Positions 1 through 64,000 of a DNA stretch of 64,000 nucleotides are shown piece by piece; within the stretch, counting starts at the first letter, position 1; every line of letters starts with the position of its first letter. The translations under genes were made by a program, and so were the position numbers. The stretch spans positions 1,798,001 to 1,862,000 of the forward strand of contig JAYWIR010000003.1 of the NCBI GenBank assembly GCA_036172245.1, in the 5' to 3' direction. The stretch comes from Raillietiella orientalis (taxonomy: Eukaryota). Under the pieces are notes generated by a model. The model saw only the letters and a list, made by a program, of their open reading frames with translations. It had not been told where the DNA came from and ran no database searches.

Positions 1-739
1 CACCGTCATCAGAGTGATTTTATTACAAGGAACGGTTCGAGTATGAAGTCATATGTGCTCATAATTTCAGTTGCAGATTCCATTTTATAATAAATGATTT
101 ATTTCAAAACTGTACTTCCAGACTGGCAATAAAATGCTTCCCAAGGCTTAGTATGGTGGTTGGTATTTTAGTTCAACCAATAAATAGATTACACTAAGTT
201 GCTGTTTAGATGAAGACTTGCCGGTTCTTGGATTTTTAATGCGAAATTTTAAATGAAGTTGGATATTAAAGCTGTGAATTTCATCGCATTTAAATTGACT
301 GATGCAACCAAACAAGTGTACTTGGTAAATAAGCTCTGAATAAAAATTCAGCGATTAAGTCCAAATTATGAATTGCAAATTTTGTAGGTAATTTTCCATT
401 TTTACTCATTTTAATTTGAGATGAGTCAGTACATCTGGATTGGAAAATCATTTTGGCCATCAATATCTGTAGTACTGTTAATCATTTGTTTTATTTTTAA
501 TTTTCGTGACACTTAAATATTTGTTTTCTCCAAGGCTAGCTATCACTTACTGAGCTCTATGTTTGATCCATTTTGAGTTCCCTTGCTCTTATCCCTATGT
601 GAAGATTATTTTTTTCTCCCTTTAATATATCCCGATGCACATATTCTAATATTCAGCAGTTTACTATAGGAGGGTATTTTTCACACAGTTTTAAGGAAAC
701 AAGAAAACAAGAGTGTTCCAGTTTTGGGGGTTTTTTTTT

Positions 740-1727
740 TTTAGACTTAGCTGTGAATAGTTATGATCCTGAAATTCAAAACATGAGAATATGCAATCGA
801 AAAATTCAATCTAGCAAACAAATAGAATTTAAAATCAATCGAATTTCAATCCCTTTATTATAAAGTTGCAATCTGATCTACGTCTCAGCTAGTTTTACTC
901 TTACTATGAATAATAGATTCGATATCATTATATTTATGCGATGGGCTGAGACAAGTACTTGCCTCATAGAATTTTTCAGATCATTTGGATATATTGCCAC
1001 ATTGACTCGAATAATTAACAACTTTTAGTTCAGTGCAAATGGTACAATAACTAGAATAATGAGAGTTTAGACAATACTTTACTCGATTGCACAGCTGTTA
1101 TTCATTTGTCATTTAACATAGATAGAGCACAATCCCATTTCATTAATTGTTTGATTAAGTGAAATTAACTACTCTAAAAATTCAAAAAAATACTCAAGCA
1201 AAATATGCTATGCAAGATGTTTCAGTGAATGCAAAATTCAAACGACAAAGAAACTACTTATTCCTATATCTGTTCCATATCGAACAGATTTACAGCAAGC
1301 AGCAAAGAAAAGCATGAATTCCCCCCCCCCCCCTTCCCCTCAGTGTACCAGTCTAGAATTCATTTACTTGACAATATCTGTTGTCTCCAAGAAATCTTTT
1401 TGTAAACCGAAAAGAAGGACAAAGATTCGGTCATCATACACAGATAGAGCCATAGCCAACCATCAATAGAAAGATTCTAGGAAAAAAAAATCGATATGCT
1501 CTTAGAGAAATCCATTTATATCTTTCGAATACAACTTAGAAATGTGAAACGACAACACACCTTATGAGGAATGAAATAATTGACAAATCCGAATACTTCA
1601 TTCATAATCTGGCACTTAACAGGCTCCGATAAAACTCAGATTAGAGAGCTCGCTAGATTGAATTTTTCGATTGTATACTCTCATGTCTTGAACTTCAGGA
1701 TCATAACTATTGACAGCTAAGTCTAAA
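740..1727. mobile_element. MITE-like non-autonomous DNA element with ~76-bp terminal inverted repeats
   Basis: 740-815 (TTTAGACTTAGCTGTGAATAGTTATGATCCTGAAATTCAAAACATGAGAATATGCAATCGAAAAATTCAATCTAGC) is the reverse complement of 1652-1727 with a few mismatches. The AT-rich interior has no coding capacity. TSD is not clearly resolved. Confidence 0.7.
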
Positions 1728-4700
1728 CAAGAGCCGATTTCTTGGCAGATCACAAAAATCTGCTATCTTGGGACTATTCTAATTTAGCAAGTTACAAGTT
1801 GAATTTATATGCTCCACAGCTTATATTTGTAGACAGAGATACCATTAAATTTTCTACTGATGGAGTAAAAACGGAAAGTCGGAATTGTATCTTAAGTTAT
1901 AAACAAAGAAGAAAAAATTCATTAAATTTGACTATTTGGAAATTAATTAAAATGCTTCTTATCACCTCAAGAGTCAGAAATCTGAGAAAAAACATAAATT
2001 GCAACAAAAAGAGAAAGGAAAAAAAAACACCTTGATCGCACTAAGCACACTTAAAGAATTTTATAGCTTGAAAGTTTTTTAAAGAGCAATCTAAATATTT
2101 AAAGCACGCGCCCTATGTAAGCACATCATTCTTGATTAACATATGAATCTTGTTGTTTCAATCTTTTAAACCAAAAGCACTGCAGATCCCTAGGTTTAAA
2201 GGTGTAAACTTCTGTTTAAGTCAGTTCTCTGTGCTTAATGAGATTACCGCACCACTAAGGTCACACAAAATCAGCGACAAAAAAACCTACAAAAAGGTGA
2301 ACCATATTTTCTGATGAACACAGTCAAAACCAAATTGAAACAGAAGATTTTTTGATTTTTTTTAGAACACTCCAGAAAAGTGAATGATTCTAATAAAGTA
2401 TGAGATGATAAAAAGTAGCTGAAAATGATTGAATAATTGTCAGCATTGAATCATGAAATCTGTATGAACAAAGATTATTCACTGTTTTAGTTAATTGATC
2501 TTCAGTCAAGTCACCTTACAGATAAAGAGAATATTTGCTTAGAAACTTATGAAAGTTAATTCCTTTCTATGGTGTTTCTCAATACGAATGATCAGGAATT
2601 ATTCTTAGCTATGTACACATTTAGCTGTAACTCTTATCAAAATATCTCAGCTTAATAATTCCGAAATGTACATACAAACAAAACATATTAAAAATATTAC
2701 TGAATCAGTGTTCTGTAGATTAAATTCTAACCAGTAATTTAGGTTGGCCATATTCAATAAAAACCTAACATTACATATATTAATCAGATAGTGTTCAAAT
2801 TACAGCCAAGCGTACGATTCAAATAAAATTTTCATTTGATGAAAACTAATAGCAAAGTTGGTAGAAAATGCAAAAACAGAAGTTTCTTTCCACTTCTCGG
2901 AAAAAACAAAGTTTACAGTTTCAATATCAAAATATTCATGGGAACACTGAGATGCCCTTCGCTTTTGAAGTCTTAACCACGGAGCAACATTTTTCAAATA
3001 CGACCATCCTTGCGTTTATAGAGAAACGAGGATTTGTTAGATACTTTATCGAATGTGAATAGGTAAAGTTCCGAGAAGAAATGCTCCAATGTACACATAT
3101 TCGAAGTATCCCAGAAATACTTTGCAGAAAAATGCATGGGGAAAATATGGAAGGCCGGATTACCCAGGATCGGAAAGCAAAGTTCCATTCTCGGTGATGT
3201 CTGTTCTTTCTCTGCCTTTTTTTTGCGTTGCCCCGTTTAGGGCCGTAGCAGTTCAGGGAATGATGTCTAAGTTTGTCTTGATTCAAAAGGAGTACGTATT
3301 TTATCCGTGTCCTCGAGCAACCACTTCGATCCTGGTGTACCACATGTACCATGATCTCTTTGTAAAGGGAGCTAAATTAATCTCAATATTTCTCTTTCAA
3401 ACATGTTTTCGTTTTCTTTCATTATTCGTTTTCGGGGTTGTTTTGGTTCAAAAACACTTTAACCACGTGTTTTTGTTGCCCCTCTAGTTCAAACTTCGAG
3501 CTTTTTCTCCGGAAAAACACTAGGACAAACGTACAATTTCTCAACTTTGTATCTCAGGAACAGGTCACTCATTCCACTGACTTGTTTCCTAAGAACTGAT
3601 TTTTGTCGGCTAATTTTTTCCCCTAAAATATGAAAAAATTCTTCAGTTCCAAAACAGTTCTATTTGACATACTCATTTAGGAAAGAGAATGGAAAGAACC
3701 CCATTCTTGCATAAGCCAAGTGAATTCACTCTGACAGATTCGTGTTCCTACGAAAGTTTACAGCTATCCTTTTGTACTGCAACTAGAGACTTGCATGTTC
3801 ATTACACAGAAGTCAATCTGGACCATTTAAACAAATTAATGTTTTCAATTATTACATGTTTATAAAAGGAATATAGATTTAACATTTAGCCAGACCCATC
3901 ATATTATTTTCTTACCAATTTTAAAGTCATCAGGAAATGTTACAATAAATTCCGGCTGTAAATTGAAATCCTTAGTATTTATACAAAAGCAAAATGTTTA
4001 TAGGGCTATGGTGGAAAAACATTTAAAGGTAGTACAGATTTGCAGAAACATGTACATTTGCATGTAAAAATGGGTAATAATAATTAGCTGCAATAAACAT
4101 ACTAAAGGAAAGTCACCAAATGAATTTTGTTTTGTTGCTGACCCTCTTTATATTATTTGTATGCACATCACAAGACATTTCTATCCATTTCAATTCACAA
4201 GGGCTACGCATCAGAGGATGCATCATTCAATTCCTAAACCATGTTAGTAGAGAATGTAATCAAATGAGTTGTGGCAAAATGAAATATTAACTTGAGAACA
4301 TGCAGTCAAATGAATGTTCTGCCAGTTTATTCTGATGGCACAAACCCTTATTTCACCATTTTTTTATGCATATTTTTGAAATTTGAGCTACTCACGTTGA
4401 AACTTTAACTGGCATTAAAGCTGGATAATGGCATTTTTTTTGGAATTCCAATCTCAACTGGGTGCCTTTATTAAAGCATAACATTTAGCATTAAGTGTTT
4501 GTACTATTTGTACTATCCTCCTTCATGATAGGAAGTATTACCTTCATCAAAATGGGTTATAATTGCTTCTTAAGATTCTGTTACACAAAACTGCACTTGA
4601 TAATCTCGAGAGTCATTTCTTTCATGATCTTCATGGCAATCATGCAGTCTTTCTTTGCATTAATGGAAGATAAAATGTTGCGCTGACTATAAAGTCCAAG

Positions 4701-4787
4701 ACTTTGAGCAGATTAAATGCAAAATGCTTTCCAATTGTTTGAAAAGTATTGTAAACTAGCATTACATATGCTGCTCTGCCAATGCAG

Positions 4788-6059
4788 CTATTTTGAATCT
4801 TGGCCTGGATAAATGCCAGCTTGTTCAGATGGTACAATGACTGGTGCTAACTCATCAGATTCAGAAGAAAGGTCCCACTTGAATTTTTTGACTAAATATT
4901 GCTTAAATCTGGATGCTTTTGAACGCAATTTTGGATCTAGATTTGGACGAGTTTCAATATTGCTGAAGAATTCCTGTAAAACAGCTGAGAGAAATGTAGT
5001 ACTTGAAGGCACTATGCCTAGAGCATCTTCAGGGGCTTCATGAATTTGCCAATGTATTGAGCTGATGAAATCACTGAAAAGTTGAGGGTAATGTTCTAAG
5101 GCCTCATCGCAAGTGCAGAATAGCTGCATTAGACGCTTCCATTGCTCAAGTCCTTCAGCAACTTGTCCAATGAGGAAGCAAACAAATGAAAACTGCAATT
5201 CCCCCACCAATTCACCAGAACTAAAATTACAATAAATAAAAGGTTATTGCGATTTAAGTCTTGTTACCTGCGTCCATCTCCTAACATTTGCTGTAAAGTG
5301 TAAGTTGAATCAATACTGTGCAAAGTAATTTCCCCTGGAGTGGATCCTGGAGGGTAGCGACAACGAGGAAAGCGAGTAAATCGGATTTCTGTGCCATCAA
5401 TAGGCTTCATCCGAGGTAAATTTTTCTCAGCATCTTGTAAACATGCAGGAACTTCACCCACAGATCTATGGGATACCCCTGATTGAAACTGGTCTATGGG
5501 GACCATTTGGGGAGCAGAATATATCTTGCTTCCTGAGGGCTGGAGTCTCTCTAACAGTGGTTCTAGGATAATTGTTGCATTAGAAATCTAGACATCAGAT
5601 GGTTACCAGTTATCTGAGATGTAAGTGCCACCCATTTTTTCCATGTTTCAAATGGATAAGGTCCCAGAAACCGATCTATTTCTTTCAAATTTTGTTGAAA
5701 GCATTCTACTTCTTTGGGGCTGACAGCATCGCTACTAATATCTTCTTTGACTTTATCCCATTTTTTCACTAGAATTTCCCTTCTTTTAAAAATGTGAAAA
5801 AATCCCATACGTGGAGCTATTCCACCTTGTTCATTACAAGAGCTAAAATTACGACCTTAACATGTAAAAAAATCAAGACCAATGCTGCTTACCTATAAAA
5901 AATAAAGTGCAATCCTGGTGGAATCATTTTAACACCTTTGAACTTTTCACCTATAATCCATGAATTCATGTCAATACCAAATTCAGTTCCTAAAGGGACA
6001 TCCAAAAATATAAAAAAGGCTCCTTCGTTAAAAAGGTTTTTGGCCAATTCGGGATCCAT
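4788..6059 (-). CDS. AAR2: AAR2 homolog, U5 snRNP assembly factor (376 aa); exons 5893-6059, 5607-5842, 5268-5562, 4788-5220
   Basis: N-terminus [34 protein letters not shown]...[16 protein letters not shown], then [15 protein letters not shown] and [14 protein letters not shown]...EQWKRL..LFC. Three GT-AG introns (50, 44, 47 bp) with phases that sum to an intact 1131-nt frame. Confidence 0.95.
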
Positions 6060-9000
6060 TTCCGAATGGGTTCAAAATATGATTCTGCAAATTATGCCAA
6101 GTACCTACATAAACGTAAACATGTATACAGTTTTCTAAGCTTGAGAGGGATCACAACACTTGTAAACAACGAAAATTAAAAGGCACTTTGAAAGTACATT
6201 CTCGAAAATCATGCTGAGTCCCCTCAAACCCGGCAAGAGAAATCTAAATACTGTCAAATGAATACATTCTGTAAGTGACAGCATCGTTCTGATGAACAAT
6301 ATCGTAATGCAGCCAACTGCTCATTATTAAACTCTTCCTGTTAAATATCACATATTCTCTTCTTTGGAGAATGCGCTTTATTGATGGAAAATATTACAAA
6401 ATGTGTTGAACAATTCTTTGGAAGCAGAAGATCCAGAATCCAAAAGCTGAGAACAGGCATTAACCACGAATAGGTGGGCTAGCGGTCGTCCAAACGATCT
6501 GGGCTCACGCCTACGAGCTCGCTTCACTTGTCAGCCTGGACTCTTCGTCATGGCTGCCATAGTTGCCGTGTACAAAAAGTTTTATTTTAAAATAGGCGGG
6601 AAGAGTTTCTTCTGAGTAAAAAATTCATAAAATTTAAGTAAAAAAAGCCTCATGAAATGTACATTCATCACATAATTTGCAATTAAAAATTGCGCAATTT
6701 TTTTAAAAAGAAAACCCCCCATTGAAACTAATTTTTTCGTAATAGGATCATCGTCTTTAACAGACATATTATGGGTTGTCCAAGTTATTATCCAGTTTTA
6801 AAATTTTCTAGTCTCTTTAAAAAGAATATGATCACATTTTCGCGATATTTCCTTTTTTGCAGTAGTTCGAATAGTGGTTTTTATTTTTCTGGTGGTTATG
6901 AGACGAAGATAACAGCCATAGATATAAAAATGAAAACCGAAAAAAAAGAAAAAAATCAGCAGAAGATGTTTACGTTACAAAAGCAAAAGTCAGTTAAAGG
7001 AATTGAGATTTCTCAAAGTTTTTTTGAGCTTTTCAATTCTTCCTTCTTTCATTCAAAAACTGATCGTTATCAGGTTGCACGGAATTTTCTTATTTCTGGT
7101 AGCTGAATAAAAACGAACACATGAAAAACATGGATACAGTTTCTGAGAGCTCTGCTAGACTCCATCACGAAGACTATATGAAAGATGTCAAATTTAAAAC
7201 GGTTAATATGGATACAAAAAAAAGCAATCCTTGTGAAAAGCAAGCCATTGAAATGATCTTTCTGTAACACTATTTATTCGAAAATTCTCGGTTCAGAAAA
7301 GCTTTTAAGAATGAAAAAGCAAGATAATAGCAAATGAATGCTTGAATGAACGAACTTGGAATTCATCAGTTCTTTCGATTCATGCAAAGTGCTCGAGTCG
7401 CTAGATATTCATAAAACTGATGAGTACTCAGAAAACAAAATCTAAGAAACTAGTTTTTTGAATAATTATAGATACTTGAAACACTACACGAGTGAAATCA
7501 ACAGCACTCGAAAATTCGTCGTGTGCATCACTTCAAGACGAGGTTGTCTGGAATGAGACCCCCTTGTCGTGAATTTCCTTGGAGTCAGGATGATCCAGAT
7601 AGATAAAGTTTTATACCTAGTGCCTGAAGTAGTTTTGTCGTGCAGTTCTCTACAAACAAGTTCAAGTGTAGAGTGGCAGTCAATTAGTCTTTCTATGTCA
7701 TTCTGTGCTTCCCTTTCTGTTTCATCGTTCAGTTAAGGATTCGCGTCAAAATTCTCACTGTGACCTTCAAAGTATCGAAAATATTTACCTGGATAAACAG
7801 ATCTTTTTGATCAGTTTCTTACTTGGTTATTGATTTCTTAAACTCACATTTGACTTCAAGCTTGTTTTCCCCCTTGAAGTAAATCTCCGAGCTGCAGCTT
7901 CCGCAACCGGTTCCTTCGGACTCCAGCCGTCTTTCACTATTAGCCCGGAAAGTCCTTTTGAAGTTCGTTGTCTTTATTCAGGCCCGCACTTTCGAATAAG
8001 AGTTTTGTAAGAGTTCCAAGGAAGGATTTGGTCAAATCAAAAATACTTGTGTGCACCATTCACATCTCGTTGCGGCTCAACTGCCAGAGAGCGCATCAGA
8101 AAGTAGCCGCTTGGGTCAGCATATCACCACGTCAAGAAAACGAGTGATGAGTTTTTGGTTGCGAGCTTCCTGATTCACCTAAACCTTGAAGAGCGCTTTC
8201 AATGATGAAATTTTCAGGTGCTCACGTGTGCCCAGGTGTAGTCATAGCGCTGACGAAGTGAACTGGAGGTTGTATGAGATGAAAGGTTACTGCAAAGTGA
8301 ATAATGCTAGTGACTCGCTAATTATGCGGGGCACCACCGTAGGAAGCAGTGGGTCCATATTGGTGCCGCATCTCGCTCGAGCACCTTGGCACAAAGCGTG
8401 TTGCACCTCAGCCCACTTTGGTCTGTCCTGCAACCACGTAAACCCTCAGAACAAAGAAGAGGAACTCGAACTTGTTTCTATCTGTTAGTTAGATTGTTTC
8501 CGTAGTTCTAATATGCGGAAGGTCTGCGCTCGTTGGTGGTTGTCCAAGGGCACAGTAGTCTTCCGCATGCATGTCACGAGCAACTTTTTTGTTCCCCTCG
8601 CCTTAAGCATAGCTGGTCGTGACCCCATTATCCTTCAAAGGAGCAATCTATTGCCGGTTGCAGCTTTGAAGTACCACTTTGGCATTCTTCTTCTTCCCCT
8701 AAGGAACCTACTGGAGAGCTTGGAGGTGATGCGTGGAGATGGAAGTATTTCTCTGTTGTCACGAATGACTTGAAACGGAACTGGCGATTCCTGGATGCAA
8801 TCAATTCCTACCCAGAGGTCAGCAAAGCTCCATGGACCTAGCATAGGGTCGCTCATGCACGAGAAGCAGTCAGGATCGTTGCATCGCTGTTGGGAGTAGC
8901 ATCCACGCTGGTAGAGCCCTTTGCGATTGCTGCAAATCGCTATCGGGTTGGATCCATATCGTGGAAGAAAAACAGCAGTCAGGCGCGTGTGTGTAAATAG

Positions 9001-9599
9001 ATCGAATCAACAGAGAACACAGCAACATCCCTTTCCTGCAGGATGCAAAGGAATTCGGGCTAAAGGGAAAACTGTGCTACGTAAAGATTCTAAGTAGTCT
9101 TCTCAGCATTCATCGCAAATGGCGGACTCTACCTGGCCAGGCCGGAGCCAGAAGGAACCCCGCTGGGGAGGTCCGCAGCGATTCCGAGTTGCAAGACGAG
9201 CGCAAGGGCTGGGCATAGAGGCGAATCTCGTAGCTGGGGTTCCCCCCGAAGTTTCCTCAGTCCAGCTCGAACAGGAAGAAAAAATGGAGTCTACTCCGGT
9301 GAAGAGAACGATTAGGAGAGGCCTCGGGGCCCAAATGGACCCGACCCATCCTCAAACCCCCACCCCATTCAAGCGCCGGAACAGATCCGTTCCTGCCGTC
9401 CGGTGTTGTGTCGCCGGAGGACGGAAGGTTCACTAGGTTTCGGAGCGCAGGCAGGTCGCGACCTCGTCCGGAGCCGCCATCGGTGCAGATCTTGGCGGCA
9501 GCAGCAAGTGGTCCGATGAGATCCTGGAGACCTGATGTGGAGGAGGCTTCCGCGAGAGCAGTCTTCGGGCGTGGTTCGGTCGGTTACAAATCCACGTAC

Positions 9600-10300
9600 T
9601 CATGATGGGAGGGAAAGCTCCTTTTGGCTACAAGACAGCGTTCTTCCTGTCACGTCCTATGAGAACCTGCGCCACACACAGAGGAGGTCGTTCGCAAGTA
9701 TCGGTTCTCCCTTTCTCCTCCCACGAACCACGTGGAGGAGGTCAAGACTTTGAACGGCAAGTTTCCTCCATTTTTTCATTCTGGCGAGTACAGGTTGCTT
9801 CTCGCGCGCTGATGCCCCGAGTCAGCATCTTGATCCGCATTTCGATGCCGAAGATTGTTCCTACTCTCCTGAGTGTGGAAACGTTGCTCCTCGCTTGTTC
9901 CCCGAACTGCAAGAATGTACACAAGAGACGTGGAAGCTCCATTTACTGAGCCAGCGGAAGGATTGTGTAGAGTGAAGGGATTCTTTACAATCTTCACCCA
10001 TCCTCATCTCATCTCCATTTTTTTTCCATCTTGTTCTATACTTATGAGGTTATGGAATTACTTCCAAAGAGCCTCTGTCTACATCCTCATCAGTTGGTAT
10101 CCCCTTTATTTGCGAGTTGATATGCTGGGTGATTCCTTCATCGTGCACCACGCTATGGACCCGATGTATGCAGTAGCCATGTTGAATGTTAGAGGCGGCC
10201 ATCAGGAGATCATTTTGTGGTGGTACAGCAGCGGGATCCTTAAACTCTCGCACCTTCAGCTCTTATGGAACACTTTCTGATCGTTTCTGTTTGTCTCATA
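9600..10300 (+). mobile_element. Probable degenerate non-LTR retrotransposon ORF2 C-terminal fragment
   Basis: Frameshifted 'SPNCKNVH / ETWKLHLLS' resembles the PNC..C...ET..HLL knuckle of the copies at 25 kb and 52.8 kb. Heavily decayed. Confidence 0.3.
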
Positions 10301-10999
10301 AGATGTTTCTTAAGCCTTATCATTCATTCAGGAGTCTCCCTTTTTTAGAGGCACAGTCTGAAATCTCCAATATTCTCATTGCCTTTTCATTTCGGACATC
10401 CCAGGACCCCAGAGTGCGCCAGGTATTAGGATTCGTTCGCTCACCTGAGCATCCTCCTCTGACAAGACAGTGAATTCTTTGTGTTCGGTCTCCTTCCTTT
10501 CTCGAGACTTTCTAAAGGCGGCAGGGGTGCTCTCGAAGGGACAGGCAACGCCCAGAACGACTGATTCTTCTCCCCTTTCGTAGTACTGGACCCGAAGGAT
10601 TGTTCGACGGTCTGGATGGAGTGTGTGAAGTGACGAGCCGTTCGACGAGCGAAGGTTCTCTTTCCACTTCAGGAAATAAACCGAAACATTTCGAAGATGG
10701 TTGTCACAGTTTTATTTCCTTTCAAAAAGGATGTATGGATGTTTGATCTATACACGCACGCATGCATGCGTACGTGGATATACATGTGGATCAGGCATGC
10801 GAATCCATATGTATAGGTGAATTATTGTATAGTTTACAATAATTTGTCTATGAACACATTTTTAAAATCCTTATGTGCAAATTACTATGCTATTATTACA
10901 TAAGATACATAGCTTGATAATTACCTATTATTATAAGGTATTACACAACATATTATGGATATCATTACATAAGATGAATTATTATTGGGAAAAAGAGGA

Positions 11000-12170
11000 A
11001 AGATGGAGGTGGAAAGGGGAATTTCTCATGCTCATTGCCTCCGCTGGCTCCCCGGGAAGCCTCGGAGGAATGCTTTCGGTTTTGCAAATTCTGAGAAACC
11101 TAACGTGGTTTCCCTGGGAGTATCCTCCAGAGAGATCGAAAGTGGATTTCTCGAGGGTCCCCAGCACGTTTTCTAGGGATGCAACCCTGCAGTCTAGTCA
11201 TCCGTCTGAAAGGGTTCGCGATGCCTTAGATCGCTCTTTTTTACCTGAAGATCCAAGACGCATGACTGGACTACAGGGCGAAATCCTGGATAGTTGGTAG
11301 CGCAATACGTGGCAGATGATTCGTGGGAACCGTGGGGAGAGCTCAGCTGGCAGTTCCAGTCCCCAGGGATGGATTCCAAATGAAATCTTCCTTTCTGGTT
11401 TCCGCTGCCTGCGTCTTCGAATATGCCGGCCTGTTTTCCTTATAGGGGAGGATTGGGTACCACGACTGGCGCATCCGCCTTCACTTTTCGGAGGTACTTC
11501 GCTCAGAGTTTCAAGAACAAATACTTGATAGATCTGAAAAGCGCATCCTTTTCAAAGCTGGATTATCCTTCCCCCGTGTTCTTCTCCACCTCGCCCCCCT
11601 TCGAAGACGGTTTCATCGCTTCCTTGGATTCCGAAATATGAGGAGAGATGGTGTCAATGAGGCGATTACACAAATCCAGTTCTGCTGTTACTTAGTATCC
11701 AATGCTGCTATTCGGTTCACCATGGTTACTCCTCGCATTGTCGTTCGACGCGCATTGTAGCCCCTCGCATTGTTACTCCTTGCATTGTTGTTCGGCGCAC
11801 ATGTTTGCCACCCTGCCATCGTCCCTCGCCAAAAACTTCCATCATGCTCTGGGTGTCGTTAGGAGCAGGGAAACGATCTGGGTGGTCCTTTTTTCCCACC
11901 GCAACGGGTGGAACTTCCAGACTAGAGGGAAAGGATTTTCCCCCTGAGACGAAGACCGTCGGTACTTACGCAGAGGCAAGCGGAGAGAACGACTGCTCAG
12001 CTAGGACATGGCGTTCCGGATTCCGAGCACTCAGTGACCTCAGCCAAGTAAGGAATTTCCGTTTCATATGGGTGAATCCGGCTCATTTCTGCACTCAGCC
12101 TGGAAGGGTTTTCGGGTTTTTTCCTTGGGACAGAGCGTATTCTTCCTGCCTTCTCGAACTCCCGTGATCC
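11000..12170 (+). mobile_element. Probable degenerate non-LTR retrotransposon fragment
   Basis: 'GLQGEILDSW' and 'GWNFQTRG' resemble 'AWRQEALSSW' and 'HWGFHCNQR' of the 52.5-54.2 kb element, in the same order. Many stops and frameshifts. Confidence 0.3.
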
Positions 12171-12828
12171 CGGAGGGAAGGGAAAGGACGGGGTTCTGCC
12201 GGAGCAGACCCAGGAGGTAGAGATCAGAAGCGCGCATGCGCGTAGAGGAGGAAAATTCCTTCTATGCGAAGGCAGCAAACGCCATCCCTCCGCTGAGAGC
12301 AAGGGCAGCCCGCATCCTGAGGAAGACCCGCCGCCTGAGACTCGAATTTCGGGTGAAAGTGGGGGAATAATCCCGACACGAAATGCTCAAGGGGTCTCCT
12401 TCCTCACTCTCCTTTCTGTGGGGTTCCTCCCCCCCCCCCCTGGAGCTGCCGGGGACTATCTGACTCTCACCTCACGTCGTTCGCCTGGGTGGATGGGTCC
12501 ATACCTTCTCCCTCAATCGCCGCTTCTCTAGACCCAATGGAGCTCATTCTCTCGCAAAAGGGAAGGAGGGAGGTCGACCAGTGACATGCTCCTCATTCAC
12601 ACCCCTCCGGCGTAGAGAGGGACGGTCCTCCTTGACTGGCAGCGCGAAAGATCTCCTTCTGGAATGCCTTTCGCCACAGGCACCCCTTCTGGCAGCCATT
12701 TTTCGGCTGGACACCTCCAGTCCTTTCGCCCTACTGCGGCCATGCGGGCGTCTCCTGGGAAACTCAACCCAATGCTCCCCTGTTGCCTCCGGCTCCTTCG
12801 CCTTCAGGAGGAGGGGCTGCTCCTGGTC

Positions 12829-12867
12829 CGTTCCAATTTTAGTATATGTACAGCCGAAGAGTGTACA
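12829..12867 (-). pseudogene. U6: 3'-truncated U6 snRNA retrocopy (U6 nt ~1-38) with 13-bp TSD
   Basis: Minus strand reads GTACACTCTTCGGCTGTACATATACTAAAATTGGAACG, i.e. the U6 5' stem-loop plus the conserved ACATATACTAAAATTGGAACG. Flanked by the perfect direct repeat TGCTCCTGGTCCG at 12818-12830 and 12868-12880. Confidence 0.9.
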
Positions 12868-12959
12868 TGCTCCTGGTCCGGGGGAGATGCGGAGGACCAC
12901 CCTTAATTCCGCTCCGAGCTCCTTCCAGGAAGTGGACTCGTCTCCGGTAGAGGCAGCGG

Positions 12960-14114
12960 AAGCCATCTAGCCGGGGATGCTCCTCGATGCGCACGTTGTT
13001 GTTGTGGGAAGGAGGGACGTGCAGCCTTGCCTCCTCCCTTTTCTTGCTTGCTTCCTTCCTTAGAGATGATCTTCGAATCCCTCCCGGCCCGCCCCTCTCC
13101 TCCCCGCGAGCGGCGGAACCCCCGGCCGCTTCCCACAGCTCGCGAGGAGGCGGCCGGAGAGCATGGAGATGGCGTGTGGCTGCAACCTTGGGCCAGGAGT
13201 TAAGGCTGAGGCCCACCCGTTCGAAGGTCCCTTCCCTCCATGAGGAGGGAGCGTGGGTCCCCATCTCCCGGAGGTTTCTTGGGGGTTCGGTCAGCAGCGG
13301 CTGCAAAAGCTCTCCTGCGAGGGAAAAGAATGCGCGTTCCGGGGTGGGAAGAGTACCGGATACCGGACGGGCGGGATTCACGCCCTGGTTCATTTCCCTT
13401 CCCTCTTCCTCCCTTCTTCGCTCCGGCGAGCCAATCTTCCCGATTCCTATCAAAGGTTTCGACCGTCTTCCGTCCCTGGACCTCGACGAGGAGGAGCATC
13501 CCAGCCTCCCGTCATTGTTGTCCTCTCCGGACGCACACATACCATTCCTTTCGTGATCCTCTGCAGCCTTCCTGGCGTGTCCCAGGGAGGGGAGAGTGGG
13601 TCCTGGAACGGTTCCAAACTTCTTCCCGGTCTCGCGCGCCCTCCAGCGGAAGGTCCGACGAGTCCTGACCGCGTTGGCACCGCCTGCGACGTTTCCATGC
13701 AAGGATGCGGGCGCGCGCGCGCTCCCGGAATTTAGCGCCTCGGAGATGTGCAGGAGATTCGGGAAAAGCGCAGCCTGGAAACCTGGCCTTCCTCTCAGGC
13801 GTCCCGGGAAGCATCCCGTCCCAGCCTGAACTCGCGCAAGCACTTCCGGTTTCATCTCTGAGCACTCGGGATCAGCCCCCTCGGGGATTCCACGGGGCAC
13901 GGGGTTCTTGAAGAGGTTTTAGGATCCGTTTCTTAGTCTGCAAAAGAGGATAAAGGTTCCCGGATAGAGGTTCACATATCAGGGAATATGCAAAACTGCG
14001 TTTCGACAATTGCGACAGTGAAAACTCGAGTGCAGCAGAGTTCACATTAGGCCTATTGGGATTCATTTCTCGAGCCCTCGTCCAAGTTTGATTCCTTATT
14101 TAAAAAAAAAAAAA
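12960..14114 (+). mobile_element. Possible degenerate LINE 3' fragment ending in a poly(A) tract
   Basis: GC-rich block with frameshifted 'MCRRFGKSAA / ETWP', similar to 'CARHGAAETLP', ending at A13 (14102-14114), after which the sequence returns to AT-rich. Confidence 0.3.
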
Positions 14115-16329
14115 GCTCAATGATTTTCCTTACCAGATTTTATGAACATGATTAGTATTCTAGACTGATTAGAGTTTACGAGAGAGTTTTCTGGCCCTCA
14201 ACATCTTAATATATCATTCAAAATGGTGTACGAAAGAAATTGCAAAGCAATCGAATGAATCTGTGCTCCCAATCCCACTCGAGGTGAAATCGGCTTCAAC
14301 AAACCTACAAAGGATTCCTTTTTATTGTTCCTATATTTTATTTTTGTTTTAAAAATGCACATAATTCATGATAGGTCTTCAGTATACCTTACGGGATCTA
14401 TTCTACAAAATTGCTTTTAGTGGCAATCATTTTCAAGTTAAAAGGGTAAAAACGGCAAGACGCTTAACTTAATCATCTTTCTTCCTTGTTTGCAGGACTT
14501 GTATGGCAGTTATTTTGGAATTTTCCAAGAGTTGTTTCGTAAATCAAACAGGTCATAAATGAAGAAAATTGAAGTAGGGATAACTATTGACGATCGATCT
14601 CATATGTATATATATATCGATGTAGTACCGAAAGATTAGATTTTGGAGACGTCCCCAATGAGTTGCATCAAATGCAGTGTTCAGTGGCAAACTTCTCTGG
14701 TACACATGAAAAAGATACTGTGAAACCGACAAAACGTTCTTCCCAAACTACGAACTACGAAAGTGCGCAAGCTGAGCACAAACAAGGCTCCCTCCCATGC
14801 CTGCCCTTTAGAATAGCTCCCCCAAATGAGTCAAGTTCACGAAATGCAGGATGACGTCGTAACGTCATGCAGCAGAAACCAGCCACGAACCAGCTTTTCA
14901 GTCATCCTAAGTGCACGCCATGACTGCAGATTCAAGCATCATGTTAGAGGCACCTTTCTAGGGTGGGCTGTGGCTGGTGCTTATTTTACGGAACCAGAAG
15001 TTTCACTTCATCGCCTCCTGTTTATTTTTCAATTAAAAGATGAGTGTGTGAAATGTAATCACTACTGAAATGTATAACTCTAGTCTAACATGACGGTTTA
15101 ATTTGCTTTCTGAACACTCCTTTCAAGTGTTCCTTTTGTCCTATCGTGCTCATTCTTAAATTACTTTAATTTAATTCTGGAATAATATGCTTCTGAAAAC
15201 ATGGAATGCAACTTTTTGTTGGTTTAACTATCCTCACATTTTGCGGCAAGCGAATGAAGAATGAATCAAACCGCATACGTGTTTCTGTGCACAAATTTTG
15301 ATATTTGTGTACAAATTAGTACATGAATAGCAATTTGTGGTTTTGGAGGCGCCTTCCGTCCACGCTATGTTCCTCTGCTTCTCTGCAGATTTCAAGAAGC
15401 AGCCATCGCATTCTTTTCTTTTTGTTGGAAATGGTAGCTGGAGGTTCTTGCCTCTTGAACTGTCCTTTGTACAAGGTACAACTGTACTTTTCCTACCTCT
15501 ACTCTTTTCAAGAACATTAATTACACTATCCACAGCCGTTAGGCAAAGAATAATTAATTACCTGTATTATCACGAGGGCATCTGACACCCTGCAAAACAT
15601 GCTGATGCTCTGCAGGATAGCACAGCATCTCTCGGCGTGTTTTGTTCCTTTTGGTTTTCCAAAAGGTGTTTTGGAGGGCAACTGGAGAATGTACGGCTGG
15701 AGATCACGAGAATAGGATAGGGACAAATTGAGCACACGTGATTTATGTCCTTTGTATGGAAAGTTTTGAAATTGCCTGTGCATTCATACATATGCGGAAG
15801 ATGACCGAGAAATGGGAATTAGGAGAGTTTAATCTGCGAAGTTTAGGTTGTTTTTAGGAGAAGTTTGCAAAACTCAAGAAGGTTTGGTTAAAAAAATGAA
15901 AAAAAAATAAAATAGAATCTTAGTTTTTCGTGAGGTGATTTTTATATTGTATAAAAAGTTATTTTTTTTTCCCATCCCCGAATTTTAATAGACATCTTTG
16001 ATGCAGTGTGGTTTGGGGAATAAAAAGGCTTTTATATGTTTGGAAACGAGCGATTATATTTTTGCGTATTTGCCCCGGAATTTTTATTGAGTTTTGTTAC
16101 AAATATCAGGTTTTATATGGAATGCACAGAAAGCAAATAAAATATGCTTGAGTAGAATCACATTCATCACTTGATGATACGAATACATTTCATACATGTT
16201 AACAGGATTTGTGCATGCAAATGCTCAAGTTATTACCACTATTCATGTGTTTTTTAATTAATGATACAATTTTTGATGTTTTCTCAGATTAGTGAAATGC
16301 TTCATTTATATTGATACATTGGTTTGATA

Positions 16330-17852
16330 ATGCCAGCTTGTGGATTGCTTCAAAGTGTTTTGAGGAAAAGACTTTGCCCATGCCCACTTGAATCTTATGC
16401 TGATGGTGTCCCAGCATTGCTCAATAGACATTGTGAACAATTAGTTCATGTACTCCATGAATCTATAGAGCACAAAGAAAGTACTTCTATTCTGTTAATT
16501 GGACCTCAGGGTTCTGGAAAAACATCGGTCAGTTGGACGGATAAGGGAATGTGCATAGAGAAACTGTTAAGGTAGCTAATGAAGCCATACGCAGATTACA
16601 AAAATCTGGAAACAAATTTGCTCTGGTACGTCTGTGTGGTTTCTTGCAAAATGATCAGCAGTCTGCTCTTCGTGAAATCATTCAGCAATTACGTTTAACA
16701 GTGGATGAAGAATTTCTGTCAGGAACTTTTACTGCTGGTAAGCAGCATGATGAAATTTTTGGTGGATATTATTCAAAATCACATTCTAGATCGTCTTCGG
16801 GATCTCTTTGCCACTTTTCAAAAAGAACATTCTAACTGGGAGCATTCAGTAGTGATAATACTGGAAGAATTTGATCTTTTTGCCCAGTTTCATCATCAAG
16901 CATTATTATATAATCTCTTAGATGTTGCTCATTCTCCAGGTTCTGCGCTTTGCCTTGTTGGCTTGACATGCCGCTTAGATGTTGTGGAAATGTTAGAAAA
17001 AAGAGTCAAATCACGCTTTTCTCATTTACAGTTGTTCCTTCTGTCTGATCTCAACTTTGATGAATACACTGCTGTCTTCATACAACTTTTGACAGTGCCT
17101 GAACTGCCAGGTCTCTCAGATGATGTATTAAAAGCATGGAATTCAAGAGTCAAAGGGTTTTTAAATGTGCCTTCTATTCATGATGGCTTGCAACGTTTAT
17201 ATTTTCAAAGAAAAGATATCCATGCTCTCAAACGGTTTCTTGTAAGGTGTCTTGAGTTCTGAATAATGTTTTAGTTTTTGCATGCAGTTTCCTGTCATCT
17301 GCAAATTATCAGAAGAATACCCATTTCTTGAGAATTCCGATTTTGCTTCAGCCCTGAGGGATTTGACAGTCGATAATTATCAACTTTTATTACAAGGATT
17401 ATCAGTGCTTCAATTGTGCTTGGTATGTTGCACAGTGATTCAGAATCTGATTCTCTTGGTTAGTTAATAGCAATGAAACACCTAAGTGTTACTTATAAAG
17501 GTGCACCATTTACTTTGGAGCAACTTTTGCAAGAATATGAACATTTCTGTGCACGGCATCCTTCAGTACAAAAGTTTGATTCACCTGTTGTGCACAAAGC
17601 ATTTGAAAGTCTGTTGGTATGTTTTATATTTATATCTGTATGATTGTATTAGTCTTGCAGCATAAGTCTTGTGTTAATATCCTGATTTTGTAGGAATTGG
17701 AAATTGTGTGCTCAACAAAACCACAGGAGCATCTCCTGCCTTTTCAGCGTTATGAATTGTTACTAGTCCCACAGCAGATTGAGATGGCTTTATGTTCATA
17801 TCCTGAATTGCCAACTGATTTGCAACAATGGATCCGGAATCAGGATGTTTGA
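16330..17852 (+). CDS. ORC4: Origin recognition complex subunit 4 (420 aa); exons 16330-16527, 16572-16737, 16790-17241, 17288-17422, 17464-17616, 17694-17852
   Basis: ESTSILLIGPQGSGKT (Walker A), IILEEFDLFA...QALLYNLLD (Walker B), GLTCRLDVVEMLEKRVKSRFSH, GLSVLQLCLLIAMKHL and C-terminal PTDLQQW. Five GT-AG introns (44, 52, 46, 41, 77 bp) give an intact 1263-nt frame. Confidence 0.96.
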
Positions 17853-19559
17853 TAAATTGTCATTGCAGTCTAACATGGTCCAGAAGCTTTAGAAGCCTAA
17901 TTTATTTTTTAATTCATAGGACATGTCCGAATGAAAGATGTACTTTTGTATATTTTTCAACTTGAAATTTATGGAGTGAAAGAATCTACACCTGATTCTA
18001 GCCTCTCTTTAAATTCCTATTTCAATATTTACCAGCCAGGCTTTCGTCTGTGAAAAAAAATACAAATTAAAAGGAAACTTGAACAACTGCTTTGTAAATA
18101 ATCTGCATAGTACTTTCATAAGCATATATAGACTTTTGCAGTTGGAACCTTGCTAATTTGAATTCGGGCGCTACTTTCAAAAATTCAAGGGTTCAGAATT
18201 CACAACTCACTTTAAAAATGCCAATGGTTGCACTATCAAATTTCCGATTGTTTGGGTTTTTGAACACTTGGGTTTATGAAATTTGTGAGATTTCTACCTT
18301 TTGAAATGTCTGTAAATGTTGAATTTCCCAAGAAGTGTATGGATGAGTTTCTAAGCAAGCAAAATAAAATCTTTCGTTTTTCTTGTAACTGCAACATAAG
18401 GGGGTTACTAGATAGTTAAATAAAAGGAAATTTTTGATGGTTGCACAAGGCTATATACATATTTATGTGTACCAAAGGATTTGGATTTAGTGAATCTAAA
18501 GAAAGGGTCCTTGTTATTAGGTGTTGCACAACATCTGTTCCTCTGCTCAATGCCTGAGCTAGGCCTTACACACAGCGACTTCAGTTACACATTGTGTAAT
18601 TTAATCAAAAATCCAGAATGAACCTACAGAACTGAAATACTGAATGTGAAGAAGGATCAACCATATCATCAGATGCAATTTTCTTTGATTAGAATGTGCA
18701 TGTTTGATGAACATTCTAATTGCAAGTGATCCAGTGCAGAGGACTGTGTGGCTTGTTGGTTTCAGCAAGACTTGTTAACAGTTTGAGTTGGATAATGAGG
18801 ATGTGTGAAACTGGTTCAGCAATCCAAAGCGAACATACTTGACAGTGACCTTCCCAAATGTGGTCAGCTGACCACAACAGTTTCTAGTTGATGAAACCAA
18901 AATACGGGCAATAGCAGTACTTTCCCAACAGATTACATAGTTGTGACTATGAATTAAGTTCCATCTGAAAGCAACTGAAGGGAGTATTGTGATTGTTATC
19001 CACAAGCACTGAAAGATAGACTAAAATAAAACTTTTAAAAGTGTTTATTTTGTGGACTGTAAAAGATGACATCGTTTTCCAGCCTTTTTTTTTCGATTTA
19101 TAAGGATAAAGTTCTATTTGTTTAACTTTTTATTTTAGCTTCCATGAAATTGGAACAAAAGTATGGGCCTTCGCAGCATGAATGTACATGAATTGGTGAA
19201 ACACATGGCAAACAAGAACTTAAGTAGGGAAACGGTATTCTGCCTTTTTTCTTCGTTGATGCTTTATACTACTAAAGGTTCGTTAAGAAGACAGTAGCGA
19301 AAAGAATGGCATTTCACTTTGGCACACACGCCTTTATGGAATTCAATAGACAAAAAGCTGCTCTAATTATCACGCTAGAATGCGTGGCTTGAAAGTGCAA
19401 CATTTCGTGCTGTTGAGGGAGTCAAGTTTCAGCAACTTCAAGAAATGCATTTTGGATAACGAGGTCATGGGTTGACTGCTGAGGAACATGCTCAAGAAAG
19501 CGAAGCAGAAGGAATGGCAACACTTGGAGAGTCACTCTTCTCTTGGGAAGAGTTCGAGA

Positions 19560-19597
19560 GTGAACATCTCCGTACCAACCAGTACGGAGATGTTCAC
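19560..19597. repeat. Perfect 16-bp inverted repeat (hairpin, 6-nt loop)
   Basis: GTGAACATCTCCGTAC-CAACCA-GTACGGAGATGTTCAC. Confidence 0.85.
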
Positions 19598-22500
19598 ATG
19601 GAGCTGTATTCTGTTTAGCTAGCTCTGAACCTCCTTGTCCGATCACTTTGGTTCAGTGCTTCCGATTTTCATCTGCAGGCACCGAGAGGGCTTCATCTAC
19701 GTTTGTATTTCGGATGATTAGACTTTCCCATCTTCGTCTACGCATCGAGATTTCTGAGATGTCAGCGATCCTCTCATTAAAGGGTGTAAATACGCCTTTG
19801 ATACCGCTTTGAGAGGGCAACAGGGTTTAGATAAAATATTTCCAAAGCTGATCATGCATCTTCTCATTTGGAATTGTTTCTTCGTAAGCTTTTCCTTAGA
19901 TCTTTAGAGAAAGTCATTGGAACGGAGTTACACAGCATTTCATCATTAAGTGCGTTGGTATTCCCGGAAAAGCAACGCCCTGAAATGAAGTTCTATAAAT
20001 AACAAACTAAGTAAACTGAAACAGGAAAATATGCAATATTAAAGAAGTGCTGAAATATTCATTACAGCCAGCTTCATCCAGGAATACCGTCAGCGCATCA
20101 CAGATAAAAAAAAAAAAAACTCTTTGAACTTTGCTTGCTTCTTACACATGTAATGAACATCCAACGACATTTTTCATAAATTTGTTAAACATGCTAAGTT
20201 TGCCTCTTCAAAAGAGACGTTCTAACCATGGGAGCAAAGCGATGGCTTTCAAAAGGCAGTAATGGAGATGTGCTGAGGAAGGGGAACTTTGAGGGAGATT
20301 ATCGATTGGATGATATTGTGATCGAAAATGGTGTGAGAAGTCTGCGAACAAGGAAAGTTCGGGGACCACTGCTCTACGGTCATGGCTTGAAACGATGTCT
20401 GGTAGAACGAAAAGAGAAATCCTAATCCGAAGGATGTGCACATAATCTGGCACTCACTGTAATCAATATTAATCAGCAAAATAATCCATTAATTATTATC
20501 TCTGAAACTGGCAGTCCATTTCTAATCTCACTTTGGGATAAATGGAGGGATTTGAGCTCTTTTTGGTTTCAAGACATCCACTTTCATAATCAAATACTGA
20601 TTGGACGCATAGGCTGGGACATCCACCGGATGATGCAAGTGATCCCGTGGAGCACCTGTTGACGCACAGAGACAATCCAGCTAGTCCGAAATAAACAGAC
20701 TTCAAAATGGGAGGATCATCGGAAGAACAGGAAGATGAGGACGAGCCGCTAACGTTTGTAAAGTCTATGTGTTTATAAATTCTATATGATCGGATTTCTG
20801 CTTTAATCAAAATACTGAGTGCAACCGACAGGACACACACACTCGCTGCAGTTGTGACCTGTGTTGTGACGCGATTCATGCTTTTCCTGGATTGTCATTT
20901 GAAAAACCGAGTCGAAGTTCGCTTCAACCATCTTTGGGGGGAGGATGTGGCTATGGACTTGTTGATCTCAACGAACAGAAGATGACTGCTGACTTCTTGA
21001 CCTGATATCTAGAGTACACTGTGCACGGTGGCGTGGCTCCCATCTCTCTGTGCTGACGTACTTACGGTGGCACGATGGAGATTAAATAGTCGCATGAGCA
21101 AATTGGTACTGCGTCTTTCGTTTCGTTTTGCTTCTCCTGCTAAGTTAAATTTCAAGGCCGTTTTTGTTCTCTGCAGTGAATTCTTTTCCTCTTCACTTAC
21201 GGTCCAGTTTCGAGGACGCTGCTCCTTTCCTGCTCTTTTGGCACGGTAAGCAAGACATGCATCACGAACACACCCTAAAGCAAACCTTCCGGGAGATGCG
21301 AAAGGGAGGTCGCGTATACCAATGGTTGCAGCGATGAACATCCGCCAGCCGAGACGAATCTCAGCAGGATGTTCCAGGCTTACCATGTGCAGCGCGCGAG
21401 CGGCGGTGTTCTCTAGAACGCAAGAAGGATGTAACGAAGCTGCTGACGACCATCGCCACCGCCCTCACGCGGATCTCGCTGAACTGGTTCGCACCGGGAT
21501 TTGAGATAAAACAGTCGCCTCGGGGCGATCATGATCAGGCAGGGACAGCACCCATCTACCCTCTCCCTCCCTCTTGCCCCTGCTTGAAGCAGGCCCTCGG
21601 GAATCGTGTTTATCACCACGAGAGCCGCCAGTCCAGCTCACCCCCCCCTCCCCCTTTGTTTATCGCCCTTCCTTCCCCTTCCTCCTCCCACTCCCTGGTT
21701 CTGTCCCCAGCGAAGTTCGGTTCCTTTTGTTTCGGGACGGCGCATGTCGCTCCCTTTCTGACGAACGTTCATTGATTTGAAATTGACGGCCCGGAAATTC
21801 GGGATGCGGAGGACAGCGCGCGCGCGCGCTTGATGCCGCAACTGTCCCGGCAATTTGATTCTGCCGGTGGCAAGGTGGTATCCTCCTCAAGGGCTCTCCA
21901 TCCTGCTGCTCTTTGAATCCTACATCTCTGCAGCATTCAATCCTGTGTGCTCTTCCATTCTAATATGCCTGGCTTCTGTTGATTCCTCACAGACTACGCA
22001 CGCACTCCAGGTCAAAGGGCGCTGCCGCCCAAAAAGCAAAAAAAAAAAATTTGCATTTCATAGACTTCCGTCTGTGTTTTCCTTCTCCACTGCTGCATTT
22101 GGGAGGCTGAGATTTGGATGGATATTCAGCTCACCTCGAGGTCGCGGCGACTTTGAAAACGCAATCGGCTTCCGTTTCCGTAGTTAGGAACACATTTCCA
22201 ACGGGTTTCCTTCTTTCGTCGTGACCACTCATCTGGGCGCTCCATGTCTGGTCCGAAGGGTTGCAGACTCGACCCCACCCTTCCCTTCCTTCCTCGGAAG
22301 AAACGTGGATCACATGCACTCTGGTGGCCATCTCGGCGCTTTCATCAGCCGAGTGGCACGAGCGCCTTGTTGCATCTCTTCCCTTCTGGAAGCACCCCGC
22401 GGGACGCATTGCGATCCCCGTTAGCAACTATAAATTCACAATAAAATCAATCCATTCTTTTTGGAACCGAACGTTTGATGGGTTCACGGAAGGCGGTCAT

Positions 22501-23321
22501 CCACCCGGTCGACTTTTTGCGCCACGAAGATTGTGAGGCAGCTCAAGCCAAGAAACAGATGCGTCAATCGTGGCTGCTGCAAAGAGGGACCCGCCTCGGG
22601 AGGATCGCATGACTCGGTACGAGTGAGCATCACCCAAAGTGAGCCATGCGCGCGATGGGCAGACGAGGCAGCCGAGTCCGGCAAGCGTGAAGTCTTTGAT
22701 TTCAGCCATCACCGGTTGCTATGGATGCAGACGATTATCACGGCTATGACCAAAATTCCGACAGAACAGTTACGACGGAACAAGGAATTCGGAGGATGCG
22801 AAAGCGAAAAAAACCTCTGTTTGCGATTCTTGTGGTCCGCCTCGGGGTGCTGATGACAACTAAAGCAACTATACGGACTTTGGGGGGTGCGCATGTGGCG
22901 CTTCCAGGCGCACCTTGCCTTGTGTGTCTCCGTGGATACGTGAAGAGCCTGCTTCACTCTGAACAACAGACAAAACAAAACAGACTCAGAAGGTACGGGC
23001 ACTACATCAGTTTTCCTTTCGATCCGCCGAACTTGCGGCCTCCCCCGCTGCTGCCCCGTGGCGCGCTGCTAAAAACCACGCATGCAGTTCCTCAAGAATC
23101 AAAAGAGTTCCTGGTCCATGTCCTGCTCTGTCGATAATTTGTCAGCTCTCCCCCTTTAGAACCATCTCAGTTGAGCTCTTTAGAAAGTTCAGGCAACAGT
23201 CCCCTCCATGCTGGCCATCGTGAACCTTTTTGCGAATGGCGCAGCACTCTCCGCTTTGGCCGCACTTCATTTCCACTCGGAAGTGAACTTCATGGTGTTG
23301 CTTTTACGAAAGCATCGGGCT

Positions 23322-23348
23322 GTACACTCTTTGGCTGTCCATATACTA
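23322..23348 (+). pseudogene. U6: 3'-truncated U6 snRNA retrocopy (nt ~1-27) with degenerate TSD
   Basis: GTACACTCTTTGGCTGTCCATATACTA has 2 mismatches to the copy at 12.85 kb. Flanks ATCGGGCTGT (23314) and ATCGGCAGT (23348) look like a decayed TSD. Confidence 0.7.
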
Positions 23349-23599
23349 TCGGCAGTGTTTCCTTTCGAACGCGTAACCGGCCTTCTCCTTTCATGGCTAT
23401 GACACCTTTCTTAGAACATTTTCCTGGGCAGTTCTTCCGTGGTTACTCCGTGCAGTATGATACCAATTTTGGGCTGCTGAAAATCATTTCCTTCATTTAT
23501 CTTTAGAATTAAAAATAACTCCGGGAGCTTCTGCCTTCTGGCTCTAACACTGTTCCACGCCGCCCGCGGAGGGTGCGTGTAATTCTTCAAGATATGGGG

Positions 23600-24385
23600 C
23601 ACCCCGGGAGGGGGGTCCTCCCTATGAATCCAGGAAGGACTCGGAGTCCGGTTCCTCTCACGCCTAAGCAGGGATCCCCCCGGGAGGGGGATATCGCACC
23701 TCCACGCTGGTTGTCTCCGAAGGGAATCCCCTTCCTCATTCTCTCCGGAGGGACACCTCCCAGGAGGGAAGGGGGGGTCCGCTCCATTTCATCTTCGCCG
23801 AAGGGAACCCAGAAAGGATCCGCTAGAAGGAATTTCTTCTCCGGAGGGAACCCGCAAGGGAACCGCTCCTGTTCACTCCTCTGAAGAAAACCCCGAAAGG
23901 ACGCTTCCGAAATTCAGAAGGGGCGCTGTAGCTTCCCGCAGGGGAATCCCTCTCGCTCGCTTCCTTGCACTCTCTGGAGAGGCGGCGATTCGGAGGGTTC
24001 CCCCCCCACAACAGGGGGGGATCTTTAAACAACTCCTTTAAACAACGGGAGAGGTGCCTGTGAAGGCTCCTGCTCCATCTTGAAACCGGAGCGGTCCCCC
24101 GGTGAGGGGGGTCTGCTCTCCGTTGCACGACCGGAGGGGGAACTCCCCGCTCCTTGATTCCTGGAAGGACCCGAAGGTCCACTCCCATTGTTCCGGCCTT
24201 CAATCGGAGACCTCCCGTTTGAACCGCTACCGGTTCCGCGCCCGAATGTTTGTAGGCCAACCAGCGCCATCTTGCAGGAGGAACTCGGGAGCCAACGACG
24301 CAGTGGCGTCAGTTTCTGCCGGAGTATTCGAGCCCGCGACTCATGGTGCCACGCGCGGAAGCCTTAACCACAAAGCTTCCGAGAA
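23600..24385 (-). mobile_element. tRNA-headed SINE-like element with internal CCGGAGGGAA-type repeats
   Basis: Minus strand has GTGGTTAAGGC (A-box-like) and GTCGCGGGCTCGAATAC (B-box-like). These are followed by a body (CTGCGTCGTTGG...GCAAGATGGCGCTGGTTG...ATTCGGGCGCGG) homologous to 59030-59100. 23600-24200 carries repeated degenerate CTCCGGAGGGAA(T/C)CCC motifs also seen at 30.4 kb and 41.2 kb. Confidence 0.6.
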
Positions 24386-24609
24386 AGGCTGCTCCCTGTT
24401 GCTTCCCATTTTTTTTTTTCCTTTCGTTTCGTAGTGAAAAGATTTGCAAACAGGTAAAAAGAAACACGTTTAACTGTGAATCATATTGATAATATGCATG
24501 TCAATAAAGTTATGCATTAAAATAATATTACTATTAATAATATGTATGTTCATAAATGCTTATGTACATAATAAGCATATTTTTAATGATCTTTAGGGAT
24601 TTGGAAGCG

Positions 24610-26050
24610 CATCCGCGTTTTCCTGTGGCTCTTTGCTTCCGAATGTCTTTTTCCGCCTCTGTGCGTCTTCGCGCGTGAACGTTCCTCAACCCTATTGTGT
24701 GGGGCGAGCTCTGACTGCAGCAGGGAAACAGGAATTACGGAGAAAGGGAAGCGACTGCGCCAACGGCGCCGCCCAGTCCGAAGAATCCCGTTTTCCTGAT
24801 CCCGTTTGGGATATCAAGAGGGAGGCGTTTCTTCGACCGCGAGTTCCCCAGCTGGCCAAGCGCGTTCTGCAAGACCCTTCCTCGAGTTCGGCATTTTGTA
24901 GAATCCTCCCTCAAGCTGCTTCATTCCCATCCATGGATTTGAGGTAGCTGAAGAATAACTCGAGGACGGTCGCGAGCTCGGGAACGCTATCCCGGTGACT
25001 GCTCTGCCCTTTTGACCACGTTTCTTATCGTCCCTCCCTTCCCTCCATTCCCTAATTCCTTAGAAGGACCGACCCTGCTCTGTTGCTGCCTAGCAGCCGG
25101 TTGCAGGATGCGGGCACTCGGCTTCTCTAGTAGAAGCCCAGCCGGCGCCCAATGAGCTTCAGTGCCTGGCGGCAGGAGACTGTTGAGTCCTGGACCGCAT
25201 TCCAGGGAATACATCCTGAAGATTTTTGCTGACTGCGACATATTCTGAGGAGACCGCTGGGAAAGGTAATGCAGGACGCGGTGAAGTTTTCAACCCTGGC
25301 CGCCACACGTCACCGCAGCGCTGTCTGCCCTGAGGACAAGCGACGGCAGCTGCCAACCGGCGAGATGGGCGTTTTCCTGCACCATCGCGAAAAGGACGAA
25401 ACTCTTTGGCGGCAGGAGGACGCGCGATGCTGCCACTCTGCTCACTGTGGCGACGGAACTCCTGCGGTGGAGTCAACTTGCCCCCGAGGAACTTGTGGTT
25501 TCTCCCTAACGTCTGGACGCATCTGCGTTCCCTCCCTCCTGGAATCAGGCCGTGCTGCTCTTCTTCCTCTACCGGATATTCCAGTGCAACGAGCACCGGC
25601 ATCCTCTTTTCCTCAGGGGACTTCCTTGCATCCCCGAACTGTGCCAGGTGCAGGTCGGCGGAGTCGATCTGCGCCGCACCTGCTTTCCGACTGTGGTGCC
25701 TTCCGGGAACTGTGGCGGAGGCTGGCGACAGCAATCCTGCACTAGGAGGACACTGCCCGTGACCTGCTGCGGTGGATCTTCGCGCTCAACGGACTTTCGG
25801 CGGGAGCGGTGATCGCAACGATGGACCTGCGTCCGCGCCACGTGCGCTGCAGGCGACGACGCAGCGAAGGGAGGTCAACCGGGATGGTGGCCGACTGTGT
25901 GAGGAATGTTGCAAGGTGGCCTTACCTGGAAGAAGTCAAGGCAGAGGTCGCCGGTATCCTGAGCAGGCCTTGAAGTGAAGAAACAACGGACACCGGTGAC
26001 CCCAGCCTAACTCCATTTTTTCCTTTTTTCGATCCCCACTCCCTTTCGCT
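24610..26050 (+). mobile_element. Degenerate L1/Tx1-like non-LTR retrotransposon, ORF2 C-terminal part
   Basis: Across frames: AWRQETVESW...TAALSALR...CTIA...LLRWSQL...PNCARC...PHLLSDCGAFRELWRRLA, colinear with the 52.5-53.5 kb element. Direct DNA match AGGGCAGACAGCGCTGCGGT between 25313-25332 (rev) and ~53192. Confidence 0.75.
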
Positions 26051-28514
26051 CCGTATGCTTCCAGATTTGCATATTTTCATGCCGGTGTATATGGAGCGGC
26101 ATCAAAGAGCCATGCCCCATCTCCCCGGATTTCCTCTCTTTTTCGTTGTCTCTCCCACTCTCCCTCCCGTTCCGGACTTTCGGATATCCCGACCCGAGTG
26201 TCGGCAGACCCTCCCCCTGAACCTCCTTTGTCTTCGGTTGGGAACCAGCATGTTCCCGACTGGTTCCTTGTTAGGCAACAAGCGCCGTGGCGTGACCGGG
26301 TGAAAAGCTTCAGAAGAAAACTGAATCACTGACACAGGAGCAGACGATGAAAAAACGAATCCTCATGGAGCTAAGGCATCACGAAAACCATGCGTCATCG
26401 ACAGGAAAACGATGGAAATCCGGAGTAACAAAACTAACAGCTTCCTTCACTAGTGAATTCAATCTGAACAGGTCTGAAGAAACGAAATCCAGCAGACGCT
26501 GAAACTTCACACGACAAGGAGGGAAACTGGTCCTTGAAAAGTGCAAGTAAACATCTTCAGGCAACTCTTAATGAATAACCAGTAACGCCTGGGATGAGTT
26601 AAGAGGACGAAAGAGCATCCTGAATCTAAAAAACCGCTTATTCTCAAGAGCTTAAAGAAGCGCCATTCTGGAACATCGTGCCTCGAGAAGCAGACAAACG
26701 ACCCCACAATAGCATTCTTAAAATAAATGCTTGTACTCTGGATGGAGCGAATCTGCAGCCCTGAACAATCGCATCTTCTCAGGAGCTGCAAACTGGATAG
26801 CCACGATGTCGACCACAGCACCGGCAATCATCATAAAGACATGAACCATTCGAACGCAGGAACCACGAGGATAATCTCGAAAAAAGAGAACGCGCGTCAG
26901 AGAACCGACCATCAGACGAGAGAGTTCCAGAATCCAGTCCTGGAGATCGGGAATAAAGTAACCAAAGCAAGGAAAGAAGCTGCTCACCTGGATCCTCGGA
27001 ATTTCTCTCCAGAGTGGAAGCGAAGCATCTCGATAACGAATTCGAAGGGCAAAGATGGCTTAGAAGCTGGAGTGTTGATCTCTTCCACGAATGGAAATCC
27101 AACGCACAGAAACACGGAATTCGCTCTCCTAAGAAAAATCATAAGGACATGCAGGCAAAACCTGAATGTCCCCATAATCTATATATAACCCGCACCTCTC
27201 CAGTGGGAGATGCGCCTTTCGGCCCAGTTCTTCACGGAGCAGCCAGCTGACGTCTGCGAACAAACGGAGGCGATTAGGGAGAAACCCTCTGTCCCCGCGT
27301 TCAGGATTCCGAGATCGGGAAAGACGCTTTCGGTCCGCGGAAACTCGGAAGTTAATTTCGCCCTCCGTTCTCGGGGCATTCGTAGCTGCCAGGAGGAGAT
27401 TTTGAATTTCCTGCACAGTATCTGTCTACAAGAGTTTCCCGTGTGTGCCCTTCTGGAGTGATTGTGGCCATTAATGAGCGCAAGTGCTTCTAATAAAACA
27501 GTGTGGAGTGCTCAAGCAGCATCCCAATACAATAATATACAACATCATAGTGCCTAGATACATCGAAAAGCACGCAACAAACCATAATGTGGCTGCTGAT
27601 GCTGCTACTGACCATTAGGAATAGCGGCAATGCCAACTGGTGCCACAACGTTGACGCCACAACTAATCTCGTCTTTACTATTTTAGCGGTAATAACAGTA
27701 TAGTCAGAGGAGCTACCTAGAATCTACGATGTAACGGTAAATCATTCGTCACTCTACATCAGACGGATGCATATACGGCCAAGGGAGCTTCTTTGAGAAG
27801 CTGCTTGGGATGGGCGCTGCAGAGTGGATGAAATACGCGGGATGCGCACGAAAGACAGTGACGCACCGCACGTCAACATCCTCATTCGTGAAATGCCAAC
27901 ATTATGAGCGATCCTTAGATGATTTCAATCAGTTTGCAATCCACAAATGAAGCTGCAACGGCTGTCGGGCATTCTCTGTCCGTGACAGATGAGGGTTTAT
28001 GGAGACTGGGCACGCACACGTGCAGTCCACTAACAGCAACGAAGACGGTCAAAGAGAGAAGACGGTCTTCCTGTTCCTCTTCGAACTTCGATCCGGCACA
28101 GAGGACCGCAAGGTGCTGCAAGGGTTAGAAAACGACTTCCATGAACTGACCGATCGAAACAAACGTCAACGCGCCAGCAATTCTATTGTGATCATAGAAA
28201 GTTTATATTGCAAATGAACCAAAGCAGCTACAAAGAGGTTCGTGATCTCGAAAGAAAATCCAAGCACCCAGTCTCTGGTTTCTGGGCAGCATCACGTTTT
28301 GATATTTAGGAAGACATTTTCGACACAAAAGTAGGGTAGTCGTAACACGTTGCCGTCTTCGAGTAAGATGCAGGGAAGGCATCTCGACTGCACCGGTAGT
28401 AGCCGCTGTTCGTATGCGAAGCTTTTTTTGTGTTTTTTGGCACAGCAATCGGCACGTTTCATCGACTACAAAGATCAATCCATGGAAATTAAGACAAATA
28501 AGACGATGGGCGTT

Positions 28515-28755
28515 TCATTCTTTTGAGGTTTCCACAGTTCCTGAAGATGCGTCGTCACTGTTTTTCGATCGACAAGATTCTACGTCACTAGATGGAGAGA
28601 TCACTTGCTTTCTGGATGGGGTTGATTTGTTCTGTTTGTGGGGACAATCCATGATCAAGTGGCCCTCCGATTTGCATCCGTGGCATCTCTTAGGCTGCGG
28701 ACCGATCGTGCACTTGGCTGCCACGTGATTCGCAAACTCCCCACAATTGTAGCAT
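28515..28755 (-). CDS. lin-28: lin-28 terminal coding exon (two CCHC zinc knuckles, stop codon)
   Basis: ttttttag|A TGC TAC: (R)CYNCGEFANHVAAKC...PQPKRCHGCKSEGHLIMDCP. The phase-2 acceptor matches the donor at 37180. Confidence 0.95.
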
Positions 28756-31700
28756 CTAAAAAAGACATTCAGTTATTCGTTTGAACGGACACCATGGTCA
28801 CACAGCAGCACAGCTCCCTCCAAAAACTCTGTCTTGGAAAGGGAGGAAAACTGCCAGTGTCTGCAAATCACCACACCTAAGGAGGCAAGCACCGTCTCGT
28901 GGAGCACCTAACGACACGCGAGAAGCTGAGAGAACCGTGGCTAAACCGCGAAGACACGCAGCCTTGAGAGACATTCGCCTTTTTCTTTTCCCTCAAGGTG
29001 GAGCCTAGAGTCTTGGAGAGCGCTTCCGCATCGCTCTGAATCTGACCAAAATGTGGCCGAATGTCAGCTGCCAACATCAAGGCTTTTGCCGTAATGAAAT
29101 CCACACTCCTGCCAAACAGTGGGCATTATCAGCAGCATCAACAGGCGCCATCTCGCCATCAGCGACCTGTTAATCTTACGTGTTTTCCTCTAGCGCGGAG
29201 ATGAACGGCATCCTCCTGATTTCAAAAGTCAGGCCGCGCTTTGCGTAAGAATACAACGGAGTCCACGCGCGACGACGGCACATTTGATGGTTCTATCGCG
29301 TGTTGGACTTTGATTTCACGGGGAGCACACCGCGGGAATTTGTGGACGTGGCACCACTGCTTTCTAATCACCTGCCGAACCGAGAGACTTGTCTCACTGC
29401 CTATCGGTCAAATTGCGTGCCTCTGATCTGGGTTCCCTTTGAAAGAGGGAAGAGTTACCCGGAGGACTCTCGGCACAGCAGGCTGCACTGCAGCGGAAAG
29501 CGCTGCCGGGAAAGCGGTGCGCCACTTCCGAAAGAACGAACGCGCGCACACGTTACGCAGGTGACACACAAACCTGTCTACACGTTCTGTCAGCCGCTTC
29601 CTTCACGCTTCACCGAGGACCTCAAGATCAAAGCAGAAGGTGGGAATCCACCGACCTTCCGTGCTGGCGGCGGCAGGCGTGGACTGGACGGGAGGAATCC
29701 GGAATTCTCTCACGTACGAAATGTTCCGTCGTAAGAGATGAGCGCAAGCAGGCCCACCGAGGGACTCCTACGAATCGGGAGGGGGGGGGGGGGGGCACCG
29801 ACTTCGTTCTACTTCATTTAAACGATCAGCCCGGATGAATGGAAAGCGCCGAAGAACGCACGCGCTCGTGCAACCGTCGCTCGAACGCCGAGAGGACTTT
29901 GCGACGAAGAAATGCAACCTGCTGAAAATTTGCACACGTACTCAACAAAGAGGAAACTACACTATTGTTTGTTTGTTTGTTTGTTTTTTAATGCAGACAC
30001 GCACACATACACGGAGACGCACGACTTCTTGCTGGCATTGGAGCTAAGGCGGATGCATAGACCATTCGGAAGTGCATAACAGGAGAAGGAAAGCACTTGA
30101 AAGGAAATGCGGGGAGACTTTCCGCTGGTTTGCCCTCTTGCAGCCCCGTCCAGCACGGATTGCATCCCCTGATCCGTCCACCCGACGGAAGTGCTGCCGC
30201 GATACCCCAGAACAGCGCAGAGTGGGTCATGGGCCGAGACACGTCCAGGCAGAATGCCAAGGCGCAAACGCTTGCTCTGAATCGGCCTCCTAGTGGCTGC
30301 GGGCATTTCCGAAAAGAACCAAACCCTCTGGGCTCTGCTGCACGTGCAAGAGGGAGGACGAGTCACCTCCCAATGCTCAGAGCATCTCTCCGAGGTCCTG
30401 GAAGGACATTCCCGAAGGGAATAAAGGAGCCGGTTTCCTTGCGGGTTTCCTCCGGCGATGGGGCCGGTTGCGGAAGGAAGAACCGCCGTCCCCGTGAGCG
30501 GCGAGGTGGTCGCCAAGATGCTGCCGATCGTGAGCTACTCGACCGACGGCCACCAGGCAAATTGAGCATCCCTACGGCCTTCGACGGCCACACCGCGACC
30601 GTCAACACGAAGGACGAGCCGGTGACTTTCCAGCGCTCGAGCACCAGAGGCCCGCGGAAGAGGCGGGGTGTTCGTGGAGTCCTCCGCGGAAAAGATCGAC
30701 GGAAGGAGCCATTCGGGACCGTTCGAATTCATAGATTTGCACTGTTATGGATATGCTTCTGGAGACGCTTCCTTCTTTATTAATGCCATCTGCAAAATAC
30801 GAGGATGATGCCGACGTTATGAGGACCATCTGACAACTGAGTGGACGAAGGCGATAACAAACAATGTTATTAGAAGAGAAGGAAGGAAGAATATTGCATT
30901 GACAGCTTTATGGATGCTGCACACAGCTAGGACACGTCAAAAAAAAAAAAAAAATGCGAATGGCTTTAAGAACCTATGAAGAACCCCATGAGGAGTTTTT
31001 GGAACTTCAGATTGCCATTCATCGCTGCATCGAAAGAATTCAGGGAGTAACTTCAATGAAAGCGGTTTTTATCTATTACCAAAATCTGAGTGCTCTAAAC
31101 AACGGTATCTATTTCATCCATTTTTTTCCGAATGTAATTTTTATCTTCGTGCGTTCGAGGAAGAAAAAAAAAAAAAACTCAGAGCGAATCAAACCACCGC
31201 GCTCCCACCGTAGTTCACTCGCGCACCGACAGATGCTGCGCAGTCCGCCGGGAAAAAAAGACAGGCACGCAGATACGTACGCGGATACGATGCGTACGGT
31301 GGGGGTTGAAGTGCGTTGTCACTTCGGAGTCTGATCTGCACCATATTGCGCATGTAACCTACACGCTCACCTCCACTTCTGTGGAGTGATCTGTGTGTAT
31401 TGACCACTAAACAGAAATTGACCCCATTGCAAACTTTGCAATGTGCACACTGCGCAAGCTTTCTCTGGAAGAAACAATCTCGTGGTACTCCTCTGTTAAT
31501 CATTCATCAAGAAGAACGTGCACGGAAATACTACCATCATCATCATCATCATCATCATGAGAGAACATTAATAATGCATATGTACTGATGTATTGAAAAT
31601 TGCGAAGATTTTTTTTTAGAATGCTTCGTACTTAAATGCCATTCTCCTAAAAAGCAGTGCACACTCTTAAAAAATCATCGTACGGTACAAACTCTCGAAA

Positions 31701-32905
31701 AGTGAAAACACTGTCGTGCCTACGGATATGATTTACGCGCGAGCTTCGGGAGATGCAGATTCAATGATGCTCGCACAAAGACGCAGCGCTCACACAGGGA
31801 TGGCAGATGTGGGATACTTGACGAGGACAAGGGAGGCGAATCTTCCAGTTCGTTTTCGAGCGGTCTCTGTACAACACGCTTAATGGATAATGCACAAAGT
31901 TACGTATAAGCAATACACGCCCGGAAAGGTGACCCGCAATCGACCGTCCAGCGCGTGTCCACTTGGAACTTTCCGCAGATGCGAGGGAACGCACTGCATC
32001 GTGGCGCAGTCCTTGAAAGTCGTGAGTGAAAAATGAGACAGATGGGTCCATGGCATCACTGCGTTCCCTAGGAAGCGGCAGCTTCGCTGCTTAATGGGGT
32101 GGGGCATACATGACACACGGCGCGGCCGCAATCCGCTCAGTACTTGCTGCTGTGGGCGGCGGGTGGGCGTGATTCGCGGCACGGGTGAACTGCGAAACGC
32201 AGGAAGAGGTGGTTCGCGCGGGCGCGCGAAGGCCCTGTCGAAAGCCAACGAGGAAAAGCGGCATGGAGTCGTCGTCTTGCGGCCGTTTCGTCGACACCAA
32301 CGCTTCCTGCACCACCCCCGTGGCGCGTCACGGAACGCTCAAACCCTCCCTCCGTTCACCCAGTAGGCTGCGAGCACCACTGACCCGGCAGTAGCACGGC
32401 AGGTGTGACCGACTCCGGGACAGTCAAAAAAAAAAAACAGAAAGCACAGTCGACCTCCGTACAACACGGGGAACGCGATCCGCGCGTTATACGAGCCCTG
32501 TGGATAATCCATGCACGCATGCACGAAAGATAAAAAGTGTGCCTTAATCAGTAGAATATTTGTTATTTCACTCTGAAGCAAAGGGGGGGGGGGGGAAGCT
32601 AAAACGTGTCTGTCTGTTGTTTAACTCGAAGCAAAAAAAAAGCATTAAAAATTTTGCAGATGAAACAATCCTGCAGTTTCAGCCAACGTTGAAACGCGGA
32701 AATCCACGGAAAATCCACAAAAATCTCAGTAAATTCAGCCTGCTTAGATCATGCGTCGACATTCTTTCTAAAAACAGCTGACCCGGCACTGCACCGCAAA
32801 ATTCAAATTTACCCACAGCGCCGCTGCCGCGCCACGGGACTGACGGGGCCACACGGGTGGGATGACGCTTTTTCCGTCGCCGCGCTGTACGAACGGCCGA
32901 CCCGC

Positions 32906-33062
32906 GCCACACACAGGTCCGCCGCTCTGTACGAACCCGCGCCACACGCGAGTCCGCCGCTCTGTACGAACCCGCGCCACACGCGAGTCCGCCGCTCTGT
33001 ACGAACCCGCGCCACACGCGAGTCCGCCGCTCTGTACGAACCTGCGCCACACGCGAGTCCGC
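32906..33062 (+). repeat. 35-bp minisatellite, ~4.5 copies, in lin-28 intron 3
   Basis: Unit GCCACACGCGAGTCCGCCGCTCTGTACGAACCCGC at 32906, 32941, 32976, 33011 and a partial copy at 33046. Confidence 0.95.
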
Positions 33063-34989
33063 TGCGCTTGGGAAAACGCGTACGCTCGACGGACGCGGGG
33101 TCAAGAAAACAGCTGCCCGAAACTTACTGGTCAGTCCGTTGTCTTTATCAAGTACGAAAATACAGGTACGATTTACGGATATGTATATAACGGGCGCTTA
33201 AAACATCGCGACATTCGCAGCGGTGCAGATTCGCGTACTACGAAAGGCTCTGGCAGAACACCCCGAAAAAACGCGGTGCGCAAGGGAGCGTCCCCAAAAC
33301 ACGTCAGGGCGCGCCGAGTTGCGCCGATGGTGCAAAAGAGTCGGAGTTCCATTGGGGGAAGCTTCTGGAAACTCCCTTGGTCACGCGATCAACTCCGGTG
33401 GACAGCGCTGTGTCCACTAGTGGGGACGCGCGCGAGCGTTCCTTCCGTCTGCACCGAGAAGAAGGTTCAAGAAGTGCCCCAAGAGGAAGAAGCAGTCCCC
33501 CCCGGTTCCCGCCGAGCAGGGCGAACTCTTCCCGGGAGGCAGCGCGCAAACGCCACGCACATCACCCGCGCGTATCACGGGAGCTGCTGCACGACTCCGC
33601 TGCGCCCGCTCGCTCGCGGGGAAATCCCGACTCCCCCAACCAACTCTTGCGGATGGGCGGAAGGACCAGCGTTCCGCGTCGCGGACGCAACCCGAGACCG
33701 CCGACCCCGCCAACGGGGACGGGAATGCGTTTCCGGTGACGTTTCCAAGTACGCAGTAGCTAGCCTGCTCCCGGAGACGATCCGGGAGACGGTGGGCGGG
33801 AAGCCGTCCCTAAGCGAAGGCACCGCTCGCGTGCAGGGATCGATCACCCCCGATTCCACGCAGAACGGTCCGACTGTCCCACGAGAGGAGGGCGCGGACG
33901 AGTGTAGGGGATCACCCACTCCACGGGCTCCCCCCAGCGCTTTTTCCGGGCGCCCGTCCCAGCGGAGGCTTCTCAAGGCTGCAGGCAGCTTGCGGGACGC
34001 GAGGCGGAAGGGAAAGCTGCAGCCGAGAGAACGCGCGCGCGCGCCGAGGAGCGAAATGATTCGGGCAGCGGACGCATGGATCGGGTTGCCGGGCAACAAC
34101 CCACCACAACGCAGGTGCAACAGGAAGAGCAACGGCGATTCTTTCGAGGAAACGCTTGCTGGAGAGAGAACGATCGGTGGCGCGATCCTGGACACGAAAA
34201 CACACACAACACGCCCCATTTCGGGGGGTTCCAAGTTTTTTTTTTTTTTCCCCCTCCTGAATCATCTGCATCGCGGGAGGGAACACGTACCGAGGTTGTT
34301 TCCTCACGACTGCCCCTTATCTCTCGCTCCGGGCTTTAGAAGGGCTCATCTTTCTATTTATGCTCCTTTCAAGCAGCTCGTGTTCTCTACGGGAAGTCCG
34401 TCCCGCGCGTGCGCACAGGGCCTTCCCTCCTCGTTCACGGAATCCCTTCTCCTGACGTCAGAACGCATCTCCCGCCCGCCCACGTGCTCCCCGTCGGTGA
34501 CACCGGTTACGGAATCTACCACTGCCGACCTTGCGCTCCGGCTACGAGGTGGGAAGCTGCGAAGCAACGAGAATCAGCGCCATAAGCGCGTCCCGGAAAA
34601 TCACTTTCCCGCTGCACGAGCGGCGAGGCTGCGGGCGGCACTGCTCCCACGACCCACGACCTGCGGGCGAGGTGGCACACCCGACGGCCTTCGCAGGACA
34701 CGACGATCCGAACGCGAGGGAACTGACGTCGAGGAAGGTCATCGACCCCGCACGACCGGCGACGGGCGCGGCGACTCCGGGACGCGTTTCCTGCGGCCCC
34801 GCCCTGGGGAGTCGCCCCCTCCCGGGAATCGCAAGCGGCTGGTCCCTGGGTGCGCGAAAAGGCCTCGGCAGGCTACCACCCGGTCTCTGACGTCTCCAGC
34901 TCTTCGGGCGGAGGGGCGGCGCAGACCACCTCGCCCGCGCGTCTTCCGCGCGCGCGCGCACGCCCTCTCCCACGACCGGCAGGGAACGT

Positions 34990-36030
34990 TAATGTGTTGT
35001 TAATATGTGTATATCAAAGATTATAAACAAGGAATACACGTTTGTTATATATGTATTAGTATACAGATTAATATACAAAATAGCATACATATTTATTAAT
35101 ATTTATTAACATACATACATATTGCTATAATTAATAATGTCTATTAATATGTTATTAATACCTATGTATAGTAAATATGATGAAAACAAAATGTGCGTGT
35201 ATTATTTATATACATATATTAGTGTATATGTTTATATAGTCATGAATATACAAAATAGCTCTCATATTTATTAATATTTATCGAGATAATTACTAATGTG
35301 TATTAACATGCTATTAATATACGTACAATGAAGATTATAGAAAAGGAATATACGCTTATTATACATGTTAGTATACATATTTATGTATACATTAATATGA
35401 TGAATTTATGTATGTTTATGGATTACGAATATTATAAAAATATAAGTACATGTGCTCATTATGGATGTTTATACATGATTAACATGCAAACTTACTTTAA
35501 CGTACATATCTATTATTTCTTAGATTCTATCTTAAGATAGATATTATTCATATAATCAATGGTTTTAATATATATATTATATTTATAATATATGTATACA
35601 TATTATAAAAAAAGGAATGTACGTTTACTACATATATATTAGTGTACGTGCAATATGAAGACTGTAAAAAATAAATATAATTTTTTATCGTTTGATATTT
35701 GTATATTCATCTAATACGTATTAACTGTATATACACATGTACATTCACATACCCGTATATACACATTCACATATAATAGGCATACATATTTATTTGTTAT
35801 AATACATATATTAATAATACTTATCCATATGTATTCTTAATTATATTGATATGCATGCTCACATTATTCTATAAATAAATATGTACATTCACATACGTAA
35901 TAAGCACGTTATCTATTTACTGTAATCTTTAATATATATATATATATATATATATAGATGTTAATTGATGTATAATAATATACATACTATACTAAAGACA
36001 CGAATTTATTTATGACCTTTTGGTATTTGG
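34990..36030. repeat. AT-rich degenerate satellite island (~160-175 bp period) with (TA)n
   Basis: Recurring AAGGAATA(C/T)ACGTTT..TATATATGTATTAGT motif near 35025, 35185, 35341 and 35608. AATATACAAAATAGC...CATATTTATTAATATTTAT occurs at ~35070 and ~35245. Sharp boundaries against GC-rich flanks. Confidence 0.7.
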
Positions 36031-37179
36031 ACCGGCAGTGCGTGATCGTACACACCCATCATACGCCTGTGACACTCCTTGCATCTCCTCTCCTGGAAGA
36101 GCGGCTCCTCTGCGCTGCCCTTCGTTAATGTGCCGCCTCCTTGCGGGGCCTTCCGCAGCCCTTGAGGGGCGCGGCGGCCGCCCCCCGCTCCACACCCCTG
36201 CTCACCGCTCCGATGCGGGTCGGCCGCACCGCAACGTGCTGGCGAAGATTCGCCGGTTTCCCTCCAAGTGCCCCCTCCTCCACGCCCTTTCCGAAGGGCT
36301 CAGCAGCCACGCGCGCGCTCGCAGGGTTGGTCCCCTCCCCCCCTTCCCCCCCCCCCCTCAGCGGCCATCAGAGGCAGCAGCAGCTGCCTGCCACCTCTTC
36401 GCCGGTCGCCTTGGAAGCGGCAGCTGCACGCGGGCCCTGCCCGGAGCTGAGCTTTCGTTCGTCACCTGCTGTGTCCAGGGTTGCCAACATCCCGATCGTC
36501 CCCGCGTACGAGGCGGCGCCGAGCGGACGGTAGGGGCCAACTCGCCTCTCGGCGACGTCGACGGTCGACACCTCCCGTTTCGCAACTGACAAGGACCGCG
36601 GGACATTGGACGCGCCCCCCCGGCGCCCCCGTGCCCTGAACACCTCCCCGCCTTCGCGCCGCGTGCAACGGAGGGGACGGATCTCGGCATGGCAGGTGCC
36701 CTTGCCGTGAGCGACTCTCTTCCACGGATGAACGCGCGCGATGGGAGACGCGGGCCCGCCTGCTTGCAGCCTCCGGTTGCCGGGGAAACCAGCCAACCGA
36801 GGGTCTCGCGGACGTCGTCCGGGTTTCGGGAGCGACCTCGACCCGTGGCAGCGGCCGCCAGCGCGTAGTCGGTGCGGGGTGCCCGCCGGCGGCCAGGGTC
36901 CTTCCAGACGGATCGCTTGGTACGGAAGCTGCGGCTACCTGCATCCCCTGCGCCCGTGTGGCGGCGAGTCGGGGCGGGAAGAGGCCAGCGGTCGGCTCTG
37001 GACTTTGCTCTCTCCCAGAGCTGCACGGCTCGTTCACCTAACGTCGGCCACGCCCTCTGCCCGCGCGACGAAGCGCTCGGACGATCACACGGGCCTCCTC
37101 CTCCCTCCGCGGTCGGAAGTGACCGGCGAGGCGCGTCCACTTCCGGCGCCGCGGACACGGGCGGAAGCGCCCTCCTCAC

Positions 37180-37352
37180 CTGATCTTGCGAAATCTCTTC
37201 TTGGACAGGGGTCTTCTGTGGGAACCCTTGCAGTTCACGTTGTTGGGGCCGGTCACCCTGGTGGCCTCCAGGCCTTTGTCCGACTCCTTGCATTCGAATT
37301 CCACCTCTTCGTCGTCGCCCAGGCTACGGAAGCCGCTCATCTGGATGACACT
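37180..37352 (-). CDS. lin-28: lin-28 exon (cold-shock domain C-terminal half and linker)
   Basis: ttccag|SVIQMSGFRSLGDDEEVEFECKESDKGLEATRVTGPNNVNCKGSHRRPLSKKRFRKI(R)|gtgagg. Confidence 0.96.
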
Positions 37353-38068
37353 CTGGAAACGCAGCCCGGATGACAAAGGAGCGGCAGAACGGGACGCGGC
37401 CGGTCTGCCTTCCCTACAGACCTCGGGAGTCCGCTCTTGTCCCCTCCCTCCCTCTCCGACCCGGCGAGGGGGGCGTCGCGAGGCGACGGCGACACGGACC
37501 ACCGGCTCGAGCCAGTGCAGCCGGTGCGCTTCGGAGACCCTGGACGATGCTCAAGCGCGCACGGCCAGACTGCCCGGGGAACGACTTCTCCCACGCATCG
37601 CAGGGAGTTCCCCCTCCCCTCCCTTCTCTCTCCAGGTCTCCCAGCTCTGCGGGGAAGGCGCGGCTGCGAGCTTCCGGATGAAACTCTCTGGACCCGCGAT
37701 GTGGGACGGCTGGGGAGTCCCCCCGGGGTGGGGCAGGACGCGTCCTTCGAGAGCCTCCCGGTTCCCGACTGTCGTTCCATCTGCTCCTCCGCGGCTCATG
37801 GGACGGGGGTGGTAGAATCGGGGTGGGGGCACAGAGGTCAGAGGTCAGAAAGCGCTGAAACGGATACGGTAGTGTTGACGGTGGAGAAGGGAGGAGCCTG
37901 CGGTGTTGTCATGGTGACGGGGCAAAGCCAAGGTTTCCCTCTGCTTCCTTCGCTTTTTTCTCTTCCCTTCCCGGCCCCTTCCAGGGGCCTTCCCCGGGGA
38001 GAAGGGGGAAGAGTGGGTCCCCGTCCCTCGCCAGGCGCGCGCTCCCGGGGGCTCCTCCCGCGCCTCAC

Positions 38069-38220
38069 CTGGTGCACGAAGACCTCCTGGCCGCCGTCGT
38101 CCGGGGTGATGAAGCCCCACCCTTTGGCCACGTTGAACCACTTGCACCTGCCCTTCTTCCTGGTGGAGTGGCCCTGCGGCGCGCTTGCACCGACGGCGGT
38201 CTTCTGCGGGGGGGGTAGAC
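38069..38220 (-). CDS. lin-28: lin-28 exon (cold-shock domain N-terminal half, RNP1/RNP2)
   Basis: atcatag|...[31 protein letters not shown]|gtgagg; phase-1 acceptor, phase-0 donor. Confidence 0.95.
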
Positions 38221-40420
38221 CTATGATTCCGGGAGACAAAGAGCATCAGCGGCGGCGGGTGCAAGCCGGGTGGGGGCGGCGGCTTCCGGGGAGAGAGGCC
38301 TCGGTGGAGGAGGCGGTGCGCAGGCGCGGAACGCCGCCACCCGGACGGCCGTCTCTGCGCGGCCTCGTCCGCGATTGGACCGCCGCCGGTCCTTCTGCCC
38401 GCCCGCTCCTCTCCCTCCCTCCCTTTTTTGCCTTTTTTTTCCCTTTTTTGTTCCCCCCTTCCGTTCTCTCCCGATCTCCACCCCTCTCTCTCTCATTTTT
38501 CCCCCCCTTCCCCCTTCTTTTATTATTTTTTTTTCCCCCATTTCTCCTACGCTCTATCTCCCCGCCTTCCCGCGGGACGCCTAAAAAGCGGCGCTCTCTC
38601 GCCGGCTCCGGGACGGCCGCCCGCTGATTGGCCGCGGCGCGCGCAGGCGCCTGGCTCCCCCTCTGCTGTGGGAGTGGCCGCTCCTCGCATGTCGCTCCCG
38701 CGCCTGCGTCCCTGCGGGGGCTGCCGACCCTCCTTCCTTGCCCAAAGGAGGGAGAGGGGCAAGGAGGGAGGATGGGAACCTCTGCGCGCGACGACGTTGC
38801 TCTGCAACGGAGGAGGGGGCGAGGAAGGCGGCGCGCACAAGAGGGTCGCGCACTACCCGGAGCTCTCCGCTGGAGAGAGGTGCGGCTGGCTCTCGCTCTC
38901 CCGCTGGCGGTCACTATGGAGACCGGGAAAGCAGGAAGGGATACTGCTGCTGGTGGCGACCGGCTGCGGCCGCGTCCCTCGCCGGCGGCCCCGGCGATCG
39001 ATCGCCCGGCGGCGCGGCAGCTTCTCTCCCAGCGCGCGCAGCATCCGCAGCCGCCCTCGCCTCCTCGGAGGAGCAGGAAAAATCGATACCCCCGCCGTGG
39101 GCGTCCAACGCGCGCTTCTCGCTCCCCTCCCCTTCCCCCTCCCCCTTCCTCCATGGCGACCGGCGGCTACTTGGCGCGAGAGGGGTCGCGGCTCAAGGGC
39201 GTCAGTTGTCTCCGGAGTGGCTGATCCCCGTCGGGGCGCGCGCACCGGAAAAGCGTCGTATCCGGTGTTGCCGAGACCACGTTCCCTATCCGTGCGTTCC
39301 AACGGGCTCACGGAGGCCTGCGAGGCGATGCCCAGTGCTGCGGGGACGCGTGCCCGGCGGTCAGCAGCTCCCGCCTCTGCCTCCTTGGAGGACCGAGGGG
39401 GCAGGGCTCGACCGTGCACCGCAGGACACGTGTCCCGCGGGAAGGGCGGTGAGCTCCCCTCCCGCTCTCAGGGTGTGTGCGCGAGAGAGGAAGAGGCAGG
39501 CTTCTGGCACCCCTGCAAGCCAGGCTGAGGAGGATCAGGGGCTGCCCGCGCGACCCTCGTGGACCTCTCGGGACATCCGGAGGACTCCGCCGCTCCAGTC
39601 GCCGGCTGTGCTGCCGTGCGGCCGGCGCGGTGTCGCCCTGGAAACGGAGGGAAGCAAGGGGGGCCCCTATGCGCCCGTGGGAGTCCTCGAGAGTCGGAGG
39701 ATCCTCTTCTTTCAGCAAAGCGGCCTTGGCCGGCCGAGACACCCTGAGTCCTGTGTCCCTACACGAGCTGCGCGGGTCCGGGAGGTCAGCCACGGGCTGG
39801 AGGATACGCACTTCGTTGCCGGGACGCTCGCGGCGGCGAGGTCAAAACCGCCGGATGCTGCCGTACCCTTCTTCAGCAACACCACAATCCGCTTCCTGGG
39901 CAGGGCTTGGCCGTAGCTCGCGGGTCAGCCGACGGGCCGCGCTGCTTCCCTCTCTCTCGCTGATCCGCGCATAAGCACTCGAGACGGGTCGACAGCGCGC
40001 GCGACTGTCGGACCCGGGCGCAGGGAGGTTCGATGCACCTGATGGCATTGCTCTTCCCCGGAGAGCGCCTCCAAGGCGTCCGGACGACACAGCTTCGGCT
40101 CCTCCCGACTACTCCGGGAAAGCGCCGGCGGCGTCTCGCTGGGAGGTGCGAGGGCGCGGTGCTTCGCCCTAGAGAAAGGGCGTCCGTCGCCCCTGGCGGT
40201 CTGCGGTCGTCTTCAAAACGGCGGAGGCGGGAATCGGGGGGGAGGGTGATGAGGCTAGAGGAGCCCGCGAAGGGCAAGAAAAATCCCGTGTGCGTGCAGC
40301 GGGAGTGGATGTAGGGCGGATATCGTTGCGAGTGCCCTTGAGCCCGACTGCACATGTTCGTCTGCCCCTATCCACTGTCGTTTCCTTCGCGCAAGGGAGC
40401 AATCCATTTTTCCTGAAGGG

Positions 40421-40680
40421 AATGGAGGGGAGCAAGGGAGGAGGAGGAGAAAGGGAGGACAAAAAGCAGAAGAAGAGGATGGAGAAGGGAGGAGAATGGG
40501 GAGGAAGAAGATGAGGAAGGGACGAGAAAGAGGAAAGGAGGAAGAAGAAAGGTGGAGTAAGAAGGGATGATGAAAAGGAGGTAGAGAGATGGAGGAGGGG
40601 GAAGAGGAAGAGGAGAAAGGGTGGAGGAAGGGAAGAGGAGGAAGAAGGGACGAGAGGGAAGAAGGGAGGAGGAGGGAGGT
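40421..40680 (+). repeat. GA-rich polypurine low-complexity tract
   Basis: About 260 bp of almost pure GGA/GAA. Similar tracts lie at 42566-42693 (+) and 46358-46476 (pyrimidine on +). Confidence 0.85.
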
Positions 40681-41159
40681 GGATGCTGGTTTGACGTTCC
40701 GGTTCAACAGCCAAGCAGCGTGCTCCCAGAACCCTTGGCAGCACCCATTCTTCGCACGCACCCGTTTTCTCGGCACTCGCAGCCCGCGCCTCCGAGGCGG
40801 GCGGAGGTTCCCCTGGCAACGAGGACAGTCAGAGGGGAAGGCCGTTCGCTTTGCTCCTGCGAAGGATGGTCCGCTGGAGCAGCTCCCTCGAGGGAGATCA
40901 GACGGCACGCATCATCGAGTGCGGATTACGGGTGTCGGCGTCACCTGCAAGCACCCGACAAAGGACAGCGGCGATTCCGGGCCGCGGCAGGCGCGCCCGC
41001 TGGTTCTGTTGAATCGGAAATGCGCGCTCGCCCCGCGTGACCTTGCCCGCGTCAGAGCCGGGCGTGCGCCGCCGGGGCGGCAGCGCGCGTTCGAATGACG
41101 CGCTCCTAACGGGACAGCGCATTCCTCCGCCCTCGAGTGCGCAGATGCCGACGTCAGTT

Positions 41160-41380
41160 CGGCGTAACCCCTTGGGCTCCCTTTCTCTTCGCAACCGGAG
41201 GGGAACTCCTAAAGGGACCTCTCTCTTCCTTGTTCTCTCCGAAGGGACTCCCCGGAGAGGGTCTATCTTCAAATCCGTCCCGTGCCCCACCCGACGCCAG
41301 CGTCACCCTGAGGTGGGATTCGAACCTGCGACGCTTGGAGCCGCAGTCACACGGCGGTCGCCTGCGAAGCCGCTCGGTGC
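41160..41380 (-). mobile_element. tRNA-headed SINE-like copy in lin-28 intron 1
   Basis: Minus strand CCGAGCGG...GTGACTGCGGCTCCAAGCGTCGCAGGTTCGAATCCCACC (canonical B-box GGTTCGAATCC), followed by GGAGTTCCCCTCCGGT shared with the 24.1 kb copy. Confidence 0.6.
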
Positions 41381-44203
41381 GTTTCGTTCGGTCCGTGGGA
41401 GGGACGCGTGCCGCCCGCGTGTCGCTGGTCCCCATCCCAGTGCGAACTCGATGCTGCTGCTGTCCGCCGCTCAACCGATGTCCGGTGGCTCCCAGCTTCG
41501 CCTGATCTGAGCCGGTCGGAAGGCGGGCGGCCCGCCCTAGCCTTCCCCCACTCGCCGGTCGTGGGGGGCGACGCGAGTCTCACTGGGGGACGCGCGCGCC
41601 CAGCCTCGCTCGTGCGCTCATGCGCGCCGCGCACACCATCGCCGTCCGTAAGAGGCCGGGGGCGGCTCCTCTCGGACGAAACGCGGCTGACGTTTCGCCC
41701 ACTCTTGGCCGCCTCCCAGCCCAGGCGCCTTCGTCCTCCCTTCCGCTCTTTCCCCGCGGCGCACTGGCGCTTCCCTCTCGAGAGGGGAGGTCTCGCTCTC
41801 GCAGCGCCCTCTCCCCGGGTTGCTCTCGGGACCAGAAACGTTAGCATCTGAATCATCCGCCCCCGGAGTCCGGGACTCGAGCCGCCGCTTCGCGCATTTC
41901 GGGTGCGCGAAGGAGGAACTTCCTCCCGGAGCCACGGGGATCGGGCGGCGTTTCCCGGTTCGCCTCGGAAATCCCTCCCTTATTCCACCCCCTGCAGCAT
42001 CCCGGCGACGCGGGATCGGAAATCCACCCGCGGGAGACACGCCCACGTGATCCCTCACTTCTCGTGGGAAGAAGCCGCGAGCTAAATTTGGAAGCGGAGC
42101 GCGAAAGGCGCGCCGGTCGCCTCCGGATGAGGGAGACCCTGTGAGGGAGTCTGCTCCGTGGATCGGGTGTCGGTGCCATCCGTCGGCAAGGAGCCGCTCT
42201 TGACGACGCATCTTCCATAACGGGGGGGGAAAGGGGGAGGAGGGGAGCTTCGAGCTGTCGCATCGGTCGCACGCCCCGACGGAAGACTCCGCTGGGCTCG
42301 GTCACCTCCCTCGGCTTCCGCCCCGAGTGAGTCCCGGCAGTCGCACGAGGAGGAAAGTTGCGGGATATTCCGAAGGGAGGAGGACGGGGGGGGGGGGGGG
42401 TGAACCCGATGTCAGACGCCACAGAGTTCCGCGGGCGATCGCGTGCTCCCTGCACGGGACGCTCGCTCGGGCTCGAAGCGGACATACCTCCTCTCTTTCC
42501 CAGAAGAAATTCCCGACTTCTCCCGGGGAGCTGCGGTCGGGGCAGAGCACCAACTATCCGCCAGCGGGGAGGAGGAGAGGAAGAGAAGGATGGGAAGAGG
42601 AAGAGGAGAAAGGGAAGAACGGAAGAGGATGAAGGGAGGAGGAGAAGCAAGAGTGAAGGAAGAAGAGGAAGGATGGAGGAGGAAGAGGAGAAAGTGCGGG
42701 TCCCGTCTTCCAGCATCCAGTAGCATCTGGATCCCGTTTGTCGTGCGCTCTTCCTCCCCGGGCATCGAGGCGATGTCATACGCATGCAGCAGGTGGCAGA
42801 GGCCGCTGTCGAGCTGGTTCTTAGCGCCTGTCGGCGAAGACGGGACCGTCCGCCCGCGGCCGCCGCCGCCACCGCGATGGCGCAGCCTTCGGCGATGGCG
42901 CATCCAAGGGACAACGACGCTATCAAGGGTGAGCACCATCGGAAGGAGACCTCCGTTCTTTGCAAACGGGCGTTTCCCGGTAAGCGTCCGGTCGGAGGGA
43001 GGTCTGACCCTTCTCTTCTTCGTCCTGGAGTCCCATTTTTTCCCGACCGCGTGCTTCCCCCCCCCCTCCCTCCCCCTCAGAATTTGGCACCGGTGCTCAC
43101 CTTCTCCCTTGGCGTTCCCCGCGACCTCTCGATCACCCCCCCTCCACACCCCCGACATCGTCACATCGCCGACCGGTTGGTCGACAGCCTCGCGGAGGTC
43201 ACGAGGGACAGACAGTCTCGGGTCAGATCCCACGAGACGAACGAGGATGCCGAAAGTGATGCGCGGGTCGGTCCCGATCTGCGAGAGAGAGCGCGCATGG
43301 GTTCCCCGGTTCCATCGGCTTCCGCGAGGTGGAGCACCGGCTCACGGATTCGTCCCGCCCCCTGCGCGCGAAGAAAAAGATCGGAGGGAAGCCCGCGAGC
43401 TACGCGGTGAAGCATCCACTGAAGGGGGATGGAGGGTTCCTGTTCACTCGGAACCCCTCCTGCCCTCTACTTTTCCTCTTCCTTTTGGCGCGCGACGCCC
43501 CAACGCGCAGTCTCCAACAAGAGAGAGCCCGGTCCGTTGCCCTCAGATGAGCATCGTCGTTCGGCACGTCTGGCCTGCGAAGGAGGCGCCAGGACTCGGG
43601 AGGGACGGTGGCTTCCCGGGATAGATCCAAGGGGGACGCTCCGTCGGGACCCGGGAGGCGCCGGGAACAGTTGGGGACAGTCGAACGCTGCAGAGGCAGG
43701 AGGTGAGAGAGGTGAGCCGCCACGATTTCAAAGATGCCAGCCCCCTGCGCACGAAAGCGGTGGGTCCGCGCGTCTAATTTATCGCCGGGTCCCTTCTCTT
43801 CCCCGTTGCCTAGCAACCTCCGCTGCGGGCGTTTCTTCTGATCTCCCCATGTGCGGTGTGCTTAACTTGACAGAGGAAATCTTTCTCTGTCGCCGTGTAA
43901 ATCAGTGCGGCCGTTCCTCTCTTCGAGGTTCTCCCTGTGCAAGATGGAAGCGCGGGCAGAAGGAGTCGCCATGGCAGCAGCCATCCGCCGCCGCCGCCGC
44001 CGCCGCCGCCGTCGAAACCGCGCGCGCGAGGAAACGAGGGTTCCGCCGCTGCTGCAGGCCGGGCCGCGGAGGACCGGAGGCGTAGGCAAAGCTCCGGCAA
44101 CCGAGCCCGGGAAAGCCGCCGGAGGCGATCGAAGCCGTACCGCACGCGCACGACTGCGGGAAGAGCGTCGAGCTGCTCGAAGGGATGATGGTGGTGCACT
44201 CAC

Positions 44204-44261
44204 CGTTCTGTCGGCACGGCCCTTCGATCCTCCTTTCAGCAGCGTCCTTCTCGTCGGTCAT
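44204..44261 (-). CDS. lin-28: Candidate lin-28 first coding exon (MTDEKDAAERRIEGPCRQN G)
   Basis: The ATG at 44261 and a consensus donor G|GTGAGT in phase 1 match the phase-1 acceptor at 38220, giving a 207-aa protein. No sequence homology supports this exon directly. Confidence 0.55.
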
Positions 44262-47200
44262 CTTCCTTTCCCGAAGAGAGGGGTCCGACGAGGAAGGCAG
44301 GCGGAGCTTCACGGGATCGGGTGAAACCGGGAGGACGGGGGGAGGAACGTATCGCAGGAGGCGAGACGACGAGAGAGGAACCTTCACGCACGGTGCGACC
44401 TCGCAACGGGGTCAACTCGACGGATCGCCTGGGCACGAGAGCTGCCGCCGCCTCCGCGCGCGCACATTTTTTCCCTGCGATCTGCGATCCGAGTTATCGG
44501 ATGCGTCGCCCCTTCTCCTTGGCGCATGCGCGGAGAGGCTGGGAAGCCCCGGCTGCGCTCGCGGAGACGGTGCGAAAATGAATGTGACCTTTCGTCCCCG
44601 CGCTGCCTTTTCCCGGCTCATCTCGCAGAAGGTTTTTTTTTTTTCCTCCCCCTCTCTTCTTCCTCTTCTCGGAAAGCGAGGAGGATGCTCCGGGCTCCCA
44701 CTTTCTGCCTCCTCCCACGCGCGGAAATTTTTTTTCTCCTCCCCTCTTCTTCCTTCCTTCCTTTCTTCTTCCCTCTTCCATCCTCCCTCTTCGCTTTTAG
44801 CCACGGCGTCCAGAGGGATGGCAAGCACGCGGGACGCGCCCTCCCTACGTGTCTCCCGGCCGTGCGGAGGCAGGCAGGTGACTCCCGACGCCGCCTGAGG
44901 CACACGCGAGGTGGAGCGTTTCCGAGGAAGAGAAACTTCGAGGATTTTCCAGGCGGCTTCCCGATCCGGGACGGACCCCCCGCGGGAAGTCAAGTCGGAG
45001 AGCCTGAGGCGTCCTGGACCGAAACCTGACCGAAACTATGCATCTTCCTAGGGAAGGGGAATGCTGAGTCGTGCGCTCAATCCCTGGCCGTTCACCTTCG
45101 CAGGGTCACGGGGTCATCCGAAGGACATGCGAAAGGCTTCCTTCAGCGGGCAGTTTCCTTCCTCGCTAGGACCAAACTGATCCCAGGCTGCGCGCACGTG
45201 AGTGAGGCGCGTCCCGCAGCGCCTGACAACCGAACGGCAGCTGGGGAATCGGAAAAACTCCCCAGGAACGAAGAAAATGGAGTCAGCGGAGCGACATTCA
45301 TCTCCCGGCAATGGAGCAGAGGTGGCGCACTCGGACGATCCGCCCCCTGAGCGTGGGTCCCCGGATCCTCCAACTCGGTCGCCAGTGAATAGCCAGTACG
45401 GGTCTCTTCGGTCGCGTGCCTTCCCTAAAGGACCCCACGCGGACCCCGGGGAGCTGCTTCCTTGACGCTTCGAGAGACCCTTCGGGGACTGTCGGGTGAA
45501 GATGACCCTGCGTCCGAGGGTGTCCGGCAGTCGCGGGGACCGCAAGCTGCGGCGCGTTGGCCTGCAGCAGGGTCCCGGGGACGGAGCTGAGAATTTCCAC
45601 CCGCCCCCACCCCTCTCGGGCAAGGAGTGGCAGGGACGGTCCCCGTTCCGGCGCAGATTCCGCCGGGCAGGCAGGGACGTCTACTCCGCGCTCGCAGCCT
45701 CCTGGTCCATCCAATGATGCCTCGGGACGGCCGCCTATCGATCGAGGGGAGTTTCTTCCGGCGCGCCGCCGCGGAGGATCGCAGCAGCCGCGGGGAGGAC
45801 GCGGCGCCGCCCGGTCCGCTCGTCTTCCCCGCGCGGCGTTCCTGGAAACTCCAATGAACTGGCAGGGAACAAACATGGCGGCAGCCACTCGCCTGCCGTT
45901 CCGGCGAAGTCCGCCTCGCCCCTGCCCGTTCCGGGCGGATCCTGCCTCCCTCCTGCGCTACCGAGCGAGCGAGCGCTCTCATAAAAGAAGATGCTCCTCT
46001 CCTGCCTGCCCTCTCCCTGGAAAAGTCCTTTTCCCGTCGGGGAGAAGGGGGAGCGAACGGGGAGAGCGATCGATACTCCCAGATGGACAGGTGAGGAGGA
46101 GGGCTGGCGCCAGGCGTCACTGCGGGAGTGGAGGCCGATCACGCCAGCTCCCGGCTTCCGCCGGGCCACGGAAAGAGGGAGCACGACGGCGGCCCCTTCC
46201 AGAGAGGGCGCGAAAGGGCCCGCTCTCCGCGGGTGGAACACTGCAGTGCCCCCTTCGCCTGTCAGCGACCGTGTTCCCCGTTTCCCTCCCGCCTTTCCGG
46301 TGAAAAACAGAGGGGGAGGGAAAGGGAGAAGGCCGAGGTCTTCCTTTCCGAGCGATTCTTCCTCCTCTTCCCTTCTTCCTTCTACCTCTTCATTTCCTCC
46401 TCACTTCCTCCTCCTTCTCTTCTTCCCTTCTTCCTCTTCTTCTTCCAACTTTTCATCCTCCTCCTCCTCCTCTTCTTTGTGTGAGGGGAAAAATTCAGTC
46501 GGCTGCTGATGGTGATGCTGCGCCACACTGGGAGTCATCGAGAGAGGCAGGATCGGAGGAGGGGAGGGAAGGAACAAAAGGATTTTTCCGTCATCCCGGA
46601 TTTCTTCGACGAGGTCCCGAAACATCTGTTATGCCGAATGTCCCTCCCGTCCGCAGTCGCAGAAACTCCGCGCCCGTTCGCGCGCACAATGGGGCGGGTC
46701 GCCCTGCCGTCCCTCACAATGGGGCGGGCCGCCCGCCGTCGCCGGAAAGCCGCCCTTTTGTTCTCCCCCTTCGTTCAGGCACGCGCGCTCGCTCGCTCGC
46801 CCGCGGTCAGCTTTCCCGGGAGTCTTCCCTCGGCTGCTCTCCCGTGCCTCCCACGCATTTAGCCGTGCGCGTGCTCCCGGCGCACCGCCCGGGGGTCATG
46901 AGCCCACCTCCTGCTCTGACACTTTGGGTGCCGCTACGCACGGGCAGGGCAGCGGATATTCCGTTCCCGTGGCGCCCGCTCGCCATCCCCGTTCTCTGCA
47001 GCGGGACGTCTCGGGAGAAGAGCAGGGATACGGGAAGCGGTCGGCGGGGTTTCGTGGAGTAACAGCGGGCCGGCCCTCGGCTCGAAGGGCACTCGCTGAC
47101 GTGGTACCTGCACGCCTCCTGGCTTTCGCCAACCATGGGGCTGGCCCTGGGGATGCTTAAGACCGGGAGGAGGCGCTTCCTTCCGAGGCCACGCTCGACC

Positions 47201-49499
47201 GGACGGTTGCGTCGCTTCGTCCGCTCGGCTTCCTGGCGGCGACCGGGGGCGGGGGACATCTCCCTCTCTTCTCCCCGATGCCGCCGCTGCGACCTCTTGG
47301 ATAAGAGGGCGGCTCCTGTCTGGAGCTGGTGAGCGCCTCGAGCGTTCCCAGGAAGAGGGAGGGGCGCCGACCGCGTGATCGCTTTCCCGGAGGGGAGAGC
47401 CACGGCTGCCTCTCCCGCGCCTCTCGCCGCCCTCGGTTACCCCTGGAGACTCTCCTTCCTTACCTCGGGGCGGCGACGTTGCGGCGGCAGAGAGCACGCT
47501 CGCCGCCTCGGACGAGCTTCGCAGCCCGTGTGCACTCTCGGGGTAGGGGTGGTGGACCGGAGTCCACTCCGAAGCGCGCACGCTCGTCGGAGTCGCGGCG
47601 GTCGACGTGGGCCGAGCACCGGGGCGCCTGCTGCTTAGTTCTGCGATCAGCAGCTTTCGTTTTCGGCGGTCGAAGATCTCAGCGGAAGTGTCTCGCCCTC
47701 CGTCGCCAGTCGTGCGCTCACCGGGTCTGGCACCCCTGCTTTGGTGATTCTGCACCGTTGCTTGGGGAATTCCTCTTTGTGCGAAACCACCAGCGTGTGC
47801 GGTTGAACGCATGCTGGTTGCCTTTGGCCGACCCTTGCTGCTGTTGCTGCTGTTAGCGAAGCGCGGATTCTTCCCCTCCTCCGTCGTCATGGAGACCCGA
47901 AGCCATGCTGCTGCTATGGTCTCGGCCATTCCCGGAGATCCGGCGATGGGACTCGATGAGCGCTCACACGCTTCGCGCTGGCGCCCTCGTCGCCTGAGCT
48001 GACCAGCCCCGTCTTATGTCCTGCTCCTCCTCCCGCAGGCGAGCGTCCCTGTGGGAACTGCGGCGCACCAGAGACTCTGAAAGCAAATCAGGTTGACTCT
48101 CCCCGAGGTCTCCTTGAAAAGGGTGGTTAACGTGAGCCAGAAGGCGCCCGCCCTGCTCCCGGTCCGAAGAAGCTCATCGCTCCATCACCTCCGTCCTCCG
48201 GAAATCGCCCGCAACTCGTCGTCGCCGCCTCTTCGGGAAGCGCCCCGCGGCCTCCAGGAAACGGGAAAAAGGGGGAGCGAACGGGTTCCCTCGGCTCGTG
48301 ACTAGCAATGCTCCCCGGACTCTTTCGGCAAGAACACGGGGAAGTCTGCTAGACGAGCGTCAGACCTTCACTCCTGTGGACCTTGCTAGAGACCGGCATC
48401 CCCGGCTCGGACGGCGCTTTCCGCCGAGTGCGAAAGAGCTGGACGACGTGAAAGCAGCAGCTGGGGAAGAGTGCCGAGCGTTCCGGTCTGCGGTTGCAGC
48501 CCCGCCCGATGTTTTTGACCTTCGCCATCTGTGCCTTCTGGCTCAAGAGACACGTTCATCCACCGGCGAGACAGAAAAATACACACACTCGTCCTTCAAG
48601 GATGCGGGGTTCCTGAAGTCGCTGCTTCCTTCTGCCCCGACCACCACCGGGGCTGGCTCCTGAACTCGGTCTCCAGAACAACGGTTGGCGGCATTTGCAA
48701 AAGGAGCTGCTGCGCGTGCCAACCCCGCTCGATAGCTTCCGATCGACGCCGCCATGGTGCGGGAGGGAACCACCGCTCGGGAGGCGCGCCACTGGCGTCG
48801 CTCTCCCGAGATACCCCTCAAAAGCACTTCCGGGAAACCCGACCGGAAGTCTTTCCCGAATGGAAAAGCAAGCGGCGATCAGGAAATTTCCCAGCACGTA
48901 CCGCGACAACAAGGGGGCATCACCCATTAATCACAAGCAGTCAGTCATCAATCAGACGCCAATCTCGCCCCACCCACATGATTTTCAGAAGCCCAGTTCT
49001 TACACTAGCTGCAAAAAGAAACACCCAGAGGTGCATTCTACTGGCGACATGGTCATTTAATGTGAATTTCCCTTACCGTGTCTCAGAATGCTGCTAGCAA
49101 TGTAGACGTGTAAGTCGTTCTCATGAATCCGTGGCTGCGACGAGACCCCAGAGGTTCCGAGTCGAGCACCGGTGACGTTAGCCAAGTCCCCGCTGGTCCT
49201 CGGGCGTGCCTCCTCGCTTCGCTTTTGTTTTTTTCACCGGGTTTTGCTGGGGCATTTATTATTAAAAAAATAATAGGGAAGAATACAGTTGTAATAAAAA
49301 GCCATTCGGTGGTGAACCAAGTGTTCTACCGAATTGCTTTTTATTACGGTTCCACCGCGTGCAATGAACCTGCCAAAAACAGAAACGCAGACAGGCGAGG
49401 TCCACTTCGTCAGCCAAGGGGAAGAACGGAAAACCGAAAGCAAAAATAAACAAACAAAAAAGGGAGATAGAGTCTCACTCGGGAAGGAAGAGAGGGGGG

Positions 49500-51420
49500 G
49501 GGGGACCGAGGAAGGGATCACCGCTCGCTGCGTGGCGTCCTCTGCATCCTACCCAGGACAGTGCTGGCAAGTTCGGTCTTTATGTTGCCTGGATTTCGTG
49601 GAGGTCTTCAGGAAGATCCGCGTTCAGTAGATGGCGTTCCTGCCATCTCGGCCTTTTCTTCCCGCGTTCCTGGCCGCCGTGATCCCGAGGAGACAGCAGC
49701 AAGAGCACTGCGAGAGACGTGGCTGGCCACAGTGAGGCAACGCTCACGAAGAGGCGTCTGAAAATTTCCCTGGCCTACCTAGGATCGTCGCGAGGCGACT
49801 CCAAAGGGGTCGGAGGGCAGGGCAGTTCAACAGCAGGTGCGGGAGGGTCTCGTCCTCCCCACACCTGTCCCACTCAGCGCCCACCCTCCCTCGTGTCCAG
49901 TGGTGAAGGCGCGCTTCTCACGGGATTCCCCCATGCAACACCAGCAACGCCGACTCCCTCCACTTGAAGGGGAGCGTCGCTGTTCCACTCTGGGGGCCAC
50001 TTCACCTCTTCCGGAAGAATGTCGAGCAACTCTCCCCAGCGCTGGAATCCTTGGGGGTGGGACACTCTGGATCGCAGCTTCCGTGATCTCCCGAGTTGCC
50101 CACGAGACCAGAAGTTTCCTTTTGGCTGCAGTACAGCACGTCACTTCCCGCCTTGCTGGGATGAGCTGCTCCTTCCTTCCCTAAAGGAGGGCAGCACTGA
50201 GGCAGCAAGGATAGGCGAAGTGCGCAGCATCTTCCGCGGGTCGCACACGATCTCCCTTAGCAACTGTCGAGAGTTACTTCCTCGTCGCAGGCATGCTCAC
50301 TACGCCTCGCTCGAGCCGCGGATCTTTCTCCATGACTCCTGCAGCTAGGCAGTGCAGTTCGCGAGGAAGGCAGGAGATCCAGACTGTCCTCCTCCAAGGC
50401 AACCATCTTCCAAAGTTGATGGCCACGATGCCTCAAACTCGCCCCGTTGGCAACACGATGTGAGGTCCTGACGGCCGGCTGCTCGCTGGCGCGCGCCAAG
50501 GCGTGGTCCGTAACTTCGCCGCGAGGGCGAGTCTTCTGAGTTGGAGCTGGCACTCTCCATCCGCTCCAGAGTAAGGAGGAGGGCCCAGCTCACCATCCCT
50601 ACGCGTTTTGCTTTCCATTGGACGGAGCAACATTTGGCAATCCTAGCGTCCCGGAACATCTCCCTTTGTTTCTGCGCAGCCTGGGTCTCCCGTGGCAGCC
50701 TCAGTCGGCACCCACCGCCTTCGCGAGCGAAGAAGACCAGCGAGCCGATCCCAGAATTGCCGGCAGCAACTGCTCCAGCACTCTTTCCGCAACAGCCTGC
50801 TCTCTCCAGGAGGCCGTCGAACATCCTACCACTTGCGTGCCTGGGAGGAAGGAACCTCCTCCCCTTGCACTGCGGAGCTGCCCTCCCTGAGGGAGGAGCG
50901 CATTGGCGGATCTAAGTGGAGGACTCTCGGTGGTTGGACCACGGATCAGTGAGTAACTCTGAGATCCCCGAGTGCTGGACCGTTTCCCATCCCAGTCATT
51001 CAACGGGGGCATTCGGTTTCCGGTTTCCACCAGTGCCGAAATGTGTTGCCCTCCAGCCCCTTTGGGGACGCTTGGCCACGACTCTTGGGGCCCCGGGCGG
51101 CAACGCCAGAGACGTTTTGAAGCGCCTCTTCTTGCGCGACGCCCTCACGCCGGCCGCATCCCCAGCAGCACTTTGCTGCCCACGCGACGGTATGGAGCAG
51201 TGGCTGTATGGAGCAGCGTCAGAGGAGGCCAGGACGACAGGGACGCCATCTACTTTGCTGCCCTCTTCATGAGGACAGCGTCAAGATGGCTCCATCTGGG
51301 AGTCTTGAAATACGAACTTGCAAGCATCCTTACAAGGATTCAGAGGACACCTTCCAGCACACAGCGATCCCTTCCTGAGCGCCCCCATTTTTTGACTGTA
51401 TGTCTTTTGTGTTAGTTTTT
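49500..51420 (+). mobile_element. Degenerate, apparently internally deleted L1/Tx1-like element (endonuclease-like region joined to C-terminus)
   Basis: Decayed APE-like stretch ending 'GGAHWRI', followed directly by 'KCVALQPLWGRLATTL...NARDVLKRLF...AALCC', homologous to 'DCGVLQGLWRRLASAL...TARILIRRFF...ATICC'. No RT motifs lie in between. Confidence 0.55.
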
Positions 51421-51727
51421 TTTCTTTTGTTTGTCTCCCCTTCTCCTGTGCTGCCGAGGCGAACCCCGCTGGCCTGCGTGCCAGTTGCCGAGAGGTTCCT
51501 TCTCGTAGTTACAAGTAACGTGGCAGGATCAAACGTCCTGACACAGACGGTTATTTTTTATAGATAAACGCCCCGGCGTGACCGGTTGTCAACCAGTGCC
51601 GCACCTGAATAGTGCAACCGGCGTCATCATGCGGGAGGAGGGACTCGAAACCCATCGCGCAGACCCGATTTCTAGGTGTCGATCTTTCCCCCACCGGGCG
51701 AGATCCGAACCCACGACGCTTGGTACC
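51096..51727 (+). repeat. Left arm of 632-bp near-perfect inverted repeat
   Basis: Reverse complement of 58967-59598, with about 7 mismatches by eye. Confidence 0.95.
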
Positions 51728-51760
51728 TTCCATGAGCGGAGACCGCAGCCATACGACCTC
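51551..51760 (-). mobile_element. tRNA-headed SINE-like copy with A-rich tail
   Basis: Mirror of the 58930-59143 copy: GGTACCAAGCGTCGTGGGTTCGGATC...TATAAAAAATAA. Confidence 0.55.
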
Positions 51761-52517
51761 GAATGCGAGCCCGGGTCTTCCGAGAAGCCGGCTGGAGTAG
51801 TCCGCTGCTTCGGCTGGGAGGCCCCTCGGGTCATGCGAGGGAGAGGTCGTCGACCAGCTCGGCGCGAAGACGTCCGGAAGGGTTTCCGGCCCCGTTCGTC
51901 TTTCCCCAGCCCGCAAGAAGTCGTCAGGAAGATTGCCACCATCCAGAGCCGCTTCCAGGAAGGAAGGAAGGAACCAGCAAAACTGATGACCCCTGTCCCT
52001 ACCCTTTCGTCTTGTTTAAAAATTTATTTATTGTCCCTCCTTCCGTTCCTTACTTTTTGGAAGCCGGCCTCAGTGACGGTGGTCATCCTCGATGAACGTC
52101 TTTCCTTTGGCATCTCTTGCATTGAAGGCACACTATCCCCTTTGGGCACTGTCCCTTTATTTTTTTAAAAAAAAAACACGTCCCGGTGTCATCGGGTAAA
52201 ACCCCCAGTCCAACAGTGACGGGATGGATTCATTAAACAACGAACAAAACGGAGCGCCAATCACTCTCACTTTTGTTCGCGTTCGTTGCGACTTCCCACT
52301 CGGGTGCTCCGGGGCGTTTATTTCTAAACTATTTAGGAACAAATTTCTCAGACAAAGAATACGGAAATACGGAGGGCGGGATCCCTGACACGCAGTTCGG
52401 TAAAACCGAAAGTCCGGAACGGGAAGGAGGGGACCACAAAGAAATATATAAGAAATATTAAAAAAAGATATGGGGGGGGGGGGAACAGGGATCTTTGGCT
52501 TCGGCCGTTCCTTTCTT

Positions 52518-54180
52518 TCAGAACCGGCGTTGGATGCCGGAGATCTCCTTCCTGACGTCTTCTGAAAAATGAGGCCACCTAGCAGCCGACGTCATGTTGT
52601 CGTCGACTATTCCGGTGGCCTGTCGAAAAATCGTCTGCAACTCCAACTGGCGGTGGGCCGTGTCGATGGCGCGGATGCAACAGATCGTTGCGATGACCGC
52701 ACCTAACGACAGGCCGCCTGGCGTGAAGAAGCGGCGGATCAAAATCCTTGCGGTACCCTTTTGGTACAGCAGAGCTGAAGCCAGCCTCCGCCACAGTCCT
52801 TGGAGGACACCGCAGTCAAAGAGCAGGTGCGGGAGCGTTTCCGCTGCTCCATGCCGTGCACAGTTCGGGGGGACAACTCCCCAGGAAACAATGTTGCTAC
52901 GCTGGTTGCAATGGAAGCCCCAATGCACCAGCAGCAGCCCGCCCTGCTTTCATGGAAGGGGGAACACTGAAGTGTCCACGCACGAGGGAGGGACCACAAG
53001 TACTTCAGGGGGCACAATGACGAGTTCGCTCCACCTAAGGAGTCCCTTCTTAATGTTGCGAGGCGTGGCGGCGTCTGCCAGCTCGCTAGTCCTCCAGCCG
53101 CCCATGGGTCGGGTTGCTCCTGCTATCGTGCAGGCGACCTCCGACAATAGTTGCCTACCTTTCCGGTAGGCAACTGTTGTCTCTAACCCTAAGGGCAGAC
53201 AGCGCTGCGGTAAGGGGCGTGGCGGTCAGGCTGATCCACTTGCCCTGGTCTCGCATCACATCCTCCGAAGGAAGATAGGGGAAAAGGTGCACGCAACGAA
53301 GTTCAATAAGCGGCACTTCCCCTTGCCTTGCCCAGGACGATAACGCTTCCTGCCGCCAAGCGTTTAAGTTCGTTGGAAGGCAGGAGATCCAAGAATGATC
53401 TTCCAGGAGCCTGCAGAGTGGTTTCAGAGGGAAAACGTGGCGCGCTCCGTGTGCGGCAGTAATGAAAGAAGTCCGTCGTTGCCAGTGCAGCACCGCAGTA
53501 GCAGGCTCGAGGGAGCACACCACAAAGTGGACCAAAGTTTGGCGCAAAAGGCCAACATACGAAACTGCACCTGCAGTTCGATTCTCTCCAGCGTCAGGAT
53601 GCCTAAACCGACATCCCGACGCGGAGCCGCCAAGTCCTTGAGGCGGATCCTGGACCGTGGGTCCTCACAAAGCGTTCCTCAACAGGCGTCTTGCCTGGAG
53701 TTTGGCCGAGTAGGGGGTGGGCAAACAAAAAAGAGGGGGCGGAGGAGGGGGCAACGAAGGTGTCCCAGACGGAGACCCGCTCCGGTAGGACGAACCTGCC
53801 AAGTTAAACGGGCCCAGAGCACTCTCAGCCTTCCGAGGGCAGTCCGACCACGCTTCCACTGGACTGATGCCCCCCCGCAGGACGCCAAGGTACTTGAAGC
53901 ACCTGGCCGTCGGGATCCCCAGGCGGATCCAGTCGGACTGCCCCTCCCACGCCGCACCCACAGGAACGACCACATTCTTGCTTCTGTTTACGCTCACTCC
54001 CGCTCCCCGACGAATCAGCTCGAAGAAATTCTCGAGACTGGACGACTGGGTGGAAATGGGTAAGAGGTCATCGGCATAGGCATCCACGGACGGTGTACCT
54101 GGACAAGAGCTCGGCAGGTTGACCAGCGTCAGCCGGTACTTCCGTGGGGCGCGTTTGTAGGTGAGAGCTTGCGGCACGTG
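52518..54180 (-). mobile_element. Degenerate L1/Tx1-like non-LTR retrotransposon ORF2 (RT C-terminal half and CCHC knuckle)
   Basis: VDAYADDL (~54065-54087), CFKYLGV (~53882-53902), PRRDVGLGI and PNCARHGAAETLPHLLFDC occur in the correct order across several frameshifts. Confidence 0.85.
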
Positions 54181-57100
54181 CTGGGTAGCCGCTCGCCTTC
54201 TCCCATCTTTCGTTTCCTTCGTCTTACGGATCCAGGCTTCCGTATCCCAAGGGACGCTGATGAACGGCGGGAGCGGTCTTGGCGAGTTCCCTGTCCCAGA
54301 GTTCCTTGCTCCTGGGAACCATCTTCCGCTTCGAGGTCCTCAGGAGGCTTTGGATCTTCGGTCAGGTTGGATCAACATGGTCCCATCCGCCCGCTGCTGG
54401 CACTGCAAACGTCTGCAAACCATCGGCTCTATGCAGGCGCGGTGGAGCGCGCGCGAACCACCCATTCGCCACCCTCACGCGGCTGACGTCTGAGGTCCGA
54501 TGTCTCGCGTGCCGGTGCCTCCTTCCGTCGGGTCCCGTTAGCCAGGAGGCCTCCCTGCTCCCCAGGTGTCGCGCGCTTTCCCTCGGGACGCCGCTCTTCC
54601 GGCAAACCGGGTCGCCGACTCCCCGGGGGGGATGTCGATGTCCGCAGAAAGAGGGACGGAAGCACCGGGGACGTGACACGCAAGGGGGCAGCGGAAATTT
54701 GGACGCGAGGGGGTCTTCGCTGCCCTCGGGGCCATGGCCTGACCCGACCTCTCTCCTTTCGCCGAGCGGGTGCTTTCTCCGCTCGCGCTCCATTTTCCTT
54801 CCCGCCCCCTCTCCCCACGCCGGACGTGGGGAGCAGCGAGGCGAGTACGTGCCTCGAGAGCAGCCCCCGACCCGAGCGCGAGCGAAATCCGATATTTCCT
54901 CCCTCCCTCCCCCCTCCCCCCTCTGGTAATGACCAGCGCGCTCTTTGACCTGCGCTCTGCCGCGAGAGATGTGCCTCGCGCGCTCTCGGAGGGAAGCGAG
55001 GGGGAGGAAAAAAAAAAAACAAACCCGCAGCCCCGCTGTCGCCCCGAAGACCTCCCCCTGTTGCTGCCTTCCTGCCGGGTCGCGGAGCCCTCGCGCGCGG
55101 CGCCTCCGAGCCGCCGAACGCGTGTGCGGCGGCAGCTTCTTTCGAGCGCGTTCGTTGAACTTTCCACCACTTGGGGCGCGGGTAGCTGCTGCGAAGGTTT
55201 GGACCGGGACGCAAGCGGCAGTGGCAAGGAGTCTTCTCTGGGGAAGGGTGCGCTAATAATAGCCTCGGGACGAATAAGGTGCAGGTCGAAGGGACCAGGC
55301 ATCGGGGTGCGCAAACTTGGGGACAGAGGAGGGGAGAAGGGACTGAGGATCGGCCGCCGGAAGAGAGGCAGTGAGTCCGCGGGCGCACGCTACCCTTTGC
55401 AGGGAAGAAGCGAGGATGGAGAGCGTAGCCCCGGTGGAGTCCTCCCCCCCCCCTTCCCAGCAGCCCCCTTCGTGTTCGGGATGCTTCCCCCGCTCCGTTC
55501 GTTCCCACGGCTGCTGACCTGCGTCCTCTCGGCCCTAAGGGTTTCCGCAGCGAGCTACGGGGAAGCGTCGAGCTCCCTGCTGCATCCCGGGTTTCCTCGG
55601 AGGGAGGGCAGCTCGCGCTCTCATGCTCCAGGGTTTCATATCCCATCCCGTCTGCGCGTTCCTCTCCGCGCCGCGCTTCGGGGCAGCCCATTTTCAGCCT
55701 GCTGCGAAGAAAGCAGGTCCGGCGGCGTCCCGGGTCTCCTGCTTGACCACCCGGTTGCCGAACAACGGCGCGACTCGCCTCTTCGGCCGCTCCGCCCGCC
55801 TCCCCGGTTGCCTATGGAACGCGCTGCTGCTTACCGACTGCCAATGTCACTGATTCTCGATCGTTTTCGTCCTTGGCCCCGCCGTTCTCCTCGGCCCCAT
55901 TTCACCACCACCCCTTTTCCCGAACCCGTCTCTGAAGAGTGCGAGGTTTATTTCGTGCTTTCCCGGCACGGTTTGGGGGAGAATTGCACAGGGACCGCAA
56001 GTCCGAGCCCCCCCCCTCCCCATAACCAAGGAAGATCTGGAAGGATCGGCAGAGAACGCCCGTGCCTATCGGAGAGAAACCCGAGCCTAGGGCTAAGCCA
56101 GCATCGGGAAAGGGATACTTTCCCGGGGCGGCTTCCTGCCCCGGGGGGAAAATTCCGCGGGATTTCCGCCTGAAGTTTTACGATCCCGGTGTGCCCGGCC
56201 CCGACGGTGTCGGGCTGAGCGAGCGACCATCGGATGCCGCCGGGCGTAGCTCCCCCGAAAGCAAACAGCCAACGCGGACCCCCCACCCCCCATTCTCTCT
56301 CGCGCGCGCACACGCGCGCTCGTGTACCACTTCGCAGAAAGCAGGGACTCGTGGAAGATTTTCGTTTAGGGAGGCTGCTCGGACGTCTCGCCCGTCCGGT
56401 GGTACATCGCCACCGTCAGCGTGGCGGCTGCGAAAGCACTGTGGCGCCCTCCTCCCGGAGTGGAGTGGAACGGGTGTACCTCCCCCACCACCACCTTCCC
56501 ACCCTGCCGCGTGCACCGTTGCTTTCTGCGTACATCTCTGCCGTGGGCGACACCCCCGCCTGTCCCTCCTCAGTCGGAAAATTCGCTCGCACCGTGGCGG
56601 CGGACGCGCACAGCGCGAGTCCGCTCTCGGCCGACCCGCTTCGCCGACGGTCGAGTCGCTGTCGACCACCGTCGGCGTTTCCTCGCGACGCGGGGGGGGT
56701 CGACACGCGCTGCCACGGCTTCGGCGGTGTTTGCCCTCCGTGGCAGCAGGCGGGAAAGGGCTGACCTCGACCGGGGAGGTGCGCGTCCATCCCACCAGCG
56801 CGCCGCCTTGACTCCGTGGTTCGCCACGAGTCGGAGCACCACCATAAAAGCCACGCCGGCGCGTGGTGCCGAGCTCTGGAAGTGCATCGAGGACCTGGTG
56901 GAGACCGTCACCAGATGATGCAGCTGGAAAGGACACTCCTCTCCTTCCCCTACTGCACATCGGTCGGTAGAGCGGTCGCAAGGAGATGGAATCTCTGGGA
57001 AACAGGAGGAGGCATATGGCTCGTTCGGAAAATTTACCTAAAGACTGATCGAAGGTGCATTGGCAGGCGTGACCGGGCTCCAAGTGCAGCTCGAGGACTG

Positions 57101-58929
57101 TGGCAGGGCGGAGGTCATCTCTCCGTGGCGTTCTCTGAATTACGCGCGAAAGCACGCGCGCACGGACAGCGTGCGTTCTGCACGCTCAGCTCCGATCCCC
57201 GTGCGACCCCGAGAACTCTTTTGGCCACCCCTCCTGCGCGGGACAGCTACGGCTGCGTGGACGCGACTGCAGTTGGCGTCGTCCTTCCTTCTCTTCGTGG
57301 GATTCTGACGCGCGCGCAACGTGGAAGCTGCAATAGTTGGCACCACCAGCAGCAGCGTGACCACTCGGAGACCGCCACAGGATCGTCCCCAGTCTGGAAG
57401 AGCGGGACCGCGCAACGAGCTCGATGCGCTTTGCGGGCGTTGCACGGGAGCGTGGGGTCCCGCCGAGAACGAAATCTGGAATCTGCAGCGCCATTCCGGA
57501 ACTCAGCTTCGAGGGAAAAAATCCCTCAGGTGAGTATCAGGATCGAAGAGATCTCTTCCAGAAGTTCCCATGGAAAGGATACCTCTTTTTTTTCTTTCTT
57601 TGCGGAGCATGTTCTATATTTCGCGTTTCCGCGACCCCGCCGCGACGCGGGGCGGGAAACGCGCGGCGGCGAACCGAGCGGCTCGGTCGCACGCCGCGGG
57701 GAAGCCGCTCCAGATTGGTAGGAAGGACGCGCGCACCTCCTCGGATGCGTTGTCGTGGTGCAGCGCGATGGTGGAACGGACTCCCCTTCCCGGATGCGCC
57801 TCGAGGTCCACCTCGTGGCGCACACGAGCATCCTGTTCCCTGGAGGTCCCGGTTTCTCTGCGTGGCTTTTCAATGCTCAGACAGATTTGTCTCTCTCCCT
57901 TCTGCCAATCAGCGATTTTGCAGGTTCCCCGCGGGCAAACTTCGACGACACTGCAGCATGTCCCCATGTCCTTTGATCTTCTCGCGGCATCCATTCTACT
58001 GCGGGGGACCCACGGGTGCAGTTTCTACCGTCTGGTGTCTCTCCCTGCTTTCTGCTTCCAGAACGGAAATCATCAGCACAGGTAGGTCGAGTAACGAGCA
58101 AGTAAATCACGCGGAGGTCAGTGACGGGCCGCGCTCGGAGCAGAAGCTGAACCATCTCGGTGAGATGTGAACGTTCCAGATAATGGCATCGTTCCTTGCT
58201 TCCCACTACGGGTCGCGAGGGTGGGAGAGAAGTCGATGAGGAAACACACGCGAGTGTGAAAACCGAAGCGAATCGGAAGTGCTAAAAATAGAAACTGAAA
58301 ACGAAAGAACTCAAAGAACTCTCTCTCTGGGGATTGACAAAACAGAAGTACGAAAATAAGCATCAAATACGTTCATTGCCCATATTTTATTTACTGTATT
58401 GTTTTTTTTTTTTTTTTTTAGAAATATTGTTCATTTAGACTGTGAGCAGAATGCGTATGTACAGCGTGTGTGCCTAATATGCTTGCAGTGTGCCAAGAAT
58501 AACGTGGATGTCGTGGACTTTCCACAGGGTAAATCAGGAATGCAGCACGTGTCTTACAAGTTGCTCATGGATACTGCAGGATCGCTTCTCATCCTTTCGG
58601 CGAGGACCAAGATGCCCTTTGGTGTTTCGGCTTCGTAACGGCGCCCTGGTTCGTGACGTGCTGGATTGAAGCGCACCGGAGCCCAAAGCGCCCCTTCAAG
58701 CCCGTACCAAGAAGGAAGTTCACTGTTCCTGGCTACTTATTCCACCCTACTCTCATTCCTTGCGAAAGACTGGGCACACACACAAAAGAGGGATGGAATT
58801 TCATCGATAAAGGAATTCGGCGGATGGTTAAAGATCTACGGCATCTTCCTTCCATTGGCAACAGCGAACCAGTACCTGTACGGCAATGCGAAAAAAAGGC
58901 TGCCTGAGGCTACTAAAGCCGTATGATGA

Positions 58930-59143
58930 AGCAGACCTGGCCAGCGCTGCAGTCGTCTGCCTACGTGGTACCAAGCGTCGCGGGTTCGGATCTCGCCCGG
59001 GGGGGGAAAGATCGACACCTAGAAATCGGGTCTGCGCGATGGGTTTCGAGTCCCTCCTCCCGCAAGATGACGCCGGTTGCACTATTCAGGTGCGGCACTG
59101 GTTGACAACCGGTCACGCCGGGGCGTTTATCTATAAAAAATAA
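58930..59143 (+). mobile_element. tRNA-headed SINE-like copy with A-rich tail
   Basis: CGTCTGCCTACG...GTCGCGGGTTCGGATC resembles the anticodon and T-arm of tRNA-Arg(ACG). The body is homologous to 24230-24310 (rev) and ends TATAAAAAATAA. Confidence 0.6.
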
Positions 59144-59598
59144 CCGTCTGTGTCAGGACGTTTGATCCTGCCACGTTACTTGTAACTACGAGAAGGAACC
59201 TCTCGGCAACTGGCACGCAGGCCAGCGGGGTTCGCCTCGGCAGCACAGGAGAAGGGGAGACAAACAAAAGAAAAAAAACTAACACAAAAGACATACAGTC
59301 AAAAAATGGGGGCGCTCAGGAAGGGATTGCTGTGTGCTGGAAGGTGTCCTCTGAATCCTTGTAAGGATGCTTGCAAGTTCGTATTTCAAGACTCCCAGAT
59401 GGAGCCATCTTGACGCTGTCCTCATGAAGAGGGCAGCAAAGTAGATGGCGTCCCTGTCGTCCTGGCCTCCTCTGACGCTGCTCCATACAGCCACTGCTCC
59501 ATACCGTCGCGTGGGCAGCAAAGTGCTGCTGGGGATGCGGCCGGCGTGAGGGCGTCGCGCAAGAAGAGGAGCTTTTAAACGTCTCTGGCGTTGCCGCC
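58967..59598 (-). repeat. Right arm of 632-bp near-perfect inverted repeat
   Basis: Reverse complement of 51096-51727. Confidence 0.95.
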
Positions 59599-60900
59599 GG
59601 GGATGAGCAGGGACCCGACAACGCGTCCCGAAAGGGACCGAAGGGCAGCGTAGTCCACTAGGAGGTGCTGGAGGGATTCTCACTCCCCTCACTTTGCACA
59701 GTTCGGGTACAGCCCCTTCCTCCCTGTCCAATGATGCCTGCGGGCGTTGCACGGGAGACCCCAGTGCAGCAACAGCAGCAGCGCCAGCTCCTGCCACTTT
59801 AAGGGGAGGATGCAGGTATTCATGAGCACCGGGGGCCACTGTAGGCCTTTCTCCGGAATACCCAGTAGCACGCTCCAGCGCAAAAGTACCACGAGGTCGA
59901 GTAATCGGGGTCAGCATCGGTGGGCTGGTCCGTCGTCCGCTCACCCAGTCCTTTTCTCCTTCCGGAGATTTGCACAGTAACTTCCCATCTAGCCGCAAGG
60001 CTTCTGCCCATGTGTGCGGCACTGGTGCAAGTCTGAAACCCCCGGATGCACCCTGGGGTTTCCGACTATTGAGTGGCCGGGATTTGGAAGCTGATCATCC
60101 GGGCTCCTTCCTGGAATCAAGGAGCCCTTTGGTTGTGAAAATGGAGCCGTACCATGGAGGATGGTTAATACACTCCTCGAGGGGGGTTGCTTCTCCCTTC
60201 GAGAGCGACCTTTCAGAGAAAATTTCGGTGTTCTCTTCAGAGCAGTTGCTGTCTCTTCTCCTCTGGAGGAGTGCACCCTATAATTGTAAGGGCGATTGCC
60301 GTTGGTTCTCCGGATGTTGAGGTAACTGAGGTATTTCCAGGACGCAGGCGTAAGACAGAAAAGTGGCAGAGCTCTGGAACATCCAGAGTTCCCGAGAAAA
60401 GACGTGTGCTGGGAGCACCTGGTGGGACTGTACAAGAATTTCATTCACGTACAAGGATTTGAACGAATAGGGCGCGGATGGTTCGCTCGCTCCACGGACA
60501 GAGGGCAGAAAAGAAGTCAATACAAAGGGAAACTCTGATCTAACAAAGCAGCGTCCAGTTGTAGAAACAAGGAGGCTCCCGGTGCGGTTCGGGCAGTAGG
60601 TCCAGCCAGTGGGCGTTGGCAAGATGGTTCCAGGCCGCCTAATGGGGAATATCCGATGCCGTGTATGCACCGCCACGGAGAGCCGGGAAGCGAAGGGATT
60701 AGACCGCATGGAGGAGGAAATCGAGCTTTGTTTTTCCTTCATTGCCGGTCGGGGGTGATTTGTCAGGATGCTTTCTTCCGGGGTTTGTGCATCCCCAGCT
60801 GTGAGACACGAAGACAAGCGTGCACTCTTGCACATCGATAAGCGACGCATTCTGATATCCTCTGGTGAGACGAGGCATTACAGTGGAACACGGAAGAGTG
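59279..60900 (-). mobile_element. Degenerate, apparently internally deleted L1/Tx1-like element (APE endonuclease remnants plus C-terminus)
   Basis: 'LIDVQECTL' (LQET-like), 'GRCFV' and 'FLGNSGC' (GDFN-like) are followed by 'LLHWGLPCNARRHHW...PNCAK', homologous to 'LVHWGFHCNQR...PNCAR'. Confidence 0.55.
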
Positions 60901-62399
60901 GTAAAGTGAAACAGGGATATTCACTGCAGAGTATCGTGTAGATTCAGAGGCTGTGGATAATGCTCTATTCTGAAGGGAAAAAAAGGAAAAAAAAATAGCA
61001 ACATGTGTGGGAGTATTCTGGCTGACCCATCGTCAGTTGCTGACATCTGACTCCTCAATCGTGAGGCCTACCCGTAAGGTGGTTAGGAAGGAAATAGATA
61101 GATGAGATGGTCGCCAGATGGGTGGCATACTGGTCGTTACGCTGATTGGGAAACAGGCAAATGGGAAGGATGGTCACGTGACCAATCTTGACCAGTCTGC
61201 ACTGGGCAAGTGGTTCAGATCATTTTCGATCGGCACATCTCGGCACTGGCTAACGAACATCAAAGACGTCATCCGATCGCAGTTTCCCGGCTGTTATCCA
61301 ACGAACTCTCTGGTCGCGCGGGCCATGAGAGCCCACGGCGGAAGCCATGGTTTCCTCATACGGAGAAGAGGCGGTGGTGTCCGCAGCATAAGGAGTTCGC
61401 TACATCTGATCTTTGCTGTTCAGATGATGCGCTAGCTCCCTTCTTCCCTTCAAGGAAGCTCTGATTATTCTTAGGAAGTGCGAGAGGTTCGCACTCTCTT
61501 TTGGTGGGTGCGGAACGCTCGCGAATGGGGCTTCCAGTGGCTTTCCTCCACTGCTCTTCAGGAAAAGACGACGTGGAGCTGCGTTTCCCCCGCTCCCCTC
61601 TCCCCCCTCCCTCACTACCGAGGCACAGTTTTTGCCAAATTCGTGACGCAAGCGGGTTTTTCAAGAAGTAGCTCAAGGAAAAGAGATCCGAGTTTAGGTA
61701 AAGGAAGACACGAGGACGCTCGAGAGCGGCCGCGGCAGGAAAGCGGGAACGTTTCTTCGTTCCGACCGTTTCGTGACGTTTGACTAATTGAAGCACTGAT
61801 TGGTGACGTGGGCTTTCCCGACCAGCTCAATTCTGCCAGCCGCTCGTCGCGCGCGCGCGCTTTGTCTTAATGTCATCGTTCTGTAAGCAGAGAGAAAAAG
61901 GACCAGTTGGGGTTGCAGTGGACACTTGCCATGCGACGCAAACGGAAAGGTTACCAAGAGCAAGCAGTGGATCCGCGTCGACCTCGCTCTCCATCCACCA
62001 AGTGCTGAAAGTGGAATCTACGAAAAACGATGCACTTGACTTTGTCGAGACCACCAACGCTGTTCGTGTACGTTGTCCTAAGAAGACCCACCAGATGGTA
62101 GCTGAGCAGTTCGGGAACGCCCACAGCGGTGACTTCCGATACCTGTAGGTGGCGTTCGTTTGTTCTGGAAAAAAGGGAGAGAGAGGGGGTGGTTATGCCC
62201 AACGAACGAATGCTGAAGTGGATCTTCCCGTCTTGGCGCGTCGAGGAAGACTTACGAGGTCCGCCTGCCAGGACAGCATTGGCTCTGCTGCTGCTGCTGC
62301 ATGCACAGCCTCGTGAGAATGATAATCTGATCTCATCCTCAGATCGATCAGGTTATGCTTCCTGTCTCTTGGATGCATCGTAGACAAAGGGTAGATGCA

Positions 62400-64000
62400 C
62401 TAGACTGCAGATTGAAAAGTCGCCGAAGAACTGCTCTTCCTAAACGATTCGGACGGGAAAAAAGAGAGAGGGAGAGAGAGAAAAGAGATCCCCGCACCTC
62501 GCTGCGCTGAAGAATTGTTTTCGTTCCCAGAAAAAATGCAAGACATCGATCTTTCTTCCCCGAGGGAGTACCGACGCGCACTTATTCTCAGGGTGTGCAG
62601 CGAAAAAGTCCAGTCCAAAGCCTTCGGTCCCCCGAGAGATCGAACACAATTCACGCATGAGCTGATTTCGAAATGTGGCAGGGGTATGGTCCACTGGGGG
62701 GTCGGATTGGTCGACGTAAATTTCGCGAAGACAAATCAGTCCGGATAGCTCTGCTTCAGCATATCTTCAAGTGCCAGGATCACGGAAGAAACCTTCAGAT
62801 GACACAAGCCGCAAAATCGGATGCAGCGTGCTGGAGGAGAACAGGACTAGAATTCCTTCTTGTCTTGCGTTTTGCTCAGTGGAGGAGTAGTCAGCGGAAT
62901 GGATGCCCACGGAAGGACATTCGCTGCCGTCCACAAATGAGATAAATTTCGGAGCATGCACTTGCGCCGATTCCTCGAGTACCAATTGCTATCATAAACG
63001 CACTCCTCTGAGACCATTTAAGTTGTAAACACAATAAAAGGAAACGTCCCTCCATATCCTCCCAGGGAGAGTTTAGCACTCTGAGGGCAATGGCGAAGGC
63101 CAAATTCCTTTTCCCAAAGTTCCCGCAGTGCCACGCATAGATGTTCTCTTTTGGAGGAGGTGGGGGAGTTTACGCGGCGATCCCTCTGCACACGGCACGC
63201 GTGTCTGCGCAGACGACCGTGCGTTTCTTACAAACGGGGGGTGTGCGCTTTCAGTTTTAGTATATGTACAGCCGAAACGTGTACGCTTTCAGTGGCAGCG
63301 GTTGCATGCGCTCCCCGCATACGGAGGCATCGCCTCCAACGGAAGATTCGCACTTTGGTGGCACCATCCGATTCCACGGCACTCATGGCCCCGCGTTGCT
63401 GAAAGTCCTGCTTTCCTAGTCCTTGCGGCATTCGGTTTCACTCGAATTTTGGGGTGCGCAGCAACAAATCATCATCCTCGGACAGCGATCCGGAGAACCC
63501 GTCAGTTGGTCCACCAATGCCGTGAGGAGTTAGCTGACTTTCGGTCACTTTCAGGATCTAGTGTTCCTGTTTTCCACGGGAGCAGATGCCACCACCATAC
63601 GTGATTTTTCTCCGATCCCTGTCAGACCCTGCGACACGCGTCGTCGCCATGGATACCGTTAAAGCGCGACTGCTTGTCGGCAGTCTCTCCCCGAAGGCAA
63701 CGGCCAATGGGCAAAAGCTTTCTCCACATTTCCCCTCCTTTTTTCCCGCGAGTGTTCCCGATTCCGGGATGAACAGAATTCTGCGGTGGCCATGTATGAC
63801 AAATCGAGAGTCAAAGAGCAAATGTGGAATCAGAACATAGCAGGAAATCTGTCCACACGCGTCCACGCGCAAAGTGGATGTGTTTCATCTCAGACAGTCG
63901 GTTCACCGTTCGGCCGCCCCATCTCAGTGCGTACTCACAGAGAAGATGAGGCGTCTTCTCGAATCACCGAAATGATTTTTGATCCCATTTCATGGCTCTC
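62400..64000 (-). mobile_element. Probable degenerate LINE fragment (endonuclease end to RT start)
   Basis: 'SRGTEGFGLDFF' resembles the SPGPDG...EF motif preceding RT. Upstream 'LRVD' and 'IHGHRRI' resemble the RID and SDH motifs. Highly decayed. Confidence 0.35.
63255..63284 (-). pseudogene. U6: 3'-truncated U6 snRNA retrocopy (nt ~1-30) with 10-bp TSD
   Basis: Minus strand reads GTACACGTTTCGGCTGTACATATACTAAAA. The perfect direct repeat CGCTTTCAGT lies at 63246-63255 and 63284-63293. Confidence 0.85.

Follow-up and report, generated by a model that had tools for sequence, protein, structure and literature searches.

Truncated U6 copies in the window

Three short pieces of the 5' end of U6 RNA lie within the window, i.e. 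the whole 64-kb stretch of DNA that was analysed, and these are probably tailless, 3'-truncated U6 retropseudogenes generated by target-primed reverse transcription. All three begin at U6 +1, two of them (copies 1 and 2) with one extra T in front, and their 3' ends fall at different points, nt 36-38, 27 and 29-30 in copies 1 to 3, respectively, in agreement with the approximate values of 38, 27 and 30 given in the first-pass annotation of this DNA. The Rfam consensus structure shows no pairing at any of these end points, and folds of the copies pair the 5' hairpin only. None of the three carries a poly(A) or A-rich tail, in keeping with their initial description as tailless, and the U6 bases are instead directly adjoined by a duplication or by flanking DNA.

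Copy 1 is a 37-bp insert at 12831-12867 on the minus strand, identified from the Rfam U6 model, its fold and its alignment with full-length U6, and reads TGTACACTCTTCGGCTGTACATATACTAAAATTGGAA on that strand, i.e. one extra T followed by U6 nt 1-36. It includes a 5' hairpin of the form TGTACA...TGTACA and closes with TATACTAAAATTGGAA. On the plus strand the order is TGCTCCTGGTCCG at 12818-12830, the insert, and TGCTCCTGGTCCG again at 12868-12880, and the letters of the window thus bear out the original claim of a 37-bp tailless U6 insert standing exactly between perfect 13-bp repeats. The right-hand repeat begins with CG on the minus strand, and these first two bases are also the next bases of U6 (nt 37-38), a 2-nt junction microhomology contributed by the target, as had been proposed. 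When the 64-kb window was searched with the Rfam U6 model (RF00026), the segment 12829-12866 (minus strand) aligned with model positions 1-36 of 105 at 18.2 bits (E 6.5), and a local search of 141 nt gave 22.4 bits (E 7.6e-4) over the same model positions.

Two further copies were recovered by a word search and by blastn-short. The word TTCGGCTGTACATATACTA, with up to three mismatches allowed, occurs three times in the 64-kb window as against 0.00 times expected from 100 shuffles, which rules out a chance match, and blastn-short with the insert returned the same three sites (E 7e-18, 1e-7 and 1.5e-6), the next match in the window having an E value of 1.4. Copy 2 (23321-23348, plus strand) consists of an extra T and U6 nt 1-27; it shows two substitutions relative to copy 1 (TTCGG to TTTGG and GTAC to GTCC), is probably older, and gave no match in an Rfam search at the site. 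Copy 3 (63255-63284, minus strand), which was also detected with Rfam, consists of U6 nt 1-30 and has CGT in the hairpin loop where copy 1 has CTC; in a local search it aligned with positions 1-34 of the Rfam U6 model at 17.9 bits (E 0.017).

Identity of the pieces as U6 and their 5' ends

The assignment of the inserts to the 5' end of U6, originally made from the letters of the window, was upheld when they were aligned with complete U6 genes found in metagenome contigs. A scan of these contigs with the 24-mer GCTGTACATATACTAAAATTGGAA returned five loci, all of them full-length U6 genes from other organisms (114.5-116.2 bits) in which GCTGTACATATACTAAAATTGGAACG is identical; loci L001 and L005 share flanks, such that the five loci represent four distinct genes, and all lie in AT-rich flanks unlike the 64-kb window. 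Alignment A1 shows agreement between the window copies and these genes that begins at +1 and extends across the GTAC...GTAC hairpin and ATATACTAAAATTGGAACG, such that this unusual hairpin is a true variant of U6. The same 24-mer had no matches in genome contigs, and no truncated copies were found elsewhere in either the metagenome or the genome contigs, nor did a degenerate 27-mer derived from the three copies have any exact match in either set. Since no Rfam family reached its gathering score in the 64-kb window, there is no full-length U6 gene inside it. Among the metagenome loci, contig L003 (1-824) is a small RNA polymerase III gene cluster, with genes for 5S rRNA and U6 and two more for tRNAs packed into 824 bp.

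A start at U6 +1 in all three copies is expected of a polymerase running off the end of an RNA, and is unexpected for random DNA fragments. The extra T is less straightforward, given that a T stands at -1 not only in copies 1 and 2 but also in all five metagenome U6 loci (four distinct genes), and a DNA-templated source or one started upstream would be compatible with this. The T before +1 could be an untemplated addition, could come from a transcript started one base early, or could reflect copying of the gene DNA. Reverse transcriptases are themselves known to leave an extra base at the 5' junction by untemplated addition. If the pieces were copied as DNA from about position -1 of a U6 gene, by template switching in replication or repair, the T present in two of the three copies would be accounted for, and if the U6 genes of the species itself have T at -1, then the T of the copies would have been templated by the gene and not by RNA. 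However, copying from DNA has no reason to keep the left boundary at -1 or +1, the transcript start, in three of three copies, and it leaves the flanking duplications unexplained, which together make this origin highly improbable.

Flanking duplications, junctions and independence

The repeats flanking each piece were compared with 20,000 random positions per copy. A repeat of at least 13 bp, as at copy 1, was reached at 3 of the 20,000 positions, and one of at least 10 bp, as at copy 3, at 47. The copy 3 repeat is CGCTTTCAGT (10 bp, plus strand), present at 63246-63255 and again at 63284-63293, where it was retrieved from the direct-repeat list with a spacer of 28 nt, and the outer bases of the insert (U6 nt 1 and 30) overlap the two repeats. 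Copy 2 has a possible short duplication, ATCGG, at 23314-23318 on the left and 23348-23352 on the right, the A of the right-hand ATCGG overlapping U6 A27 and the bases G and C together with the extra T lying between the left-hand ATCGG and U6 +1; a repeat of at least 5 bp was, however, reached at 856 of 20,000 random positions. On these counts chance does not account for the duplications flanking copies 1 and 3, whereas the one at copy 2, matched at about 4% of random sites, is weak. The first-pass annotation had credited all three events with target-site duplications, and this holds for copies 1 (13 bp) and 3 (10 bp), copy 2 having the weak 5-bp candidate only.

At the 3' junctions, the perfect overlap between the target and the end of the U6 segment amounts to 2, 1 and 1 nt in copies 1 to 3, three cases being all that the window offers. 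At copy 3 the target sequence ACTGAAA agrees with the U6 sequence ATTGGAA at 5 of 7 positions, and the Rfam alignment continues into the repeat. On the other side of the same copy (63236-63300, minus strand), the target past the duplication reads GCACAC and matches the U6 5' end, GTACAC, at 5 of 6 bases, a likeness that may represent microhomology guiding the 5' junction.

Self-BLAST of the window returned 11 repeat pairs, none of them at the three U6 sites, and no alignment was obtained between the flanks of the three copies, which have nothing in common beyond the U6 part. Unrelated flanks of this kind indicate three separate insertions, as was initially claimed, and with no repeat pair at the sites they rule out segmental duplication of a single insertion. 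It is scarcely credible, for related reasons, that the pieces are the ends of a longer element, whether a U6-headed short interspersed element (SINE) or a U6-targeting transposon with some of its flank, or products of segmental duplication. Both snRNA-headed SINEs and U6-targeting DNA transposons do exist, as described in the available text of PMC4494074 and PMC8869645, but at copies 1 and 3 the duplications adjoin the U6 homology directly and leave no room for a body or tail, and the flanks of the three copies are unlike each other and unlike the rest of the window. The end of a SINE or transposon is further contradicted by the absence of any common body or LINE-like tail among the copies.

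Searches for comparable inserts in the window yielded no additional examples. Among 25 AT-rich islands in GC-rich DNA, a flanking repeat of at least 8 bp was present at copy 1 only, and the 68 pairs of direct repeats of at least 10 bp in the window (56 of them not low-complexity) enclosed no further recognisable small-RNA piece.

Composition and gene content of the window

The window is a mosaic of two kinds of DNA. Between 1 and 8 kb and between 14 and 21 kb, GC content is 30-40% and the gene bodies (AAR2 and ORC4) have observed/expected CpG ratios of 0.21-0.41. Between 8 and 14 kb and between 21 and 64 kb, GC content is 45-71% and the CpG ratio mostly 0.7-1.4, except at about 35-36 kb, where GC content drops to 20% in a single island. 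In its base composition this mosaic looks like invertebrate-type gene-body methylation beside very GC-rich unmethylated domains. Each of the three U6 pieces falls within a GC-rich, CpG-rich block, although such blocks make up approximately three-quarters of the window and the placement of three pieces within them is therefore not significant alone.

The only Pfam matches in the scanned open reading frames (ORFs) were AAR2, ORC4_C and a cold-shock domain. AAR2 is spread over three ORFs at 4788-5856 (minus strand) with introns of about 50 nt, and its exon has protein matches at 38-41% only, while ORC4_C lies at 16699-17262 (plus strand), the best match of its exon being to amphioxus at 48% identity, followed by molluscs and fishes at about 40-45%. 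The ORC4 match and the mosaic CpG depletion both agree with the invertebrate host suggested in the first-pass annotation, none of the proteins compared belonging to a close relative. The cold-shock domain is encoded by an intron-split gene at 37179-38245 (minus strand) in DNA of 66-69% GC, with the intron following ...VFVHQ and the sequence resuming as GFRSL...VEF...RVTGP, a gene that we take to resemble Lin28.

Several other repeats were observed in the window. Two inverted copies of a 681-bp sequence, 96% identical to each other (51047-51727 and 58967-59647), enclose about 7.2 kb of GC-rich DNA with no Pfam match and have no obvious flanking duplication. A tandem array at 32885-33070, taken from the direct-repeat list, is built from the 35-bp GC-rich unit GTCCGCCGCTCTGTACGAACCCGCGCCACACGCGA. 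The 20%-GC island (35000-36000) is TA/TG-rich, of low complexity and set within a domain of 60-70% GC, and gave weak, chance microRNA matches in Rfam. In the AT-rich part, a 79-bp inverted repeat at 92% identity (737-815 and 1652-1730, about 840 bp apart) possibly marks the ends of a small MITE-like element.

A possible mechanism and the choice of target sites

Under target-primed reverse transcription, the reverse transcriptase and endonuclease of a retroelement, one not seen in the window, would nick one DNA strand, and the freed 3'-OH would anneal by one or two perfect bases to the single-stranded, A-rich stretch that follows the 5' hairpin of U6 (nt 27-38). At copy 1 the putative primer for the first-strand cDNA would be the 3' end of the left TGCTCCTGGTCCG copy (12818-12830), and at copy 3 the proposed annealing would be imperfect, with 5 of 7 bases paired. 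The enzyme would then copy the RNA to its exact 5' end, at times adding one extra base, and subsequent nicking of the opposite strand at a distance of 5-13 bp, followed by fill-in, would leave the flanking duplication. Abundant nuclear U6 RNA would in this way act as a repeated source of products of 28-37 bp.

The predicted first-strand nicks are TCCG^GGGG, CAGT^GGCA and CGAT^GCTT for copies 1 to 3, with G after the nick in all three. These putative sites are GC-rich, none is T/A-rich, and none resembles an L1-type site (TTTT/A or TT/WAAAA). A G after the nick and a GC-rich setting speak against an L1-type endonuclease, although three sites give no more than a hint of this. The ORFs of at least 70 aa in the window were also scanned for Pfam domains, the scan covering the 370 ORFs shorter than 150 aa in full and, among the 102 longer ones (at least 150 aa), 70, with the remaining 32 overlapping scanned ORFs; these 440 of 472 ORFs contained no match to a reverse transcriptase, endonuclease or transposase. 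The local L1/Tx1-like family originally invoked as the source of the copies is thus not borne out, there being no reverse transcriptase or endonuclease match in the ORFs scanned and the predicted nicks not being L1-like.

These same observations bear on a different origin, in which chromosome breaks were filled using U6 RNA (or a stable 5' piece bearing the cap) as template for a repair polymerase or for a stray reverse transcriptase, and no retroelement endonuclease had a part in selecting the site. Target sites that are GC-rich rather than L1-like would fit such an origin, as would the absence of any LINE among the scanned ORFs of the window, and inserts of 28-37 bp with microhomologies of 1-2 nt resemble templated insertions. 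The location of all three copies in GC-rich blocks with CpG ratios near 1 could likewise reflect open or break-prone chromatin. Against this, the perfect 13-bp and 10-bp duplications require staggered cuts with long 5' overhangs, and ordinary breaks give none. Endonuclease-independent L1 insertions and end-joining fillers are usually without duplications and often show deletion of target bases. Filling of breaks is accordingly judged unlikely, and target-primed reverse transcription is retained as the probable origin of the three copies.

Comparison with known systems

The known counterpart of these pieces is the class of tailless snRNA retropseudogenes made by LINE-1 in therian mammals (the Denison and Weiner class; Schmitz 2004; Doucet 2015, PMC4476161; Noll 2015, PMC5322556, from which the term tailless retropseudogenes is taken). 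In the counts given by PMC4476161, 166 of 256 characterised human snRNA copies are 3'-truncated and 145 of these 166, including 12 of 12 for U6, have target-site duplications. According to the text available of PMC4476161 and PMC5322556, truncation in the human copies occurs in single-stranded, purine-rich segments, and at the 3' junction target and RNA are complementary, over 2-18 nt in mammals. The statement in the first-pass annotation that 3'-truncated snRNA copies flanked by duplications are a signature of internal priming by LINE-1 in mammals agrees with these two accounts.

The window copies share with the therian class an intact RNA 5' end, truncation in a single-stranded A- or purine-rich stretch, the absence of poly(A), duplications of variable length and inert products, and possibly also a short stretch at the 3' junction over which the target is complementary to the RNA. 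They differ in several respects. The host here is of invertebrate type, whereas in the text available of PMC5322556 the process is traced to the therian L1; the predicted nicks are GC-rich, in contrast to TT/WAAAA or TTTT/A (the target being given as TT/WAAAAWW in PMC5322556), and no LINE was found in the window; and the copies are only 28-37 bp long. Their density also differs, with three per 64 kb here as compared to the 906 U6 matches of at least 90% identity that PMC4476161 (Table 1) counts across the entire human genome. Overall, the event appears to be of a known kind, a tailless snRNA retropseudogene, and what is unusual is the host, the shortness of the products, the density and the GC-rich, non-L1 target sites.

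Other systems resemble the copies less closely. U6/LINE-1 chimeric retrogenes, formed by template switch or RtcB ligation (PMC6789731, PMC4476161), likewise contain U6 sequence reverse-transcribed by a LINE enzyme and set between duplications, but they join a full-length U6 to a 5'-truncated L1 3' end with poly(A), whereas here U6 stops at nt 27-38 and the duplication comes next. SINEU elements, which are snRNA-headed SINEs, are similarly short and interspersed and start with the 5' part of an snRNA; in the account of PMC4494074, however, they have a body, a LINE-derived tail and their own promoter, whereas the present pieces end at the duplication after 27-36 nt. Filler insertions from break repair, such as those of Pol theta end joining or RNA-templated repair, also comprise tens of bases with junction microhomology, but neither target duplications of 10-13 bp nor the exact start of the same RNA three times over is expected of them, and both are seen here. 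No report of retrocopies of U6 5' fragments in invertebrates was found in the literature outside subscription journals, and a 25-mer of the copy 1 insert had no occurrence in the text of that same literature.

Implications

The U6 pieces are promoter-less and without a LINE tail, and are most likely inert, dead-on-arrival by-products incapable of spreading by themselves, for which reason the designation of a U6-derived mobile class made in the first-pass annotation is not adopted here. A more far-reaching possibility, on the whole doubtful, is that copies of the capped U6 5' hairpin, 25-40 bp in length, number in the thousands to tens of thousands in this genome and were made by a non-L1 enzyme (that of another LINE clade, a Penelope-like element or RNA-templated repair) that primes in the A-rich linker and prefers GC-rich, unmethylated DNA. 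If the window is typical, there would be thousands of copies genome-wide, an extrapolation from one window, and if three per 64 kb holds throughout the genome, inserts of this size (28-37 bp) would make a sizeable contribution to insertional mutation.

Such pieces escape repeat maskers and Rfam gathering thresholds, with none called in the window, and would serve as presence/absence markers. Tailless retropseudogenes are treated, in the text available of PMC5322556, as a hallmark of the relaxed therian LINE-1. Clear invertebrate-type cases at non-L1 sites would mean that another reverse transcriptase is able to start inside a host RNA that has no tail. The more far-reaching possibility, if true, would add an abundant class of micro-retrocopies lying below standard repeat annotation and would extend tailless retroposition beyond therian mammals.
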